The notes below the pieces were generated by a model. It made no database searches. It was given only the letters and a program-made list of their open reading frames with translations, and was not told the DNA's origin. The position numbers were made by a program, and so were the translations under genes. From Octopus vulgaris (lineage: Eukaryota): 64,000 nucleotides of DNA. The stretch is from contig OX597829.1 of the NCBI GenBank assembly GCA_951406725.2, positions 24,862,001 to 24,926,000 of the forward strand, read 5' to 3'. Shown piece after piece: positions 1 through 64,000 of this stretch. How positions within the stretch are numbered: the stretch's first letter is position 1; each line of letters opens with the position of its first letter.

Positions 1-840
1 TACTATGACTGTTCCAGTTACTGGAACAATATAGACTCCACTGTTTAATGGTTTATTGATTCAGTAAACCAGTTGTGAATTCAATAAACAGAAATAACAC
101 TCACTATACAAAATAGGACAATATATTTGAAAGAAACAGTAGAAACCAAAGGTAATGTTTGTGAGACAAGTACACCTGTATGAACAACTAAAATAGTATA
201 AGAATTCCCACACCTAACTTGTCTGTCTACAGTGTAAACTTGGAGCAACATATTAAAAATGGTAGACAGAAATAGATTAACCTTGCAACTCATTGCAACA
301 GAATTGTAAAAAAAATTATTAATTCAGATTTTATTTTGAATTCTCCATACTGTTATGAGTTTGCTAGATTAGCAAATTCAGGCATTCATTCTTTTATTAA
401 AATTTTTGGTCTTTTAATGATCAAGATATAAGTTATTTCATGAAGTAGAGTGAACTTAATGATATAAATTGCGTGAATTTTAATTTAAATTAAGAACAAT
501 CAATGAACTAAAATGATAAGGTCTAAATAAAAGTTTAATAAAATTACATGTTGACTATATTTTACAGACTATCTAAGTATATTAAAAAACACATCGTAAA
601 TTTAAACAAAAGTTATTTAATTATATAATTTATATTTGATTAAATATAGTAAATTAATAAATATTTCAAATGGAAATTATATATTTCTTCTCAGAATGCA
701 AGAAGTACATTAAAACAATGTTGTACAGAATACTGAAATAAAACATACCTAATTATATACAGTGCATCACCTGAGAATACTCACAATAATAAAGCAACAT
801 AACCAAATCGTTTAAGTTCTTGCACATATAGATCTCTTAA

Positions 841-2409
841 CCCTTTCATTACCATACACAGTGTAAGCTATGGACACTCTATAAGATGTACCCAGTGAAA
901 GCTATGGACACATAAGAGGTGCAGCAATATCAAAGGAAGGCTAAATGGGAAGATAGTTTTTGTATGTGGCAGATGCTCAGGAGCAATAAACACTGAAAAT
1001 GTGCAGAGAACAACTTCCGCCACATTCCAGGGAGAAAAATTAGAAGTTGTTGATAGCTTCCGTTACCTACGTGACCAAGTTATTAGCAGGGGAGGATGTG
1101 CTAAAAGTATAGCTGCTAGAATAAGAATAACCTGGGTAAAGTTCAGAGAGTTCCTACCTCTGCTGGTGACAAAGGGTCTCTCGCTCAGTGTAAAAAGTAG
1201 ACTGTATGACGCATGTGTACGAACAGCCATGCTACATGGCAGTGAAACATGGGCCGTGACTGCTGAGGATATGCGTAAGCTAGCAAGGAATGAAGCCATT
1301 ATGCTCCGATGGATGTGTAATGTGAGTGTGCATACTCAACAGAGTGTTAGTACCTTGAGAGAAATGTTGGACTTAAGAAGCATCAGATGTGGTGTGCAAG
1401 AGAGAGGACTGAGCTGGTATGGCCATGTGATGAGAATGGATGTGGATAGCTGTGTGAAAAAGTGCCACAACCTAGCGGTTGAGGGAACCTGTGGAAGAGG
1501 TAGACCCAGGAAGACCTGGGATGAGGTAGTGAAGCATGACCTTTGAACACTGGGCCTCACCGAGGCAATGACTAGTGACAGGGACCTTTGGAAATAAGCT
1601 GTGCTTGAGAAGACTAGGCAAGCTCAAGTAAGACCATAACCTTGTGGCCAGGGGTGTAACCAACCCACTTACGCGTACCTTTCCTTCATTGGACACTAAA
1701 CTCTGCTTGCGAAGACCTGTTGAGGCAAATGAAATCAAATTCAATGACTGACATCCGTGCAAGTGGAGCGCTAAGAGTACCATATGAGTGTGATCGTTGC
1801 CAGAGCAACAAGCTGGCCTCTGTGCTGATGGCACATAAAAAGCACCATTCAAGTGTGATTGTTACCTGCGTTGCCTTACTGGCACTTGTGCTGGTGGCAC
1901 ATGAAAAAACACTAGAGTGAGGTTGTTGCCAGTGCCGCTGGACTGACTCCTGTGCAGGTAGCACATAAAAAGCACCATTTGAGCGTGGCCGCTGCCAGTA
2001 CTGCCTGACTGGCCCTCGTGCCGATGGTACGTAAAAGCACCCACTACACTCTCGGAGTGGTTGGCATTAGGAAGGGCATCCAACTGTAGAAACTCTACCA
2101 GATCAGATTGGAGTCTGGTGCAGCCATCTGGTTCGTCAGACCTCAGTCAAATCGTCCGCCCATGCTAGCATGGAAAGCGGACGTTAAACAATGATGATGA
2201 TGATTTATTTTCAGATGCTCAGTGTTTCTTTCAATTATTGTAAATATAACAAAGAATTTAGTAAAATAACTTAGTTATCATTAAGCTAGTGTTAAGAACA
2301 TAAATTATGACTAAGGTTTGGTGGAAGATTTAAATTCAGAACTCTTGAAAAGAAAATATTTGTATTACAGAGCCAGAGCCGGGTTTCAGTCAGGTTGGTA
2401 ACGAAAGGG
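841..2409. mobile_element. piggyBac-type MITE (TTAA TSD) interrupted by an RTE LINE
   Basis: TTAA(837-840)+CCCTTTCATTACCA ... TGGTAACGAAAGGG+TTAA(2410-2413). The body at 2204-2409 resembles copies near 59.3-60.3 kb. Confidence 0.75.
855..2203 (+). mobile_element. 5'-truncated RTE-clade LINE (end of ORF plus 3' UTR, (TGA)n tail)
   Basis: ORF 1001-1546 contains LEVVDSFRYL, KSRLYDACVRTAMLHGSETW, WYGHVMRM and GRGRPRKTW, typical of the RTE C-terminus. Ends GCGGACGTTAAACAATGATGATGA. Confidence 0.9.
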
Positions 2410-3303
2410 TTAAATACATATTAATGAGAAATACATGAACCTCACAAGGTACTTTGTAATTCATCTAATCAAGGAATTTATTCATCAGAAGTATTCAACA
2501 AATACAAAATACTGGAGCAATATCCAAATGTCCATGTGAAACAAATAAATGGAAAAAGGAATCTGTACCAGCTGGTGAAGTATCACAGAAACATCTCGAT
2601 GTCCTAGAAGGTTACTGCTATAAATATATGCATATTTTCTTTATAAGGCTATATATGTGGTTAATTCTTTCTGCTTATTTCACATGGTATTTGGACTATA
2701 TAGCAGATATATATATATATTTGTTTTCTAATACATATTTTATTGACCATTTTTCCATGGCATGGAAATTACCACTCAACTTGATGCTGCATAATCTTGT
2801 CTGTGAGAGTCAACATCCATCACTTGTTTCATGCTATAATCAATCTACTGCAGACATCACTCTCAACACAACACTTATTCACTCAGCACTCATGTCCAAA
2901 CAGGAGCAACCAACTCTCCTCAATACTTCAAATGATATCTGTAAAGCAAATCATATTCTTTCACACATAGAGTTTTTTTATTTGTTTTACAACACATGAA
3001 AAGGCATTACACTTCTAAACTAACTACAGTTTCATTCAATATACCTTTTAGTCAACTACACAGGCCAATGAATTGAGAAAATATTTCATGGTGAAGTGGG
3101 TTGTAATATCAAACTGAATCAATTACCAAAGAGTTTAGGTTTCTTGATGTTTACAGTTGATCAACAGATTAACTGAATCATAGTTCTGATATGCATTCCT
3201 TTTTACATATAACACATACACACACACATTGATATCTTGAACAAAATGCTGCATATGCTTTGAAGCTTTTCCTTTTAGTTCAAACCACAGTGTTACTGAA
3301 ACA

Positions 3304-4207
3304 TCAACAGTAAAACAGGAAATGAGCTGTTGGTTCATTACTAATTTTGAGACACAGGGTGTTTTGATATGTAGCCAAAAAGACCAAAATGTTTTTGCGT
3401 TTGAGATTGAAATTGATGGGTACATGTAAAGGATAAAGTGCCTATATATATTATATAGTTTTATATTATATCTACTGAGAGATAATCTCTGATTGGCTAT
3501 TACACTTCAAAACATTGGTTTCATTGGGTCAATGGATTGGCCTCAAAGTCTTTTCAGCTTGATCACTTGGGCCGATCAATTGGCCTGGGCATTCCAAGAA
3601 GGTTAACATTTTGCATATATTGTGTATCACATGTGAATCACAAGACATATTTCCCTGGCACCACTAGCATAGCTAGAACGTGTGCTGCCCCCATACTCCA
3701 CAAGAAACACGTATTACCTACAGCAGACCCCAAATTGGCACCCCATTAAAAGTGACGCCCTGGCTAAGCTAGTGCCTAGCACCCATGCATCATATATGAT
3801 ACATGTTCTCAATTTTTTTTCAACCAGCAGAATAACTTGGGACTTAGAAACGCTTTATATTACTCAGTACATATGAAACAAGGGCTAACTTAAAAGTCTG
3901 AAATCAAGCATGGATGTTTAGGTCAAACTCATGAATATGCTTTGCAAAAAGGTTAAAATGTTCATTCAGGTTTTGTCCTGTTGAATATAACATTTGTCTA
4001 TCAGTGACATAACAGGAAATGAGCTGTTGGTTCCTTAATAATTTTGAGACACAGAGTGTTTTGATGTGTAGCCAAAAAGACCAAAATGTTTTTGCTTTTG
4101 AGATTGAAATATATGGGTGGATGCAAAGGATAAAGTGCCTAAAACTATTTTATTAGAATATAAAACTATATATATTATATACTTTTAAATTATATCTACT
4201 GAGAGAT
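3304..4207 (-). repeat. Local duplication of about 170-200 bp (about 3304-3483 and 4001-4207); candidate duplicated exons
   Basis: Both copies share aacaggaaatgagctgttggtt...ggataaagtgcct...tatatctactgagagat. Each has a minus-strand AG acceptor before GCACTTTATCC. Confidence 0.8.
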
Positions 4208-4719
4208 GAGTAGCAATATCTAGACACAGGCAAACAAAATTTCCATTGTGATTTTGAGTTCCTAAACCTTATGAATTGATAGATTGATATTTTACCAACT
4301 AGATTGATGAAATTTAATCTTACATGCTTGATTGAAATTACTTCAGTTGAATGTGAAATAAACATCAGAGATGCTTTGCCCCATGTAGAAACTGCAGGGT
4401 CTACATAGAGGTTTTGCAAGCTCTTCTGAATTAATTGCAATGTTGGAAATCCTTAGAAAGATGAATGCGTTATTAAAAGCTTAACAAGAAATTAGCTGAA
4501 TTGCATTTGATGTTGAGATTTTCTGAAAATGATGATTTTGTAAAATACATGCAAGGTGATTGGGTAAGAGTAAATCACATTTAAGGCCATAACTATGTCT
4601 ACCATTTCAACTATTTAAAATCATTTTTACTGAAGCTAATTAGCTAATTAATGAATGCAACAAAGTAAAACATTTACATACTATAAGAATATTAGATTTT
4701 AGTTGCAAACTCGGAAAGT

Positions 4720-4760
4720 CTTTCGAGCTACTCGCTATGTAATAGCGAGTAGCTCGAAAG
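4720..4760. repeat. Perfect 19-bp inverted repeat with 3-nt loop
   Basis: CTTTCGAGCTACTCGCTAT-gta-ATAGCGAGTAGCTCGAAAG. Confidence 0.9.
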
Positions 4761-6361
4761 GAACGAATTGGTGTATAATACATAATTATGTCCGGGGACT
4801 GTGTGCTTGTGTGTGAAACACCAGTGATCCACAATTTACGGGAACATGTGGAATGTATTCTTCAATAACGGCGAAACACAAAACGACGCAGCTGTAATTC
4901 GGAATTTCTACGAAAATTTCGCAAAGTTCAATCTTGGAGCCAGTAAACCGGCAAATCTGGAGAAAACAACAGTTAATCTAGCCCTGTTGCATGGAATATT
5001 TGAAAAATTCACTCAGATTTTCGAAAATTCAACGTATCTCACAATAAATGTCTATTAAAAGACAGCATCAGCCGATAATAATGTCCAAAGGAATTTGAAC
5101 ACGTATTTATCAACACTAGTATTACTGTTATTACGATTACTATTATTATTATTAACTAAAATTTTCAGTTTCGAATTAAAATACTGTATATGTTTTAATG
5201 GGGTTTTTTTACGAGTTATTTTAAAAATCAATTCCAAATGAACGATCATAGAGATATTCTAAATAACAGAAGTAGACATGTAATAATACCATGATTATTA
5301 TTATTATTATTATTATTAATGAAGCACAGGCAAAGGTTTGGGAATCTGTGAATAACAAGCTAGGTATTTCTAATAACAAAATAAAGTCAAAGGAAGCCCC
5401 TTTCAAATTCAACATTCTGATAGATCGAATTACTGAATAATTCTAGGAATATAGATTTAATTAGAATGATTTTAATTACGTTACAAAATAGAAATTAATA
5501 ATGTCTGTAATTGAGAGGGTTTTCAAAACGACAAGAGGTTAACAAGAAATTTTGGGGTGTTTAATGGTATTTATTTATTTATTTATTACAAAGGCGACAG
5601 CATCAGAGATAATTATACAGTGTGTAATTACTTGTTTTTTTTTTGGGGGGGGGGGTTAACCCTAGGGAAGAAACATTCGCAATGAAAATTAGGATTTCAC
5701 AGGCCAACACCTAACGGAAAGAAATTGTATATCGGTAACAGACATAAATAAAATGGATCTCCGTCAGTTTACATGAGGCATCTTCCAGTTGCTCGATCAG
5801 TAATCTACTTATTCATTAAACTTCAGTCAAGTGGCTGAGTATTCCAATAGACACAAATTATTTTTTTAATGTAATCAAGTAAGTCAGTGTTACACTGTGC
5901 GTTGTGACAAGTATAGATCATTAAAATTAAAGTTGCAGACCATCCGATGATGGCCGTCTATACAGTTCCATTCACAAGGATTGGGTCACCCTGAGCCCCA
6001 AGTTAACATACTTGCTCAAGATGCTATGACGGAGGATTAAACTCGGGGGTTACACGAAGGGGACTCCTCCTCTTTAAAACCATTCAACCGCCCATAAACG
6101 CACATATATGTAAACATAGTGTAACAAACAGCACGAAAGAGTACTCAATATATGTAATAATGTGTGTGTGTGTGTATGCACAAAACAGGTGATTCTCTAC
6201 GTCGCTAATCGGCAGTTTCCCTTTCTTTCAAGACTTGTGTAATCGGTCGAAAACTCTGAGCATTAGCGAAAAAGCATTACAGTTTCATGCAATACGCACA
6301 AGCATATATATATATATTTATGAGTGCGTATGTGTGCATATGCATGCTTATGTATATATAT

Positions 6362-6406
<45 letters not shown>

Positions 6407-6498
6407 GCACACACTACACAAACTAAAACAATCCCACCACCACCACCACATGTAAAAAGATTAAGAGGTTCACATACACACATATATAATATACATAC

Positions 6499-6532
<34 letters not shown>

Positions 6533-6916
6533 TTATTTTTTTTTTTAAAACAAACGCCAAACGATTTAATGTCAATAATACAAAGTGAGATAGAGAGATA
6601 GATAGAGAGAGAGAGAGAGATTGTGTGTGTTTGTGCGATTGCTTACCGCCATACTCCCATTAGATTTGGTTATGTAGACAACAGATGGATAAAACTGACT
6701 TTTCTGGTAATATGCATTGGCTATGACAACAGTGGTGAGCAGAAAACTAAACCCGGTGAGCATAAAGGCCCTCATGGCTGCTTCTTGTTGGTTTTCTTCG
6801 GGGTTTGTGTGTGTATTAATTATATTTTCGTGCGGTAATTGTAAGATTGTCCCCCAAGAAATGTCGTTATAAACAATGATGTGATGTCGATGTCAGTGTA
6901 TGTGTATGTGTGTCAG

Positions 6917-6950
<34 letters not shown>

Positions 6951-7154
6951 AGTGAGTGTATGTACGTACGTACGCGTATGTACGACTGATGAATATGGCG
7001 TCTGTTTATGCCAGACGACCTGACCACGTGGCCAGTGTTGATTGGAGGGCAGCACTGCTTCCGACTCTAATCTATGACCGACCCTCTTTGATATTGCTCT
7101 CTCTTCTAATCTCATATTAAATATCTACGTAATATTTTATGTGCGCTAAGGTCA

Positions 7155-7410
7155 CTGGATTGGCAGAAACGGTAGAATAAGCGCCGATCAAAAGAGAAAA
7201 AAAAAAAGCGAAGTAAACCAATAATGTCTTGCAATATTTAGTTGCGGTCCTTTACGTTGTGAGTTCGAATCCATAGAAGACGACGTCGTCTCTCATCATC
7301 TTCAGGATCGATAAAATAAAGTCCCATTCAAATACTGCAGTCGATCTAATCTATTATAAACCCTCAATCTGAAATTTATGTCCTTATATAAGGGTTGCAA
7401 ATCAGTATTG
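7155..7410 (+). mobile_element. Degenerate Meta-domain SINE
   Basis: tggcagaaacggtag...tacgttgtgagttcgaatcc...gatcgataaaataaagtcc, similar to the better copy at 22914. Confidence 0.55.
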
Positions 7411-7886
7411 AATTACGCTTGATGTTCTTTCTTTGAAGGAAAAAGAATGGGAAAGTATGTTTGTTTAACTCGATGAATTCCTGGATAAAAGAAGGTAATA
7501 AAGAGTTTATTGGTAGGACGTTACGCAAACAAATCTAGCGACCCGAATATTCAACAATGTGTATCCCTTTTCTTTTTAATCTGCGAAGCCGAATTCTATT
7601 CAATAGAAGGCCTATAAAATCTAGTCTTCCGTGAAACTGCACTAAGTCAGTTGGTACGTGTTACATCGGCCCCTGTCCGATTTCCACTCAACGTTGAAAA
7701 GACTAACTTAAGGACTCTACTGTAACCCTCCTTATCCAAGTGTTCCGTATAGAGATTATTTTAATTACTTAGCATTATTAAATTACTGAAGACTAATTGC
7801 ATGAATACTGTGCCAATTTCATAAAATAGCACAGGATCGCAAAATTTTCAGAAAGTAGCAGAATGCTTTAAAAAATTGGCCCAAAC

Positions 7887-7922
<36 letters not shown>

Positions 7923-8869
7923 CTTGTGGATCAATTCTAATTTACTTAGTCATTCGATGGGATTTTTACATCCAAGAAATAAAATTTTAAAGCAGTAAGT
8001 TTTGCTCCAAACCGAAAATAAAATAATAGCGTAACCCGGTTCCTGTCTAATGTGGCAACCTTGACGCAATATTTGGATTACTTCGGTAACAAATTCTTAA
8101 TTAATTTTTAATAACTATATATATTGTTGGGGCTCGTAAAAGTAAGAATTAATTTTTCTTTTCCTGATCGAAAATAGGAGATGGGGTATAATGAATATTG
8201 TAAACCGAATTAAGAATTAAAAATTCCTCTTATCGGCTAGTAATTTGGTTTTGGCAATTATTTGTATATATATTTATTACACGCAAACGATTAACAACGT
8301 AACTGCAATTTACTACAGAGTAGACGGCAGAACGACAAAGCACTGGAGTGAATAGTTCACAATATTCTGAATTTCTATATTGTAAGAATGAAGTTCTTTC
8401 AGGTCCAGCAAAATACTGAAGTGGATTCCATTGATCATACTCCTCCCCTATCAAAAATTAGTACGAATAAATCAATAGTTACAACCACATATTTATTATG
8501 CCACATGAAAGCGGTGAATGACGAAATAATGTTCGTTTGGGAATAAATGAACCTTTAAAATGTCACTTGTGTCAGCTATCAATAATTTTGGTCTACGTGG
8601 AATTTATTGATTATATAATTGTTTTAATTTTTTTTTTTATTTAACACGGCTGTTGCTCTTTTGTCTAATTAATATACTAACATAATCAATACAAACAAAA
8701 TAGCTTTCATTCTGTCATTCATTATTAAAAAAAAATAATTGCTTCTTCAAATATCTTGCCTTATTTCAATTTATGAATGTGAATTTATCTACATTAATGT
8801 ATTTTTAATGTTAAATAACTCTTTCCAGTGTTCAAAGGAATATATCATTAAAAATATTCTCTGAGTAAA

Positions 8870-8873
<4 letters not shown>

Positions 8874-8957
<84 letters not shown>
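8874..8957. repeat. (CT)n microsatellite
   Basis: Uninterrupted CT run. Confidence 0.97.
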
Positions 8958-8959
<2 letters not shown>

Positions 8960-9474
8960 CCTTATTTAGTAATTTGTCTTTAAATATGCCAGCAGGGCAT
9001 GATTTGAGGAAGATCTGGCTGCTATCTCTGACGAATGCAGAGTGAGGTAGATGAGGTTGAGAAACAAATTGTGATAGTCATAACTATTCTAAAGAAAATA
9101 ATTGCAAAAATGAAGTGACTTGAAACTCAAAATGAACTCACTGAGAGCTTCCACCTTCAAGAAGACAATTAGGGAATAAACATCAGCACAGATTGGCTAA
9201 TACTCATCTAATTTATAATCCAGTTTAATACAAGTTTACACTATTTCACACTAGTGATAACTTTAAGGAAGATAATCGCATCCAATCTGACTGGGATTAT
9301 AAGAGCCATGAACACCTCTGGGTTTTCCTTTCTTCTGCATTATAGTTCTAAATCTTCTATTATAATTCCATTCACATCTAGGGTGTTTTATAGGAATAGT
9401 AAATCTAACTTAGTATTTCATTGGTTCCTTACTTTTAACAAACCTGAGAGGATGCAAGATAAAGTTAGTTGCTG

Positions 9475-9823
9475 TCATCGTCGTCATCATCATCATCATT
9501 TAATGTCCATTCTTCATGCTGACATGGGTTGGCGGGTTTGACTGGAACTGGTAAGCCAGACAGCTGCATAAGGCTCCAGTCATCAGCTTTAACATGGCTT
9601 CTAAGAAGGGATGCCCTTCCTAATGCCAACTATTTTACAGAGTGTACTAGATGTTTCTGACGTGTCACTGGCACAAGTACCTTTTATGTCTCATTGTCAC
9701 TCACAATGACCCTGATTCACTTACCTTAACATCTTCTCAAGAACAGCAAATTGCTAGAAGTCTCAGTCACTTATCATTGCCTCTTTGAGGCTCAGCAACT
9801 AAAGATCATATTTCATCACCTAG
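9475..9823 (-). mobile_element. RTE LINE 3' fragment
   Basis: (CAT)n tail followed by ttaatgtcc..catgct..catggg...gatgcccttcctaatgccaac, the reverse complement of the 3' UTR at 1550-2203. Confidence 0.7.
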
Positions 9824-11271
9824 TCTTCTACTATAATTTCATTCACATCTAGGATGTTTTATAGAAATATTGAATCTATCCTAGTATTTCACTGGTACTT
9901 TATTTTATTAACCCAGAGGGTGAAAGGTAAACTTGAATTCAAAACATAATTAGATATCACAAGAAATTTTTTCAATGATCTAACATTTCTACCTGACCAT
10001 TCACATATTCAGAGAATACCATTAAGTAAAAAGACTGGGCAAAGGTACAATGTAATGCATGAAAAAAAAAATTAAAATACATAACCTTATTTAACATCTT
10101 TTTCATCAGAAATGTTAGAAATTATTGTATGGGTTTCTCTAATTTATAGTTATGAATTTCGTATATTTGGTAGAAAGACACACAATATTGCTGTTTTTTG
10201 GGGGGCTCTGAATGCACTTGTCTCTCGGAACTGAACCTCAATTTTAATTGTGATCTGCAAATATTCTCAGACAATATTCTCAGGATCAAACAGAAAGAAT
10301 ATCGAATTCCTTCGTTATTCATGTGGTTGTTGTTGTTGTTGATGATGATGATGATGTTGTTGCATAGCCCTGAGACAATCCTGATCCAACAAACTAATGA
10401 TCAAAACTTATGTTTCCGCCTTCAAACATTCGTCTTTCTTTCAAAAACATTATTTTGAACTCCATCGTCTAATGTGTATCTCTTTTAAGAAAAGACTAAA
10501 CAATTACAACGAACTCCAGATGAAAAGGGGAGATAATCTTAAGGATGAAATTGCCAGAATTGACACACCATTCACAAAAAGTCAATTTGAATGCCTGGGA
10601 ACAAGAGAACAACTGTGAACATGTGTTATTGCCTCAGTAGATATCATCAGCTCAGTGGTTGTTCACTCTTGAATCCTAGCGATGAAATACATAGAGAAAA
10701 GAGTAGAAAACATTTATCACCTAAATTGAATAAATCAAGAATTTATCATGTATGACATTTAATATACCTTTATTCATCTTTATTGTCCAAATACGTCTTG
10801 GGTACTCTGATTGCTCTGTCTTAGCTCATTTTCATTTAAATTATGCAAATTATTCTAAACCATTATTATTTTTAAACTCTCTTTGTGTGTCTTTTGGGTT
10901 GAAGCTTGGACAACTCTTGTGTTGATGATGCCTATTGGAACAGAAACATGCCTAAAGCTATCCCCTTGTCCCTCGATGATCAAATTGTCTTTTCCTTATT
11001 GGCATACTAATTTTGGAAAGTTCTTGATTTTTGTCATTATCTCCCCTTCTCATTTGGACTTGGTCCAATTACCATAAGGTGTTTGTTTATCCATCCCTTT
11101 AAAGGGAAGATAATTTCAAGAATCAAAAATTCATCTTGCATGATATTTGCTATATATTTATTTGCCTCTATATATATACAGAGTGGGCCAAAAGCCACAC
11201 ACCAGGACTAAAACTCATTTAATATATAATATATTGGGCCAAATAATAATAATAATTATAATAATAATAAT

Positions 11272-12150
11272 ACACATCTCAGAATCTAAGTGAATTTCAA
11301 ATACAACAAATCCCTGAATTAGATGTACTGAGAACAAGCACAGAAAAAGCTAAGTGTATGAAAACCCTTGCTAAAACTGCTGCCCTTATCCTTACTGATA
11401 AATGGCAAGGAAAAACCTCTTGATGGCAAATACCCAAAGAGAGTTAATAATGTTGAAAAAGCCCTTACCCATCAATAGTTAGTGTCTTCTGGCTTAAAAT
11501 CAGAGACAAAGGGGTTTATCAGAACAGCCCAAGATTAATGCCTACCTACAAGAAGCTACCAGGCCAACATATTAAAGAACAGCAGTAGCCCAACATATCG
11601 TGTATATAAACAACAAAATGAAACTATCGATCACGTCTCCATGTGCAGTCTTCTTGTACCTACAGAGTATCTCAATAGGCATGATAGAGCAGCACAGTAT
11701 ATTCGCTGGGTAATTTGCAAAGACTTGAACCTGCCTCATGATAAAAACTGGTAGGAACACTAACCACTGCTGGTGCTTGAAAATGACCACATCTCACTCC
11801 TTTGGAACTTCACTGACAGAAAGGAAGATGCAAATAAGGCAGACATTATATAGAAGGATTTCAAACGAAAATCATGCCTCCTCATTGATGTGATTGTCCC
11901 AATCAACATAAATACATCTGTCAAGACTTACAAAAAACTGAGCAATTATAAAGATCTTGAAATAGAGATTGGCAAAATGTGGAACCTCAAAACTAAAACA
12001 ATACCTGGGGTCATAGGTACTCTAGAAATGATAACAAAAGGGGCTGATTGCAACCTAGTTCAGATACCAAGAAATCCCAAAATGGAAGAAATTCAAATGA
12101 TAGTGCTCACAGGAACTGCTCATATCCTTTGTAATCTCAAAAATATTTTA
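11272..12150 (+). mobile_element. Dong/R4-clade non-LTR retrotransposon remnant (restriction-like endonuclease domain)
   Basis: Degenerate CCHC region (ETIDH...C), RHDRAAQYIRW, LLWNF, CLLIDVIVP and KLSNYKDLEIEIGKMW...IPGVIG. Preceded by a (TAA)n tract at about 11241-11271. Confidence 0.8.
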
Positions 12151-12234
12151 ATCTGTAAACAATGTCAAAGTACTTTTAAATGTGCATAATAACAAACACC
12201 TTTTACTGTCATCTTACCCACTGACTAGTGTAGC

Positions 12235-13723
12235 AACACCATAGTCAACTGCTACAAAGGTAAAGGTGCTGCATTAGATAGGAATAATTACAGAGGTATC
12301 AAGTTGGATCAGGTAATGAAATTCATGAAAGTCAAGTGATGAAAGATAGCTCCACTAATTAGGGAGAGAGTTAGTTTAGATGAGATGCAATTTGGGTCTG
12401 TGCCAGGGAGAAGCACCACTGATGCTATATTTCTGGTAAGACAGCTGCAGGAGAAATTCCTAGCCAAAGATAAACCTCTATACTTGGCTTTCGTTGACAT
12501 GGAGAAAGCCTTTGACAGAGATCCCTATCCCTTACCTGGTGGTCAATACGAAAACTAGGGATAGATGAGTGGTTGGTGAGAGCTGTACAAGCTATATACA
12601 TGGATGCTGTCAGTATAGTGAAGAATTCTGTTTAGAAGTAGAGGTTCACCAAGATTCAGTTCTCAGACCCCTCTTATTCATCATAGTCTTCCAACTGTAG
12701 GAAAGGCATAACTAGAAACTCCATAAGATGTACCTTGTGTAAGCTATGGAAACATAAGAGGTGCAGCAATATCAAAAGAAGGTTAACTGGGAAGATTTTT
12801 TGCATGTGGTAGATGCACAGAGGCAATAAACACCAAAGATGTACATGAAACAGATTCCATCACATGCCAGTGGGAAAAACTAGAAGTAGTTGATAGCTTC
12901 TTTTACCTAGGTGACCAAGTCAGTAGTGGATACTCTGAGAGCATGGCTGCTAGAATAAGAATAGCCTGGGCTATGTTGCTGGTAATAAAGGGCCTCTCAT
13001 TCAGAGCGAAAGGTAGACTGTATGATACATGTGCCTGAACAGTCATGCTACATAGCAGTAAAACATGGGCTTTGACTGCTGATGACATGCATAGGCTTGA
13101 AAGAAATGAAGCTAGTGTGCTTTGCTGGATGTGTAGTGTCAGTGTGCATACACAACAGAGTGTAAGCAGCCTGAGAGAAAGTTGGATATAAGAAGTATCA
13201 GATGTGGTGTGCTAGAGAGATGACTGCACTGGAATGGTCATGTCTTACGTATGGATTAGTATAGCTGTGTGAAGAAGTGTCACACCTTAACAGTGGAGGG
13301 AACCTGTGGAAGAGATAAACTCAGGAAGACATGGGATGAGGTGGTAAAGCATGACCTTCGAAAGGCGATCGAGACCTTTGAGGATATACTGTGCTTGAGA
13401 AGACCCCGGCAAGCCAAGTGAGATCATAGCCATGGCCAATGCCAGTGTCATGTAACTGGCCTATTTAAAAGTATTCCTTCAATCATCGGGCTTGCTTGAG
13501 AAGACCCGTTGAGCCAAGTGAAATCATAGCTGTGGCCAATGCCAGTGCTGCCTGAATGGCTCCTGTGCTGGTGGCTTGTAAAAAACTCCATTCAAGCGTG
13601 GCAGATGCCAGTGCCACTGGGCTGGCATGTGCAAGCACCAGCTGTAGAAACCTTGCCAGTCCTCAATCAAACTGTCCAATCCATGCCAAAGATGGAAAGC
13701 AGATGTTAAATGATGATGATGAT
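12235..13723 (+). mobile_element. Decayed RTE LINE (RT domain to 3' tail, internal deletions)
   Basis: YKGKGAALDRNNYRGIKL and DEMQFGSVPGRSTTDAIFLVRQLQEKFLAKDKPLYLAFVDMEKAFDR, with stops and frameshifts. Ends in (GAT)n. Same family as 855-2203. Confidence 0.9.
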
Positions 13724-13726
13724 ATA

Positions 13727-14136
13727 TCTCTATATATAAATCTTTATGTATAAAAGTCAAGTTGTGTGTGTCTCCTATGATTTAGATTCCTAACTACTCC
13801 CACATTTTGTGGTGCAGCTTAACCAAAACCGGGTATCTTATAGTCGTGATTCATATCGAGCCCTTCTGAGTATTAGCGCATGTCTACGATGAGTCTACGA
13901 TTTAAAAAAAAATTTACCATCATTTTTTTCCATTTTAATGCATTTTTTCGCTATTATATAAGGGAAGTAACTCTCTAAAAATGTCTACGATGAGTCAACG
14001 ATTTTTAAAAAAATTTACCATAATTTTTTTCCCATTTTTAATGCATTTTTTTGCTATTTTTTGGCTATAACTCTCTAAAAATGCTTATATATTTATTTCC
14101 CTTACAAACCCGAGCAACACCGGGCGATACTGCTAG
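13727..14136 (+). mobile_element. Non-autonomous Helitron
   Basis: Begins A|TC..TATATATAAA. Ends with hairpin CCCGagcaacacCGGG, about 8 nt spacer, then CTAG|T. No TSD. Homologous to 41077-41838. Confidence 0.8.
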
Positions 14137-14199
14137 TATACATATAAATATATAACTATTATTTATGTGTGTGTGTATCTGTATTTATTTGTGTATATC

Positions 14200-14530
14200 A
14201 ATGTCTAAACATCATGTGATGGCTGTAAATGAGCATCATTGTCATAGAAGTGAGGATCTTCATTTCCAGCCTTCCATGACAAATATGTGACCAGGGAAAG
14301 TATTACGTTGCTTGGAAACAGGTGAGGGTTGGCAACAGGATGGGCATAGAAAATCTGCCACAAATTCCGTCCAAGCATGGGAAATATTACCTTGCTTGGA
14401 AACTGATGAGGGTTGGCAAAAAATCTGGTAGAAAATATTACCTTACTTGGAAACAGGTGAAGGTTGGCAACAGGATGGGCATTCGGTTGTAGAAAATCTG
14501 CCACAAATTTCATCCAACTTATCTAAGCAC
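14200..14530 (+). mobile_element. RTE-tailed SINE fragment with triplicated internal segment
   Basis: Three copies of attaccttgcttggaaacaggtgagggttggcaa. Related sequence at 33387-33820, 36225-36570 and 57320-57565. Confidence 0.55.
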
Positions 14531-14544
14531 GAGAATTTGATTGA

Positions 14545-15127
14545 TGCCATGTGGAGTTGCTTCTTGGGAACGAATTTTGCCAACACTCCCTGTATGCACA
14601 AATCCTCCGTTAAAATCGAATGCACTGATCCTGTGCTTATTTCTATTTCATGCACAATTTCCTGGATTGTTACACGACAATTATTGATGACTATTTGCCA
14701 AAACCTTCTCCGTCCGTTCTTCATTTCAGCTTGTGGATTGTCTGCCTGAGCATACCTCGCTTTCCACTGGGGTGCAGCAATATTTGAAGCAATTATACCG
14801 CTCCTTGATCTAAGTTTTGCCTATGCATCATTGCCAAAGGCCTGCTAAATCATCTTGAGCTTGAGTGTCTACAAGCTTTTGGCAAAACTTGATTCAACAT
14901 CTCAACTTAATGTATTTGTCATCTTACCTGAAAATAAAGATACAACAAGCATGCACTATATGTGTACACTCTATGTATAACAGGCACAAACTGATGTATC
15001 CTACTGGCTTGAAAATTTTCATGCATGTGCAGGAAAGATGGTGTCACTTCCTACTCAAAGGATTTTGCCCAAACAGAATTGGTTTTGATGTGGAAAAATA
15101 AAATTGGATTCTTTTTGAATGCATGTC
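14545..15127 (-). mobile_element. mariner transposon 5' remnant
   Basis: Minus-strand NCRVTIQEIVHEIEISTGSVHSILTEDLCIQGVLAKFVPK (mariner HTH plus WVP-like motif). TIR-like end near 15.1 kb. Confidence 0.75.
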
Positions 15128-15869
15128 ATATAATTATTTGTGTAAGAAAATCAATATCAAATTAAGTAGCAGGGTGATAAGTTTGCAAAATCGCTAGCAT
15201 GCTGGACAAAATGCTTAGCAGTATTTTCTCCATCTGTACATTCTTGAGTTCAAATTCTGCCAAGGTCAACTTTGCCTTTTATCCTTTCTAAGTTGATAAA
15301 ATAAGTACCAGTTCAACACAGGGATCAATATAATCAACTTACCCCTACCCCTAACTTGCTGGCCTTGTACCTAAATTTAAAACCAATATTAAATCAAACA
15401 ACAAAAATATATTTATTTCTTATAACATATGCTTTCCTCACATTGAGCAAGCTTCTCTATGCATATACAATGTGTGTGATGTTTCTAATTTAGGTACAAG
15501 GCCTGTTTTTTTTTTTTTTAGAAGGGAGTTATTTGATAATGAGGCCAAAGAATATGTCATTGTGATGTAGGATCTACAACTGGCGAATAGCTAGAAAGCA
15601 GAGCCCTGCTTTTTTTAAAGAAAGAAATGACTTAGAAATAGGAAACATGAAGTAGTCAGGTCTATGATGGACTCGTTAAAATGAGTGGATCCCACAAGGG
15701 GCTTCAGTTAAGGTTTCTTCTCTACAATGAAAGAAAACTTCATATATTCAGTACCATGGACACTGTTTGTATCTTGTATTTGTTGAAAATAAAAAAAATA
15801 AAGTTGCTATCTTTTTTTCACTTGCTGGGTCTGGAGGACTTTTATAGGCCCTTCTAGACCAGCGTGATC

Positions 15870-16060
15870 AATACCATTAATGTTCCTTTAAACTTTTATA
15901 AGTTAACATCTGCAGGAAGTACAACAGCAGGGAGGAAATTCCAGAAGGATAATGATCTGGAGTGGAAGGACTGGTCTTAGTGATTAGTGTTGAACTGGGG
16001 GTGGGATGGTAATGGACACAACAAGAATGATGAGAAATGAATTATTGAGAAAAATATCCT
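15870..16060 (-). mobile_element. CR1-like LINE 3' fragment
   Basis: Minus-strand SRSLSFWNFLPAVVLPADVNL*KFK fits the WNxLP...FK C-terminal motif of CR1-group ORF2. Confidence 0.5.
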
Positions 16061-17269
16061 AGTTGATAGCAAAGAATTATGGCCATATTCAAGCATGTGG
16101 CCCCCAGGAGTATGCTTTTATTATTTATTACAATTCATTCATCTGAATTGGATTCCTTATTTTTCACTATATATTTAAATTTAGATGATTAAGAGTACTG
16201 TTTTCATTTTTACATTTTCCTACTGTTTTATGAGCTGTAGCCTGTGTATTAAATACCCCACAATATTATTTCTATACATCTTCAATTTCTAGTTTCATCT
16301 CATTCCATATTAAAATTTATACACAAAAGAATACTGTTATTTATTTGATGAGCAGAATAAAAGCCAATTAATATAAGAGTTATTGTCTTCAATAGATTTA
16401 AATGCTTCTGCCAACTCTTGTTTCTCATTACTCTTTGTTTCAAGATGGCTCCCTGTCAGTTCCCAGCACCTTTTATACATTTTCTCTACTGGAGAGTTAC
16501 ATAGACAGCTGGGCTACTAATATAGGAGTTATTTCCCCTGCTTTCACATTCATGTCAGCATAACAATAATTAAAATGGGAAAATAATTACAAGTAAACTC
16601 ATATTTCAAATCTTTATCACTTTCAGTTTGCTACTTCAACAAATTATGATTTATTTTCTTAAATCAGGTTTTTATATAAAAATATACATTAAATTTTATG
16701 GAATCTACCACATACAATTTTAACATCTTTCTTTGTTTTATAAACATATGTATAGCCTTTATGGTTCTCTAGATTTCATTTTTTAAATTTTAGGAGAGCT
16801 GAAACAGTCCATACATGTCACTGAGCTTTTGGAATTATTCTGGTCAAGATGTAGAGGAAATCAAGATTCCATAAAGTTATTTAACATTTATTTAACACAA
16901 GAGTTAGCTCGTTTTGGAAATGGGAAAATTGTAGACTGTGTAATATAAGGAGACTGTCCTCACATTTCATAAAATGGTCTTACAGAAGTTGAGTAAAAGT
17001 CATTCAGTTTGGTTCCCTGAAAAAAGCTGTTCAGGGGTTCCCTAAACATATACTGTGTTCTTTGACAGAACTTCAGCAGTACAGATGTGACTGATTCACA
17101 AGATAGATGAGATATAGAGGGATATTGTATGGGATCAGGGGACATAGCCAATGTTGAGAGAACAACTAGATATAAAAAGAATTGTATGTAGTGTGCAAGA
17201 AAGAAGGCTGCACTGGTATGGTCACGTGATAGGCATGGATGCGTAAAGAAATTTCAATCACTTATGGTA

Positions 17270-18465
17270 TTAGGTTGTCTGGAAAGTTCTAAATCTTTTA
17301 ACGCTTCATTGAACACACCTAAAATGTAACACAGTTAAAACTTTGGTGTTGCTTGATGTGGTAGTGCATCTCTTCTTTGTTACTGACTAAAAATAGATTT
17401 ATCTTTCATTCCAGTTACTCTTTATTGACATTTGAAATGGATAACCAAAAATTTCATTTTTGCATTGTAATGCTTTTGCTTTTTTAAAAAAAGTGTAAGT
17501 GCAGCAAAGTCTTTCAAAAACATCTGGGAAGTTTATGGTGATGATGCTGTATCTGAATCAACTGTTCGAAGGTGGTTTGTAAAATTTAAAGCTGGAAAGT
17601 TTAGCTTGAAAGATCTTCAAAATTGGATGAAGATGCTTTGATGGCAAAAAATCAAAGAAAACTCAAATATCACAACTAGAAAATTTGCAGAAGAGTTGGA
17701 AGTTTCTAAAAGTATGGCGCATGAACACCTAGTGAAGCCAGGATACATCTCTCACTATAATGTATGGGTCCCTCACAAACTCTCAGAAAAGAATTGCTTG
17801 GACCAGTATTCTGTTTGTGATATGCTTTTGAAATGGAATGAAAGCATGCCTTTTTTGAAACAACTTGTGACTGGAGGTGAAAAATGGGTTGTGTATGAAA
17901 ATGTAGTACAAAAAAGATCGTGGAGTTTGCATAAGGATCTCCCAAAACAGCAACCAAAGATGTATATCTATACCAAAAAAGCTATGCTTTGTGTTTGGAA
18001 GGATCATAAAGGCATTATTTATTATGAGCTTCTCCCACAAAGCCAGACCATTAATTCTGATGTGTACTGTTGTCAGCTAGCTAATTTGAACCAAAAAAAT
18101 GCCTGACCACATTTATATTTGGCTACCCAAACAAAGTTACATGAACTTGGCTGGGATCTCTTGTCCCATCCACCATATTCTCCTGATATTGCACCATCCA
18201 ACTACCCTGCATTTTTGTCTCTACAGAACTTGTTGCAAAGAAAAACATTTAATGATTTAGACAGTTAAAGTGCATCTAGATAACTTTTTTTTCTTCAAAA
18301 CCAGTCAAATTTTATGCTAATGGAATATTTAAATTGCCTGATAGATGGGCAAACGTCATCAATAATAATGGAAATTATTTTATTGAATAAAATTTATTGA
18401 AGCGTCAATCATTTATATCTCATTTTGCATATTAAAAGACACTCAGAACTTTCTGGACAACATAA
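17270..18465 (+). mobile_element. Near full-length decayed mariner with TIRs and TA TSD, inserted into an RTE remnant (about 17100-18600)
   Basis: TA|TTAGGTTGTCTGGAAAGTTCT ... AGAACTTTCTGGACAACATAA|TA. Transposase pseudogene 17437-18390 has WVPHKL, VTGGEKW and HPPYSPDIAPSNY. The flanks rejoin as an RTE C-terminus. Confidence 0.92.
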
Positions 18466-19149
18466 TAGAGGAAGATTGTGGAAGAGGAAATTCAGGAAGA
18501 TGTGTGATGAAGTAGGGAAGATTGAATTCAGGAGGTTGAACCTTACAGAGGAAATGACAAAGGACTCGGATGACTGGAGATATGTGAAGCTCAAGCAGAT
18601 TGCTAATTTCAGTGAAACACAGACCCTAAAAGCAGAATATGTACATATATATACACACACTCTCTCTCTCTCTCACACACACACATGCATGCATGCACAC
18701 ACGTGCACGCATGCACACACACACACACACACACACACATGTATGAATATGTATAAAGTTAAAATTTACAGAAAACAAAAGACGCAGACAAGTGAGGGAA
18801 CCAGCCAGCAGATGTTTTAGTTTGACACTCAGGAAGGATGGAAGAGTTTTGATGTTACAAGCCAGTGCTCTTCGACAGAAAGGATTGAGTGGAAAAAATG
18901 AAGAGAGAACAAAAAAAAAAAAACAGTAAGAAAAAAATGTTTATGGATTAACAGTTCAACATGATGAAATGTGTGTGTGTGTGTGTGTGTGTATTGTTGG
19001 ATGGCTATTGACTATTCATGAGTTCTTCCATCCTTTGATGGTTTTATTTTTTGCTCCACAGGGTGTCCAACAATCACCCTCCTCACCAAGCTTGCTTGGT
19101 GAAGTTGCCAGTTTAGTCACCAATGACCTGATCATGCAACAGGTTGTAC

Positions 19150-20030
19150 TGGATTACATGTTACCAGTAGTGCTCAAGAGCTCCTAAATACATTAATTTT
19201 CTGCCTTTGAAAACAACTGGAAAGTAGGCTGAGCTTTTTATCAAGCTGCACTCAACACTTGATATCAGCGATGCTATTAAATCATCTTGGAAGGCTGTGC
19301 ATGATGCAATGCTCTCTGCATCCATAGAGGTTCTCAAACTTCCTATTTGTAAACATCAAGATTGGTTCAGTGATAACAACACAGATGTCCAGTAGTTGAT
19401 AGGTAAAATGCACAGCTCTCATAAAACATGGAACAGTGATAAGAGCTCAGAATCATGAGCTCTTATATGGCGCAGAATCATGGACACCCTACAGATAGCA
19501 CATTAACCAACCAGACATCTTCCACAAAGGCTGTCTCATGACAATCTGTGATTATTTGCTAAAAGACAGTGTTCCTAATGCTGACCTGTTTAGCAAGTGT
19601 AAGATTGATGGAACCAAGAGCTTTCTTATGCAGTCACAGTTGTGCTGGGCTGGCCATGTCATCAGAATGAGTGATGGAAGAATACCCAAAGTCCTCATGT
19701 ACAGCTAGCTTGATATTGGATGCAGGAATGTTGATCAACAACAGCTCAGATATAAGGACAAGCTGAAGAGTAACCTCTCAGCAGTCAATAGAGCTCATAA
19801 CACCTTCGAGCAAACAAAATGGAGATTGTTGTGTCAAAATGGTATAAGAAACTTTGTTGCAACCAGCATTAGCAGGCTTAGGAGTGCAAGGCAAAGGAGA
19901 AAAGCAGCTGCAAGCACACTGCATGCACTGACCCATAATCTTCATACTTTCAACATCTGTGGGCTTCTTTGCAAATTGTTAACAGGACTCAGATGTCACA
20001 TTCAACGTAAGCATTATGACTGACAAAGAA
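19150..20030 (+). mobile_element. Internally deleted RTE (BovB-like) LINE remnant
   Basis: KHQDWFSDNN, QLCWAGHVIRMSDGRIPKVLMY and RYKDKLK, plus a degenerate terminal C2H2-like segment ICGLLCKLLTGLRCHIQRKH. Confidence 0.75.
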
Positions 20031-20141
20031 AGAATAGGTTGTTAGATCCTCATATGTCAAGACTAACAGAAGTGTCTATCATACACACACACACATACAC
20101 ATCAACACATATATTTATACATACATATATAAATGTGTGTG

Positions 20142-20182
<41 letters not shown>

Positions 20183-20525
20183 GTAGCATCATCATCATTT
20201 AATGTCCATTTTCCATGCTGGTATGAGTTGTATGATTTGACTGAAAACTGTTAAGCTGGGGAGCTGCACCATGTTTTAATCTGATTTGGTATGGTTCCTA
20301 TTGCTGGATGCTTTTCCTAACATTAACCACTCCAAGAGTGTAGTGGTGCTTTTTACATGCCACTGGCATGGGTGCCAGTTACATAACACTTGGTTCGACA
20401 AGTCCTCAAAGAATGGTGTGTGTGTGTGTGTATAAGAAGGTATGTGTATATGTATACTTAATAATTGAATAATCCTAAATAAACTACATACAAGTAAACA
20501 CACTGATGAAATTAAATGAATTAAA

Positions 20526-21283
20526 AGGAGTGGCTGTGTGGTAAGTAGCTTGCTTACCAACTACATGGTTCCGGGTTCAGTTCCACTGCATGGCACTTTG
20601 GGCAAGTGTCTTCTACTATAGCCTCGGGCCGACCAAAGCCTTGTGAGTGGATTTGGTAGACGGAAACTGAAAAGAAGCCCGTCGTATCATCATCATCATT
20701 TAGCGCCGCTTTCCATGCTTTCCATGGACGGTTCAACTGGGGTCTGTGAAGCCAGAAGGCTGCATCAGGCCCAGTCTGATCTGGCAGTGTTTCTACGGCT
20801 GGATGCCCTTCCTAACACCAACCACTCCGTGAGTGCAGTGGGTGCTTTTTACGTGCCACCCGCACAGGTGCCAGACGGAGCTGGCAAACGGCCATGGACG
20901 GATGGTGCTTTTTACGTGCCACCGGCACGGGGGCCAGGCGAGGCTGGCAATGGCCACGAACGGATGGTGCTTTTACATGCCACCGGCACGGGGGCCAGGC
21001 GAGGCTGGCAACGGCCGTGTATATATGTATATATATATATGTATGTGTGTGTGTGTGTGTGTGTTAGTCTGTCTGTGTTTGTCCCCCCAACATCGCTTGA
21101 CAACCGATGCTAGTGTGTTTACATCCCCGTAACTTATCGGTTCAGCAAAAAGAGACCAATAGAATAAGTACAAGGCTTACAAAGGATAAGACCTGGGGTT
21201 GATTTGCTCAACTAAAAGGTGGTGCTCCAGCATGGCTGCAGTCAAATGACTGAAACAAGTAAAAGAGTAAAAGAGTAAAGAGT
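20526..21283 (+). mobile_element. tRNA-derived SINE (family 1) with an antisense RTE 3' end (about 20688-21017) in its central microsatellite
   Basis: A-box tggctgtgtggtaag, B-box ggttcagttcc, body cttgggcaagtgtcttctactatagcc..., tail ctgaaacaagtaaaagagtaaaagag. Confidence 0.85.
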
Positions 21284-21777
21284 ATGAACAAACCTTTAAG
21301 TGAAATAAACGAAGGAAGCCACTCATTAAAATCTAATAATGTGCATATGATGTATAGAGAATACTATCCCCATTAAATAGATGCAATTAATGAGATAAAA
21401 ATGCATATCAACCCCTAGCACCAAAAATAAAAAAATAATAAATTATACCATGAATTGAAATTCTTATAATTTCATCATGTAAATCAAAATAAAATAGGTA
21501 GATTTGGATACTGAAAATATATATTAGCAAATGTAAAATTGATGGAACCATGAGCTTTCTTATGCAGTTGCATTGAGCATTGGGTCACATGGAGGCAATA
21601 ACCGAGTCCATTTGACATTATGCTATGCTTGAGAAGACCCACCGAATCAAGTAAAACCAGTCGTGGCAGATATTGGTGTCGCACAAATGGCACATAAAAG
21701 TACCCGTTACATTCTCAAAGTGGTTGGTTTTTAAGAAGGGCATCCAGCCATAGAAACCATGCCAAAACAATCATTAA

Positions 21778-21937
21778 ATGATGATGATGATGATGATGAT
21801 GATAATGAAGAAGAAGAAGAAGAAGAAGAAGAAGAAGAAGAAGAAGAAGAAGAAGAAGAAGAAGAAGAAGAAGAAGAAGAAGAAGAAGAAGAAGAAGAAG
21901 AAGAAGAAGAAGAAGAAGAAGAAGAAGAAGAAGAAGA
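21778..21937. repeat. (GAT)n RTE tail followed by a long (GAA)n microsatellite
   Basis: Direct reading; follows an RTE 3' UTR fragment at about 21560-21780. Confidence 0.95.
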
Positions 21938-22109
21938 GAGTATGGGTATTTTACTCTTATAAAATGGGAAAAAGTTGCCTGAAGGTAGCTGTCTGAAGAA
22001 TTTCTAATAGGAGATACCTTCTACATGTACAATTTTGCAACTCCTATTAGGAAACAAAACGTGTGTAATGGTGAACAAACAATACCAAAAGTTTTTCTTG
22101 CTTTGATAC

Positions 22110-22264
22110 CAGCATGGTTGTGTTGTAAGAAGTTTGCTTCTCATCCACATGGTTCCAGATTCAGTCCCGCTGAGTGGTACCTTGGGCAAGTGTCTTCTAT
22201 CATAGCCCCAGGCTGACCAAAGTCTTGTGAGTGGATTTGGTAGACAGAAACTGAAAGAAGCTCG

Positions 22265-22302
<38 letters not shown>

Positions 22303-22503
22303 ATCTGTGTTTGTCCTGCACCACCACCTTGACAATTGGTGTTGGTTTGTTTGCGTTCCCATAATGTAGCAGTTTGGTAACAAGGGCCGATAGAATGAGT
22401 AGCAGACTAAAAAAAAGAAAAATACTGGGGGTCAGTTCAGTTGCCTAAATGTTCAAGGCAGTGCCCCAGCATGGCCACAGTCTAATGATCAAAAAGATAC
22501 AAA
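22110..22503 (+). mobile_element. SINE family 1 copy
   Basis: Same head, (GT)n centre and tail as 20526-21283. Confidence 0.8.
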
Positions 22504-22913
22504 GCACTCTACACTTTTAGAGTGGTTGACATTAGGAAGGGCATCCAGCTATAGAAACTATACCAAATCAGATTGGAACCTGGAGTAGCTTATCAGTTTT
22601 CAGTCAAACCATCCCATCCATGCCAGAAAAACGGACGTTAAATGATGATAATATATATATGTGTGTGTGTGTGTGTATATATAATGATGATGATGATATA
22701 TATATATATATATATGATTTTATTATCTTTTTTACTTGTTTCAGTCATTTGGCTGCGGTCATGCTGGAGCACCACCTTAATATTCTATGATTCCGTTTCT
22801 TTACTTGGGATATGAAAATAAAGTTTACAAAATATTATTGAATGTCTAAGTGGTGATTATTGAAAGCGAAAAGAAATCCCAAAGTTAATAGTTTTTTTTT
22901 TTTTTATGAGGAA

Positions 22914-23311
22914 GGCGGCAAGCTGGCAGAAACGTTAGCACGCCGGGCGAAATGCGTAGCCGTATTTCGTCTGCCGTAACGTTCTGAGTTCAAATTCCGC
23001 TGTGGTCGACTTTGCCTTTCCTCCTTTCGGGGTCGATTAAATAAGTACCAGTTACGCACTGGGGTCGATATAGTCGATTTAATCCGTTTGTCTGTCCTTG
23101 TTTGTTCCCTCTGCGTTTAGCCCCTTGTGGGTAGTAAAGAAATAGGTATTTCATCTGCCGCTACGTTCTGAGTTCAAATTCCGCCGTGGTCGACTTTGCC
23201 TTTCATCCTTTCGGGATCGATGAAATAAGTATCAGTTGTGTACTGGGGATCGATATAATCGACTTGCCCCCTCCCTCAAACTTTCAGGCCTTGTGCCCAG
23301 ATTAGAAAAGA
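22914..23311 (+). mobile_element. Meta-domain SINE dimer (tail-A copy joined to the 3' part of a tail-B copy)
   Basis: tRNA-like head ggcggcaagctggcagaaacg...gagttcaaattcc. Core gtcgactttgcctttcatcctttcggggtcgataaa.taagtaccag resembles the MetaSINE domain. Junction aaagaaata|ggtatttc at about 23144. Confidence 0.85.
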
Positions 23312-23339
23312 AAATTTTTTCATGATGGGGTTGACTTTC

Positions 23340-23410
23340 AAGCGAGAACATAATTGTATTTACACCGCCGACTGCTGAGACTATTGCTTGACATTGTTGA
23401 CATTCAGAAG
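23340..23410 (+). other. Candidate non-coding 5' exon / promoter region of MTRFR
   Basis: Unique CpG-retaining sequence ending AAG|GTAAAT (donor at 23411). The first coding exon has an acceptor 21 nt before its ATG, which suggests an upstream exon. Start boundary is uncertain. Confidence 0.3.
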
Positions 23411-24156
23411 GTAAATGCTTTGTTATGATTATCTACTTTAAATCTGTTGTGTTTTTCAGATGATATTTAATATATATACACTTACAAGTAAATATTGACA
23501 TGTTTCGCGAACTTTTTTACATTATGGATTGAGAACATTTTTTCGAAGAAATTATTCAAGTTTACATAATTTTATGTTATTGTGTGTTAAGCTATTTTGA
23601 CTCGCTACTTCAGAGGACGATTTAAATCTCATGACAAAATTAATTGTAAGATTTATTTGTATTCTTCTTCAAAATTACTTGCTCACTTTGCCTTAAACAA
23701 TTTCATATTTTCAAATTCACATTGGTTATTAGTTATGAGAGTAATTAATAATATGCAAGCAAACATTTTCATTTACAACTTACTTAAAAATAGGGTATCC
23801 CGTAATTGACAAATTACAAAATAGAAAAAGTTTTCAAAACTGAAAATAAACGGTCTGATTGTTTTGTACATGTACTGTTTCACGTGCGCATGCATGTGTA
23901 TACATTTGTGTACACAAATACTCGAAAATATGCATCTTTCTAAAGGTATTCAAATTGTGACCATGACCACGGTTGGAATGCTTTAAAATCGTCTCAACTG
24001 TGACCATTCCATCTTTTAAAAATGTTCCAAGTGTGACCATGTCTATTTTTGTTTTGTTATTTTTGTCACCCGAATCGCCCTTATCTCGCACCTTATATTT
24101 TTAAAAGATACATTGGATTATGTAATCTAGGACATGCTGCCCGAAAAATATCCATA

Positions 24157-24310
24157 TATGCATGTATACATACATACATACATACATACATACATACATA
24201 CATACATACATACATACATACATACATACATACATACACACACACACACGCACGCACACACACATACATACATACATACATGTATGCATGCATGCATTCA
24301 TACATACATA
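24157..24310. repeat. (TACA)n/(CA)n microsatellite
   Basis: Direct reading. Confidence 0.95.
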
Positions 24311-25559
24311 CTCTATTATTTGTTTAATTGAATGTGACGCATCCATTTCCAATTAAGTATATATATATATATATATATAACTAGCCATTCTTCATCCATT
24401 ATTATTGTTCTCTCCACTCACATGCTTCATTGATTCACCACCCACCCACCTCCGACTCATTGAGCCAAATTATCTCTTGTCATACACTATACTTGCGTCT
24501 CTTTCTCTCTGCTGCTCCTTGTAGCCTATCTGACCACATAATCTTCCTTTCTTGTCCTCCCTCCCATCATCACTATCTTGTTGCTCTCCCCTCCCCTTCT
24601 CATTCTCTCTTCTGCAGCCCTCTAACTTCCCAACTCATTAACTCATTGGTCATCCGCCCTTCAACCCAACCCAGCATTTGTAGTTGCACTCTGCCTCTGT
24701 ATCCTTTCATCTCCTGCTTCCCATACAAGCTTGCAACCTCACCCATTTCTTATCTCATGCCTTCAGAGGCCGCCTGGACACCTCATCACAGATCCTACTG
24801 AATATTCTCTTCCTCTTTTCCAAATGTGAGTAGCCATGCAGCTCCTTGACAAGGATGTGCTCTGTCTTCTTCCACTTCTCATACTTAAATGCCTTGTCCC
24901 CTATCATAAAACCACTACACCCTTTCCTTTCCCTTAAAGTTTCTAGTCTTGCAAGCTGCATGGCAACCTGACTAGTGTTGGGAGTAAGGGAAAATACTCA
25001 GTACATACTGTAAAGAAGTTACCCTTAAGAAGGCCATCTAATCATAGAAAGCATGCTATACCAGATACTGGAACACAATGCAGATTTTGGACACATTGGA
25101 TCCTGTCAAACCATTCAACCCATGCCAGCATGAAACGAAGTTGTGATAGTGATGATGATCTCAGTGTCCTTAAATAATTATGAAACCCCCATCTCTTATT
25201 TATGTATTTATAGAAGCTGTGACAGAATGGAAACATTTTAATTTAGTGAGACATCCAAACTGAAGTGGTAATGTTACTGTCTCAGTTTCATTAGTAACAG
25301 CTTGATGAAGGCTGGTGGGTGTATCAGCTGAAATGTTGTGTTAACAACGAACAAGATGAGGACAAATATCAGTCAAATGTAAATAATGTAAATAATATAC
25401 ACTGTAAAGTAGTTGATATTAGGATGAGCACCCAGCCAAAGAGGCCATGCCAAAGCAGATGCAGGAGCTCAACACTGCTCTACAGATCCTGTTGATCTAT
25501 CCTTTCCATTTTAACATGAAAGATGGATATTGAATGATGATAGCTCTCATGTCTATTTT

Positions 25560-26390
25560 TATTCAGGCTAAATCATGAGAGGACTTTGGGGGATAAGCTG
25601 AACTCTGACTTTAGGTTGACCAACAAAGTATTCTGGCAGAGAATCCGTTTACTTTGTAACAAAAAGCTCTTTTCCACATCCTCATCATCATCACCATTTA
25701 ACATCTGTTGTCCGTGCTGGAATGGGTTGGTCGGTTTGACTGGGCTGGCACACTGGAAGGCTGCACCAGACTCCAGTCTAATTTGGCATGGTTTTCTATG
25801 GCTGGATGTCCTTCCTAACGCCAACCACTCCAAGAGTGTAATGGGTGGTTTTACGTGCCACCAGCAAGAGTGCCAAGAATTCAGCTGGGATTCTTTTCTC
25901 TTCAGAGGAGAGCATCCTTGAGAAGTGTAGAGAATATTTTGCTGATCTCATAAATCCAGTCACAATAAAATCTTCTGGTGAGCACAAGGTGCATCTAGGA
26001 ATGAAGAATAATTTTACAGAGGCTAAAGTTATAGCGGCAATTAGAGTGCACAAGTGCAGCAAGGCTGCTGGAGAGATTGAAATTCAGTCAGTAATGTTAA
26101 AAGTTTTGAATAAAGTATTCTCTGGCTGATTTATGTATGCCAGGTGGCTTGGACCTCTGGAAAGACACCAAAGTAATGGCAGTCTCAATTTTTAACATTA
26201 CTCAACAAAATGTGCAGCTTGTAGATTAGGGAGTCTGTGCAAGCCAAGCCACTACTTCTCCACCCAGGGGTAGGCCAAGAACGAGAAAAGTCTAATGATG
26301 GTTGCTTCTGATAGGGCTCTATGGAGGAGGTGCGTGAAGACTCTACCTCCATGACCTTCCCATGAATAGTGGACAGAGAAGATGGATTGA
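25560..26390 (+). mobile_element. Second RTE-family LINE remnant, with an antisense RTE tail inserted at about 25680-25870
   Basis: NKVFWQRIRLL, ILEKCREYFADLINP, KAAGEIEIQSVMLKVL and VAWTSGKTPK*WQ. The 3' end matches 40090-40340. Confidence 0.7.
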
Positions 26391-26458
26391 TAACTTTTAA
26401 ATTGATTAAATTGTTGTGATAAAGAAAGTTCCACACATTATCTTTTAATCAATTTTAA

Positions 26459-26505
<47 letters not shown>

Positions 26506-26826
26506 GGACTCCATTGGTTATGATAACAAAGGTTCCAGTTGAACTGATTAATAGAACAGCCTGCTTTTGAAATTAATCTGCAAGTGGCTGAGCACTCCAC
26601 AGACACATGTACCCTTAATGTAGTTCTCATAGAGATTCAGCAAGATGCAGAATGTGTCATGGCTGGCTCTTTGAAATACAGGTACTACTCATTTTTGCCA
26701 GCTGACTGGACAGGATTGGAGCAACATGAAATAAAGTGTCTTGCTCAAGGACACAATGCATCGCTGGGAATTGAACTCACAACCTTATGATCAGGAGCCA
26801 AATACCATAACCACTAAGCCACATGC
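26506..26826 (-). mobile_element. tRNA-derived SINE (family 3, V/CORE-like gtgtccttgagcaagacact domain)
   Basis: Minus-strand head gcatgtggcttagtggtta...gagttcaattccc, then tgtgtccttgagcaagacacttt. Related copies at 43605-43862, 45015-45280, 58145-58450, 63680-63943 and 56910-57200. Confidence 0.75.
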
Positions 26827-27250
26827 AAACACATACACACACATACATTGCCAGCTGCTATACCTGTGTGGCTCCACCAGAAGATGTAAAGGAATTAACA
26901 GTTTTATAATAAAGCAGTTATAACAGTCATATCCACAAACGTTTCCTTTACTATATATTTAACCAGATTAGCCTCTTGTCACAAACCTATGCAACTAGTT
27001 CTATCATACAGCATTCATCATTTCTGATTTTTGCTAAAGATATCCAACAATTGGATTTTGAAACAGTAATTTTTCTCCAACTTATTCCTTTCTTTTATCC
27101 AATAACTCTTCTTGCAAACAACTTGACAAACTGCTACTATCAGACATAGTTTTTCTTTACATATACTACTCATAAAAACATTTTTTTTTTTCTTAATATT
27201 TATATAAATAATATTTTGTGTACTTTCAGAAATATAACCAAAATTACTAT

Positions 27251-27652
27251 ATGGCATTCATTCACAACTCTTTCAATCACATACTAAATAGATTTGGACT
27301 CTTTCATTCTAAACTACATTTTAATATTGCATTTTGCTGTCAACAAACTTCTTACTTTAAAAGAAATTTAAGCTGTTCTTCTTCTGCTCCTGTTATAAAT
27401 TCCTTATTATCAAAATATTACTATATCAAGTATAATTACCATAACTTTAAATTATCTCGTTATGGAACTAATATTATTTGTACCACAATGTTTATTACAC
27501 CAATATCATCTAAGTCATATCAATTTCCTGAAATTAAAGAAGATGAGCTAGAAGAGAGTTTTGCACGAGGTACCGGACCAGGTGGACAAGCAGTTAATAA
27601 AACAGCAAACTGTTGTGTTATTAAACATATACCAACTGGTATAGTTGTCAAG
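27251..27652 (+). CDS. MTRFR: Mitochondrial translation release factor in rescue (C12orf65-like), coding exon 1
   Basis: Acceptor tttcAG at 27228-27229 and ATG at 27251. Translation ends ...[38 protein letters not shown], a class I release-factor GGQ domain of the C12orf65 type. Phase-0 donor GTAAAT at 27653. Confidence 0.93.
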
Positions 27653-28393
27653 GTAAATGATTTAATTGTTTGATTTTTAATCCATCCACTTTTACTAATC
27701 CTTTCCTTTGTTACATTTATCAACATTTTCCCAGACTAGGAAACCTAACTCTTCAGAACTTGAAAACTAGTTTGCTAATTACTATTTGTTACCGATAAAC
27801 TCACCAATTATTTCACTGTAGAACGAGGTTAATTAAATAATAGTCTACCTTAACCTGAGACTATTATATACATATACATAAGCACAAGTGCACCCCCCCC
27901 CCCTACACACACACACACAAAAGTATCATCGTTATTGTCATTGTCATCTCAGATACAGATACACCATCTGATCTTCTATGCTGGCATGGATAGTACAAAA
28001 CATCTTATAGTAGTATTCTGCAGTCAGATACTCTTCCAGATGTTTACTTGTTTCGCAGTGAGGTACTTAATTCTACAGGTCTTCACATATTCGTCTTCTG
28101 GACTGCAAGATATATTGTTTACACTTGACATTAACAAATTTCACTGTTGCCAAAACAATGGGCAAATATATACAGACACACAAGTACACATACATGCACA
28201 CCCACACACAGTGGGCTTCTGTACAGTTTCCATAAATCAAATGCCTAGTTTCATTTGTAAGGCATTAGTTGGCCTGGGGCTATGGTTGAATGCACTTGCT
28301 ACAGGTACTAGTCTATGGGATGGAACACAAAACTGCATGGTTGTGAAACATACATTTTAACTAGACAGCTATGCCTGCACCTCCTGTAAATGT

Positions 28394-29760
28394 GGTGTGG
28401 CTATGTGGTAAGAAGTGCACTTCCCAATCTCATAGCTACAGTAGAAGACACTTGGAGTCTTCTACTATAGCTCTAGACCAACTGAAGCCTTATAAGTGAT
28501 TTTTAAAGACAGAATCTAAAAAATCTATTCTATATATATATATATATAAGCATACATAGAGGTTGCAAAGGTTAAATTGTCGCCATTTTATGTTTTTAAC
28601 TTCGTGCATGCGCATTGTTTGTTTCTGATTTTGTCAACTACACAGTATAGTAAGGTCAGTTGGGCACTGTCTGTGAGAAAAACAGCACCGTGGTGCAATT
28701 TCACTCTGCCAGAAACTTGGAAATGTCATGCTGTACTGCTTGGCATTTAAGCCAGAATCTCCAATATGAACATTTCAGAATGTTTGGGTGTCAATCTAAG
28801 GACAGTGCAGAGGATTCAGAAAGGGTTGGATAGGTCTAATGGTGATTACAAAGGTATGGCAGCTAGGAAAACTCACTCTAATCATTCTGATGACAAAAGA
28901 ACTCCTGAATTTGTCGGTGAGATCCAGGCCATGATTGACAACAATCCCTCCAAGTCACTGAGATCCATTGAACATGCTTTGGTTTTTCTCAGATGAGAAA
29001 ACTTTCTGCTAAGATCAGATGGTGAACACACAATAAGTGTTGGCTTGCTGTATCCCCAAAACATGTACCGAGAGTGATAAATATCAAACATCCAGTCAAC
29101 ATCATGGTGTTTGGAGTGATCACTAGTGATGGTAACGTTATGCCTCCATTCATCTTCCCACATGGCCTACATCAAGTGCCTGGAGTTGGTAGTGCTGCCC
29201 TGGTTCAAGAAAGTGGTAGCTGGAAGACCTTATGTCTGGCAACAGGACTCTGCACCATGCCACACAAGCAGAACTCAGTCATGGCTGTCAGACTACATCA
29301 CACCTAACATCTGGCCACTTAACTCCTCAAACTGATTTACGTATATGTATGCATGCATATACATAAATATATATATCTGTATATAGCTATCTGTGTATGT
29401 ATGTATGTATGTATGTATGTATTATGTATGTATGTAAGTATGTATGCATGCATGTATGCATATATATACATAAATATATATATATATCTGTATATTGCTA
29501 TCTGTGTATGTATGCATGCATGCATATATATACATAAATGTATATATATCTGTATATAGCTATCTGTGTATTTTCGTGTTTGTCCACCCCCCTCCTTAAC
29601 AACTAATTTGGAAGTTTGGCAAAAGAAATCAATAGAATAAGTATCAAGCTTAAAGAATAAGTACTGAGATCAATTTGTCCAACTAAACCCTTCAAGGGAG
29701 TGCTCCATCTTGGCCACAGTCCAATAACTGAAATAAGGGAAAAAGTGAAAGATAGAAGAT
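28394..29760 (+). mobile_element. SINE family 1 split by a DD37D transposon and a minisatellite
   Basis: Head at about 28394-28530, tail at about 29570-29760. Confidence 0.65.
28559..29335 (+). mobile_element. Tc1/mariner superfamily DD37D (maT-like) transposon remnant
   Basis: MNISECLGVNLRTVQRIQ (HTH), FSDEK, KHPVNIMVFGVITSDG and YVWQQDSAPCHTS...IWPLNS. 5' end is homologous to 53934. Confidence 0.8.
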
Positions 29761-29901
29761 ATACATATATAGGCGTGTTATCTATTCATATTTATGATGT
29801 TTGTATGTGTGTGTGAGTTTAGAGGGATATATTATCCGGGTGGATATTGTGGCAGCTCTCAGTTAAGTTAATCGCATTGATTAGTGTTTAACATCTATAA
29901 C

Positions 29902-30362
29902 TACTGTAAATCCTTAAGTATAATCCACATTTTTTCCCCAAAATTTAAAGGTCAAAATCCCTACTGCGTACTATATACGAGGTTAAAAATGAAAATTATT
30001 TTCTAAGCAATGTCCAAGTCTCTATTTGCTGTCCGGCAATGTTTATTCAGACGCATTTTGTGATGTAGGGCATGAAAATACCTTAAGCTAAGCCTGAAAG
30101 CAATGAAGTCATAAAAGAATCATCCATAACTTGCAGTAAGCAACATTTATTTAACATTATTACTGCTATTTCTTTATTTTCTGCAAACAAAATACACAAA
30201 AAAGCTACACGTTTGCATTATGTTATATATACAATAATAATAAAGGACATTACCGAATACATTTTTACAAACGAAGGACGTTAAATAGTTAGAGAAGGGG
30301 TGTGTATTATACACAGGGTTTAGGTTTTTCAGAGGTACAGCCCCCTAAAAATCCCCTGCGTA
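29902..30362. mobile_element. Probable non-autonomous Tc1/pogo-like element (one end recognisable)
   Basis: Starts TACTGTAAATCCT..AGTATAATCC.CA, with repeated sub-terminal tgcgta.tatatacgagg / gggtgtgtattatacacagg motifs. No second TIR seen. Confidence 0.35.
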
Positions 30363-30883
30363 GGAGTTGCTAATCACACTGTAAATTCCTCTACTAGGTA
30401 ATTCCGTGTTCACTTCCCTGGATGGTAATATTATCTGGAGTGTATATTTGCAATAATTATAATGTTAAAGAATATGGGGACTGATACATCCTCAAAATTT
30501 AATTATTTTTATTTTACTGTATGGCTTACAGCATACTTTTATAGTGATGACAACCTACATATGTTTTTGCTGCACAGTGTATAAGCAGTTACATATGTAA
30601 CTGGGTATGAATTTTTTGTGCAGCTTCATTCTAGGTCTTTTAACCAGCTTGGCTTGAAGTGAACAGTATTCTTTTTGTTGTGTATTGGTGAGGAATCAGG
30701 AGGAAGCGAGAGGAGGTTAGTTTGAGTCTGAAGTCCAATCTGATTGTAAAATTGTATGGTTCACCTTGGCTTTACACCTGTTGCTGGCCGAAGTCAGGAT
30801 TCTATGTAATTAGGTCAAAGTTTATTTTACTGTATTTGCAGGCTTATTTGTATATTGTGATAGATGGGGTCTTAAGAAGCTTA

Positions 30884-30921
<38 letters not shown>

Positions 30922-30923
30922 CC

Positions 30924-31005
30924 TCAAAATAACTAATATATATCACCATCATCGTTGTTTAAGCGGGTGTTAAACAATGATGATGATATATATTAGTTAT
31001 TTTGA
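30924..31005. repeat. Foldback hairpin built from an RTE 3' terminus plus flank
   Basis: tcaaaataactaatatatatca..catc.ttgtttaa-gcgggtg-ttaaacaatgatgatgatatatattagttattttga. Confidence 0.8.
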
Positions 31006-31229
31006 AATACAGATACCTCTTAAAAAGGGATGTCAACATCCAAGCTTCACCAGTTTAATCTTATATATCAATGAAACGTTGAAGAGTCTAGTATAACTTA
31101 ATAGTATTGGTGTTTATTGTTTAAAATTGGCAGCAATTAAGTATATTACAGAGTTTAATTATTATTACACTTCGATATATATGGGTAACTTTCAATATAA
31201 TGTATATATTAAAAGATGTGTATGTGTCC

Positions 31230-31800
31230 ATTGTCAAGTGTGAATTCTAGAAATAGTGGTCTGTTCTTGGCTAAGAACTCATGTAGTTGTTTCACTAAAA
31301 AAGTGGCATTGACTGATTCCCCAATTGGCACAAATCTGGACTGCATCTCATCTCAGGTAGTTCTCTCTGTTATGAGTTTCCCTAAAACTATCAGAACTTG
31401 GTTGGTTGTTTTTGTAGTTACTTATTTCTAAAGCATCTTCTTTCCCTTTGTAATAGTTCTACTGTTATTACTACACAGATGGAGTAACTATACAGATAGA
31501 GTTGCTCTATAGACTATGACATTTGAGAAACAATATCCTCCTGGCATGCATTTCAACAGTTGCAATAGGTAGCATTTCAGCAATTACAGATCGAGCTGTT
31601 GGGTGGAGACTGTGTAGGTGCATAGTTGTTTCTGTTATAGCATGCAGTGTTGTGAAATGATATTATCTGAGCACAAGTGGCTTATCTTGATGGTATGGAC
31701 ATTAAAGAATTTATCATAACTATAGGTTCTTGAGAATTGCTATCTAATTAGTGACAAGTTTCTGATTTCATTAGTAGATACATTGAAATTGGATGGAATA
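31230..31800 (-). mobile_element. Old RTE RT fragment
   Basis: Minus-strand DEMQSRFVPIGESVNATFLVKQLHEFLAKN, homologous to about 12380-12480. Confidence 0.6.
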
Positions 31801-33386
31801 TTAACTTTCTAATTTGCTTTAGGTATGGGAGAGAGTGAGGTGGGGAATCATCATACTAACTTATCTGTAAAGCCACTCCTCACTACAACTTAAACTTAAT
31901 TGAAGTCCTAAACTCCATTTTTATGATTTAGGGGATGATAATAAATACAATCATTATCATCTTCGTTATTGTTTAATATCCATTTTTCATGCGGATATAG
32001 GTTGGATGGTTTGACAGGAACCGACAAGGACAGGCCATATCAGGTTCTGTTTTAGCTTGGTTTCTACAGCTGGACACTCCTCCTAGTGCCAACAACTCCA
32101 CAAAGTGTACTGGGTGCTTTTTGTGTGGCACCATCACAGGCACTTTTTAAGTGGCACTAGCACCCACACTATCAGTTTTTACATGGCACCTTGGTTTTAG
32201 GATCTCAATTCTGTTGTAGGCTGTGAGTCTTCTCAAGTACAGCAATGTGCCACACATGTCAGGAATGCACTACATAACTGTTTAACCCATGCATGCATGG
32301 GTCAAACAGTTTATTGAGGTAGATTTCTTATAATTAGTTGCCCTTCCTGTCACCGGCCCTCTTCTGTTCCTCCTCTCTTCTCTCTCTTACCAGTTAAACA
32401 TTATCACCACTCCATTTCTGTACTGCTAGCTGTCACTCTTTCACCTGGTTACTCATTACTAATCTCTCTCTCTCCATCAAAGATGTAAGTGTAGTGTCTC
32501 TCTTGCATTACTCTCTACCATTATTACCTGTCTTATTACACTCTGTCTGTACTGTTTCTTCAATTTTTCCTTCAAGTTCTTCTTACCACTGTGATCTCAC
32601 CTCCTGTCTTCTTTTTTTTTCTCCTTCTCAACCTAGTTCTTCCTTTGCAATCAATCTCCCACCTACATTGCTCCCTTTTCTTGTGCTGTGCTTAAAATGT
32701 ACCTTACACTCGGTTCAAGTGATTGTGAATGAGCAGAGACATCATAGGGCCAAGAGGACTCTTTAGTCTTATCATGTCAAGAATATAGCAACCTATTAAA
32801 TAAAAGTTAAATACACCAAGTACATTCTGAAAGTAGCTGGTATTAGGAAGGGTATCCATACATAAAAACCATACTGAAAGAAAGCATTTCAGCAAGATGT
32901 GGTCTTCCAACCATACTGAAGAGAACTAACTCCAAATAAGAACTGGCTCAGTACAGCCCATATGGAAGTGGACGTCAGGTGCAGGCATGGCTGAGTGGTA
33001 AGAAGTTTGCTTCCCAACCACATAATTTTAGGTTCAGTCCCAGTGCATTTCTCTAACTCCTGGCTGTTTGATAACCATTGGTACCACTGGGTTTGTCCAT
33101 CCTTTGACAAATTTTGTTTTTTTTTGTCCTACAGGATGTCCAACAATACACCTTACTCTTTACCAAGCAGGCTTGGTACAGTTCAGTTTAGTTACCAATG
33201 GCCCAATCATGTGACTTGTTCTTGGTTACATGTTACCAGTAACACTTAGAGCAACTCAGCATAACATACATGCATGCATGCATCTATCCATAGATACTCA
33301 CATACATACACACACAATCACACACACACAAAAACCACACACACACACACACACACACACACTTACATATGCATGCGCACACACAG

Positions 33387-33820
33387 AGGCATGGCTGTGT
33401 GATTAAAAAGTTTGCTTCTGAACCACGTAGTTTCAGACTCAGTCCCCTTGCACGAAACCTTAGGCAAGTATCTTCTATTATGACTGTGGTTTGGCCAAAG
33501 CTTTGTGAACAGGTTTGATAGTTTGAGTCATATGTGCATGTGTGTTTGTTTGTGTTTTCTTGTCTTGACATTGGTTACTAACTGTAAACAAATATCACCA
33601 TAATACAAGTAGTGTTGTTCAATTGCAAACTTCCATGGAAGCATACCCAGCCATTGTGCTGTTCATATTCAAAGGACTAGGGAAAATATTACCCTGTTAC
33701 CTTGTTGATAATAGGTAAGGGTTGGCAACATGAAGAGAATCCAACCATAGGAAATTTGCTTCAAAATGCTTCATTTGATCCATGTAAGCATGGATGTTGA
33801 AACGATGATGATGATGATGA
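33387..33820 (+). mobile_element. SINE with family-1 head and RTE-derived 3' tail
   Basis: Head ggcatggctgtgtgatt...cttaggcaagtatcttctatta. Ends ccatgtaagcatggatgttgaaacgatgatgatg, like the RTE 3' end. Confidence 0.6.
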
Positions 33821-33982
33821 TATAATATATGTAAATCTATGTCATAGACATACAAACATATCAACTTTACCTATTTCTGGTGAACAGCTTTATCAATTTT
33901 TAACCTTTATTGGGGTTGCATCTGAGGTGCCTACATCACTTGATCAATTCCAGAGAAATATTAGCTATTCTCTTTATATGAA

Positions 33983-34013
<31 letters not shown>

Positions 34014-34016
<3 letters not shown>

Positions 34017-34248
34017 GGAGTAAACACATAAATGTGAAACAAGGTGGAAAAAAAGAGTACTCAAATACCAGTGGTAGAGAATTATGCTTTATTTAAAGCA
34101 GCAGAAAATTCAACAAAATCTGTTACTCTGAGTTTCTCGTTGCCGTTCATCAGACAGTTTTTTCTAGCAAAAATTGTCTGATGAACGGCAACGAGAAACT
34201 CAGAGTAACAGATTTTGTTGAATTTTCTGCTGCTTTAAATAAAGTATA
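34014..34248. mobile_element. Penelope-like foldback element with perfect 70-bp inverted repeat
   Basis: Arms 34087-34156 and 34175-34244 are exact reverse complements with an 18-nt spacer. The element is embedded in (TA)n and carries a hammerhead core. Confidence 0.75.
34169..34216 (+). ncRNA. Minimal type I hammerhead ribozyme motif (mirror copy on minus strand at about 34115-34162)
   Basis: aaaaattgt-CTGATGA(34178-34184)-aCGgcaaCGa-GAAA(34195-34198)-CTCaGAG-TA(34206-34207)-acagatttt. All core nucleotides present, GUA cleavage triplet, palindromic short stem III. Pair 10.1-11.1 is A-A, which is non-canonical. Confidence 0.7.
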
Positions 34249-34334
34249 TATATGTATATATGTATGTATAATGTTTCTTGATGTTAAAGAAAACTATTCC
34301 TGTTTGTTGACAGAAATACATTTTCTGTTTTCAG

Positions 34335-34538
34335 TGTCATGTGAGTAGATCATTGGAAGTTAACAGAAAACAAGCTCGTGAAATAATGAAACAAAAGCTG
34401 GATGTTTTCTTACATGGAAAGGACAGCTTCTCAGAACGTAATAAAGCAGAATCTGCTGTTAAATTAGCTAAAAAGAAAAGCAAAACCAATAAACGTTTAG
34501 AAATGAAAAAAGCATTCAATTTGGAGAAAGAAAAATAA
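34335..34538 (+). CDS. MTRFR: MTRFR/C12orf65 coding exon 2 (basic C-terminal tail)
   Basis: Polypyrimidine tract and AG at 34333-34334, phase 0. Reads CHVSRSLEVNRKQAREIMKQKLDVFLHGKDS...KKAFNLEKEK*, matching the C12orf65 CHxxRSxxxNRKxARxxxxxKxDVF pattern and Lys-rich tail. Confidence 0.93.
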   Translation, partial: CHVSRSLEVNRKQAREIMKQKLDVFLHGKDSFSERNKAESAVKLAKKKSKTNKRLEMKKAFNLEKEK

Positions 34539-34577
34539 CCATTGCCATGAACTCAGGTTTTAAATCTTAACTGCAAG

Positions 34578-34690
34578 AATAAATCTATGTCTTTTGTAAA
34601 GATGAAAATCTAATAATTGTAATATAATCTTGAAGTTATTGTAAAACTGTTCTTTAATACGATTTCTATTGAATTTAGTCTACTAATAAA
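34578..34690 (+). promoter_or_regulatory. Candidate polyadenylation signals of MTRFR
   Basis: AATAAA at 34578-34583 and 34685-34690 downstream of the stop codon; a T-rich tract follows the second. Confidence 0.45.
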
Positions 34691-34832
34691 AAGAAACTAA
34701 AAATTAAGTTGCAATTCTTTGCTTTTTTTTTTGTTAATGTAGAAAAGAATGTCCCAACTCTGATGTTTGATGTGTAATAAAAGAAATTTTATAAATCTTA
34801 ATGCAAACAGCTCAACTAATATATTAAAAGAT

Positions 34833-35061
34833 CCTTTGCCTGCCTTTTGTATCACATATGATACACAGGACATATTTCTCTGTGCATCATATACGATACA
34901 CTCTCTTGATTTTTTATTTCATCCACCAGAGTAACATGGGACTCATGAAAGGGAAGATTTCTATTACTCAGAATGTATGAAACAAGAGCTAACTAGAAGT
35001 CTGCAGAAAAGCATGCATGTTTAGGACAAAACTTATGAAAATGTTTTTGGCAGGCAAAGGG
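34833..35061. mobile_element. piggyBac-type MITE
   Basis: CCTTTGCCTGCC ... GGCAGGCAAAGGG|TTAA. Left TSD is degenerate. Confidence 0.55.
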
Positions 35062-35770
35062 TTAAAATATTTATTCACTCTATTTTTGAGTCAATCTATT
35101 AAATATATTCCTTTGTTTTAATCTTCAATAGTTGTTTTCAGCATCTCCCTGGTCACTCCCATCCAATCTTCTATTATGTGAGTAACCATGTAGGTGACAC
35201 CATATTGTTGTTTGCAATTCAGTTTGCAGTTCTGGTTTCTTTGCCTTTAACAGTACTAAGTGTTACTGGAAGCAACAATAACACATGAATAATTCTGACT
35301 CTTTCACAATAATTTATATTTTCCTTTATAGCAAAGATTTAAAAAGTAAAAATTTAAAATTATGAACATCATCATCTTTAGAAATTAAATATTTTCTTCA
35401 ATCCATCCAGCCATCTTCTTTGCCTGCTATTCTTGGGAGGGTCATTAGGAAGGCCATCCAGCCATAGAAACCATGCCAAATCAGATTGGAACCTGGTGCA
35501 GCTCCCTGGCTTACCAGTTTTCAGAGTGTAGTGGGTGCTTTTTACATGCCGCCAGTACAGGTGACATTGATGTGGCACCAGCATCAGCCATGACTACTAT
35601 CTCACTTGGCTTGACAGGTCTACACAAGCATGATTTTTTAAACTATTATTTACTGAAAATCCTTCTCTTTGAGATGCAGATTTCAAAAATCAAATCCGTT
35701 TTTCTCAAGGATACACCATTTCAAAGCCTTTCAGGGCTATACACACATGCACTCTCATTTATATAGAATA

Positions 35771-36181
35771 TATCATCATCATCATTATCATCATCGTTTA
35801 ACGTCCGTTTTCCATGCTAGCATGGGTTGGACGGATCGACCGGGGTCTGGGAAGCCAGGAGGCTGCACCAGGCTTCAGTCTGATCTGGCAGTGTTCTTAC
35901 AGCTTGATGCCCTTCCTAACACCAACCACTCTGTGAGTGTAGTGGGTGCTTTTTACGTGCCACCGGCATAGGGGCCAGAGGAGGCTGGCAGTGGCCACGA
36001 TCGGTTGGTACTTTTTACGTGCCACCGGCACAGAAGCCAGTCAAGGCAGCGCTCTGTCTGGTATCGACCACGTTCGGATGGTGCTTTTTATGTGTCACCG
36101 GCACAGGTATCACAACTACAATTTCCGTTTAATTTTTATTTTGATGTTGGTGTTGACGTACTTGACTCAATAGGTCTCCTC
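35771..36181 (-). mobile_element. RTE LINE 3' UTR fragment
   Basis: (CAT)n-cgtttaacgtccgttttccatgctagcatgg, the reverse complement of about 1700-2203. Confidence 0.85.
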
Positions 36182-37030
36182 ATATATATATATATATATG
36201 TAAAGAGAGAGAGAAGTGTATGTATATCATCATTGTTGTTTTAATGTCCACTTTTCCAAGCTTGCATGGGTCAGTTGGAGTTTATTGAAGTTGATTCTCA
36301 ACAGCCAGTTGTCCTTCCTGCTTCCAACTCTCACCTGTTTCCAAGTGAGGTAATATTCCCTCATGACTGAATTTGTTTTCGCAGAAAACATACACATACA
36401 AACAGACAGACATACATATGTACGTATGATCGGACTATTTCAGTTTCTGCCTACCAAGTCCACCCACAAAGCTTTGGTAGCTCAAGGATAGAGTTTCCCA
36501 AGGTGCCACACAATGGAATTGAAACCCAAACCATGTAGTTAGGATGGAAGCATCTTAACCCTGCAGCCACATATCTCCATAATTGTTTGTTTGTTTGTGT
36601 GTGTGGGTAGAATGTAGATGTGTATATCATCGCCTTCATTATTTCCATGGTCCATTTTGGCATGGGTTGGATGGTTTGACATGATCCTTCAAGCCAGAGG
36701 ACGGCATTGATCTCTAGTGTCTGGTTTGGCAATGTTTCTACAGTTATAGGCCCTTCCTAACACCAAAAACTTTACAGGGTGTACTTTGTATTTTTCTGTT
36801 GCACCAGCAATAGTGAGATCACCAAATAATTCACATGACAAGATCCCTTGATACCATCACATATCTTACTCACCCCATATGTAGTCCTCTACATTCATTG
36901 TCCATGTTTCACTACTATACACCAGAGAGAGAGAGAGAGCAGAAAATAGAATAAAAGGTTTTTTTAAAAATTGACTCTGCATTTTTGAAAACATTATGTT
37001 AAGGTATTATTTTTAGCGTGGTTTTATTCT

Positions 37031-37185
37031 TACCTGAAGAGCTAGCTTAATATTTGCATTAATTTTAAGATTGTATATTATATATTTATATATTTATTAG
37101 TGCAGCCAGGTAAGTAATTTATTACTTATAAAGTATAAGAAAATGAATTATCTATACATGTTTATTAAGCTGTGAAACAGTTGTC
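37031..37185 (+). ncRNA. Degenerate hammerhead-like motif with very long loop 2
   Basis: CTGAAGA(37034-37040), stem agcttaata/tattaagct enclosing about 110 nt, then GAAAC(37174)-agtt-GTC(37183-37185). Stem I is not convincing because a SINE starts at this point. Confidence 0.4.
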
Positions 37186-37552
37186 AGGTATGGCTGTGTA
37201 GTAAGTAGCTTGCTTACCAGCCACATGGTTCTGGGTTCATTCCCACTGCATGGCCCCTTGGGCAAATGTCTTCTACTATAGCCTCAGGCTGACCAAAACC
37301 TTGTGAGTGGATTTGGTAGATGGAAACTGAAAGAAGCCTGTCGTATATATGTATATATATAAATATGTATGTATGTGTATATGTTTGTCCCTCCAACATT
37401 GCTTGACAACCGATGGTGGTGTGTTTACATCCCCGTAGCTTAGCGGTTCGGCAAAAGAGACTCATAGAATAAGTACTGGGGTCAATTTGCTCAACTAAAG
37501 GTGGTGCTCCAGCATGACCACAGTCAAATGATTGAAACAAGTAAAAGAGAGA
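37185..37552 (+). mobile_element. SINE family 1 copy
   Basis: Complete head, centre and tail. Confidence 0.85.
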
Positions 37553-37622
37553 GAATGGTAAAATAAATTTGATCATAGTATATTTCTCTTGTTATTTATG
37601 ATTATATATATATATATGTATG

Positions 37623-37661
<39 letters not shown>

Positions 37662-37688
37662 GTATGTATGTATATATATATATATATA

Positions 37689-38009
37689 TCATCATCATCA
37701 TCATCATCATCATCATTTAACGTCCGCTTTCCATGCTAGCATGGGTTGGACGGTTCAACTGGGGTCTGGGGAGCCCGAAGGCTGCACCAGGCCAGTCAGA
37801 TCTGGCAGTGTTTCTACAGCTGGATGCCCTTCCTAATGCCAACCACTCCGAGAGTGTAGTGGGTGATTTTATGTGCCACCGACACAGGTGCCAGACAAGG
37901 CTGGCGAACGGCCACGCTCGGATGGTGTTTTTTTATGTGCCACCGACACAGGTGCCAGACGAGGCTGGCAGACGGCCACGCTCGGATGGTGTTTTTATGT
38001 GCCACCGAC
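37689..38009 (-). mobile_element. RTE 3' UTR fragment within microsatellite
   Basis: (CAT)n tail plus tandem units of about 60 bp (gtgccaccgacacaggtgccagac...ggatggtg). Confidence 0.85.
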
Positions 38010-38041
<32 letters not shown>

Positions 38042-38048
38042 ATGTATG

Positions 38049-38130
<82 letters not shown>

Positions 38131-38133
<3 letters not shown>

Positions 38134-38510
38134 AGCAGGAGTAGGTGTGGTTGTGTGTAAGAAGTTTGCTTCCCAACCACTGCATGTTACTTTGCGCAAG
38201 TGTCTTCTGCTATAACCTTGGGCTGACAAAAGCCTTGTGAATGGATTTGATAGACAGAAACTGAAAGAAACCCATTGTATATTATATATATATATGTGTG
38301 TGTGTGTGTGTAATTGTCTCCCCCTCATCACTGCCTGACAACCAGTGTTAGTGTGTTTACATCCCTGTAATGTACTGGTTTGCCAAAAGAGACTGATAGA
38401 ATAAGTACTAGGCTTAAAAAATAAGTTCTCGGGTCGATTTGTTCAACTAAAATCCTTCAAGGTGGTGCTCCAGCATGGCCACAGTCAAATGCCTGAAACA
38501 AATAAAAGAA
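38131..38510 (+). mobile_element. SINE family 1 copy
   Basis: Head-to-tail similarity with 20526-21283. Confidence 0.8.
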
Positions 38511-38687
38511 TATATATATATAATATATATATATATATAATATATATATATATATATAGTGTGTGTGTGTGTTTGTACTCTTGATTTGTACAGTACTTAC
38601 ATATAGAATACCCTTATAAGGGTTGTACCAAAGGTAATTCATTACTTTTTTACTAACTGACATGGGCTATTCAAATTGTATGTGTTA

Positions 38688-39891
38688 GGTTTTTAGTTTT
38701 CTTTACCTTTGATACATAACCAATTCAAGAGGGTTGGGGTTTTATTTTTGTTGTTAGCTATAATCAAAATTCAGCATTCAATAGAGATTATGGAAATTTT
38801 ATCTGTTTAAGTTATCTAGAAAGATACATGTGGTTTCACATTTTTATAGTGAGTGTGGATTGTTTTTAGATTCTTGTTCAGTCTCTACCTTCTTATGGGT
38901 TCCCTAAGCTTTTTGAATATCTCAATGTACTGCTTGCTGTTCATCATATAGCTATGTCCCAAAAACTCAAGGAGAATGATGGCCTTGCTAGCCAACCCTG
39001 CAAAACAGTCACTATGACCTTCTATGCTGGTTGCTGGCTTTTGAACATATTATACTTTGAAGAGAGGTGTGGCATGATTGCTGTCACACCTTTATTCAAG
39101 GCCTAAGAAGTTATGATCTTGCATTTCTAGGTCATGAATGTACATTCTTGTTTCATTCTGTCACCAGATCAGAAGAATGTGTCTTCATTGGCTTTCAAAT
39201 TCTTCCAGCTGATCAGAATATGCTTCCAGTCCTCTCCTTCAAATTGGGTATCAGTTATCAGAGAATCCACTTTGCACACACTTTCCAGTACCTAAAGTAT
39301 CACAGTTTGATTGTGCAGTAAATTCATGGATTGTGACTTGTCTAGCTGAGCAATTCACTTCATCTACTCACTGGAGATTCAGGTCAGTCAGTAGTTGTTG
39401 AATGATCTCTCAATGCACTACTTGTCTTCAATGCTGTTTCTCCTTCTTTAAACTTATTTGTCCATCTGTGTGCATTGTTTCTGTCAATTGTGTCATAGGT
39501 AGTGATTTCCCCTATATTTGACATTTCTTGCCCCAGAGTGTCATGAGCACCATGTCATGACAATGATGCACAAGATTATCAACATAAGAAATTTCAGTTT
39601 GGTTCTAAATTTTTATCTCTTTTACATAATATTTCACTGATTATTTTGATAAACGTATCATGATCACACATCTTCTTTCCTCCCTCTCACATATACAACG
39701 TTTTGTCTCCTATACTATCAACATTATCATTTTCATTCTGTTATCTAACACGTCTTTTCTGATATTGGGTTTTTAGTTTTCTTTATCTTTGATACATAAC
39801 CAATTCAAGAGGGTTGGGGTTTTCTTTTTGTTATTAGCTATAATCACAATTCAGCATTCATTAGAGATTATGGAAATTAAGTTATCTAGAA
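38688..39891 (+). repeat. Direct repeats of about 125-135 bp (38688-38821 and 39768-39891)
   Basis: ggtttttagttttcttta.ctttgatacataaccaattcaagagggttgggg...aagttatctagaa occurs twice, with few substitutions and one 10-nt indel. Confidence 0.85.
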
Positions 39892-40429
39892 TTTGGTGAG
39901 TCATGTTTCTTTTATCTTTTTCTTTACATCTCAGCATAATTTTTTTACATTAAAAAAACCCCACAGAAATTGAAAATATGTTGCACTCTTGTAGAGACGA
40001 AAATAGGTTAAGTCAGTGAAATTTATAATAATTCACTGGAAATTTCAACTTGTCTTTTTCTTTATCAATAGCTCAGTACTACAGACATGTGAAAAGAGTG
40101 TTGCGGGAAAGAATCATGAGATAGATTCTTCAAACCAAGCCAACACTGGCAGGAGACATAGTGGCTGACCAAGAATGAGATGGTTGAATAATATCGATAG
40201 TGTCAGCTGGTCATGTTTTATAATTGAGCCAAGAGGTTTAATGTCAGTTGCTTCTGGTAGGACCTTGTGGAGGTGGTGCCTGAAGACTCTACCCTCACGA
40301 CTCCACTAGAAATAGTGGGTTGAGAAGATGGATGGACTGGAAATTCATTAATTTAGAAATCTTACAAGTTATTAGCTTTCTGAACAGTTAAATTCACTAA
40401 GAAAGAGTGCAATGGAAAGGTAAATTATA

Positions 40430-40830
40430 ATGCTTTCTAATTTTGGTTCTAGGCCAGAAATTTTGAGGGGAGGAGGCAAGTTAATTACATTGGTAAGTTA
40501 ATTACATTCTTTCAGGGTCGATAAAACTGATGTACTTGATAGGTATTCATTTTTATCGACTCTGAAAGAATGTAAGGCAAAATTGACTTCAACAGGATTT
40601 GAACTCAGAATGTAAAGAGCCAGAGGAAATTCTGTTGAGCATTTTGTCCTACATGCTAACAATTCTGCCAGCTCACCATCTTTGACCCTGAAAGAATGAG
40701 AGGCAAATTTGATCTCAGCAGGATTTGAACTCAGAATGTAAAGAGCAAGAAGAAATGCCTTTAAGCATTTTGTCCAAGGCGCAAATAATTCTGCCAGCTC
40801 ACCATCTTTGAGGTGAGCCGGCAGAATTGG
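40430..40830 (-). mobile_element. Tandem Meta-domain SINE copies (tail B)
   Basis: Two successive ctgaaagaatg..aggcaaa.ttga...gatttgaactcagaatgtaaagagc...ctgccagctcaccatctttga units. Confidence 0.75.
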
Positions 40831-41043
40831 GGTGAATTATAATAAAATTTTAATTAGAAACAGTTGAGAGAAAAACTTTATAATTACAAATAAAATAACT
40901 TTGTTTATTTATTATTTGATAGATTTTATTTAATTATGTTGAAAATTTTTGTCTTGGTATTTTCATTTTTTTAAAAATCATTTTTGCTTTGTTCAGCTAA
41001 TCCAAATTAGTCCAAAATTTGTTCACTGAAGAAGTAGCATTTA

Positions 41044-42664
41044 TGAGGTGGGATCAAAAGGTTCCCAGACTAGTTATCTATATATATAAAACTGTAGTTG
41101 TGTGAGTGTCTGTCCCCTTCGATTTAGATTCCTAACTACTCACACATTTTGCGGTGCAGTTTAACCAAATTCGGGTATCTTATAGTCGTGATTCATATTG
41201 AGCCCGTCTGGCTATTAGCGCGCGTCTACGATGAGTCTACGATTTTAAAAATAATTTAACATCATTTTTTATTCCATTTTAATGCATAATTTTTCGTGTG
41301 TCGATGGCGGCGGAGTTGGCGTCCATGGTCACACCTGCACCTGTTTGCTTCTCCCCCTTCTTCCCTCCCTCGTGAAGCTGTGGGGAAGGGAGTGTAAGGA
41401 AATCAACGTCGTAATGCGTTGTCAAGTAGACCAGCGTTCTTTTAGAACAACGACTTCATGGCTTGAAGTCGCCAAAACAGAAATCGCTAAAAACGCTGAA
41501 ACAGATCCCCAAAAACAGCAATTACCGCCACACAGGGCAGGTTTCCTGTGCAAACAATTTGCACAACCGAATGTTTTAGTTGTTGCACAAATCTTTATAT
41601 ATAAAAGTAAGGTTGTGTGTCTGTCTCCTACGATTTAGATTCCTAACTACTCCCACGTCGTAAAGCGTTGTCAAGGAGACCAGCGTTCTTTTAGAACAAC
41701 GACTTCATGGCTTGAAGACACCAAAACAGAAATGGCTAAGAAAGCCCGAATTGGCATCTATAAGGGAAGTAACTCTCTAAAAATGCTTATATAGTTATTT
41801 CCCTTACAAACCTGAGCAACGCCAGGCGATACTGCTAGTGTTTAATAAAGAATAACTCATCTAAGTTTTAACATCATTTCCTTCGAAATAATCACCTTGT
41901 GCAGCAATATTCTGGTCCCAGTGTTCCTGTCACTTTTGGAATCTGGCCTGGATGTTGCTTTCCATGAGTGAGTCAAGGACCTGTAATTCGCCCTGGATCT
42001 TGACACTGGTGTTTGAGCTGCATTTTCATCTTGGGGAAGAGATAGAAGTCCACAGGTGCTAAATCTGGTGAATAGGGCAGGTGCAGAAGTGATATCATGA
42101 TGTTTTTGGTGAGAAACTCATAAGTGAGAAGAGCTCAGTAAAGAATCCAATCCTTTGTGCTCCACAGATTCGGTCACTTGTGCTGAATGCCCTCTCTCAA
42201 GCACTTCAAAATGTCACAGTAGAACTCTCAATTGATGGTCTGGCCCTGGGGGACGAATTCTTGATGCACAATACCACATTTCTGGGAGTGATGCTCATGG
42301 TAGGTCTTCCATATTGTTCACCATCTTCTTGAGATATTCTTCCACTTTTGAAGCGCCTGTGCCACTCAAAACATTATACACGATCCATTGCCTCATCACT
42401 GTAATCTGGCTGAAGCATGCTCAATCTCTCTAGCTGACTTCCCAAGCTTAATGAAAAATTTCATGTTGGTCCTTTGTTCCTGTCTATGATGAAATCGCAG
42501 ACTACAGCATACATATGATCACAAAAACAAATTTCACTAATTGCAAAGTAAACACAGCAATGTCTCATGAAGGTCACTGTTAGCTCTCACTGTGTATACA
42601 ACTGTTTGCTACCATCTGTTGGCATGCTGCAGAACTAGTCTGGGAACTTTTTGATACCACCTCG
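41044..42664 (-). mobile_element. Decayed mariner with TIRs and TA TSD, interrupted by a Helitron
   Basis: TA|TGAGGTGGGATCAAAAGGTTCCCAGACTAGTT ... AACTAGTCTGGGAACTTTTTGATACCACCTCG|TA. Minus-strand HLPYSPDLAPVDFYLFPKMK at about 42020-42083. Confidence 0.88.
41077..41838 (+). mobile_element. Non-autonomous Helitron (composite)
   Basis: A|TCTATATATATAAAA start and CCTGagcaacgcCAGG hairpin plus CTAG|T end. Inserted at an AT dinucleotide without TSD. A second 5' end occurs at about 41592. Confidence 0.85.
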
Positions 42665-42731
42665 TACTTCACATGTATAATCACAGACACATGGAAAGTC
42701 ACAGACACAAGCACATATGTATACACATACA

Positions 42732-42792
<61 letters not shown>

Positions 42793-43253
42793 TTCCCAAA
42801 AAACTAAGACTTTTAGAGGTAATTTATTTTATCCCTTTACTAGTTTCAGTCACTGGCTTGTTGTCATGCTGGAGCACCACCTTATGTTCATGTGCTTCAA
42901 AATAGTTATTATCTAACCTTATTCTTGTACAGAAGCAGATCAATTCTGATCTAGTAGTTCTATGATTTAATGACATTCCATATATAGAATATAGGATAAA
43001 ACTACCTCACAAACATTACTTCCATTTTAGAGCCAGAAACACTTCAAACCTTATCAATTGCTGGCATTCTGCAAAGCTGAAGCCAGCTTCAAGACGAAGA
43101 ACTGCTTATATATCTGTAAGCTATACTACTGCTATGCACAAACACCTTGAATTACATCAGAGACCAATCTTAGAGACGGAGATTCCTGTCTCTGACACAC
43201 TACAATCACTGCTGTACCATAGCCATGCTATTTCATTTCTCTCTCTCTCTCTC

Positions 43254-43552
43254 TGTCATTTCTACCTCTAATGAGAATGGCCTCTACACTTCTCAGCTAG
43301 CTCTTTATTACTGTGGAGCTTGTGGGAGTGGGAGTTGGAAGGGGCTGCTGGAAGTATAGGGTTAGTTATATCACACAAACGGCTAAAAGGCCTTGTCGGA
43401 AGGACAGAAGCAAGGGAAGTCATGTGAGTAGGACAACTGGCGTGGCCTTTTTTGCATTGGGACTGTCACTCAGGACAGGCATGATAGTCATGTGAGTTCA
43501 GATAATTTGCTACTAGGTTCTAGCCAGAGGTTAGGCAGGTAGCGCTGTCACA
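43254..43552 (-). mobile_element. Possible solo LTR
   Basis: About 300-bp GC-richer block bounded by TG...CA, with AATAAA near its minus-strand 3' end. No TSD seen. Confidence 0.3.
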
Positions 43553-43604
43553 GATATATCCCATCAAGAAAGGATCAATGTTATGAGAGGATCTGCAAGG
43601 TAAA

Positions 43605-43862
43605 AAAGAAAGGTACAGTTACCTCCTCAAGTCATACTGACTCATAAGAGCCAGTTTCCCAGCTTCAATGGCATGTATATTCCCCACCTGGATGGGATAT
43701 CAATCCATCACAAAATTACTCATTTTTGTCAGCTGAGTGGACTGGAGCAACGTGAAATTAGGTGTTTTGCTCAAGATCACAACACGTTGCCCAGTCCAGG
43801 AATTGAAACCACAATGTTACGATCATGAGTCCAATACCCTAACCACTAAGCCACGTGCCTCC
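43605..43862 (-). mobile_element. SINE family 3 copy (alternative tail)
   Basis: Homologous to 63680-63943 and 58145-58450. Confidence 0.75.
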
Positions 43863-44039
43863 ATGATCTGCAATGTAGGTGAGCTACACTTTTACTCCAT
43901 ATCACAAGCTATTTTGGCTTTAGTGCATTTTTTCTCCCTTTTCTGGACAATATATCAACAAAAATAAGGACCAACAGTGATACCATCAGACCCTTCTGTG
44001 GCGAGGGAAATCTTATCACCTGGATTCAGATAATCAAAG

Positions 44040-44455
44040 AGATTAGATATAGAGGGAACTGTGAAATGGGGATGGTGGTGTGCAGGGAACAAGAATAAGG
44101 CTGCAAGCAATTGTGATTTACCAAGTGGTGGATGGAATTGATGCAGTGATGGGCATGAATATACTCAGCGGTCTAAGAGGTGTCAAAGTTAGTGAAGACA
44201 GGGTTATGTTTGGTGGTGCAGAGGCACCATGTGCCATGAGTTTGCAGAGGGATTCAGAGAGCCCTAAAGAGAAATGTACTGCACATACCATCATAGACAA
44301 GAATATTCAGGTTGTAATGGACAGTTATAAGTGGGCAATTGAGTGATGCTGGAAAGGAGAGTCCCTGACATTGAAGAATAAGGTAAGCTGTTATCAGTAT
44401 ACTCTGAAAGGAAATGCCAGGAGCAAGTTCAAGGGAGAGGTGGATCAAATGGGGT
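44040..44455 (+). mobile_element. LTR-retrotransposon (Gypsy-like) protease-to-RT linker fragment
   Basis: VVDGIDAVMGMNILSGLRGVKV resembles the DxxLGMD end of retro aspartic proteases. It is followed by IIDKNI..KWAIE*.WKG..LKNKVSCY. Confidence 0.5.
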
Positions 44456-44844
44456 ACTTTATTGTATTTTATTTTGCACCAGCACTAGAGAAGTTGTTTG
44501 GTCTTCAGTAAGACTAAAGCATCATCTTCACCTTACATCTCTACTGAATCACCAGCCCACACTTCATAGTGCCCTGGTTACTCTTTTTACTCTTTTACTT
44601 GTTTCAGTCATTTGACTGTGGCCATGCTGGAGCACCACCTTTAGTCAAGCAAATCGACCCCAAAATTGACTTACTCTTTGTAAGCCTAGTACTTATTCTA
44701 TCGGTCTCTTTTGCCGAACTGCTAAGTTATGGGGACGTAAACACACCAGCATTGGTTGTCAAAAGTGTAAGCATCTTGAGAAAAAATTTGGGCATAAGAG
44801 GCATCAGGTGTGATGTGCAAGAGGGCCAACCACAACAGTCTGTT

Positions 44845-45772
44845 AGGTGTGGCTAGGGTAAGAAGCTTGCTTCCAAACCACGTGGATCTAGGTTCAGTCT
44901 CACTGTGTGGCACCTTGTGCAAGTGTCTTCTACTATAGCCTTGGACCCACCAAAGCCTTGTGAGTGGATTTGGTAAAGGAAACTGAAAGAAGCCTATCAA
45001 ATATATGTATATATCACGTGACCAACCAGGTTACCAGATGTTGTTACACATCGCTAGTCACAATGCTCTTTTTTTAAACTGTTTTAAATGTTTCAAATGA
45101 TGCTACTTCACTGGTTAGGTGAGCAGGCCAACAATTCCCCCACTCCTGATCAAAGTGGGGCTGGGACAATGTGAAATGAAGTGTTTTACTCAAAGTCACA
45201 ACATACTGCCCAATCAGAGAATTGAACCTATGATCTAGCAATAGTGAGTGCAACATCCCAACAACTAGGCCACATGCCTTCACACACACACACATGTATG
45301 TTTGTGTGTGTGTTATTTCTTTATTGCTCACAAGGGGCTAAACATAGAGAGGGCAAACAAGGACAGACAAAGGGATTAAGTCGATTATATCAACACCAGT
45401 GCGTAACTACTACTTAATTTATTGATCCCGAAAGGAAGAAAAGCAAAGTCGACCTTGGTGGAATTTGAACTCAGAATGTAATGGCAGATGAAATACTTCT
45501 AAGCATTTCGCCCAATGTGCTAGTGATTCTGCCAGCTCACCTGTGTGTAGTTGTGTCTGTATTTGTCCATCCCTTTACGACAACTTGACAACCGGTGCTG
45601 GTGTGTTTATGTATCTGTAACTTGGAGGTTTAGCAAAAGAGACTGATAAAATAAATACCAAGCTTTAAAAAAAAAACAAACGAGTACAGGTATCAATACA
45701 TTCAACTAAATATTCTTCAAAATGGTGCCCTAGCATGACCAGTTTAATGACTGAAACAAGTAAAAGATAAAG
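44845..45772 (+). mobile_element. SINE family 1 with two antisense SINEs (family 3 at about 45015-45280; Meta tail-A at about 45315-45541) nested in its centre
   Basis: Head at about 44845-45000 and tail at about 45545-45772. The inserts match other copies in the window. Confidence 0.75.
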
Positions 45773-45934
45773 GAAAACATTGGAGTCTGTGGAAAATGCT
45801 GAATTATGTTTCCTAGAAAACAAGAGTCAACATGTGATCATAGGATCAACTTGGGTCCAGCAAGCATCAGTTGTGATGTCCATTAATGTGCTGTGTTGGA
45901 TCCACTTCTTTTCATACTTTAGATAAACGCATTT

Positions 45935-46300
45935 ATCTTTCATCATTTACTTGTTTCAGTCATTAGACTGTGGTGATGCTGGGGCACTGACTTCAAGGTT
46001 TTTTAATTGAATGAATTGGCCCCAGTGTTTGTTTTCTTTTAAAGCCTGATACTTATTTTATCAGTCTCCTTTGACAAACTGCTAAGTTATGGGGATGTAA
46101 AACACACCAACATCAGTTATTAAGTGTTGGTGGAACAAACACAGACACAAAGAAGCACACAAATATATACGACAGGCTTCTTCCAGCTTCCAGCTACCAA
46201 ATCCACTCACAAGGCTTTGGTCAGCTTGATGGTATAGTAGAAGACGCTTGCCTAAGGTCCCATGTAGTGGGACTGAACCAGGAACCATGTGGTTCAGAAG
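45935..46300 (-). mobile_element. SINE family 1 copy
   Basis: Reverse complement of the family pattern seen at 20526. Confidence 0.8.
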
Positions 46301-46737
46301 GAAGATGGTTCAGGAAACTTGATGAAATCATTAGGCTCACTCCTTGTTGATATATATTACACCCTCTCTCCCATCACTCCTTAGTTTTATCATTCTGTCT
46401 TCCCCTTTCTATCTTCCCACTTCTCACCTTTCATGTTATGCTTCTATGCAATCTCTTTTCTAACATGTAGCTTGTCTGTCACTGTAAAATATTGATAGTT
46501 GGCTTTACAAAAAGCTCCCACTTGTAGAAACCATACTATAAAAGTATATAAACTGCTTGTTTGGGGGGAGTAGTAATTCCAAATAAGAACTAACATGGAC
46601 CATTATGATCCATTTAACACGTGCCAGCTTGAAAAGCAGATATACAATGATGATGATATTGTTTTTTCATTTGTTTAACATTCATTTTTTCATGAAAGCT
46701 TGGGTTTAGATGAAGATATATTTGAAGCAGGATTATA

Positions 46738-47167
46738 TTCTTTTCTACTCTAAGCATAGGACCTGAAATTTTGGGGGAGGGGGGAGTTGATTAGATCAAC
46801 CCCAGTACACAACTGGTACTTAATTTATTGACCCTGAAAGGATGAAAGGCAAAGTCAACCTTAGCAGAATTTGAACTCAGAATGTAAAGACAGACGAAAT
46901 ACTGCTAAGCATTTCACCTGGTGTGCTAACGTTTCTTATTTCTTTATTGCCCACAAGGGGCTAGACAGAGGGAACAAACAAGGACAGACAAACGGATTAA
47001 GTTGATTATATCGACCCCAGAGTGTAACTGGTACCTATTTAATTGACCCTGAAAGGATAAAAGGCAAAGTCAACCTCGGCAGAATTTGAACTCAGAATGT
47101 AGTGGCAGACGAAATACCGCTAAGCATTTTGCCCGGTGTGCTAACAGTTCTGCCAGCGTGCTGCCTT
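46738..47167 (-). mobile_element. Meta-domain SINE dimer (tail-A copy joined to a tail-B copy)
   Basis: Minus-strand junction aaagaaata|agaaacgttagcac at 46937/46936. Confidence 0.85.
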
Positions 47168-48270
47168 TGATTATATGGCCAGATAATGCTCTTCCTGTCA
47201 CCAATCTTGTTTTTCAAGTAAGGAAGATCTTTATGCCACCAGGTTTTTGAAAGCACAAGTCACGATGTCAACATAAACATCATGTCACCCATTTTGTTCA
47301 AGGCAAGCCATGGGCTGCCAACAGTTATGCATATTCATGCACATGCATATATATATACATACACATTTCATAAGAATTGGTTACCAATCATCATAATGGT
47401 CATAGAATGAAAGATGTGAGATGCTTGTGGTTGAGTTGTGTTCAGGTTGTGTATAATGAATGCATAACACTTGTGAACATTTAACAGAATTTCATTTCAC
47501 CACACAAAATATTTTTAATGTTGGTCTTGAATTAAAAATGCAACAACAAAGTTTACACACTGGAAAGCATAATTCTGTAGTTATTACAAAATAGTTGGTT
47601 GAGTAAGCTCTGTAAATAATCTGCCATAGGTGGAGAAAATACTTATGAGGAATTTCAACAGTTTCGTGATCTGCTACCACAACAGCTCCTATATAGGATC
47701 CAGTTAGCTCAAGACATCATCAGGAGGAACCACATCCGGTTTCGGCCCCTACCCCTCTACCGTTTTGACGTGGCAGGCACCCCTCTGTCGGAGGTGTTTT
47801 CTTGATGTAGCGTCAGCGGGCGACTGAGTGTCTTGTCAAATTTCCCTTTAAATACCTGCTGCTAGGCTCCAGCAGGCAGCCCCAGCAAGTTGTCACGTGA
47901 CACTGTCTCAACTTTAACTGACAGCAAGTTGCAAACTGTGGCTACTGTCTCTTAGGTTTAGTAAAGAGTCATTAGAATGACCTTATAGTGGTATCATTGT
48001 TATCCAATTTTGATGGTAACGTTGACTTAATGACACTATAATTTAGTCAGTATGAGAGAAAAGGGAGTCACTGCTTTTGCTCATAACAACAAGAGAATAA
48101 AATTGTAATAAGTCATAACTTTCATTATTGGAAGTAATGCATTAACAAGGCTAATTGAAGGAAGCTTATAACATTAAATGAATATGTTCTGGTTGAAATC
48201 ACATGTCACCAAGTAAGAAAGGCAAAGGGGCGTAAAGTGCGGCGGCCTAGAACCAACAGGCACTGAATGA

Positions 48271-49448
48271 ATTTCTTTATTATTTATAAGGGCATACATA
48301 GAAGATACAAAAGGAGAGGCCAGGGACAAACAATGGACAGTCTTAGGAGGAAAGGGGTAGTGGTGTTGGGGTTACAAACATGAAAACTGTGATGAAAAAC
48401 GGTATGAGTTTTAAAATGTTAATGAAGTTAAAAGTATATTAATAGAAAATACTGAAATATATATTTTCCAGTTTATTTTCAACCCGCTGACTTGGAACCT
48501 TTGTTTTTTTTCCCCTTTATTCTTGTTCCCCCCCCCCATTTCTTTTAGCAAGAAAAACATTTTCCTCCTCTATTTGACCGGCTACACCAGCACGACCCCA
48601 TTCATACTCAACTTTCTTACCACATTTACCCATCTTTTCCCATACACACTGAGAGGCGGGTACTTTCTCTCCAGACAGATCTTCCTTAAATGGTGGAAGT
48701 TGAACCAACTTACCAACCCATGTCCAGAGATAGAGTGGCCTGCTTCAATTGCTTTTGTATGTGTCCTCCACACTGTCTCTTTCAGTATGGCCCTACACAG
48801 AGAAAGGCTGCCTTCCTTTCCTTAACTATGGGCTCAGTCGAGAGCCGTACTCCTTCCAGCTCCGACATCAGTTGTTCAACATAGGCTCTTAACCCCTTCA
48901 ACTCCCCACTGTGTACGAAGGCATGTGTGACAGTTTCACTGACATGCACACATCTCAGGCATGTGGTGGGGGGTGTTGAAACTGTATCTAGACAACCTCT
49001 CTTAAACTGGTAAGACCGATCGGTAGCACAACCAAGCCAAGGATTTCTGAGAATTATCCAGAGATACCTTGGCCCAAATGTCCTTCTGAATAGGTTGGCC
49101 AGTTGCTCATCATCAAAGTCTAGAGTCTCCATCAGGATGTCATCGGACTTAAACTCTACCAACCCTCTATAGAAATCCACAGCGGTAACTTCACTGCCAG
49201 TATTGCTCGCTCGGGAGAATAGAGTAAGTTATTATCTGCACTCCTTCTGCCATTCTCCTGTCTTAGGTCTCCACTTGATCCATGTACCTAAGTCCCAGAG
49301 GGACTTCAATTGTAGGAAAAGCTGCTTGGCATGCGGTGACCACACCTGCTCACCATCTAGGTAGTGCTAGAGGTGTCTCAGCTTCAACGCATGCTTGCGC
49401 ATCATCAGCCAAGGCATCCCCAGCCCACCCTTTAATGGTTTCTGGCAG
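48271..49448 (-). mobile_element. 5'-truncated L1/Tx1-clade LINE (ORF2 C-terminus plus 3' UTR)
   Basis: Minus-strand CQKPLKGGLGMPWL (L1/Tx1 P..GGLG.P motif), CLRCVHVSETVTHAF (CCHC-type knuckle) and KETVWRT...GKRWVNV, stop at 48582-48584. 3' UTR ends aataaagaaat. Confidence 0.82.
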
Positions 49449-50012
49449 AAGACATATGCCCAAGATGCCACAAGGTGGAACAGAATCCAAAACACCACGT
49501 GGATGGAATTACCACATAACCAGCCTCACACATAAAGACATAATATTAATGAGAGGACACATGATGTGGCTGTGAGAATATCTTTAACCACAGAGAACAG
49601 TCACCTAGGGCCAAGTAGTGATCGCTCCATTCTCTAAACTAACCTGTGCTGCTAGTGTTGGATTAACCTTCATGCAAAATAAGTACATGCTTTGGGAATC
49701 ACATGAAGGAGTGCACCACAGAAATGATAAATAGTTTACAGCGCAAAAGAAATCATTTTAAACTTGCTAAAATAATATTTGAACTGATTTATATGAGTGG
49801 AAATATATTTTTAGTGTTCATAGTGTCATAGTGAGGATCTGATCAAAGACATTGTAATAAATAAAAAAAGAAAAACTTTTTCAAATATAAATAAAGTGAA
49901 AGTGTACAAAAATAAATATTATTTTCCATCAAACTGTTAGTTTTGTTTCGTCTTGAAAAACAAATATTTATTTTATGGTTTATTATTGTTTATATTTTGA
50001 ATTAAATATATA

Positions 50013-50213
50013 CGAGGGAGTGCTAAATAGTTCTTGGCTTGGAGTAAAAGAAAATATAAGAGGATCAGTTAATTATGATTTTATTCAACATATTTCCCTC
50101 AGATTCACATGCTTATTGCAGCAGTCTTTCAGTTTCTTAAGCCGTGTAAAAGAACTCAGAAGGTTGGACCTTCGCGACACCCTTAAAGCCAAGAACTTTT
50201 CAGCACCCGCTCG
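50013..50213. mobile_element. mariner-derived MITE
   Basis: TA|CGAGGGAGTGCTAAATAGTTCTTGGCTT ... AAGCCAAGAACTTTTCAGCACCCGCTCG. Confidence 0.75.
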
Positions 50214-50969
50214 TGTATGTATATATACGGGGACACCAAAATCTTTTAAGTGCTTAGGGCATCTGTGGATCTTAATCTGGCCCTGTATATTGGCTAGGGT
50301 CCTCTCCAATATTCCTCCTTATTATACAGGCATAGATTTATAGGAGACCCATTCGTACAGGCCATGCTTACGCAATCTTACCCAGCTTTCCAAAAGACTT
50401 CTTTTACTTCGCAAATATGACCATCCTCTTCAAGTGGTGCTTGAAATACTTAATGTCAATCACAATGAAAACAATGATGACAATATAGTAGTAGTATTAG
50501 TGGTGTTGTTTTTATTAACAATAATAATTTTTTTTACGTCCGTTTCTCGATAATCAACACGTCGATCATAATTTGACGTAATTCAGCATGTCAGGGATTA
50601 CCAATGTCACCACAGATTCAGCCAATCCCAACTTTTTTTTTCCCCATTTTAGCAAGAAAAGCTTAAGAGCAATGTATTGTGTGTCATGTATTTTTTCAGT
50701 TCAGATTTTTTAGCTAAAATTCCACCCGGGTTGATAAAGGAAATAATAGTTATATAATGAGGTATCTTTAATCGATCGTAATTTCCCAAAATATTTATTG
50801 GACCTAGAGCAATGTTAGAAATGTATATTTGCATCACAAAGAAATAATTATCAATGAGTGTATTAGCGATAAAGAGGAGAGAGAGAGAGAGAGGGGAGGA
50901 CATAGATAGAAAGACGACAGCAAATATCTTTCTGTGAAGTGACCCAGAAAAAACATAGGTGTGGGTGTT

Positions 50970-51105
50970 TTTTCCACGTAATTTCTCACTTTCTGGGAAA
51001 CCCATTTTCCGATATAAATAGAGGCACTTCAAAAATAAATTTTTTTGTGAACTTGCATTTCTTCTTCTATATAAATTAGACAGTTATGTTAGTTTATTTA
51101 GTTTA
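50970..51105 (+). promoter_or_regulatory. Candidate Pol II promoter
   Basis: TATAAATA at 51013-51020, TATATAAA at 51068-51075 and Inr-like TTAGTT downstream, in a CpG-retaining unique region upstream of candidate exons. Confidence 0.3.
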
Positions 51106-51976
51106 GACCTGTTGCTGCTTCACACACTTTATCAGGTGCGATAACATTTCAGATTTATTTTTTGTAAGAGATTATAATTGAATCCCTAGTTTGTTGAATT
51201 TTTCATGCCCACACACACACACACACACACACACGCACGCGCGCGCACACACACACGCCCCCGCGCACACACACACACACACACACACAAACGTACATTA
51301 ACACACAAAAAAGTACGTACATAGTAAAGATATTTTTTTTTCTTTCTGTGTATCTATTCACACACACACACACATATAGGGCACTCTACAATTTATATAA
51401 CTTACGTTCATTATATAACTTCATACGTTATCTTAGATACATACAGATAACACAATCAACAATCATAATTTTTAACAGTACTTTTTCAATGGTATTTATA
51501 TTTATTTTCCAATCTTACACAAATAATTCGATTATGTTCTTTGCTAGGGAAATGATAAAAGAGAATGATTTTAATTCCATAATTCCAGTAGATTACTTAA
51601 ACTTCAGATTATCGATATAAAGAGCCAAATTGATCAAGTGTGGGTTAGAATATGTATAACATACTAAACTAAATACTGGTTTGTACATTAATCCGGTGCT
51701 CTTAATAACCTTAAAATCTTCTATCGAACTTTCAATTACAGCAATTGCAACGAGCAACCAAATATTAAATAAACGGTACATTTTCATACTTATTCCCTGG
51801 TCTCCACCCCCTATTACCAATTTTATAATCACTTTCAATAACGTTAATTTGTATGTTCATGCATTTTTCTTTCTTGGTCGATCCTGTTTTTCTAATGAAT
51901 TTTTATGAAATAATTATATTATTTTGTAATTACATATATATACTTATATGCTTGAATGTGTTTGTATATATTTCAG

Positions 51977-52137
51977 ATATTAATAAAAGGTTTTCTTCGA
52001 GGTACTTCTAAAAGGACACTACTTGCCAATCGATACACTTGTGTTCCAGTGACAACACATTTATACACCCAGTCCATTCTAACTTATATAACATATCAAC
52101 CGGTAAATATGAACGTCTTCGATGGGAAAACTGACAG
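51977..52137 (+). other. Candidate exon of an unidentified gene
   Basis: tttcAG acceptor at 51975-51976 and CAG|GTAAAC donor at 52138. Unique sequence with ATGs at 52109 and 52122. Confidence 0.45.
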
Positions 52138-52404
52138 GTAAACATTGTACTTTTATATACATACATACACACACACTTATACATACATACACACAAACGC
52201 AAGTACAGACAAGCACAAACACACACGCACGCATACGTTTATATGTATTTTAGACCGAGTGTATATTTTGTGCATCTCTGAATATTTTTTAATGTTTATT
52301 TTCATTACACTTTTTTTTATTTCTTCCTGATCATCGACGACTCGATGTTTCGTTAAAAGGAAAAAGCAAACATCTGGTGTATGTGTGTTTTATTTTTTAA
52401 AATT

Positions 52405-52697
52405 CTTTTCCTTGTTTTAATCATTTGACTGCAGCCATGCTGGAGCACTGCCTTTAGTCGAACAAATCGACCGAGGGCTTATTCTTTTTAAGCCTAGTAC
52501 TTATTCTATCGATTTCTTTGCCGAACCTTTAAGTTACGGGGACGTAAATACACCAACATCGGTTGTCAAGCGATGGTGGTGGGGGACAAACACAGACACA
52601 CAAACATATATGTGTATACGACGGACTTCTTTCAATTTCCGTCTACCAAATACACTCACAGGGCTTTGGTCGGCCCCAGGCTGTAGCAGAAGACAAT
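52405..52697 (-). mobile_element. SINE family 1 copy (5'-truncated)
   Basis: Reverse complement of the family tail and body. Confidence 0.8.
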
Positions 52698-53489
52698 ATA
52701 TATATATATATTTGGAGGAAGAAAGCTATGGCCGGTTCACAAAGTTACCCAGGGTATCGCGTTCATAAAGCACTTAACTTCACATACGCCTCGTCAGATC
52801 CTAATGGCTGGTGGATTATATACACACACATGAAGTGTCATTCAAAGGTCGAGAGTTTTCGTACTCGACTCTTCTCAATTTGATAAGTGATGTGTACCAA
52901 ACTTTCGGCTCTTGAGCCACCTTGGAACTGCTGCTGATTTACACACACATACAGATAACACTTATACAACCACGTTAAAAGACCTGAAATCCGAGACCTC
53001 AAGAAACATTTGGATGATACATCCCAAAGCATCTGTGAAATGTATCCTGGAAATATAAATACACACACACACACACCATTGTTGGGTAACAAACCAGAGA
53101 AAAAGTACTCAATACCCAACAGAGGACATTACTTAAGCCTTTTGGTACTGACCAGCCTGAGACTGCCACTGGTTCCATGATGCAAAACTTTCTTGTTTCA
53201 AACTGATCTAAACGAAAAGCCCGTTGAAAGGGTTGGAAGTATCAACGAATGAGCTTTGACAAACAAAAGCGAAACAAATGACTTACCGTTTAACTAAATT
53301 AAACAAGCAATCGGTTTCTTGGATATTTAACTAATTGATTAACAATAAGGAATGGAATTAAACCAGTGCGTGTGTTAATAACATTGGCTTTATGACTCTT
53401 CCTAGACACAATAAACTAAAACTTATATTCACAGAAATACTATGTCTTACTTAACCTGTGGCTAAGCCGGTCCATTAGTCTGTCATTCG

Positions 53490-53543
53490 TATCTATCTAT
53501 CTATCTGCCTGCCTGTCTGTCCGTCCGTCCGTCTATCTATCTA

Positions 53544-53627
<84 letters not shown>

Positions 53628-53637
53628 CCTATTTATC
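53490..53637. repeat. (TCTA)n/(TCTG)n compound microsatellite
   Basis: Direct reading. Confidence 0.95.
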
Positions 53638-53933
53638 TAACACACACAAACACGACCATGCACCCACACACACACACACACACACGTACTAGAAAGAGGA
53701 TTATAAAACTCAGACATGAATATGAGTCTTTTAGTCTTTTACTTGTTTCAGTCATCTGACTGAGACCATGCTAGAGCACTGCCTTTAAGCGTTCTAGTCA
53801 AAGAAATTGACCCTAGGACTTATTCTATTGGTCTCTTATTCTATCAAGAAGTTAAACACACCAACATTGGTTGTCAAGCTACGGTAGGGGTGGTGGTGGG
53901 GGACAAACACAGACAAAGACACACACACACATA

Positions 53934-54781
53934 CAGGGTGTAATGGGTAAATTGTTGCAATTTTATATCTTTAACTTCATGGATGCGCATTGTTTGTTTC
54001 TGATTTTGTCAACTACACAGTAGGGTCAGTTGGGCACTGTCTGTGAGAAAAACAGCACCATGACACAATTCACTCTGCCAGAAATTTGGAAATGACATGC
54101 TGTACTGCTTGGCATTCAAGCCAGATTCTCCAATATGAACATTTCAGAGTGTTTAGGTGTCAATCTAAGGACAGTGCAGAGGATTCAGAAAGAGTTGGAT
54201 AGGTCTAATGGTGATTACAAAGGTATGGCAGCTAGGAAAACTCACTCTAATCATTCTGATGACAAAAGAACTCCTGAATTTGTTGGTGAGATCCAGGCCA
54301 TGATTGACAATGATCCCTCCAAGTCAATGAGGTCCATTGCCAGGGACATGGGAGTGTCTGAGTTTCTTATCAGGCAGGTAGAGCATGAAGATATTCAGTA
54401 TTCCTCATACAAGAGGAGAAAGGGCCAATTTTTATCCCAAGCCATGAAAGGACAAGAGGAAACTGTGCTATGAAGCTTTTGAACAAAATCAAGCATCCCC
54501 TCAAATCGAACATGCTTTGGTTTTCCTCAGATGAGAAAAATTTCTGCCTAGATCAGATAGTGAACACACTGAACAACTGTTGGCTTGCTGTGTCCCCAAA
54601 ACATGTGTGGGGTGCAGTTGAGGCCATGGTTGAAGCCAATGGTGATTTTATTGAATAAATTTACTCTTTAGTATTTCAAGATATTTTTATGTAATTTTGG
54701 TAAATATATCTGTTAAAATGAGATGTCAGTGTTATTTTTATTTTTGCATAATTTAAATGACAATTTATTCACCGCACCCTG
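53934..54781 (+). mobile_element. Internally deleted DD37D (maT-like) transposon with both TIRs, inside an antisense family-1 SINE (about 53728-54890)
   Basis: TA|CAGGGTG..TAAATTGT ... ACAATTTATTCACCGCACCCTG|TA. ORFs 54135-54473 and 54470-54658 (PSKSMRSIARDMGVS, WFSSDEKNF, VEANGDFIE). Confidence 0.88.
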
Positions 54782-54907
54782 TATGTATAGGATGGTCTTT
54801 CAGTTTCCTTCTACTAAATCAACTCACAAGGCTTTAGTTGGCCTAAGGCTACAGTACTATACACGCTTCTTGCCATACAGTCACACCTATATATATTTTA
54901 TATTTGA

Positions 54908-55967
54908 CTAGCTTAAGTTGACCCGGGTGAGGGTGTGGTTGTTACTTTCTGTTGCATCCTTTCTGTTTCTTATTGCCACATTCTCCCTCTTTGTTTCTCT
55001 CTCACTTTCCCACTCTCTTACTCTTCCTTTCTCTCGGACTCTCCCTCGCTTTCTCTTACTCTCTATCTCTCTCTCTCCCATTTATAAAAAAACAAAAGAT
55101 CTTGAGTAGGTTGAGAAAAAAAATATTTTGAAAGATCAATCATAAATATCAGGCAGTGACAACAGAAAGCACACTTGTACATGCCACTATCTGAGCAATT
55201 AAAAATAAGGAAAAAAAGGATTTCTTTGTTAAATTTAGTACTTATTTTGGAAATTTTTTGACGATTGACCATGCAAATGAAAGCTTTAAACACGGGCTAC
55301 ATGCAGCTGTAAATTTCTTTTGGAAAAAATGAAAACTGTAATCAATAAAAAATAAAAGGCAAAAATACATAAAAGTGAGAAATTTTTTCAACTTCAAAAA
55401 TCTTGCCTTAATTTTCAAAATTTCAAACCCATTTTCCGCACTTAAATTACAAATCCACTTCCAATTTACCATGTTTAAAATTTGATTGAAATCGGGCAAA
55501 AGGTATCCAGTCTAGACCCCCAAGTGTCCCCAAAAATCAATAAAATCCCCGTTTTCACAGCAAAGCAACCACTGTAGTGCCCCAAAACGTCTCCCAATCA
55601 ATTTCTCATCTCAAGTTACCACCTCCTATAAAATTTAATCCCCTTCCAGCCCCATTTAGACCCCTTTTTACATAAAAATCCAATTTGTATCAACGTTTGC
55701 CTTCATTTTATAGATTAGATTAGATGCCAATCTTTCCAATCTGGAGGGGCTTAGAACCCCCTTGAATCAATTAAAAATCACTTTTCTCACCATAGCAACC
55801 GCATCATTCCAGATGGCGAGTTTTAACCTACTCAACTCTCTGCCTCATCACGCCTTCTATGCCCGTGTCAATTTTCAGCTTGATCCAACCACTGGTCTAG
55901 CCGCCAAACTCTGACGTAGCAAAATGTGCACACAATTTTGACCCAAAGCCTCTTTTATATATATAGA
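54908..55967 (-). mobile_element. Non-autonomous Helitron (second family)
   Basis: Minus strand begins TCTATATATATAAAAG at 55967 and ends ...cccgggtcaacttaagCTAG|T at 54908. Confidence 0.65.
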
Positions 55968-56719
55968 CTAGTGGGATCCATGAATACTTCACGGAATTAA
56001 TGGTAAACCTATTGGGTTATTCCTTTATCCAAAATACCTGATAGCATAGCCAGTGTTGAGTGTGTATGAAAAGATAGTCACTCATCTGCTACTCATTGAA
56101 ACGTGAAAGAAATTGGAATACAATGATTACTTAATGCATTTTATATATTTTAGGCACAATTTTATAGACCTAATACACAGCACTCATAAAATAAATATTC
56201 ACTCTTATTTTTCCATTTCCCCCATAAAAAAGAAAAAAAATATCCTGTACAACCTTTAATGAAATTGCATATATCTGCCACATAAATAAGTGTGAATATT
56301 TCATGGAATTGCACTTTCCCTCTCTCCTCTCCCCTCTCTTTCCTCTTTCTCTGCCTTTCTTTAACCTCACCATCAGAACATCACCCCTCTGCTAAAATTA
56401 TATTTTTAACTTTCCTCCTCTACCTTCAACTAACTTTTTTAACAATATAATAAATATTACATTCCCCTACCTCACGTCATGAATGTTTCTTTCTCTCTCT
56501 TTCTGTATCACTTTTCACCTTATCTTTTTTCTTTCTCCTCTCTTTCCCTTCAACTAATCATGCGAAAGTATTACAATTACATTCCCTTTGCCTCACGTTA
56601 TGGACGCTTCTCTCTCCCTCTTTTTCCCTCTCCTTTTCTTTCTCCGCATTTTACTCTAATCATGTGAAATCATTATTAACAGGTGAAGTAACGCAATGAC
56701 AAGCAGGATTATTATAAGG
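55968..56719 (-). mobile_element. Probable further Helitron abutting the previous one
   Basis: Minus-strand 3' end is a CCGTGAAgtaTTCATGG hairpin plus atcccaCTAG. The 5' boundary (a|ccttataataat near 56719) is tentative. Confidence 0.45.
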
Positions 56720-56724
56720 TCAGC

Positions 56725-56843
56725 AGAACTTACTAAGTGACTCAAAGGCTGAGAGATTCATTCATTGGCACTTACAAACTTTTGATATTTGATAAGTGCC
56801 AATGTACAAAACTCTTGGCCTTTGAATCACTTTGTAGCTTCTG
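56725..56843. mobile_element. Small palindromic MITE-like element
   Basis: cagaacttactaagtgactcaaaggctgagag..cattggcactta and taagtgccaatg..ctcttggcctttgaatcactttgtagcttctg form imperfect inverted arms. Confidence 0.6.
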
Positions 56844-57314
56844 TCAATTAAATTACATGTGTTAGTGTGTGCATGAAATGTGTGTGCATATGTGTGTGTA
56901 AATAAGTGAAGGATGGTGACTTACTGGTTAAGTTGTTGTACTCAAGATCCTGAGATTGTGACCTTCATTTCCAGACCAGCTGTGTATTGTGTTCTTGTGC
57001 AGAACACTTCACTTCACTTCACTTCATGTTTCTTCAGCCCATTCAGCTGTAAATGTGTTGGATTGGCATACAAGGATGTGGTGGTGAGCCAGGAAAATCA
57101 CTCAAACAGAAGTCTTTTGAACCACATTTTGTATTTGGTGATCAAAAGGATGAATAATACAATCCATACTGTGATTTCATTGTTCAATCATATTAGAGGT
57201 TGATTGATTGATTGATATATATGTATGCATGTGTATGTATTGATGGGTGTATTCTGGATCAGAATAGGTATTTAACATAGCAGACATCTCAACATTTTTC
57301 AAAAACTTCTTTTG

Positions 57315-57360
<46 letters not shown>

Positions 57361-57949
57361 GTCACTTTTTAAAAAGATTGTGTGATAGTTGTAAGCAAGT
57401 GTCACCTTCATACATGTGATGTTCTTCGTTTCCATTATGCTGATATATGTCTGGAAACAGGTGAGTGTTGGCCACAGGAAGAGCATCTGGTTGTAGAAAG
57501 TCTGTCTCAACAAATTCCATCCAGCCCATGTGAGCATAGAAAAGTGGACCTAAAACAAAGATGATTTTATATATACTTATATACACATGCAGGTATATAC
57601 ATACATACATACATTCACATGCATTAGCATTTACACACACACTCACAGAGCTGCACACACATTATGTATTTGTGTGTATTATTTTTTTTTGAATTACCAT
57701 TTTTGTGCTCTCAAAAACAGTATCATACAATTTTAGGGACTACAAACATGGAATCTGCTTTCGCATACATCTTTTGCATTTGTTGTGTAGAATATGAGAA
57801 CTCCACCATCTTAAAATCTAGGAGCTTTAAGATTTTATTTGTTGTGCAGAAAGTGCAATTGGTAAAGTATCTGTCTTACTATCTCACTGGTAATAACATG
57901 AAATAGTCCAATACTTGTTTTTAAAATATTGTTATATGTACACAACTCT

Positions 57950-58006
57950 TTCTTCCACTGAGGAGACTAAGTTATCAATTGAAACACAACACAATGTCTA
58001 GAGGAA
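57950..58006 (+). ncRNA. Degenerate type I hammerhead ribozyme motif (Penelope-type)
   Basis: ttcttcca-CTGAGGA(57958-57964)-gact..aatt-GAAAC(57981)A..T-GTC(57996-57998)-tagaggaa. Stems I and II each have one mismatch. Confidence 0.55.
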
Positions 58007-58867
58007 CTGATATTTAATTTAATATTGATATTATTGCTTCTTGTTGTATTTTGCATTGTTTCCTTGTTTGTATATTAGACTATTATTACACACACACACG
58101 CGCAGGTAACTTAGTGGTCCAGTAAAGGAGACCAATAGGATAAGTTGTTGTTTGTTCCTTCTCGAGCCATGCCAGGCTCATAGGGCCGGTTTCCTGATTT
58201 CCTTGGCATATAGGTTCCCCACCTGGACGGGACACCAGTCCGTCGCAGGTGAGCTGCAAGATGCAGGAGGAAAGAGTGAGAGAAAGTTGTGGTGAAAGAG
58301 TCAGCAGAAGTTCACCATTACCTTCTGCCAGAGCCGCGTGGAGCTTAGGTGTTTTCGCTCATAAACACACACATCGACTGGTCTGACATTTGAACCCATG
58401 ATTCCTCGACTGCAAGTCCACTGCTCTAACCACTAGGCCATGTACCTCCACAGTAGTATAAGTACCAGCCTTTAAAAAACATCAAGTCCTGGAGCCAATT
58501 CATTTAGCTAAAAATTCTTCAAGGCAGTTTTCACCATGGCCACAATCTAATGATTGAAACAAGTAAAAGATAAAAGACACACACTCATGCATGCACACTT
58601 AAAAACTTTTCATTTCCTTTTTTCCAGATATCGTGGAATTACAATTTTAAGTAATGAAATTGCTTATTCTAATGATCATGACTTTGAGGAGAAATTAGCA
58701 AGTATGTAAAATTCTTCAAATATATTTAAATCTTTAAATTTAAGGCAATTATATTTCTGAAGAAAATCTGAAACATTTCTCACTATTGGCAAACTTTTAT
58801 TCAATATTTTATATATGTATTTTTTATTTATCACATGTAGTATTATATAAGTGGTATGCATCAAGAG

Positions 58868-59298
58868 GTGCTGATCTCTAATTGTAGAGGGGACATGTGG
58901 AAGGGGTTATCTCAAGAAAACATGGGACGAAGTGGTGGGAAAATATCTACAGACATTAGGACTCAAAGAGGGGATTACAGGGGACCGAGACTCTTGGCAG
59001 TTTGCTGTGCTTGAAAAGACATGTCAAGCTAAGTAAAAGTGTGGTTGCTCTTGCAACCAGCTGAGCATCCCTAATATTGCTGGCTTTTAGGTGCTGGTAC
59101 CATGTAAAAGGCACCCATACCAGTACTGTGCAAAAGCACCCAATACACTCTGTAAACAGGTTGGAATTTGGAAGGAAATCTAGCTGTAGAAACCATGCCA
59201 AAACAGACAGGGAACCTGAACAGTCCCTCAGCTTGTCAGCTCCTGTCAAACTGCCCAACCCATGCCAGCATGGAAAATGGACGTTAAATGATGATGAT
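58868..59298 (+). mobile_element. RTE LINE 3' fragment
   Basis: VEGTCGRG..KKTWDEVV, then 3' UTR ending ggacgttaaatgatgatga. Confidence 0.8.
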
Positions 59299-59329
59299 TT
59301 TATCATCAAACAGTGAGAAGGTTATGCCT

Positions 59330-60294
59330 ATTACCCCCTTTTCATACCAACCCTTCTCAAATCATTCTTGGTTCTATAATACAAATTCTCTTTTTAAAGT
59401 GATCTAATTTAAAACCTATCAAAATTTTATGTTAATTCCAAACAGCAGCTTAATAATAACAATGTTACTTCATTAGTTACTTTATTCTTTTCAAAATTAA
59501 CTGAAGAAAAGTTTATGCCTTTCAAAATATTGATAGTAACAAAAGAGTTAACTCTCAGATTTACCCTCAGATAAAAGCAGTTCATGAAAAAGTTTGGGAC
59601 ATTCATTCAGCACCACACTCCTTTCTATAGTATTAATAACTTAGGAACTGAGGAAGGAATCGTGGTACACACCAACATCCCACCTCTAAACTTTCCATCA
59701 TCATCATTATTATCATCGTTAACATCCATCTTCTATGCATGCATGGGTAGGACAGTTGACAGGAGCCAGCCAGGTAGAAGACTACCCCAGTCTACTGTGT
59801 CTGTTTTGGCAGGAGATTTTTATGGTTGGATGGCCTTTACTAACACCAACTACTCTGCAGAGTGGACTGAGAATAAATTTCACTTTACCAATTTTAGTAC
59901 CACTATTCACTGTCTCCATTGCTCTTAAAAGCCACTCAACACTTGTTTCCATGATACTAATTTTCTGTTTGAAGTGATTTAAATTAAAATCTCCCTTCAA
60001 AATTTCATGTTAATATATGTTCCAAACATTGGCTTTTGACAAAGTTATTTTACTAAATTCTTCATTATTTTCAAAATCAATTGAAACAAACGTAGTAGAT
60101 TTGAATGGAATTATGAAAACAAAAGGATTCAAGTGATCTAACTTTAAAATCTTCCACCTAAATTCCATGTTAATTCATATATTCTAAACACTAGCTTAAC
60201 AATAAAGTTATTTTATTAAATTCTTCGTTATTTCAGAATTGATTGAATCAAAGGTAAGGTATTTCAACAGAAATATGGTAACAAAATGGTTAAA
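59330..60294. mobile_element. Cluster of piggyBac-type MITE copies (about 59330-59552 and 59878-60294, the latter with an internal duplication)
   Basis: Reverse-orientation similarity to 2204-2409. Ends gtaacaaaagagttaa and ggtaacaaaatggttaa. Confidence 0.55.
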
Positions 60295-60365
60295 CTTAAT
60301 AAAATTAATAATTTCTTTTTCATTTATATTGCTAATTTAAATTTATTTGTTTTTTAATTTTTTAG

Positions 60366-60457
60366 ACTCACTGATATCATGGAAAGAATCTAGCTATCGA
60401 GCTGCTTGGATTAAAGTCTTTTCTCAACATTCTTCAGTGATACCTATATGTGTAAAG
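60366..60457 (+). other. Candidate 92-nt exon of an unidentified gene
   Basis: Long T-rich tract with AG at 60364-60365, and a consensus AAG|GTAAGT donor at 60458. One frame is open (SLISWKESSYRAAWIKVFSQHSSVIPICVK). Confidence 0.55.
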
Positions 60458-61099
60458 GTAAGTAAATAAACAAAGGGCAGTGAAATGGATGGGTGAAGTA
60501 GTCAATAGACCAGGTGGAGTAGTCTTCTACCTGGTTTGGCTCCTGTCAACCATTTTACCTATGCATGGAAGATGGACATTAAATATTGATGATGATCTCT
60601 AGAACTCTTCAGGAATGATTAGAGCTAATGCCCAAGTCTAATTTCTGGTCTGGCTGGAAAGAAAACTGGTCCTTCACATCTATTTCATATAAAATTTTAC
60701 TGATCTTGCACAAAATAAACCGAAATGACCAAATGGAGGAAATGTTGAACTACAAATTCTAAGATTTGTGTTCAAATCTATTACTATACCATCCAAGAGA
60801 ATATATATATATCTCACATTGTCCTTTCTATAAGGTTTCTGGATAGAATACTTTATTGTACATGTGTATATATATACATATGTACCACCATTATCATCAT
60901 TGTCGTCGTCGTCATCATCATCATCATCATCACTACTGTCATTGCCACAACCACCACCACCTTCGTCATCACTTTACATATGTTTTTCCATGCTTGCATG
61001 GGTAGGAGGAATCTTCTTGAGTACAATATTTTGCCACTTTTTGTGGTTCAACACAGGCACTCTCTCTCTCTATATATATATAGCATTCTGAGATCAGAC

Positions 61100-62940
61100 T
61101 TTACTGCTTTTCCTATGTCTCAGGTTTTCTTCGCCTGCAGGTTCTTTCCAACTGATTCTTCTTTACACAACTGTTATCCTCCACACACATCACATATCTA
61201 TAAAACCTCTATCCTTCTCTCTTACTACATCTGATTTCAAATACTTTTACCTTAACCTCATTTGTACTCCATCCTTCATTGACTCTAACATTACACATCC
61301 AGCAAAGCATGCTAGCCTTGTTTCTGCCCACCTTCTATGTTCATTGCCCATGTTTAACTGCCATGTAACACCACACTGCATTCACAACTATCTTACAGTC
61401 CCTCAGAGAGAGAGAAAGAATTCCCTTATTGCTCCTTAAACCTATTACACCCTACTCCTATTCTGGCTACTATGCATTCAGAACACTGCCCTCCACTGCT
61501 AATTAGATCACCTGGGTAATGGAAACAGCTAACTACTTCTAAAGAGCCTTTTAAGCATTAGAAAGAATTAAATTCACAAGTACTCTTACAACTAATATTC
61601 TTGTGCATATGCTATATATGAAGTCTTTCTTCTCTTAAAGCCTGCCTGTAATGCACCAATAATTTACTTTGGGCACAAAGTATAGGATTACTATCTACTC
61701 TTTTTCTGCATGTTGAGTATGACCAACTCCCAGAACAATCCTGCTAACTATGACATTTGTTATTGCTAGGTTTGCTGTTTGAACACCTGATATCTAATCT
61801 CTGCTTCCATGTTTGGAACTTTTCTTCTAATTCTTAATGGATTCAGCTATGAGATTTAAGTCGTCAACATATAAGAGTTCCCATAGTCAGCCACTCTTGA
61901 ACTCCACTGTTATGGCCTGGGGAGTAAAGAGAAGGAGATTGAGAACCAAACCCTAATGGATACCTTTCACACTAAATTCATTGCTAACTTTCATTTTATC
62001 ATAATCTGTGCATGGCTTGCACTACTCTCATGAAACTTCATCTATCCCTACTTTTATTAATAACCACTAAATTAAAATCTATGGAACCCTACCAAAGAGC
62101 CAAAGGCCTTCTCTAGTTCTAGGGCAAACCTTTATACATACCTATTTCTTTACTACCCACAAGGGACTAAACACAGAGGAGACAAACAAGGACAGACAGA
62201 CGGATTAAGTCGATTTTATCGACCCCAGTGCGTAACTGGTACTTAATTTATCGGCGAGCTGGCAGAAATGTTAGCACGCCGGGCGAAATGCTTAGCGGTA
62301 TTTCATCTGCGTTACGTTGTGAGTTCAAATTCCGTCGAGGTCGACTTTGCCTTTCATCCTTTCAGGGTCGATAAATTAAGTACCAGTTACGCACTGGGGT
62401 CGATGTAATCGACTTAATACCTATGTCTGTCCTTGTTTGCCCCCTCTGTGTTTAGCCCCTTGTGGGTAATAAAGAAATAGGTACTTAATTTATCGACCCC
62501 GAAAGGATGAAAGGCAAAGTCAACCTCAGCGGAATTTGAACTCAGAACGTAACGACAGGCGAAATACCACTAAGCATTTTGCCCGGCGTGCTAACGTTTC
62601 TGCCAGCTCGCCACCTTATACATACATACATACCATCAACAGATGTTGGGTATAATGATTTGCCCTTAGCTAAAAACTTGTGTATTTGTCTCACTAAGAA
62701 AAGAACATCAATAGTTCCCTGTTCTTGCATGAATCTAAACTATATCTCATCTTCTAATTAGTTGTGTGCCATAACTCTTTCAGTATCTTTCATAACCTGG
62801 TCCATCAATTTGATGCCTCTATACTTACCTGTTTTTCAGAACCTTTCATTTTCCCATTACCAGCTGATGATGATACTTCTATGTGAGTCATTTAGTATGA
62901 AATCTCCTTGTACTCCATGATAAACTGTGTGCATGTCCTA
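61100..62940 (-). mobile_element. Old RTE LINE remnant interrupted by a SINE composite
   Basis: Minus-strand GTIDVLFLVRQIHKFLAKGKSLY at about 62650-62730 and WELLYVDDL (YADD region) at about 61857-61885. Confidence 0.7.
62141..62616. mobile_element. Meta SINE (+, 62253-62479) inserted into an antisense Meta SINE with a 15-bp TSD
   Basis: GGTACTTAATTTATC at 62238-62252 and 62480-62494 flanks the inner copy. The outer halves rejoin into one minus-strand copy. Confidence 0.9.
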
Positions 62941-63170
62941 CTTTGTGGGATGCTTTTCAATATACCATTCCCTTTTCAATAACACATTTCCACAAACCAT
63001 ATAATTTGTTGTATAGTTTACAAACATGATTCAGTACATGCCTTAACTGGTCACAAAGCCACATTGATGACAACACTTTACATAGATACACACACCACAA
63101 TTTTCTACCTGGTTTATGAACTTGGCTCAAGACATGTTCCAACTGATCAGAACTCAGAAAACTCCATTAT

Positions 63171-63374
63171 CCTATTTCTTTACTACCCACAAGGGGCTAA
63201 ACAAGGACAGACAAACAGATTAAGTCGATTATATCGACCCCAGTACGTAACTGGTACTTATTTAATCGACCCTGAAAGGATGAAAGGCAAAGTCGACCTC
63301 AGCGGAATTTGAACTCAGAACGTAGCGGCAGACGAAATACTGCTAAGCATTTCGCCCGGCGTACTAATGTTTCT
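63171..63374 (-). mobile_element. Meta-domain SINE, tail A
   Basis: Closely similar to the outer copy at 62141-62616. Confidence 0.85.
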
Positions 63375-63679
63375 ATCCGAACCAATACAAATGCACACAC
63401 ATACGCATGTACACACATACAGGCACAGATGTGTGTGTATTCCAACCCCACCCATCTTTTGCTTAGTCTTTTTTATTTTACAGTTTTTTTAAAAACCTTT
63501 TTATTTCTTTTAATGTTTGTGATGTGATTTTTAAGTAGAACATTCCATCTATGATCGTAACCAAAAAGGAAACCTCCAGGAAGTTGCTCAACCTACTAAA
63601 AATAGCCAAATCTTCTTCAAACTACACTCTAATATGCTAAATAAAGGAGGATACACTGGCCAATGTAGTCTCTGATCTA

Positions 63680-63943
63680 GAACAGGTAGGATGTAAAGTT
63701 TCCTTCTCGGGTCATGCTGACTCATGAGGGCTGGTTTCCCAGTTTTCATGGTATATAAATTCCCCACCTGGACAGGATGCCAGTCCATCACAGGATTACT
63801 CACTTTTGCCAGCTGAGTAGACTGGAGTAACGTGAAACGAAGTGTTTTGCTCAAGAACACAACGCATCACCCGGTTCAGGAATCGAAACCACCACCATAC
63901 AATCATGAGGTCAACACCCTAACCATGAAGCCATGTGCCTCCA
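63680..63943 (-). mobile_element. SINE family 3 copy
   Basis: Homologous to 43605-43862; tRNA-like head on the minus strand. Confidence 0.8.
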
Positions 63944-64000
63944 CACAGAGGAGATGATCATGATTGGAATGTCTTTGATTACAAATCTGCTTTATCAAAG

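What the first reader, a model, noticed from the sequence alone, without database searches (positions are those of the whole stretch)
34014..34335. Perfect foldback encoding a hammerhead ribozyme on both strands, 90 nt upstream of the last MTRFR coding exon
Seen: two exactly complementary 70-nt arms (34087-34156 and 34175-34244). The right arm reads CUGAUGA-aCG(GCAA)CGa-GAAA-CUCaGAG-UA|acagauuuu, a complete minimal type I hammerhead core with a GUA triplet (predicted cut after 34207). Because of the symmetry, the minus strand carries the same ribozyme with a better stem I (CUGU/ACAG). Established: minimal hammerheads with a palindromic, nearly loopless stem III are typical of Penelope-like elements and can work as dimers; coleoid cephalopods have extensive ADAR editing of dsRNA. 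Inference: in the MTRFR pre-mRNA the sense ribozyme is masked by its own antisense arm. The intron therefore holds two mutually exclusive folds (a 70-bp dsRNA or a self-cleaving motif) close to the 3' splice site. This could be a self-inhibited cleavage switch, an editing or siRNA substrate, or simply a young, tolerated insertion. The lack of mismatches between arms implies recent origin or conversion. The A-A mismatch at 10.1-11.1 may reduce activity.
Basis: partly seen in the sequence, partly recalled or inferred. Interest (0 to 1): 0.8.

Follow-up and report, generated by a model that had tools for sequence, protein, structure and literature searches.

The report
Penelope retrotransposon stump in an intron
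The hammerhead-ribozyme palindrome is real, but it is one of about 770 similar stumps left in this genome by a young Penelope-like jumping gene, its mirror halves likely made at insertion, and it is likely a harmless intron passenger rather than a gene-control switch.

Summary
Observation confirmed: exact 70-bp arms, a minimal type I hammerhead core on each strand, 90 nt before the last exon of an RF-1-domain gene. It is not a special locus. The 231-bp unit (34014-34244), in a (TA)n tract, is a piece of a young Penelope-like retrotransposon: 3,754 exact ribozyme cores, about 770 head-to-head foldbacks at this point, 100 with the same junction. Full-length 3.36-kb copies encode a 711-aa telomerase-like RT with the Hydra-clade motifs. 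Arms end at two fixed points (+66 or tail +138), nearly always one of each per insertion (47 of 48; 55 of 56); arms share variants (42 of 43); 45 of 100 unselected arms stop within 19 nt upstream of the core, at an Inr-like site below TATA and CCAAT motifs. Best reading: two cDNAs from the element RNA's 5' end, joined head to head. In the pre-mRNA the ribozyme is predicted locked in the hairpin, and the exon looks normally spliced, so no switch. Inverted pLTR copies, tails and these ribozymes are published; the scan noted like stumps in other genomes. Residual interest: mechanism statistics and a weak, inconclusive trace of cleavage-site ends.

The parts
34014..34244 (.). Whole insertion: head-to-head pair of 5'-end pieces of a Hydra-clade Penelope-like element
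   Evidence: 96% identical to the pLTR of full-length copies, the only piece of the 3.36-kb unit in the window; family counts
34014..34086 (-). Element 'tail' (+67 to about +138 from the first core base), the start of the 5' UTR that leads to the ORF in full-length copies
   Evidence: Continues into CCGGTCTAACCC and the ORF in L092; ends at CCGGT before (TA)n in tail arms
34087..34162 (-). Left arm: ribozyme-bearing pLTR piece, from about -9 to +66
34124..34153 (-). Minimal type I hammerhead core, minus strand; predicted cut after 34124
   Evidence: same stem I, stem III and GUA as Hydra-2_aMil in PMC8557442 File S2
34162..34244 (+). Right arm: pLTR piece from -16 (one base inside the likely transcription start) to +66 (AATAAAG end); private C>T at 34174
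   Evidence: (table 3)
34178..34207 (+). Minimal type I hammerhead core, sense to the host pre-mRNA; predicted cut after 34207; predicted paired with the left arm at probability 0.998 or more
33986..34013 (.). (TA)n target, left side
   Evidence: (TA)n on both sides of nearly all copies
34245..34270 (.). (TA)n-like target, right side; no target-site duplication can be read in the repeat
34335..34538 (+). Last coding exon of the host RF-1-domain (MTRFR-like) gene
   Evidence: Pfam RF-1 46-107; RNA-like contig covers 34333-34620
27515..27652 (+). Upstream coding exon with the GGQ motif (5' limit not mapped); donor GT at 27653, so the host intron is 27653-34334

Best explanation
This is a 231-bp stump of a young Hydra-clade Penelope-like retrotransposon sitting in a (TA)n tract of a host intron, and its two mirror arms were likely made during insertion as two cDNAs copied from the 5' end of the element's RNA, leaving a predicted-silent ribozyme pair. 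Shown: family membership, copy numbers, two fixed 3' ends, one of each per insertion, shared variants between arms, and a pile-up of 5' ends 0-19 nt upstream of the core. Inferred: the element RNA starts at the Inr-like CCATT (A at -17), so the hammerhead is its first structure (stem I can extend exactly to -17); the element protein nicks both strands of (TA)n, starts reverse transcription at +66 on one strand and at the tail end on the other, both cDNAs run off the uncut RNA's 5' end, and their ends are joined through 1-4 nt of microhomology. When the downstream pair of start sites is used instead, the same steps give the long inverted copies. In the host pre-mRNA the left arm is made first and would trap the ribozyme in a 76-bp duplex, so it likely does not cut and is removed with the intron.
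For: Family: 36 of the 40 best-scored relatives carry the inverted arm at the same axis (463 candidates, 40 scored); 100 exact junction copies; 763 forward and 775 reverse foldback matches, control 1 and 1; 3,754 exact cores. Parent: tandem unit of about 3.36 kb; 711-aa ORFs in L092, L095, L098, L100 differ at 2-17 of 2,136 nt; best Foldseek match TERT, E 1.6e-9; RWK, DKT, CxCx5C, CxxC and CxH motifs conserved over 119 sequences as defined for Hydra (PMC8557442 section 11). One tail arm plus one short arm: 47 of 48 mini pairs and 19 of 22 longer pair rows, 55 of 56 in a second set (4 of 60 loci not parsed). Same junction with the tail on either side (41, 9, both 3 of 53) and in both +58 alleles, so it forms repeatedly. 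Arms agree at the +58 variant in 42 of 43 pairs (about 18 discordant expected if independent); arm-to-arm divergence 0.55% (16 pairs) against 1.38% between loci (480 pairs), two private variants present in both arms. Arms are not nested: the tail arm is the 5'-shorter one in L047, L093, L094, L095, L104 and the window, the longer one in L041, L098, L099, L103, L108, L110. Unselected sample: 45 of 100 arms stop upstream of the core within the scored range 0 to -27, by eye all within 0 to -19; only 2 stop between -30 and -89. CCAAT at -75 and TATA at -27 from A-17. Two internal RT start sites bounding the tail, extension of both target strands, a predicted dimer and use of uncut RNA are reported in vitro for the anole element PAc (PMC11167929). 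Host: pairing probability 0.998 or more; contig depth 22 on the exon and 0 at 34273-34330 in run X7.
Against: No transcription start was mapped; the promoter motifs are short consensus matches. The two-cDNA step is inferred from end products: a symmetric foldback followed by lopsided deletion of the centre could also give non-nested arms. L001-L030 were chosen for having a tail on one arm. The 22 longer rows hold one duplicate locus and a few non-partner pairs. Pfam gave no hit on the ORF itself at E up to 10 and the GIY-YIG fold was not shown structurally (one search tested residues 10-477 only). X7 is only guessed to be RNA, is contigs, and the splice joint itself was outside the stretch laid. 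Lack of effect on the host is not proven by one run.
Confidence: 0.85

Rival explanations
1. Same element and same harmless status, but the second arm arises by fold-back self-priming of one strand (the reading offered for rotifer Penelopes), with the centre trimmed afterwards, not from a second RNA-templated cDNA.
For: Arms share variants, which fold-back also predicts; some junctions show short self-primed extensions (L013; the GAATTTT class); palindromic junctions were read as self-priming in PMC3846280.
Against: A folded-back copy must lie within its template at both ends, yet the tail arm is often the 5'-shorter one (window copy); the +66 end also terminates non-inverted tandem copies such as L100, so it is a start site in its own right.
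Confidence: 0.25
2. The minis are a non-autonomous family copied from one foldback master (a MITE- or retrozyme-like unit).
For: 100 copies share one exact junction; the TTTAAA allele was seen in 12 mini pairs and in 0 of 19 called long pairs.
Against: Dozens of different junctions; the tail lies on either side of the same junction; no shared arm-to-arm mismatches; the stump lacks the upstream promoter motifs; no tandem arrays as in retrozymes (definition in 10.64898/2026.07.22.740005).
Confidence: 0.05
3. One reading: the intron toggles between a 70-bp duplex and an active ribozyme, or is an exapted editing or siRNA substrate that controls MTRFR.
For: The duplex is long, perfect and 90 nt from the 3' splice site; ADAR editing of long duplexes in coleoids is established knowledge, so incidental editing is plausible.
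Against: Energy gap above 100 kcal/mol; minimal PLE hammerheads show no activity as monomers and low activity as dimers (PMC4209133); editing would alter the core adenosines, not free an active ribozyme (inference); the copy is one of about 770 and about 1% diverged; the A>G and T>C differences in run X7 stand in all three DNA runs too, so they are paralog variants.
Confidence: 0.04
4. Assembly artefact.
For: Perfect palindromes can be made by some library methods; no contig laid spans the whole insertion.
Against: Unequal arms with biologically fixed ends, a private mismatch between arms, about 770 like loci with varied junctions, and the same structure published for PLEs.
Confidence: 0.01

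Closest known systems
Hydra clade of C-terminal EN+ Penelope-like elements (Craig et al. 2021, PMC8557442), including Hydra-1_Obim of Octopus bimaculoides and Hydra-2_Amil of Acropora millepora
   Same: RWK, DKT, CxCx5C linker, CxxC and CxH motifs, single ORF near 710 aa, (TA)n targets, type I hammerhead with palindromic stem III; stem I CTGT/ACAG, ACTC-N-GAGT and GUA cut site equal those listed for Hydra-2_aMil.
   Different: A different family from Hydra-1_Obim (its listed hammerhead and N-terminal protein differ; compared by eye); unit 3.36 kb against mostly under 3 kb; stem II only 2 bp against 3-7 bp in the listed Hydra rows; thousands of very young copies.
Typical PLE insertion: pLTR, adjacent inverted 5'-truncated copy, optional tail at one end (PMC8557442 Fig. 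2 legend; PMC3846280)
   Same: Head-to-head inverted arms, tail on one arm, palindromic junction, TATA and Inr-like motifs in the pLTR.
   Different: Here the tail is about 72 nt (30-40 published) and the insertion holds only the RNA's 5' end, with no ORF.
PAc (Poseidon of Anolis), in vitro mechanism (Frangieh et al. 2024, PMC11167929)
   Same: Two internal RT start sites bounding the tail, AT-rich target, both strands extended, uncut RNA as template.
   Different: Other clade; there the ORF starts inside the hammerhead, here 205 nt after the first core base; that paper does not, in the two of four parts read, explain inverted arms.
Dual min-HHRs on opposite strands in Schistosoma and other metazoans (Cervera and De la Pena 2014, PMC4209133)
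   Same: Pairs of minimal hammerheads close together on opposite strands, from truncated PLEs.
   Different: Reported 100-700 bp apart; here 25 nt apart.
Non-LTR retrozymes
   Same: Short, non-coding, type I hammerhead, PLE-derived.
   Different: Retrozymes are head-to-tail tandem arrays; this is a single head-to-head pair.

Membership tests
Penelope-like elements (EN+) | Single ORF with telomerase-like reverse transcriptase | tested here: met
   711-aa ORF with YRDD; model pLDDT 93.7; best Foldseek hit TERT E 1.6e-9; VIA ranks several RTs, TERTs among them, within Z 12-15
Penelope-like elements (EN+) | C-terminal GIY-YIG endonuclease | tested here: inconclusive
   GVVY...YTG motif with conserved R, H, E, N; Atlas look-alikes named GIY-YIG or carrying PF01541 in 11-50% of members; no direct Pfam hit; domain not folded alone
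Penelope-like elements (EN+) | Partial tandems forming pLTRs, adjacent inverted 5'-truncated copy, optional tail | tested here: met
Penelope-like elements (EN+) | Hammerhead motif in the pLTR | tested here: met
   One core per pLTR, 3.36 kb apart in tandems
Hydra clade | RWK motif, DKG changed to DKT, CxCx5C linker, CxxC and CxH around conserved E and N, no CCHH | tested here: met
   RWK 37-39, DKT 113-115, CNCKNESSC, CRLC, CRH conserved in alignment A1; absence of CCHH read by eye; definition
Hydra clade | Insertion into (TA)n | tested here: met
Hydra clade | Grouping with Hydra families in an RT phylogeny | not tested
   Reference Hydra proteins were seen only in the paper's supplement and were not brought into a tree
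Type I hammerhead ribozyme | Conserved core CUGANGA, GAAA, NUH in type I order with stems I and II | tested here: met
   stem II is 2 bp closed by A-A
Type I hammerhead ribozyme | Stable stem III (monomer) or self-complementary stem III (dimer) | tested here: met
   Dimer form only: two copies of +20..+28 cofold at -7.4 kcal/mol
Type I hammerhead ribozyme | Rfam hammerhead model match | tested here: not met
   No hammerhead family among 27 matches at E up to 5
Type I hammerhead ribozyme | Self-cleavage | not testable with these tools
   Genomic footprint of cut RNA inconclusive
Non-LTR retrozyme | Head-to-tail tandem units each with a hammerhead | tested here: not met
   Single head-to-head pair in the window

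The most novel reading that the evidence does not exclude
This octopus-type Hydra family is a fossil record of the unsolved Penelope insertion reaction: every insertion is built from two cDNAs of one RNA, one started at each of the two internal start sites on opposite target strands and joined head to head, the stumps map the transcription start to the base of hammerhead stem I, and a minor class of stumps beginning at +29 to +31 records RNA that the ribozyme had cut in the germ line, which would be the missing in vivo evidence that a metazoan Penelope hammerhead cleaves.
Probability: 0.3. Interest if true: 0.55.

Novelty: new member of a known kind. Interest (0 to 1): 0.24.

Why it matters
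For the host gene, probably not at all. For retrotransposon biology, the family is a good test bed: how Penelope elements make inverted arms and a one-sided tail is still open in the papers read, and here thousands of near-identical young copies, intact ORFs and two sharp start sites make the two-cDNA model directly testable, while about 770 perfect 70-150 bp hairpins are a ready source of double-stranded RNA in an animal known for heavy editing.

Tried and rejected
Rfam: no hammerhead hit, only hairpin-type miRNA models below their cut-offs. Pfam on the ORF: 0 families twice; PDB sequence searches: nothing below E 0.6. Presence or absence in other individuals: contigs of X2, X3, X5 break at the (TA)n tracts and none spans the insertion, so polymorphism could not be told. 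Editing: the three A>G or T>C family differences appear equally in DNA runs, so none is evidence of editing. RNA ends at 34207: contigs cannot show them. Footprint of cut RNA: among 48 head-to-head loci with both arms starting near the cut, the longer arm starts at +29 or +30 in 18 and at +29 to +32 in 23, but about 10 of these are explained by AACA/TGTT microhomology; a strict break test gave 22 raw matches at +30 (about 9 independent true breaks on reading) against 25 at +26 and 9 at +33 (many look like 1-nt deletions, not read in context), so no clear excess. At most some 25 such loci stand against about 770 with intact cores, so cut RNA is not the main template. A 3' splice site at TTCTAG (-11) as cause of the 5' boundary was rejected because arms keep TTCTAG. 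Literature searches: 'Penelope, twin priming, inverted' gave 2 unrelated papers; 'hammerhead ribozyme, intron, cephalopod' gave only PMC8557442; searches found no paper on this family or on a two-cDNA origin of inverted PLE arms; older subscription papers on Penelope are not in the library, so this is no proof of absence. PMC13282606 counts active Penelope-like families in O. vulgaris but does not mention hammerheads or Hydra in its main text; its supplements were not read.

Full report
1. Observation. The two 70-nt arms are exact reverse complements, and pairing continues to 34162/34169 with one mismatch around TCTAGC. The hammerhead core occurs at 34178-34207 (+) and 34124-34153 (-) and nowhere else in the window; chance expectation 0.00. 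The host exons at about 27515-27652 and 34335-34538 match consecutive parts of Pfam RF-1; donor GT is 27653 and the last exon starts at 34335. Rfam has no hammerhead match here. Positions below count from the first core C (0); the predicted cut is between +29 and +30.

2. It is a repeat. The left 150 nt finds 463 candidates in the 2.80-Gb own genome; 36 of the 40 scored have the inverted arm at the same axis, and the copies sit in (TA)n. Exact counts: 3,754 cores; 763 forward and 775 reverse head-to-head matches with the arms meeting just upstream of the core, that is about 770 loci, control 1 and 1; 100 with the window's junction in its unmutated form; 1,575 cores with native sequence to -21.

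3. The parent. A locus whose arm ran on past the junction (L020) led to 1,179 matches of an upstream motif, often in inverted pairs 0.1-6 kb apart or in tandems about 3.36 kb apart. Of 20 stretches fetched, four hold a 711-aa ORF and one a 727-aa ORF; the four differ at 2-17 of 2,136 nt. The window stump is 96% identical to the pLTR and is the only piece of the unit in the window. Pfam and PDB sequence searches missed the ORF, but 1,074 relatives were found among 7,999 scored candidates, the AlphaFold model (pLDDT 93.7) matched TERT best, and the alignment conserves RWK, DKT, YRDD, CxCx5C, VY...Y.G, CxxC and CxH. These are the diagnostics of the Hydra clade (PMC8557442, section 11 read whole), which already has a member in Octopus bimaculoides (supplement rows). 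The hammerhead listed for coral Hydra-2_aMil has the same stem I, stem III and cut triplet, and many Hydra hammerheads carry a mismatch at the base of stem II, so the A-A pair is ordinary for the clade; the 2-bp stem II is shorter than any listed.

4. Anatomy of insertions. Arms end at +66 (AATAAAG) or at the tail end near +138 (CCGGT), followed by TA repeats. Head-to-head pairs carry one of each: 47 of 48 minis and 19 of 22 longer rows (the first 30 loci were chosen for one tail, and the longer rows include a duplicate and some non-partner pairs), 55 of 56 in a set chosen by junction only. The same junction occurs with the tail on either side (41, 9, both 3 of 53). Arms agree at the +58 variant in 42 of 43 pairs and are closer within than between loci (0.55% against 1.38%). 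In long copies the two arms are truncated independently and either may be the longer. In an unselected sample, the first 100 exact cores of contig 1, 55 arms run past -30 and 45 stop close to the core; five scored at -22 to -27 stop at -13 to -19 on reading, and only 2 stop between -30 and -89. At -17 lies CCATTCT, an Inr-like motif (consensus recalled), with TATA at -27 and CCAAT at -75 from it; stem I can extend from +45 back exactly to -17.

5. Mechanism. Inferred: the 3' UTR of an upstream copy is the promoter, the RNA starts near -17, and the two start sites for reverse transcription occur twice in a full RNA and once in short RNAs from any 3' end. Priming at the upstream pair gives 83-nt and 155-nt cDNAs that run off the 5' end; priming at the downstream pair gives long, randomly truncated arms. 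One cDNA per target strand, joined by microhomology, yields the foldback. This fits the in vitro PAc data: two start sites bounding the tail, both strands extended, uncut RNA used (PMC11167929, parts 1-2 of 4 read).

6. Does the ribozyme act? In the host pre-mRNA the core bases pair with the left arm at probability 0.998 or more; the hairpin is -131.6 kcal/mol against -7.6 for the hammerhead fold. Stem III forms only between two copies, and minimal PLE hammerheads were inactive as monomers and weak as dimers (PMC4209133, parts 1-2 of 4 read). In run X7, guessed to be RNA, a 394-nt contig covers 34333-34620 from its base 29 at depth 22, with no cover at 34273-34330, as expected of a spliced exon; this is one run of contigs. 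In the element's own RNA, a minor class of foldbacks starts at or next to the cut site (18 of 48 at +29 or +30), but microhomology explains about 10 and the position controls show no clear excess: inconclusive.

7. Known or new. Inverted pLTR copies, one-sided tails, (TA)n targeting and hammerheads in pLTRs are published (PMC8557442 passages; PMC3846280; PMC4209133 also notes close hammerhead pairs on opposite strands). Retrozymes are tandem arrays and do not fit (bioRxiv 10.64898/2026.07.22.740005, part 1 of 5 read). I found no description of this family or of a two-cDNA origin of the arms in searches. The scan's own notes hold two like cases in other genomes, seen after my reading was set down.

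8. Verdict. Real, ordinary for its family, and not a host switch. New member of a known kind; interest 0.24. The residual value lies in the family as a test bed for the Penelope insertion mechanism.

Noticed in passing
L141-L188 (places): A second, minor pile-up of foldback arms starting at +29 to +31, the predicted ribozyme cut; four loci join +30 to +31 with no microhomology and L183 has both arms starting at +30.
   Followed up: partly
mini loci among L001-L090: The +58 allele TTTAAA (the window's) was seen in 12 mini pairs but in 0 of 19 called long pairs and 0 of 6 called ORF-linked arms: perhaps a source locus that makes mainly short RNAs.
   Followed up: no
L133 (G000:C4:84637578-84637630): One arm lacks the whole hammerhead core, joining the two strands of stem I (about -5 to +30), as a template jump across a cut RNA or a microhomology deletion would give.
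   Followed up: no
window 34012-34243, run X7: Contig depth over the tail is about 14 times that over the core in the RNA-like run but about 1.5 times in DNA runs; could reflect hairpin loss in library making, related families or RNAs starting after the ribozyme. Contig depth is a poor measure.
   Followed up: no
window 34194, 34137, 34119 (table 3): Common family variants in all four runs: A to G at the stem II closing position (+16) and at the stem I mismatch (+34), so related subfamilies differ in ribozyme pairing.
   Followed up: no
L019 (G000:C25:36893762): Rare mini with a tail on both arms, a near-perfect 300-bp palindrome.
   Followed up: no
PMC8557442 supplement, Hydra-2_Amil: The coral family has CCATT just upstream of stem I and a TATA-like run further up, suggesting the same start-site layout across the Hydra clade.
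   Followed up: no
window 17471-18103 and 28550-29332: Broken frames that look like Tc1/mariner transposase remnants (resemblance recalled, not searched).
   Followed up: no
window 12343-12555, 19228-20020, 25544-26126: Broken frames that look like LINE reverse-transcriptase remnants (resemblance recalled, not searched).
   Followed up: no
window 32000-32200, 35445-36110, 36640-36770, 37720-38210, 20800-21130: Several copies of a SINE-like repeat with internal 60-70 nt subrepeats, some inverted to each other.
   Followed up: no
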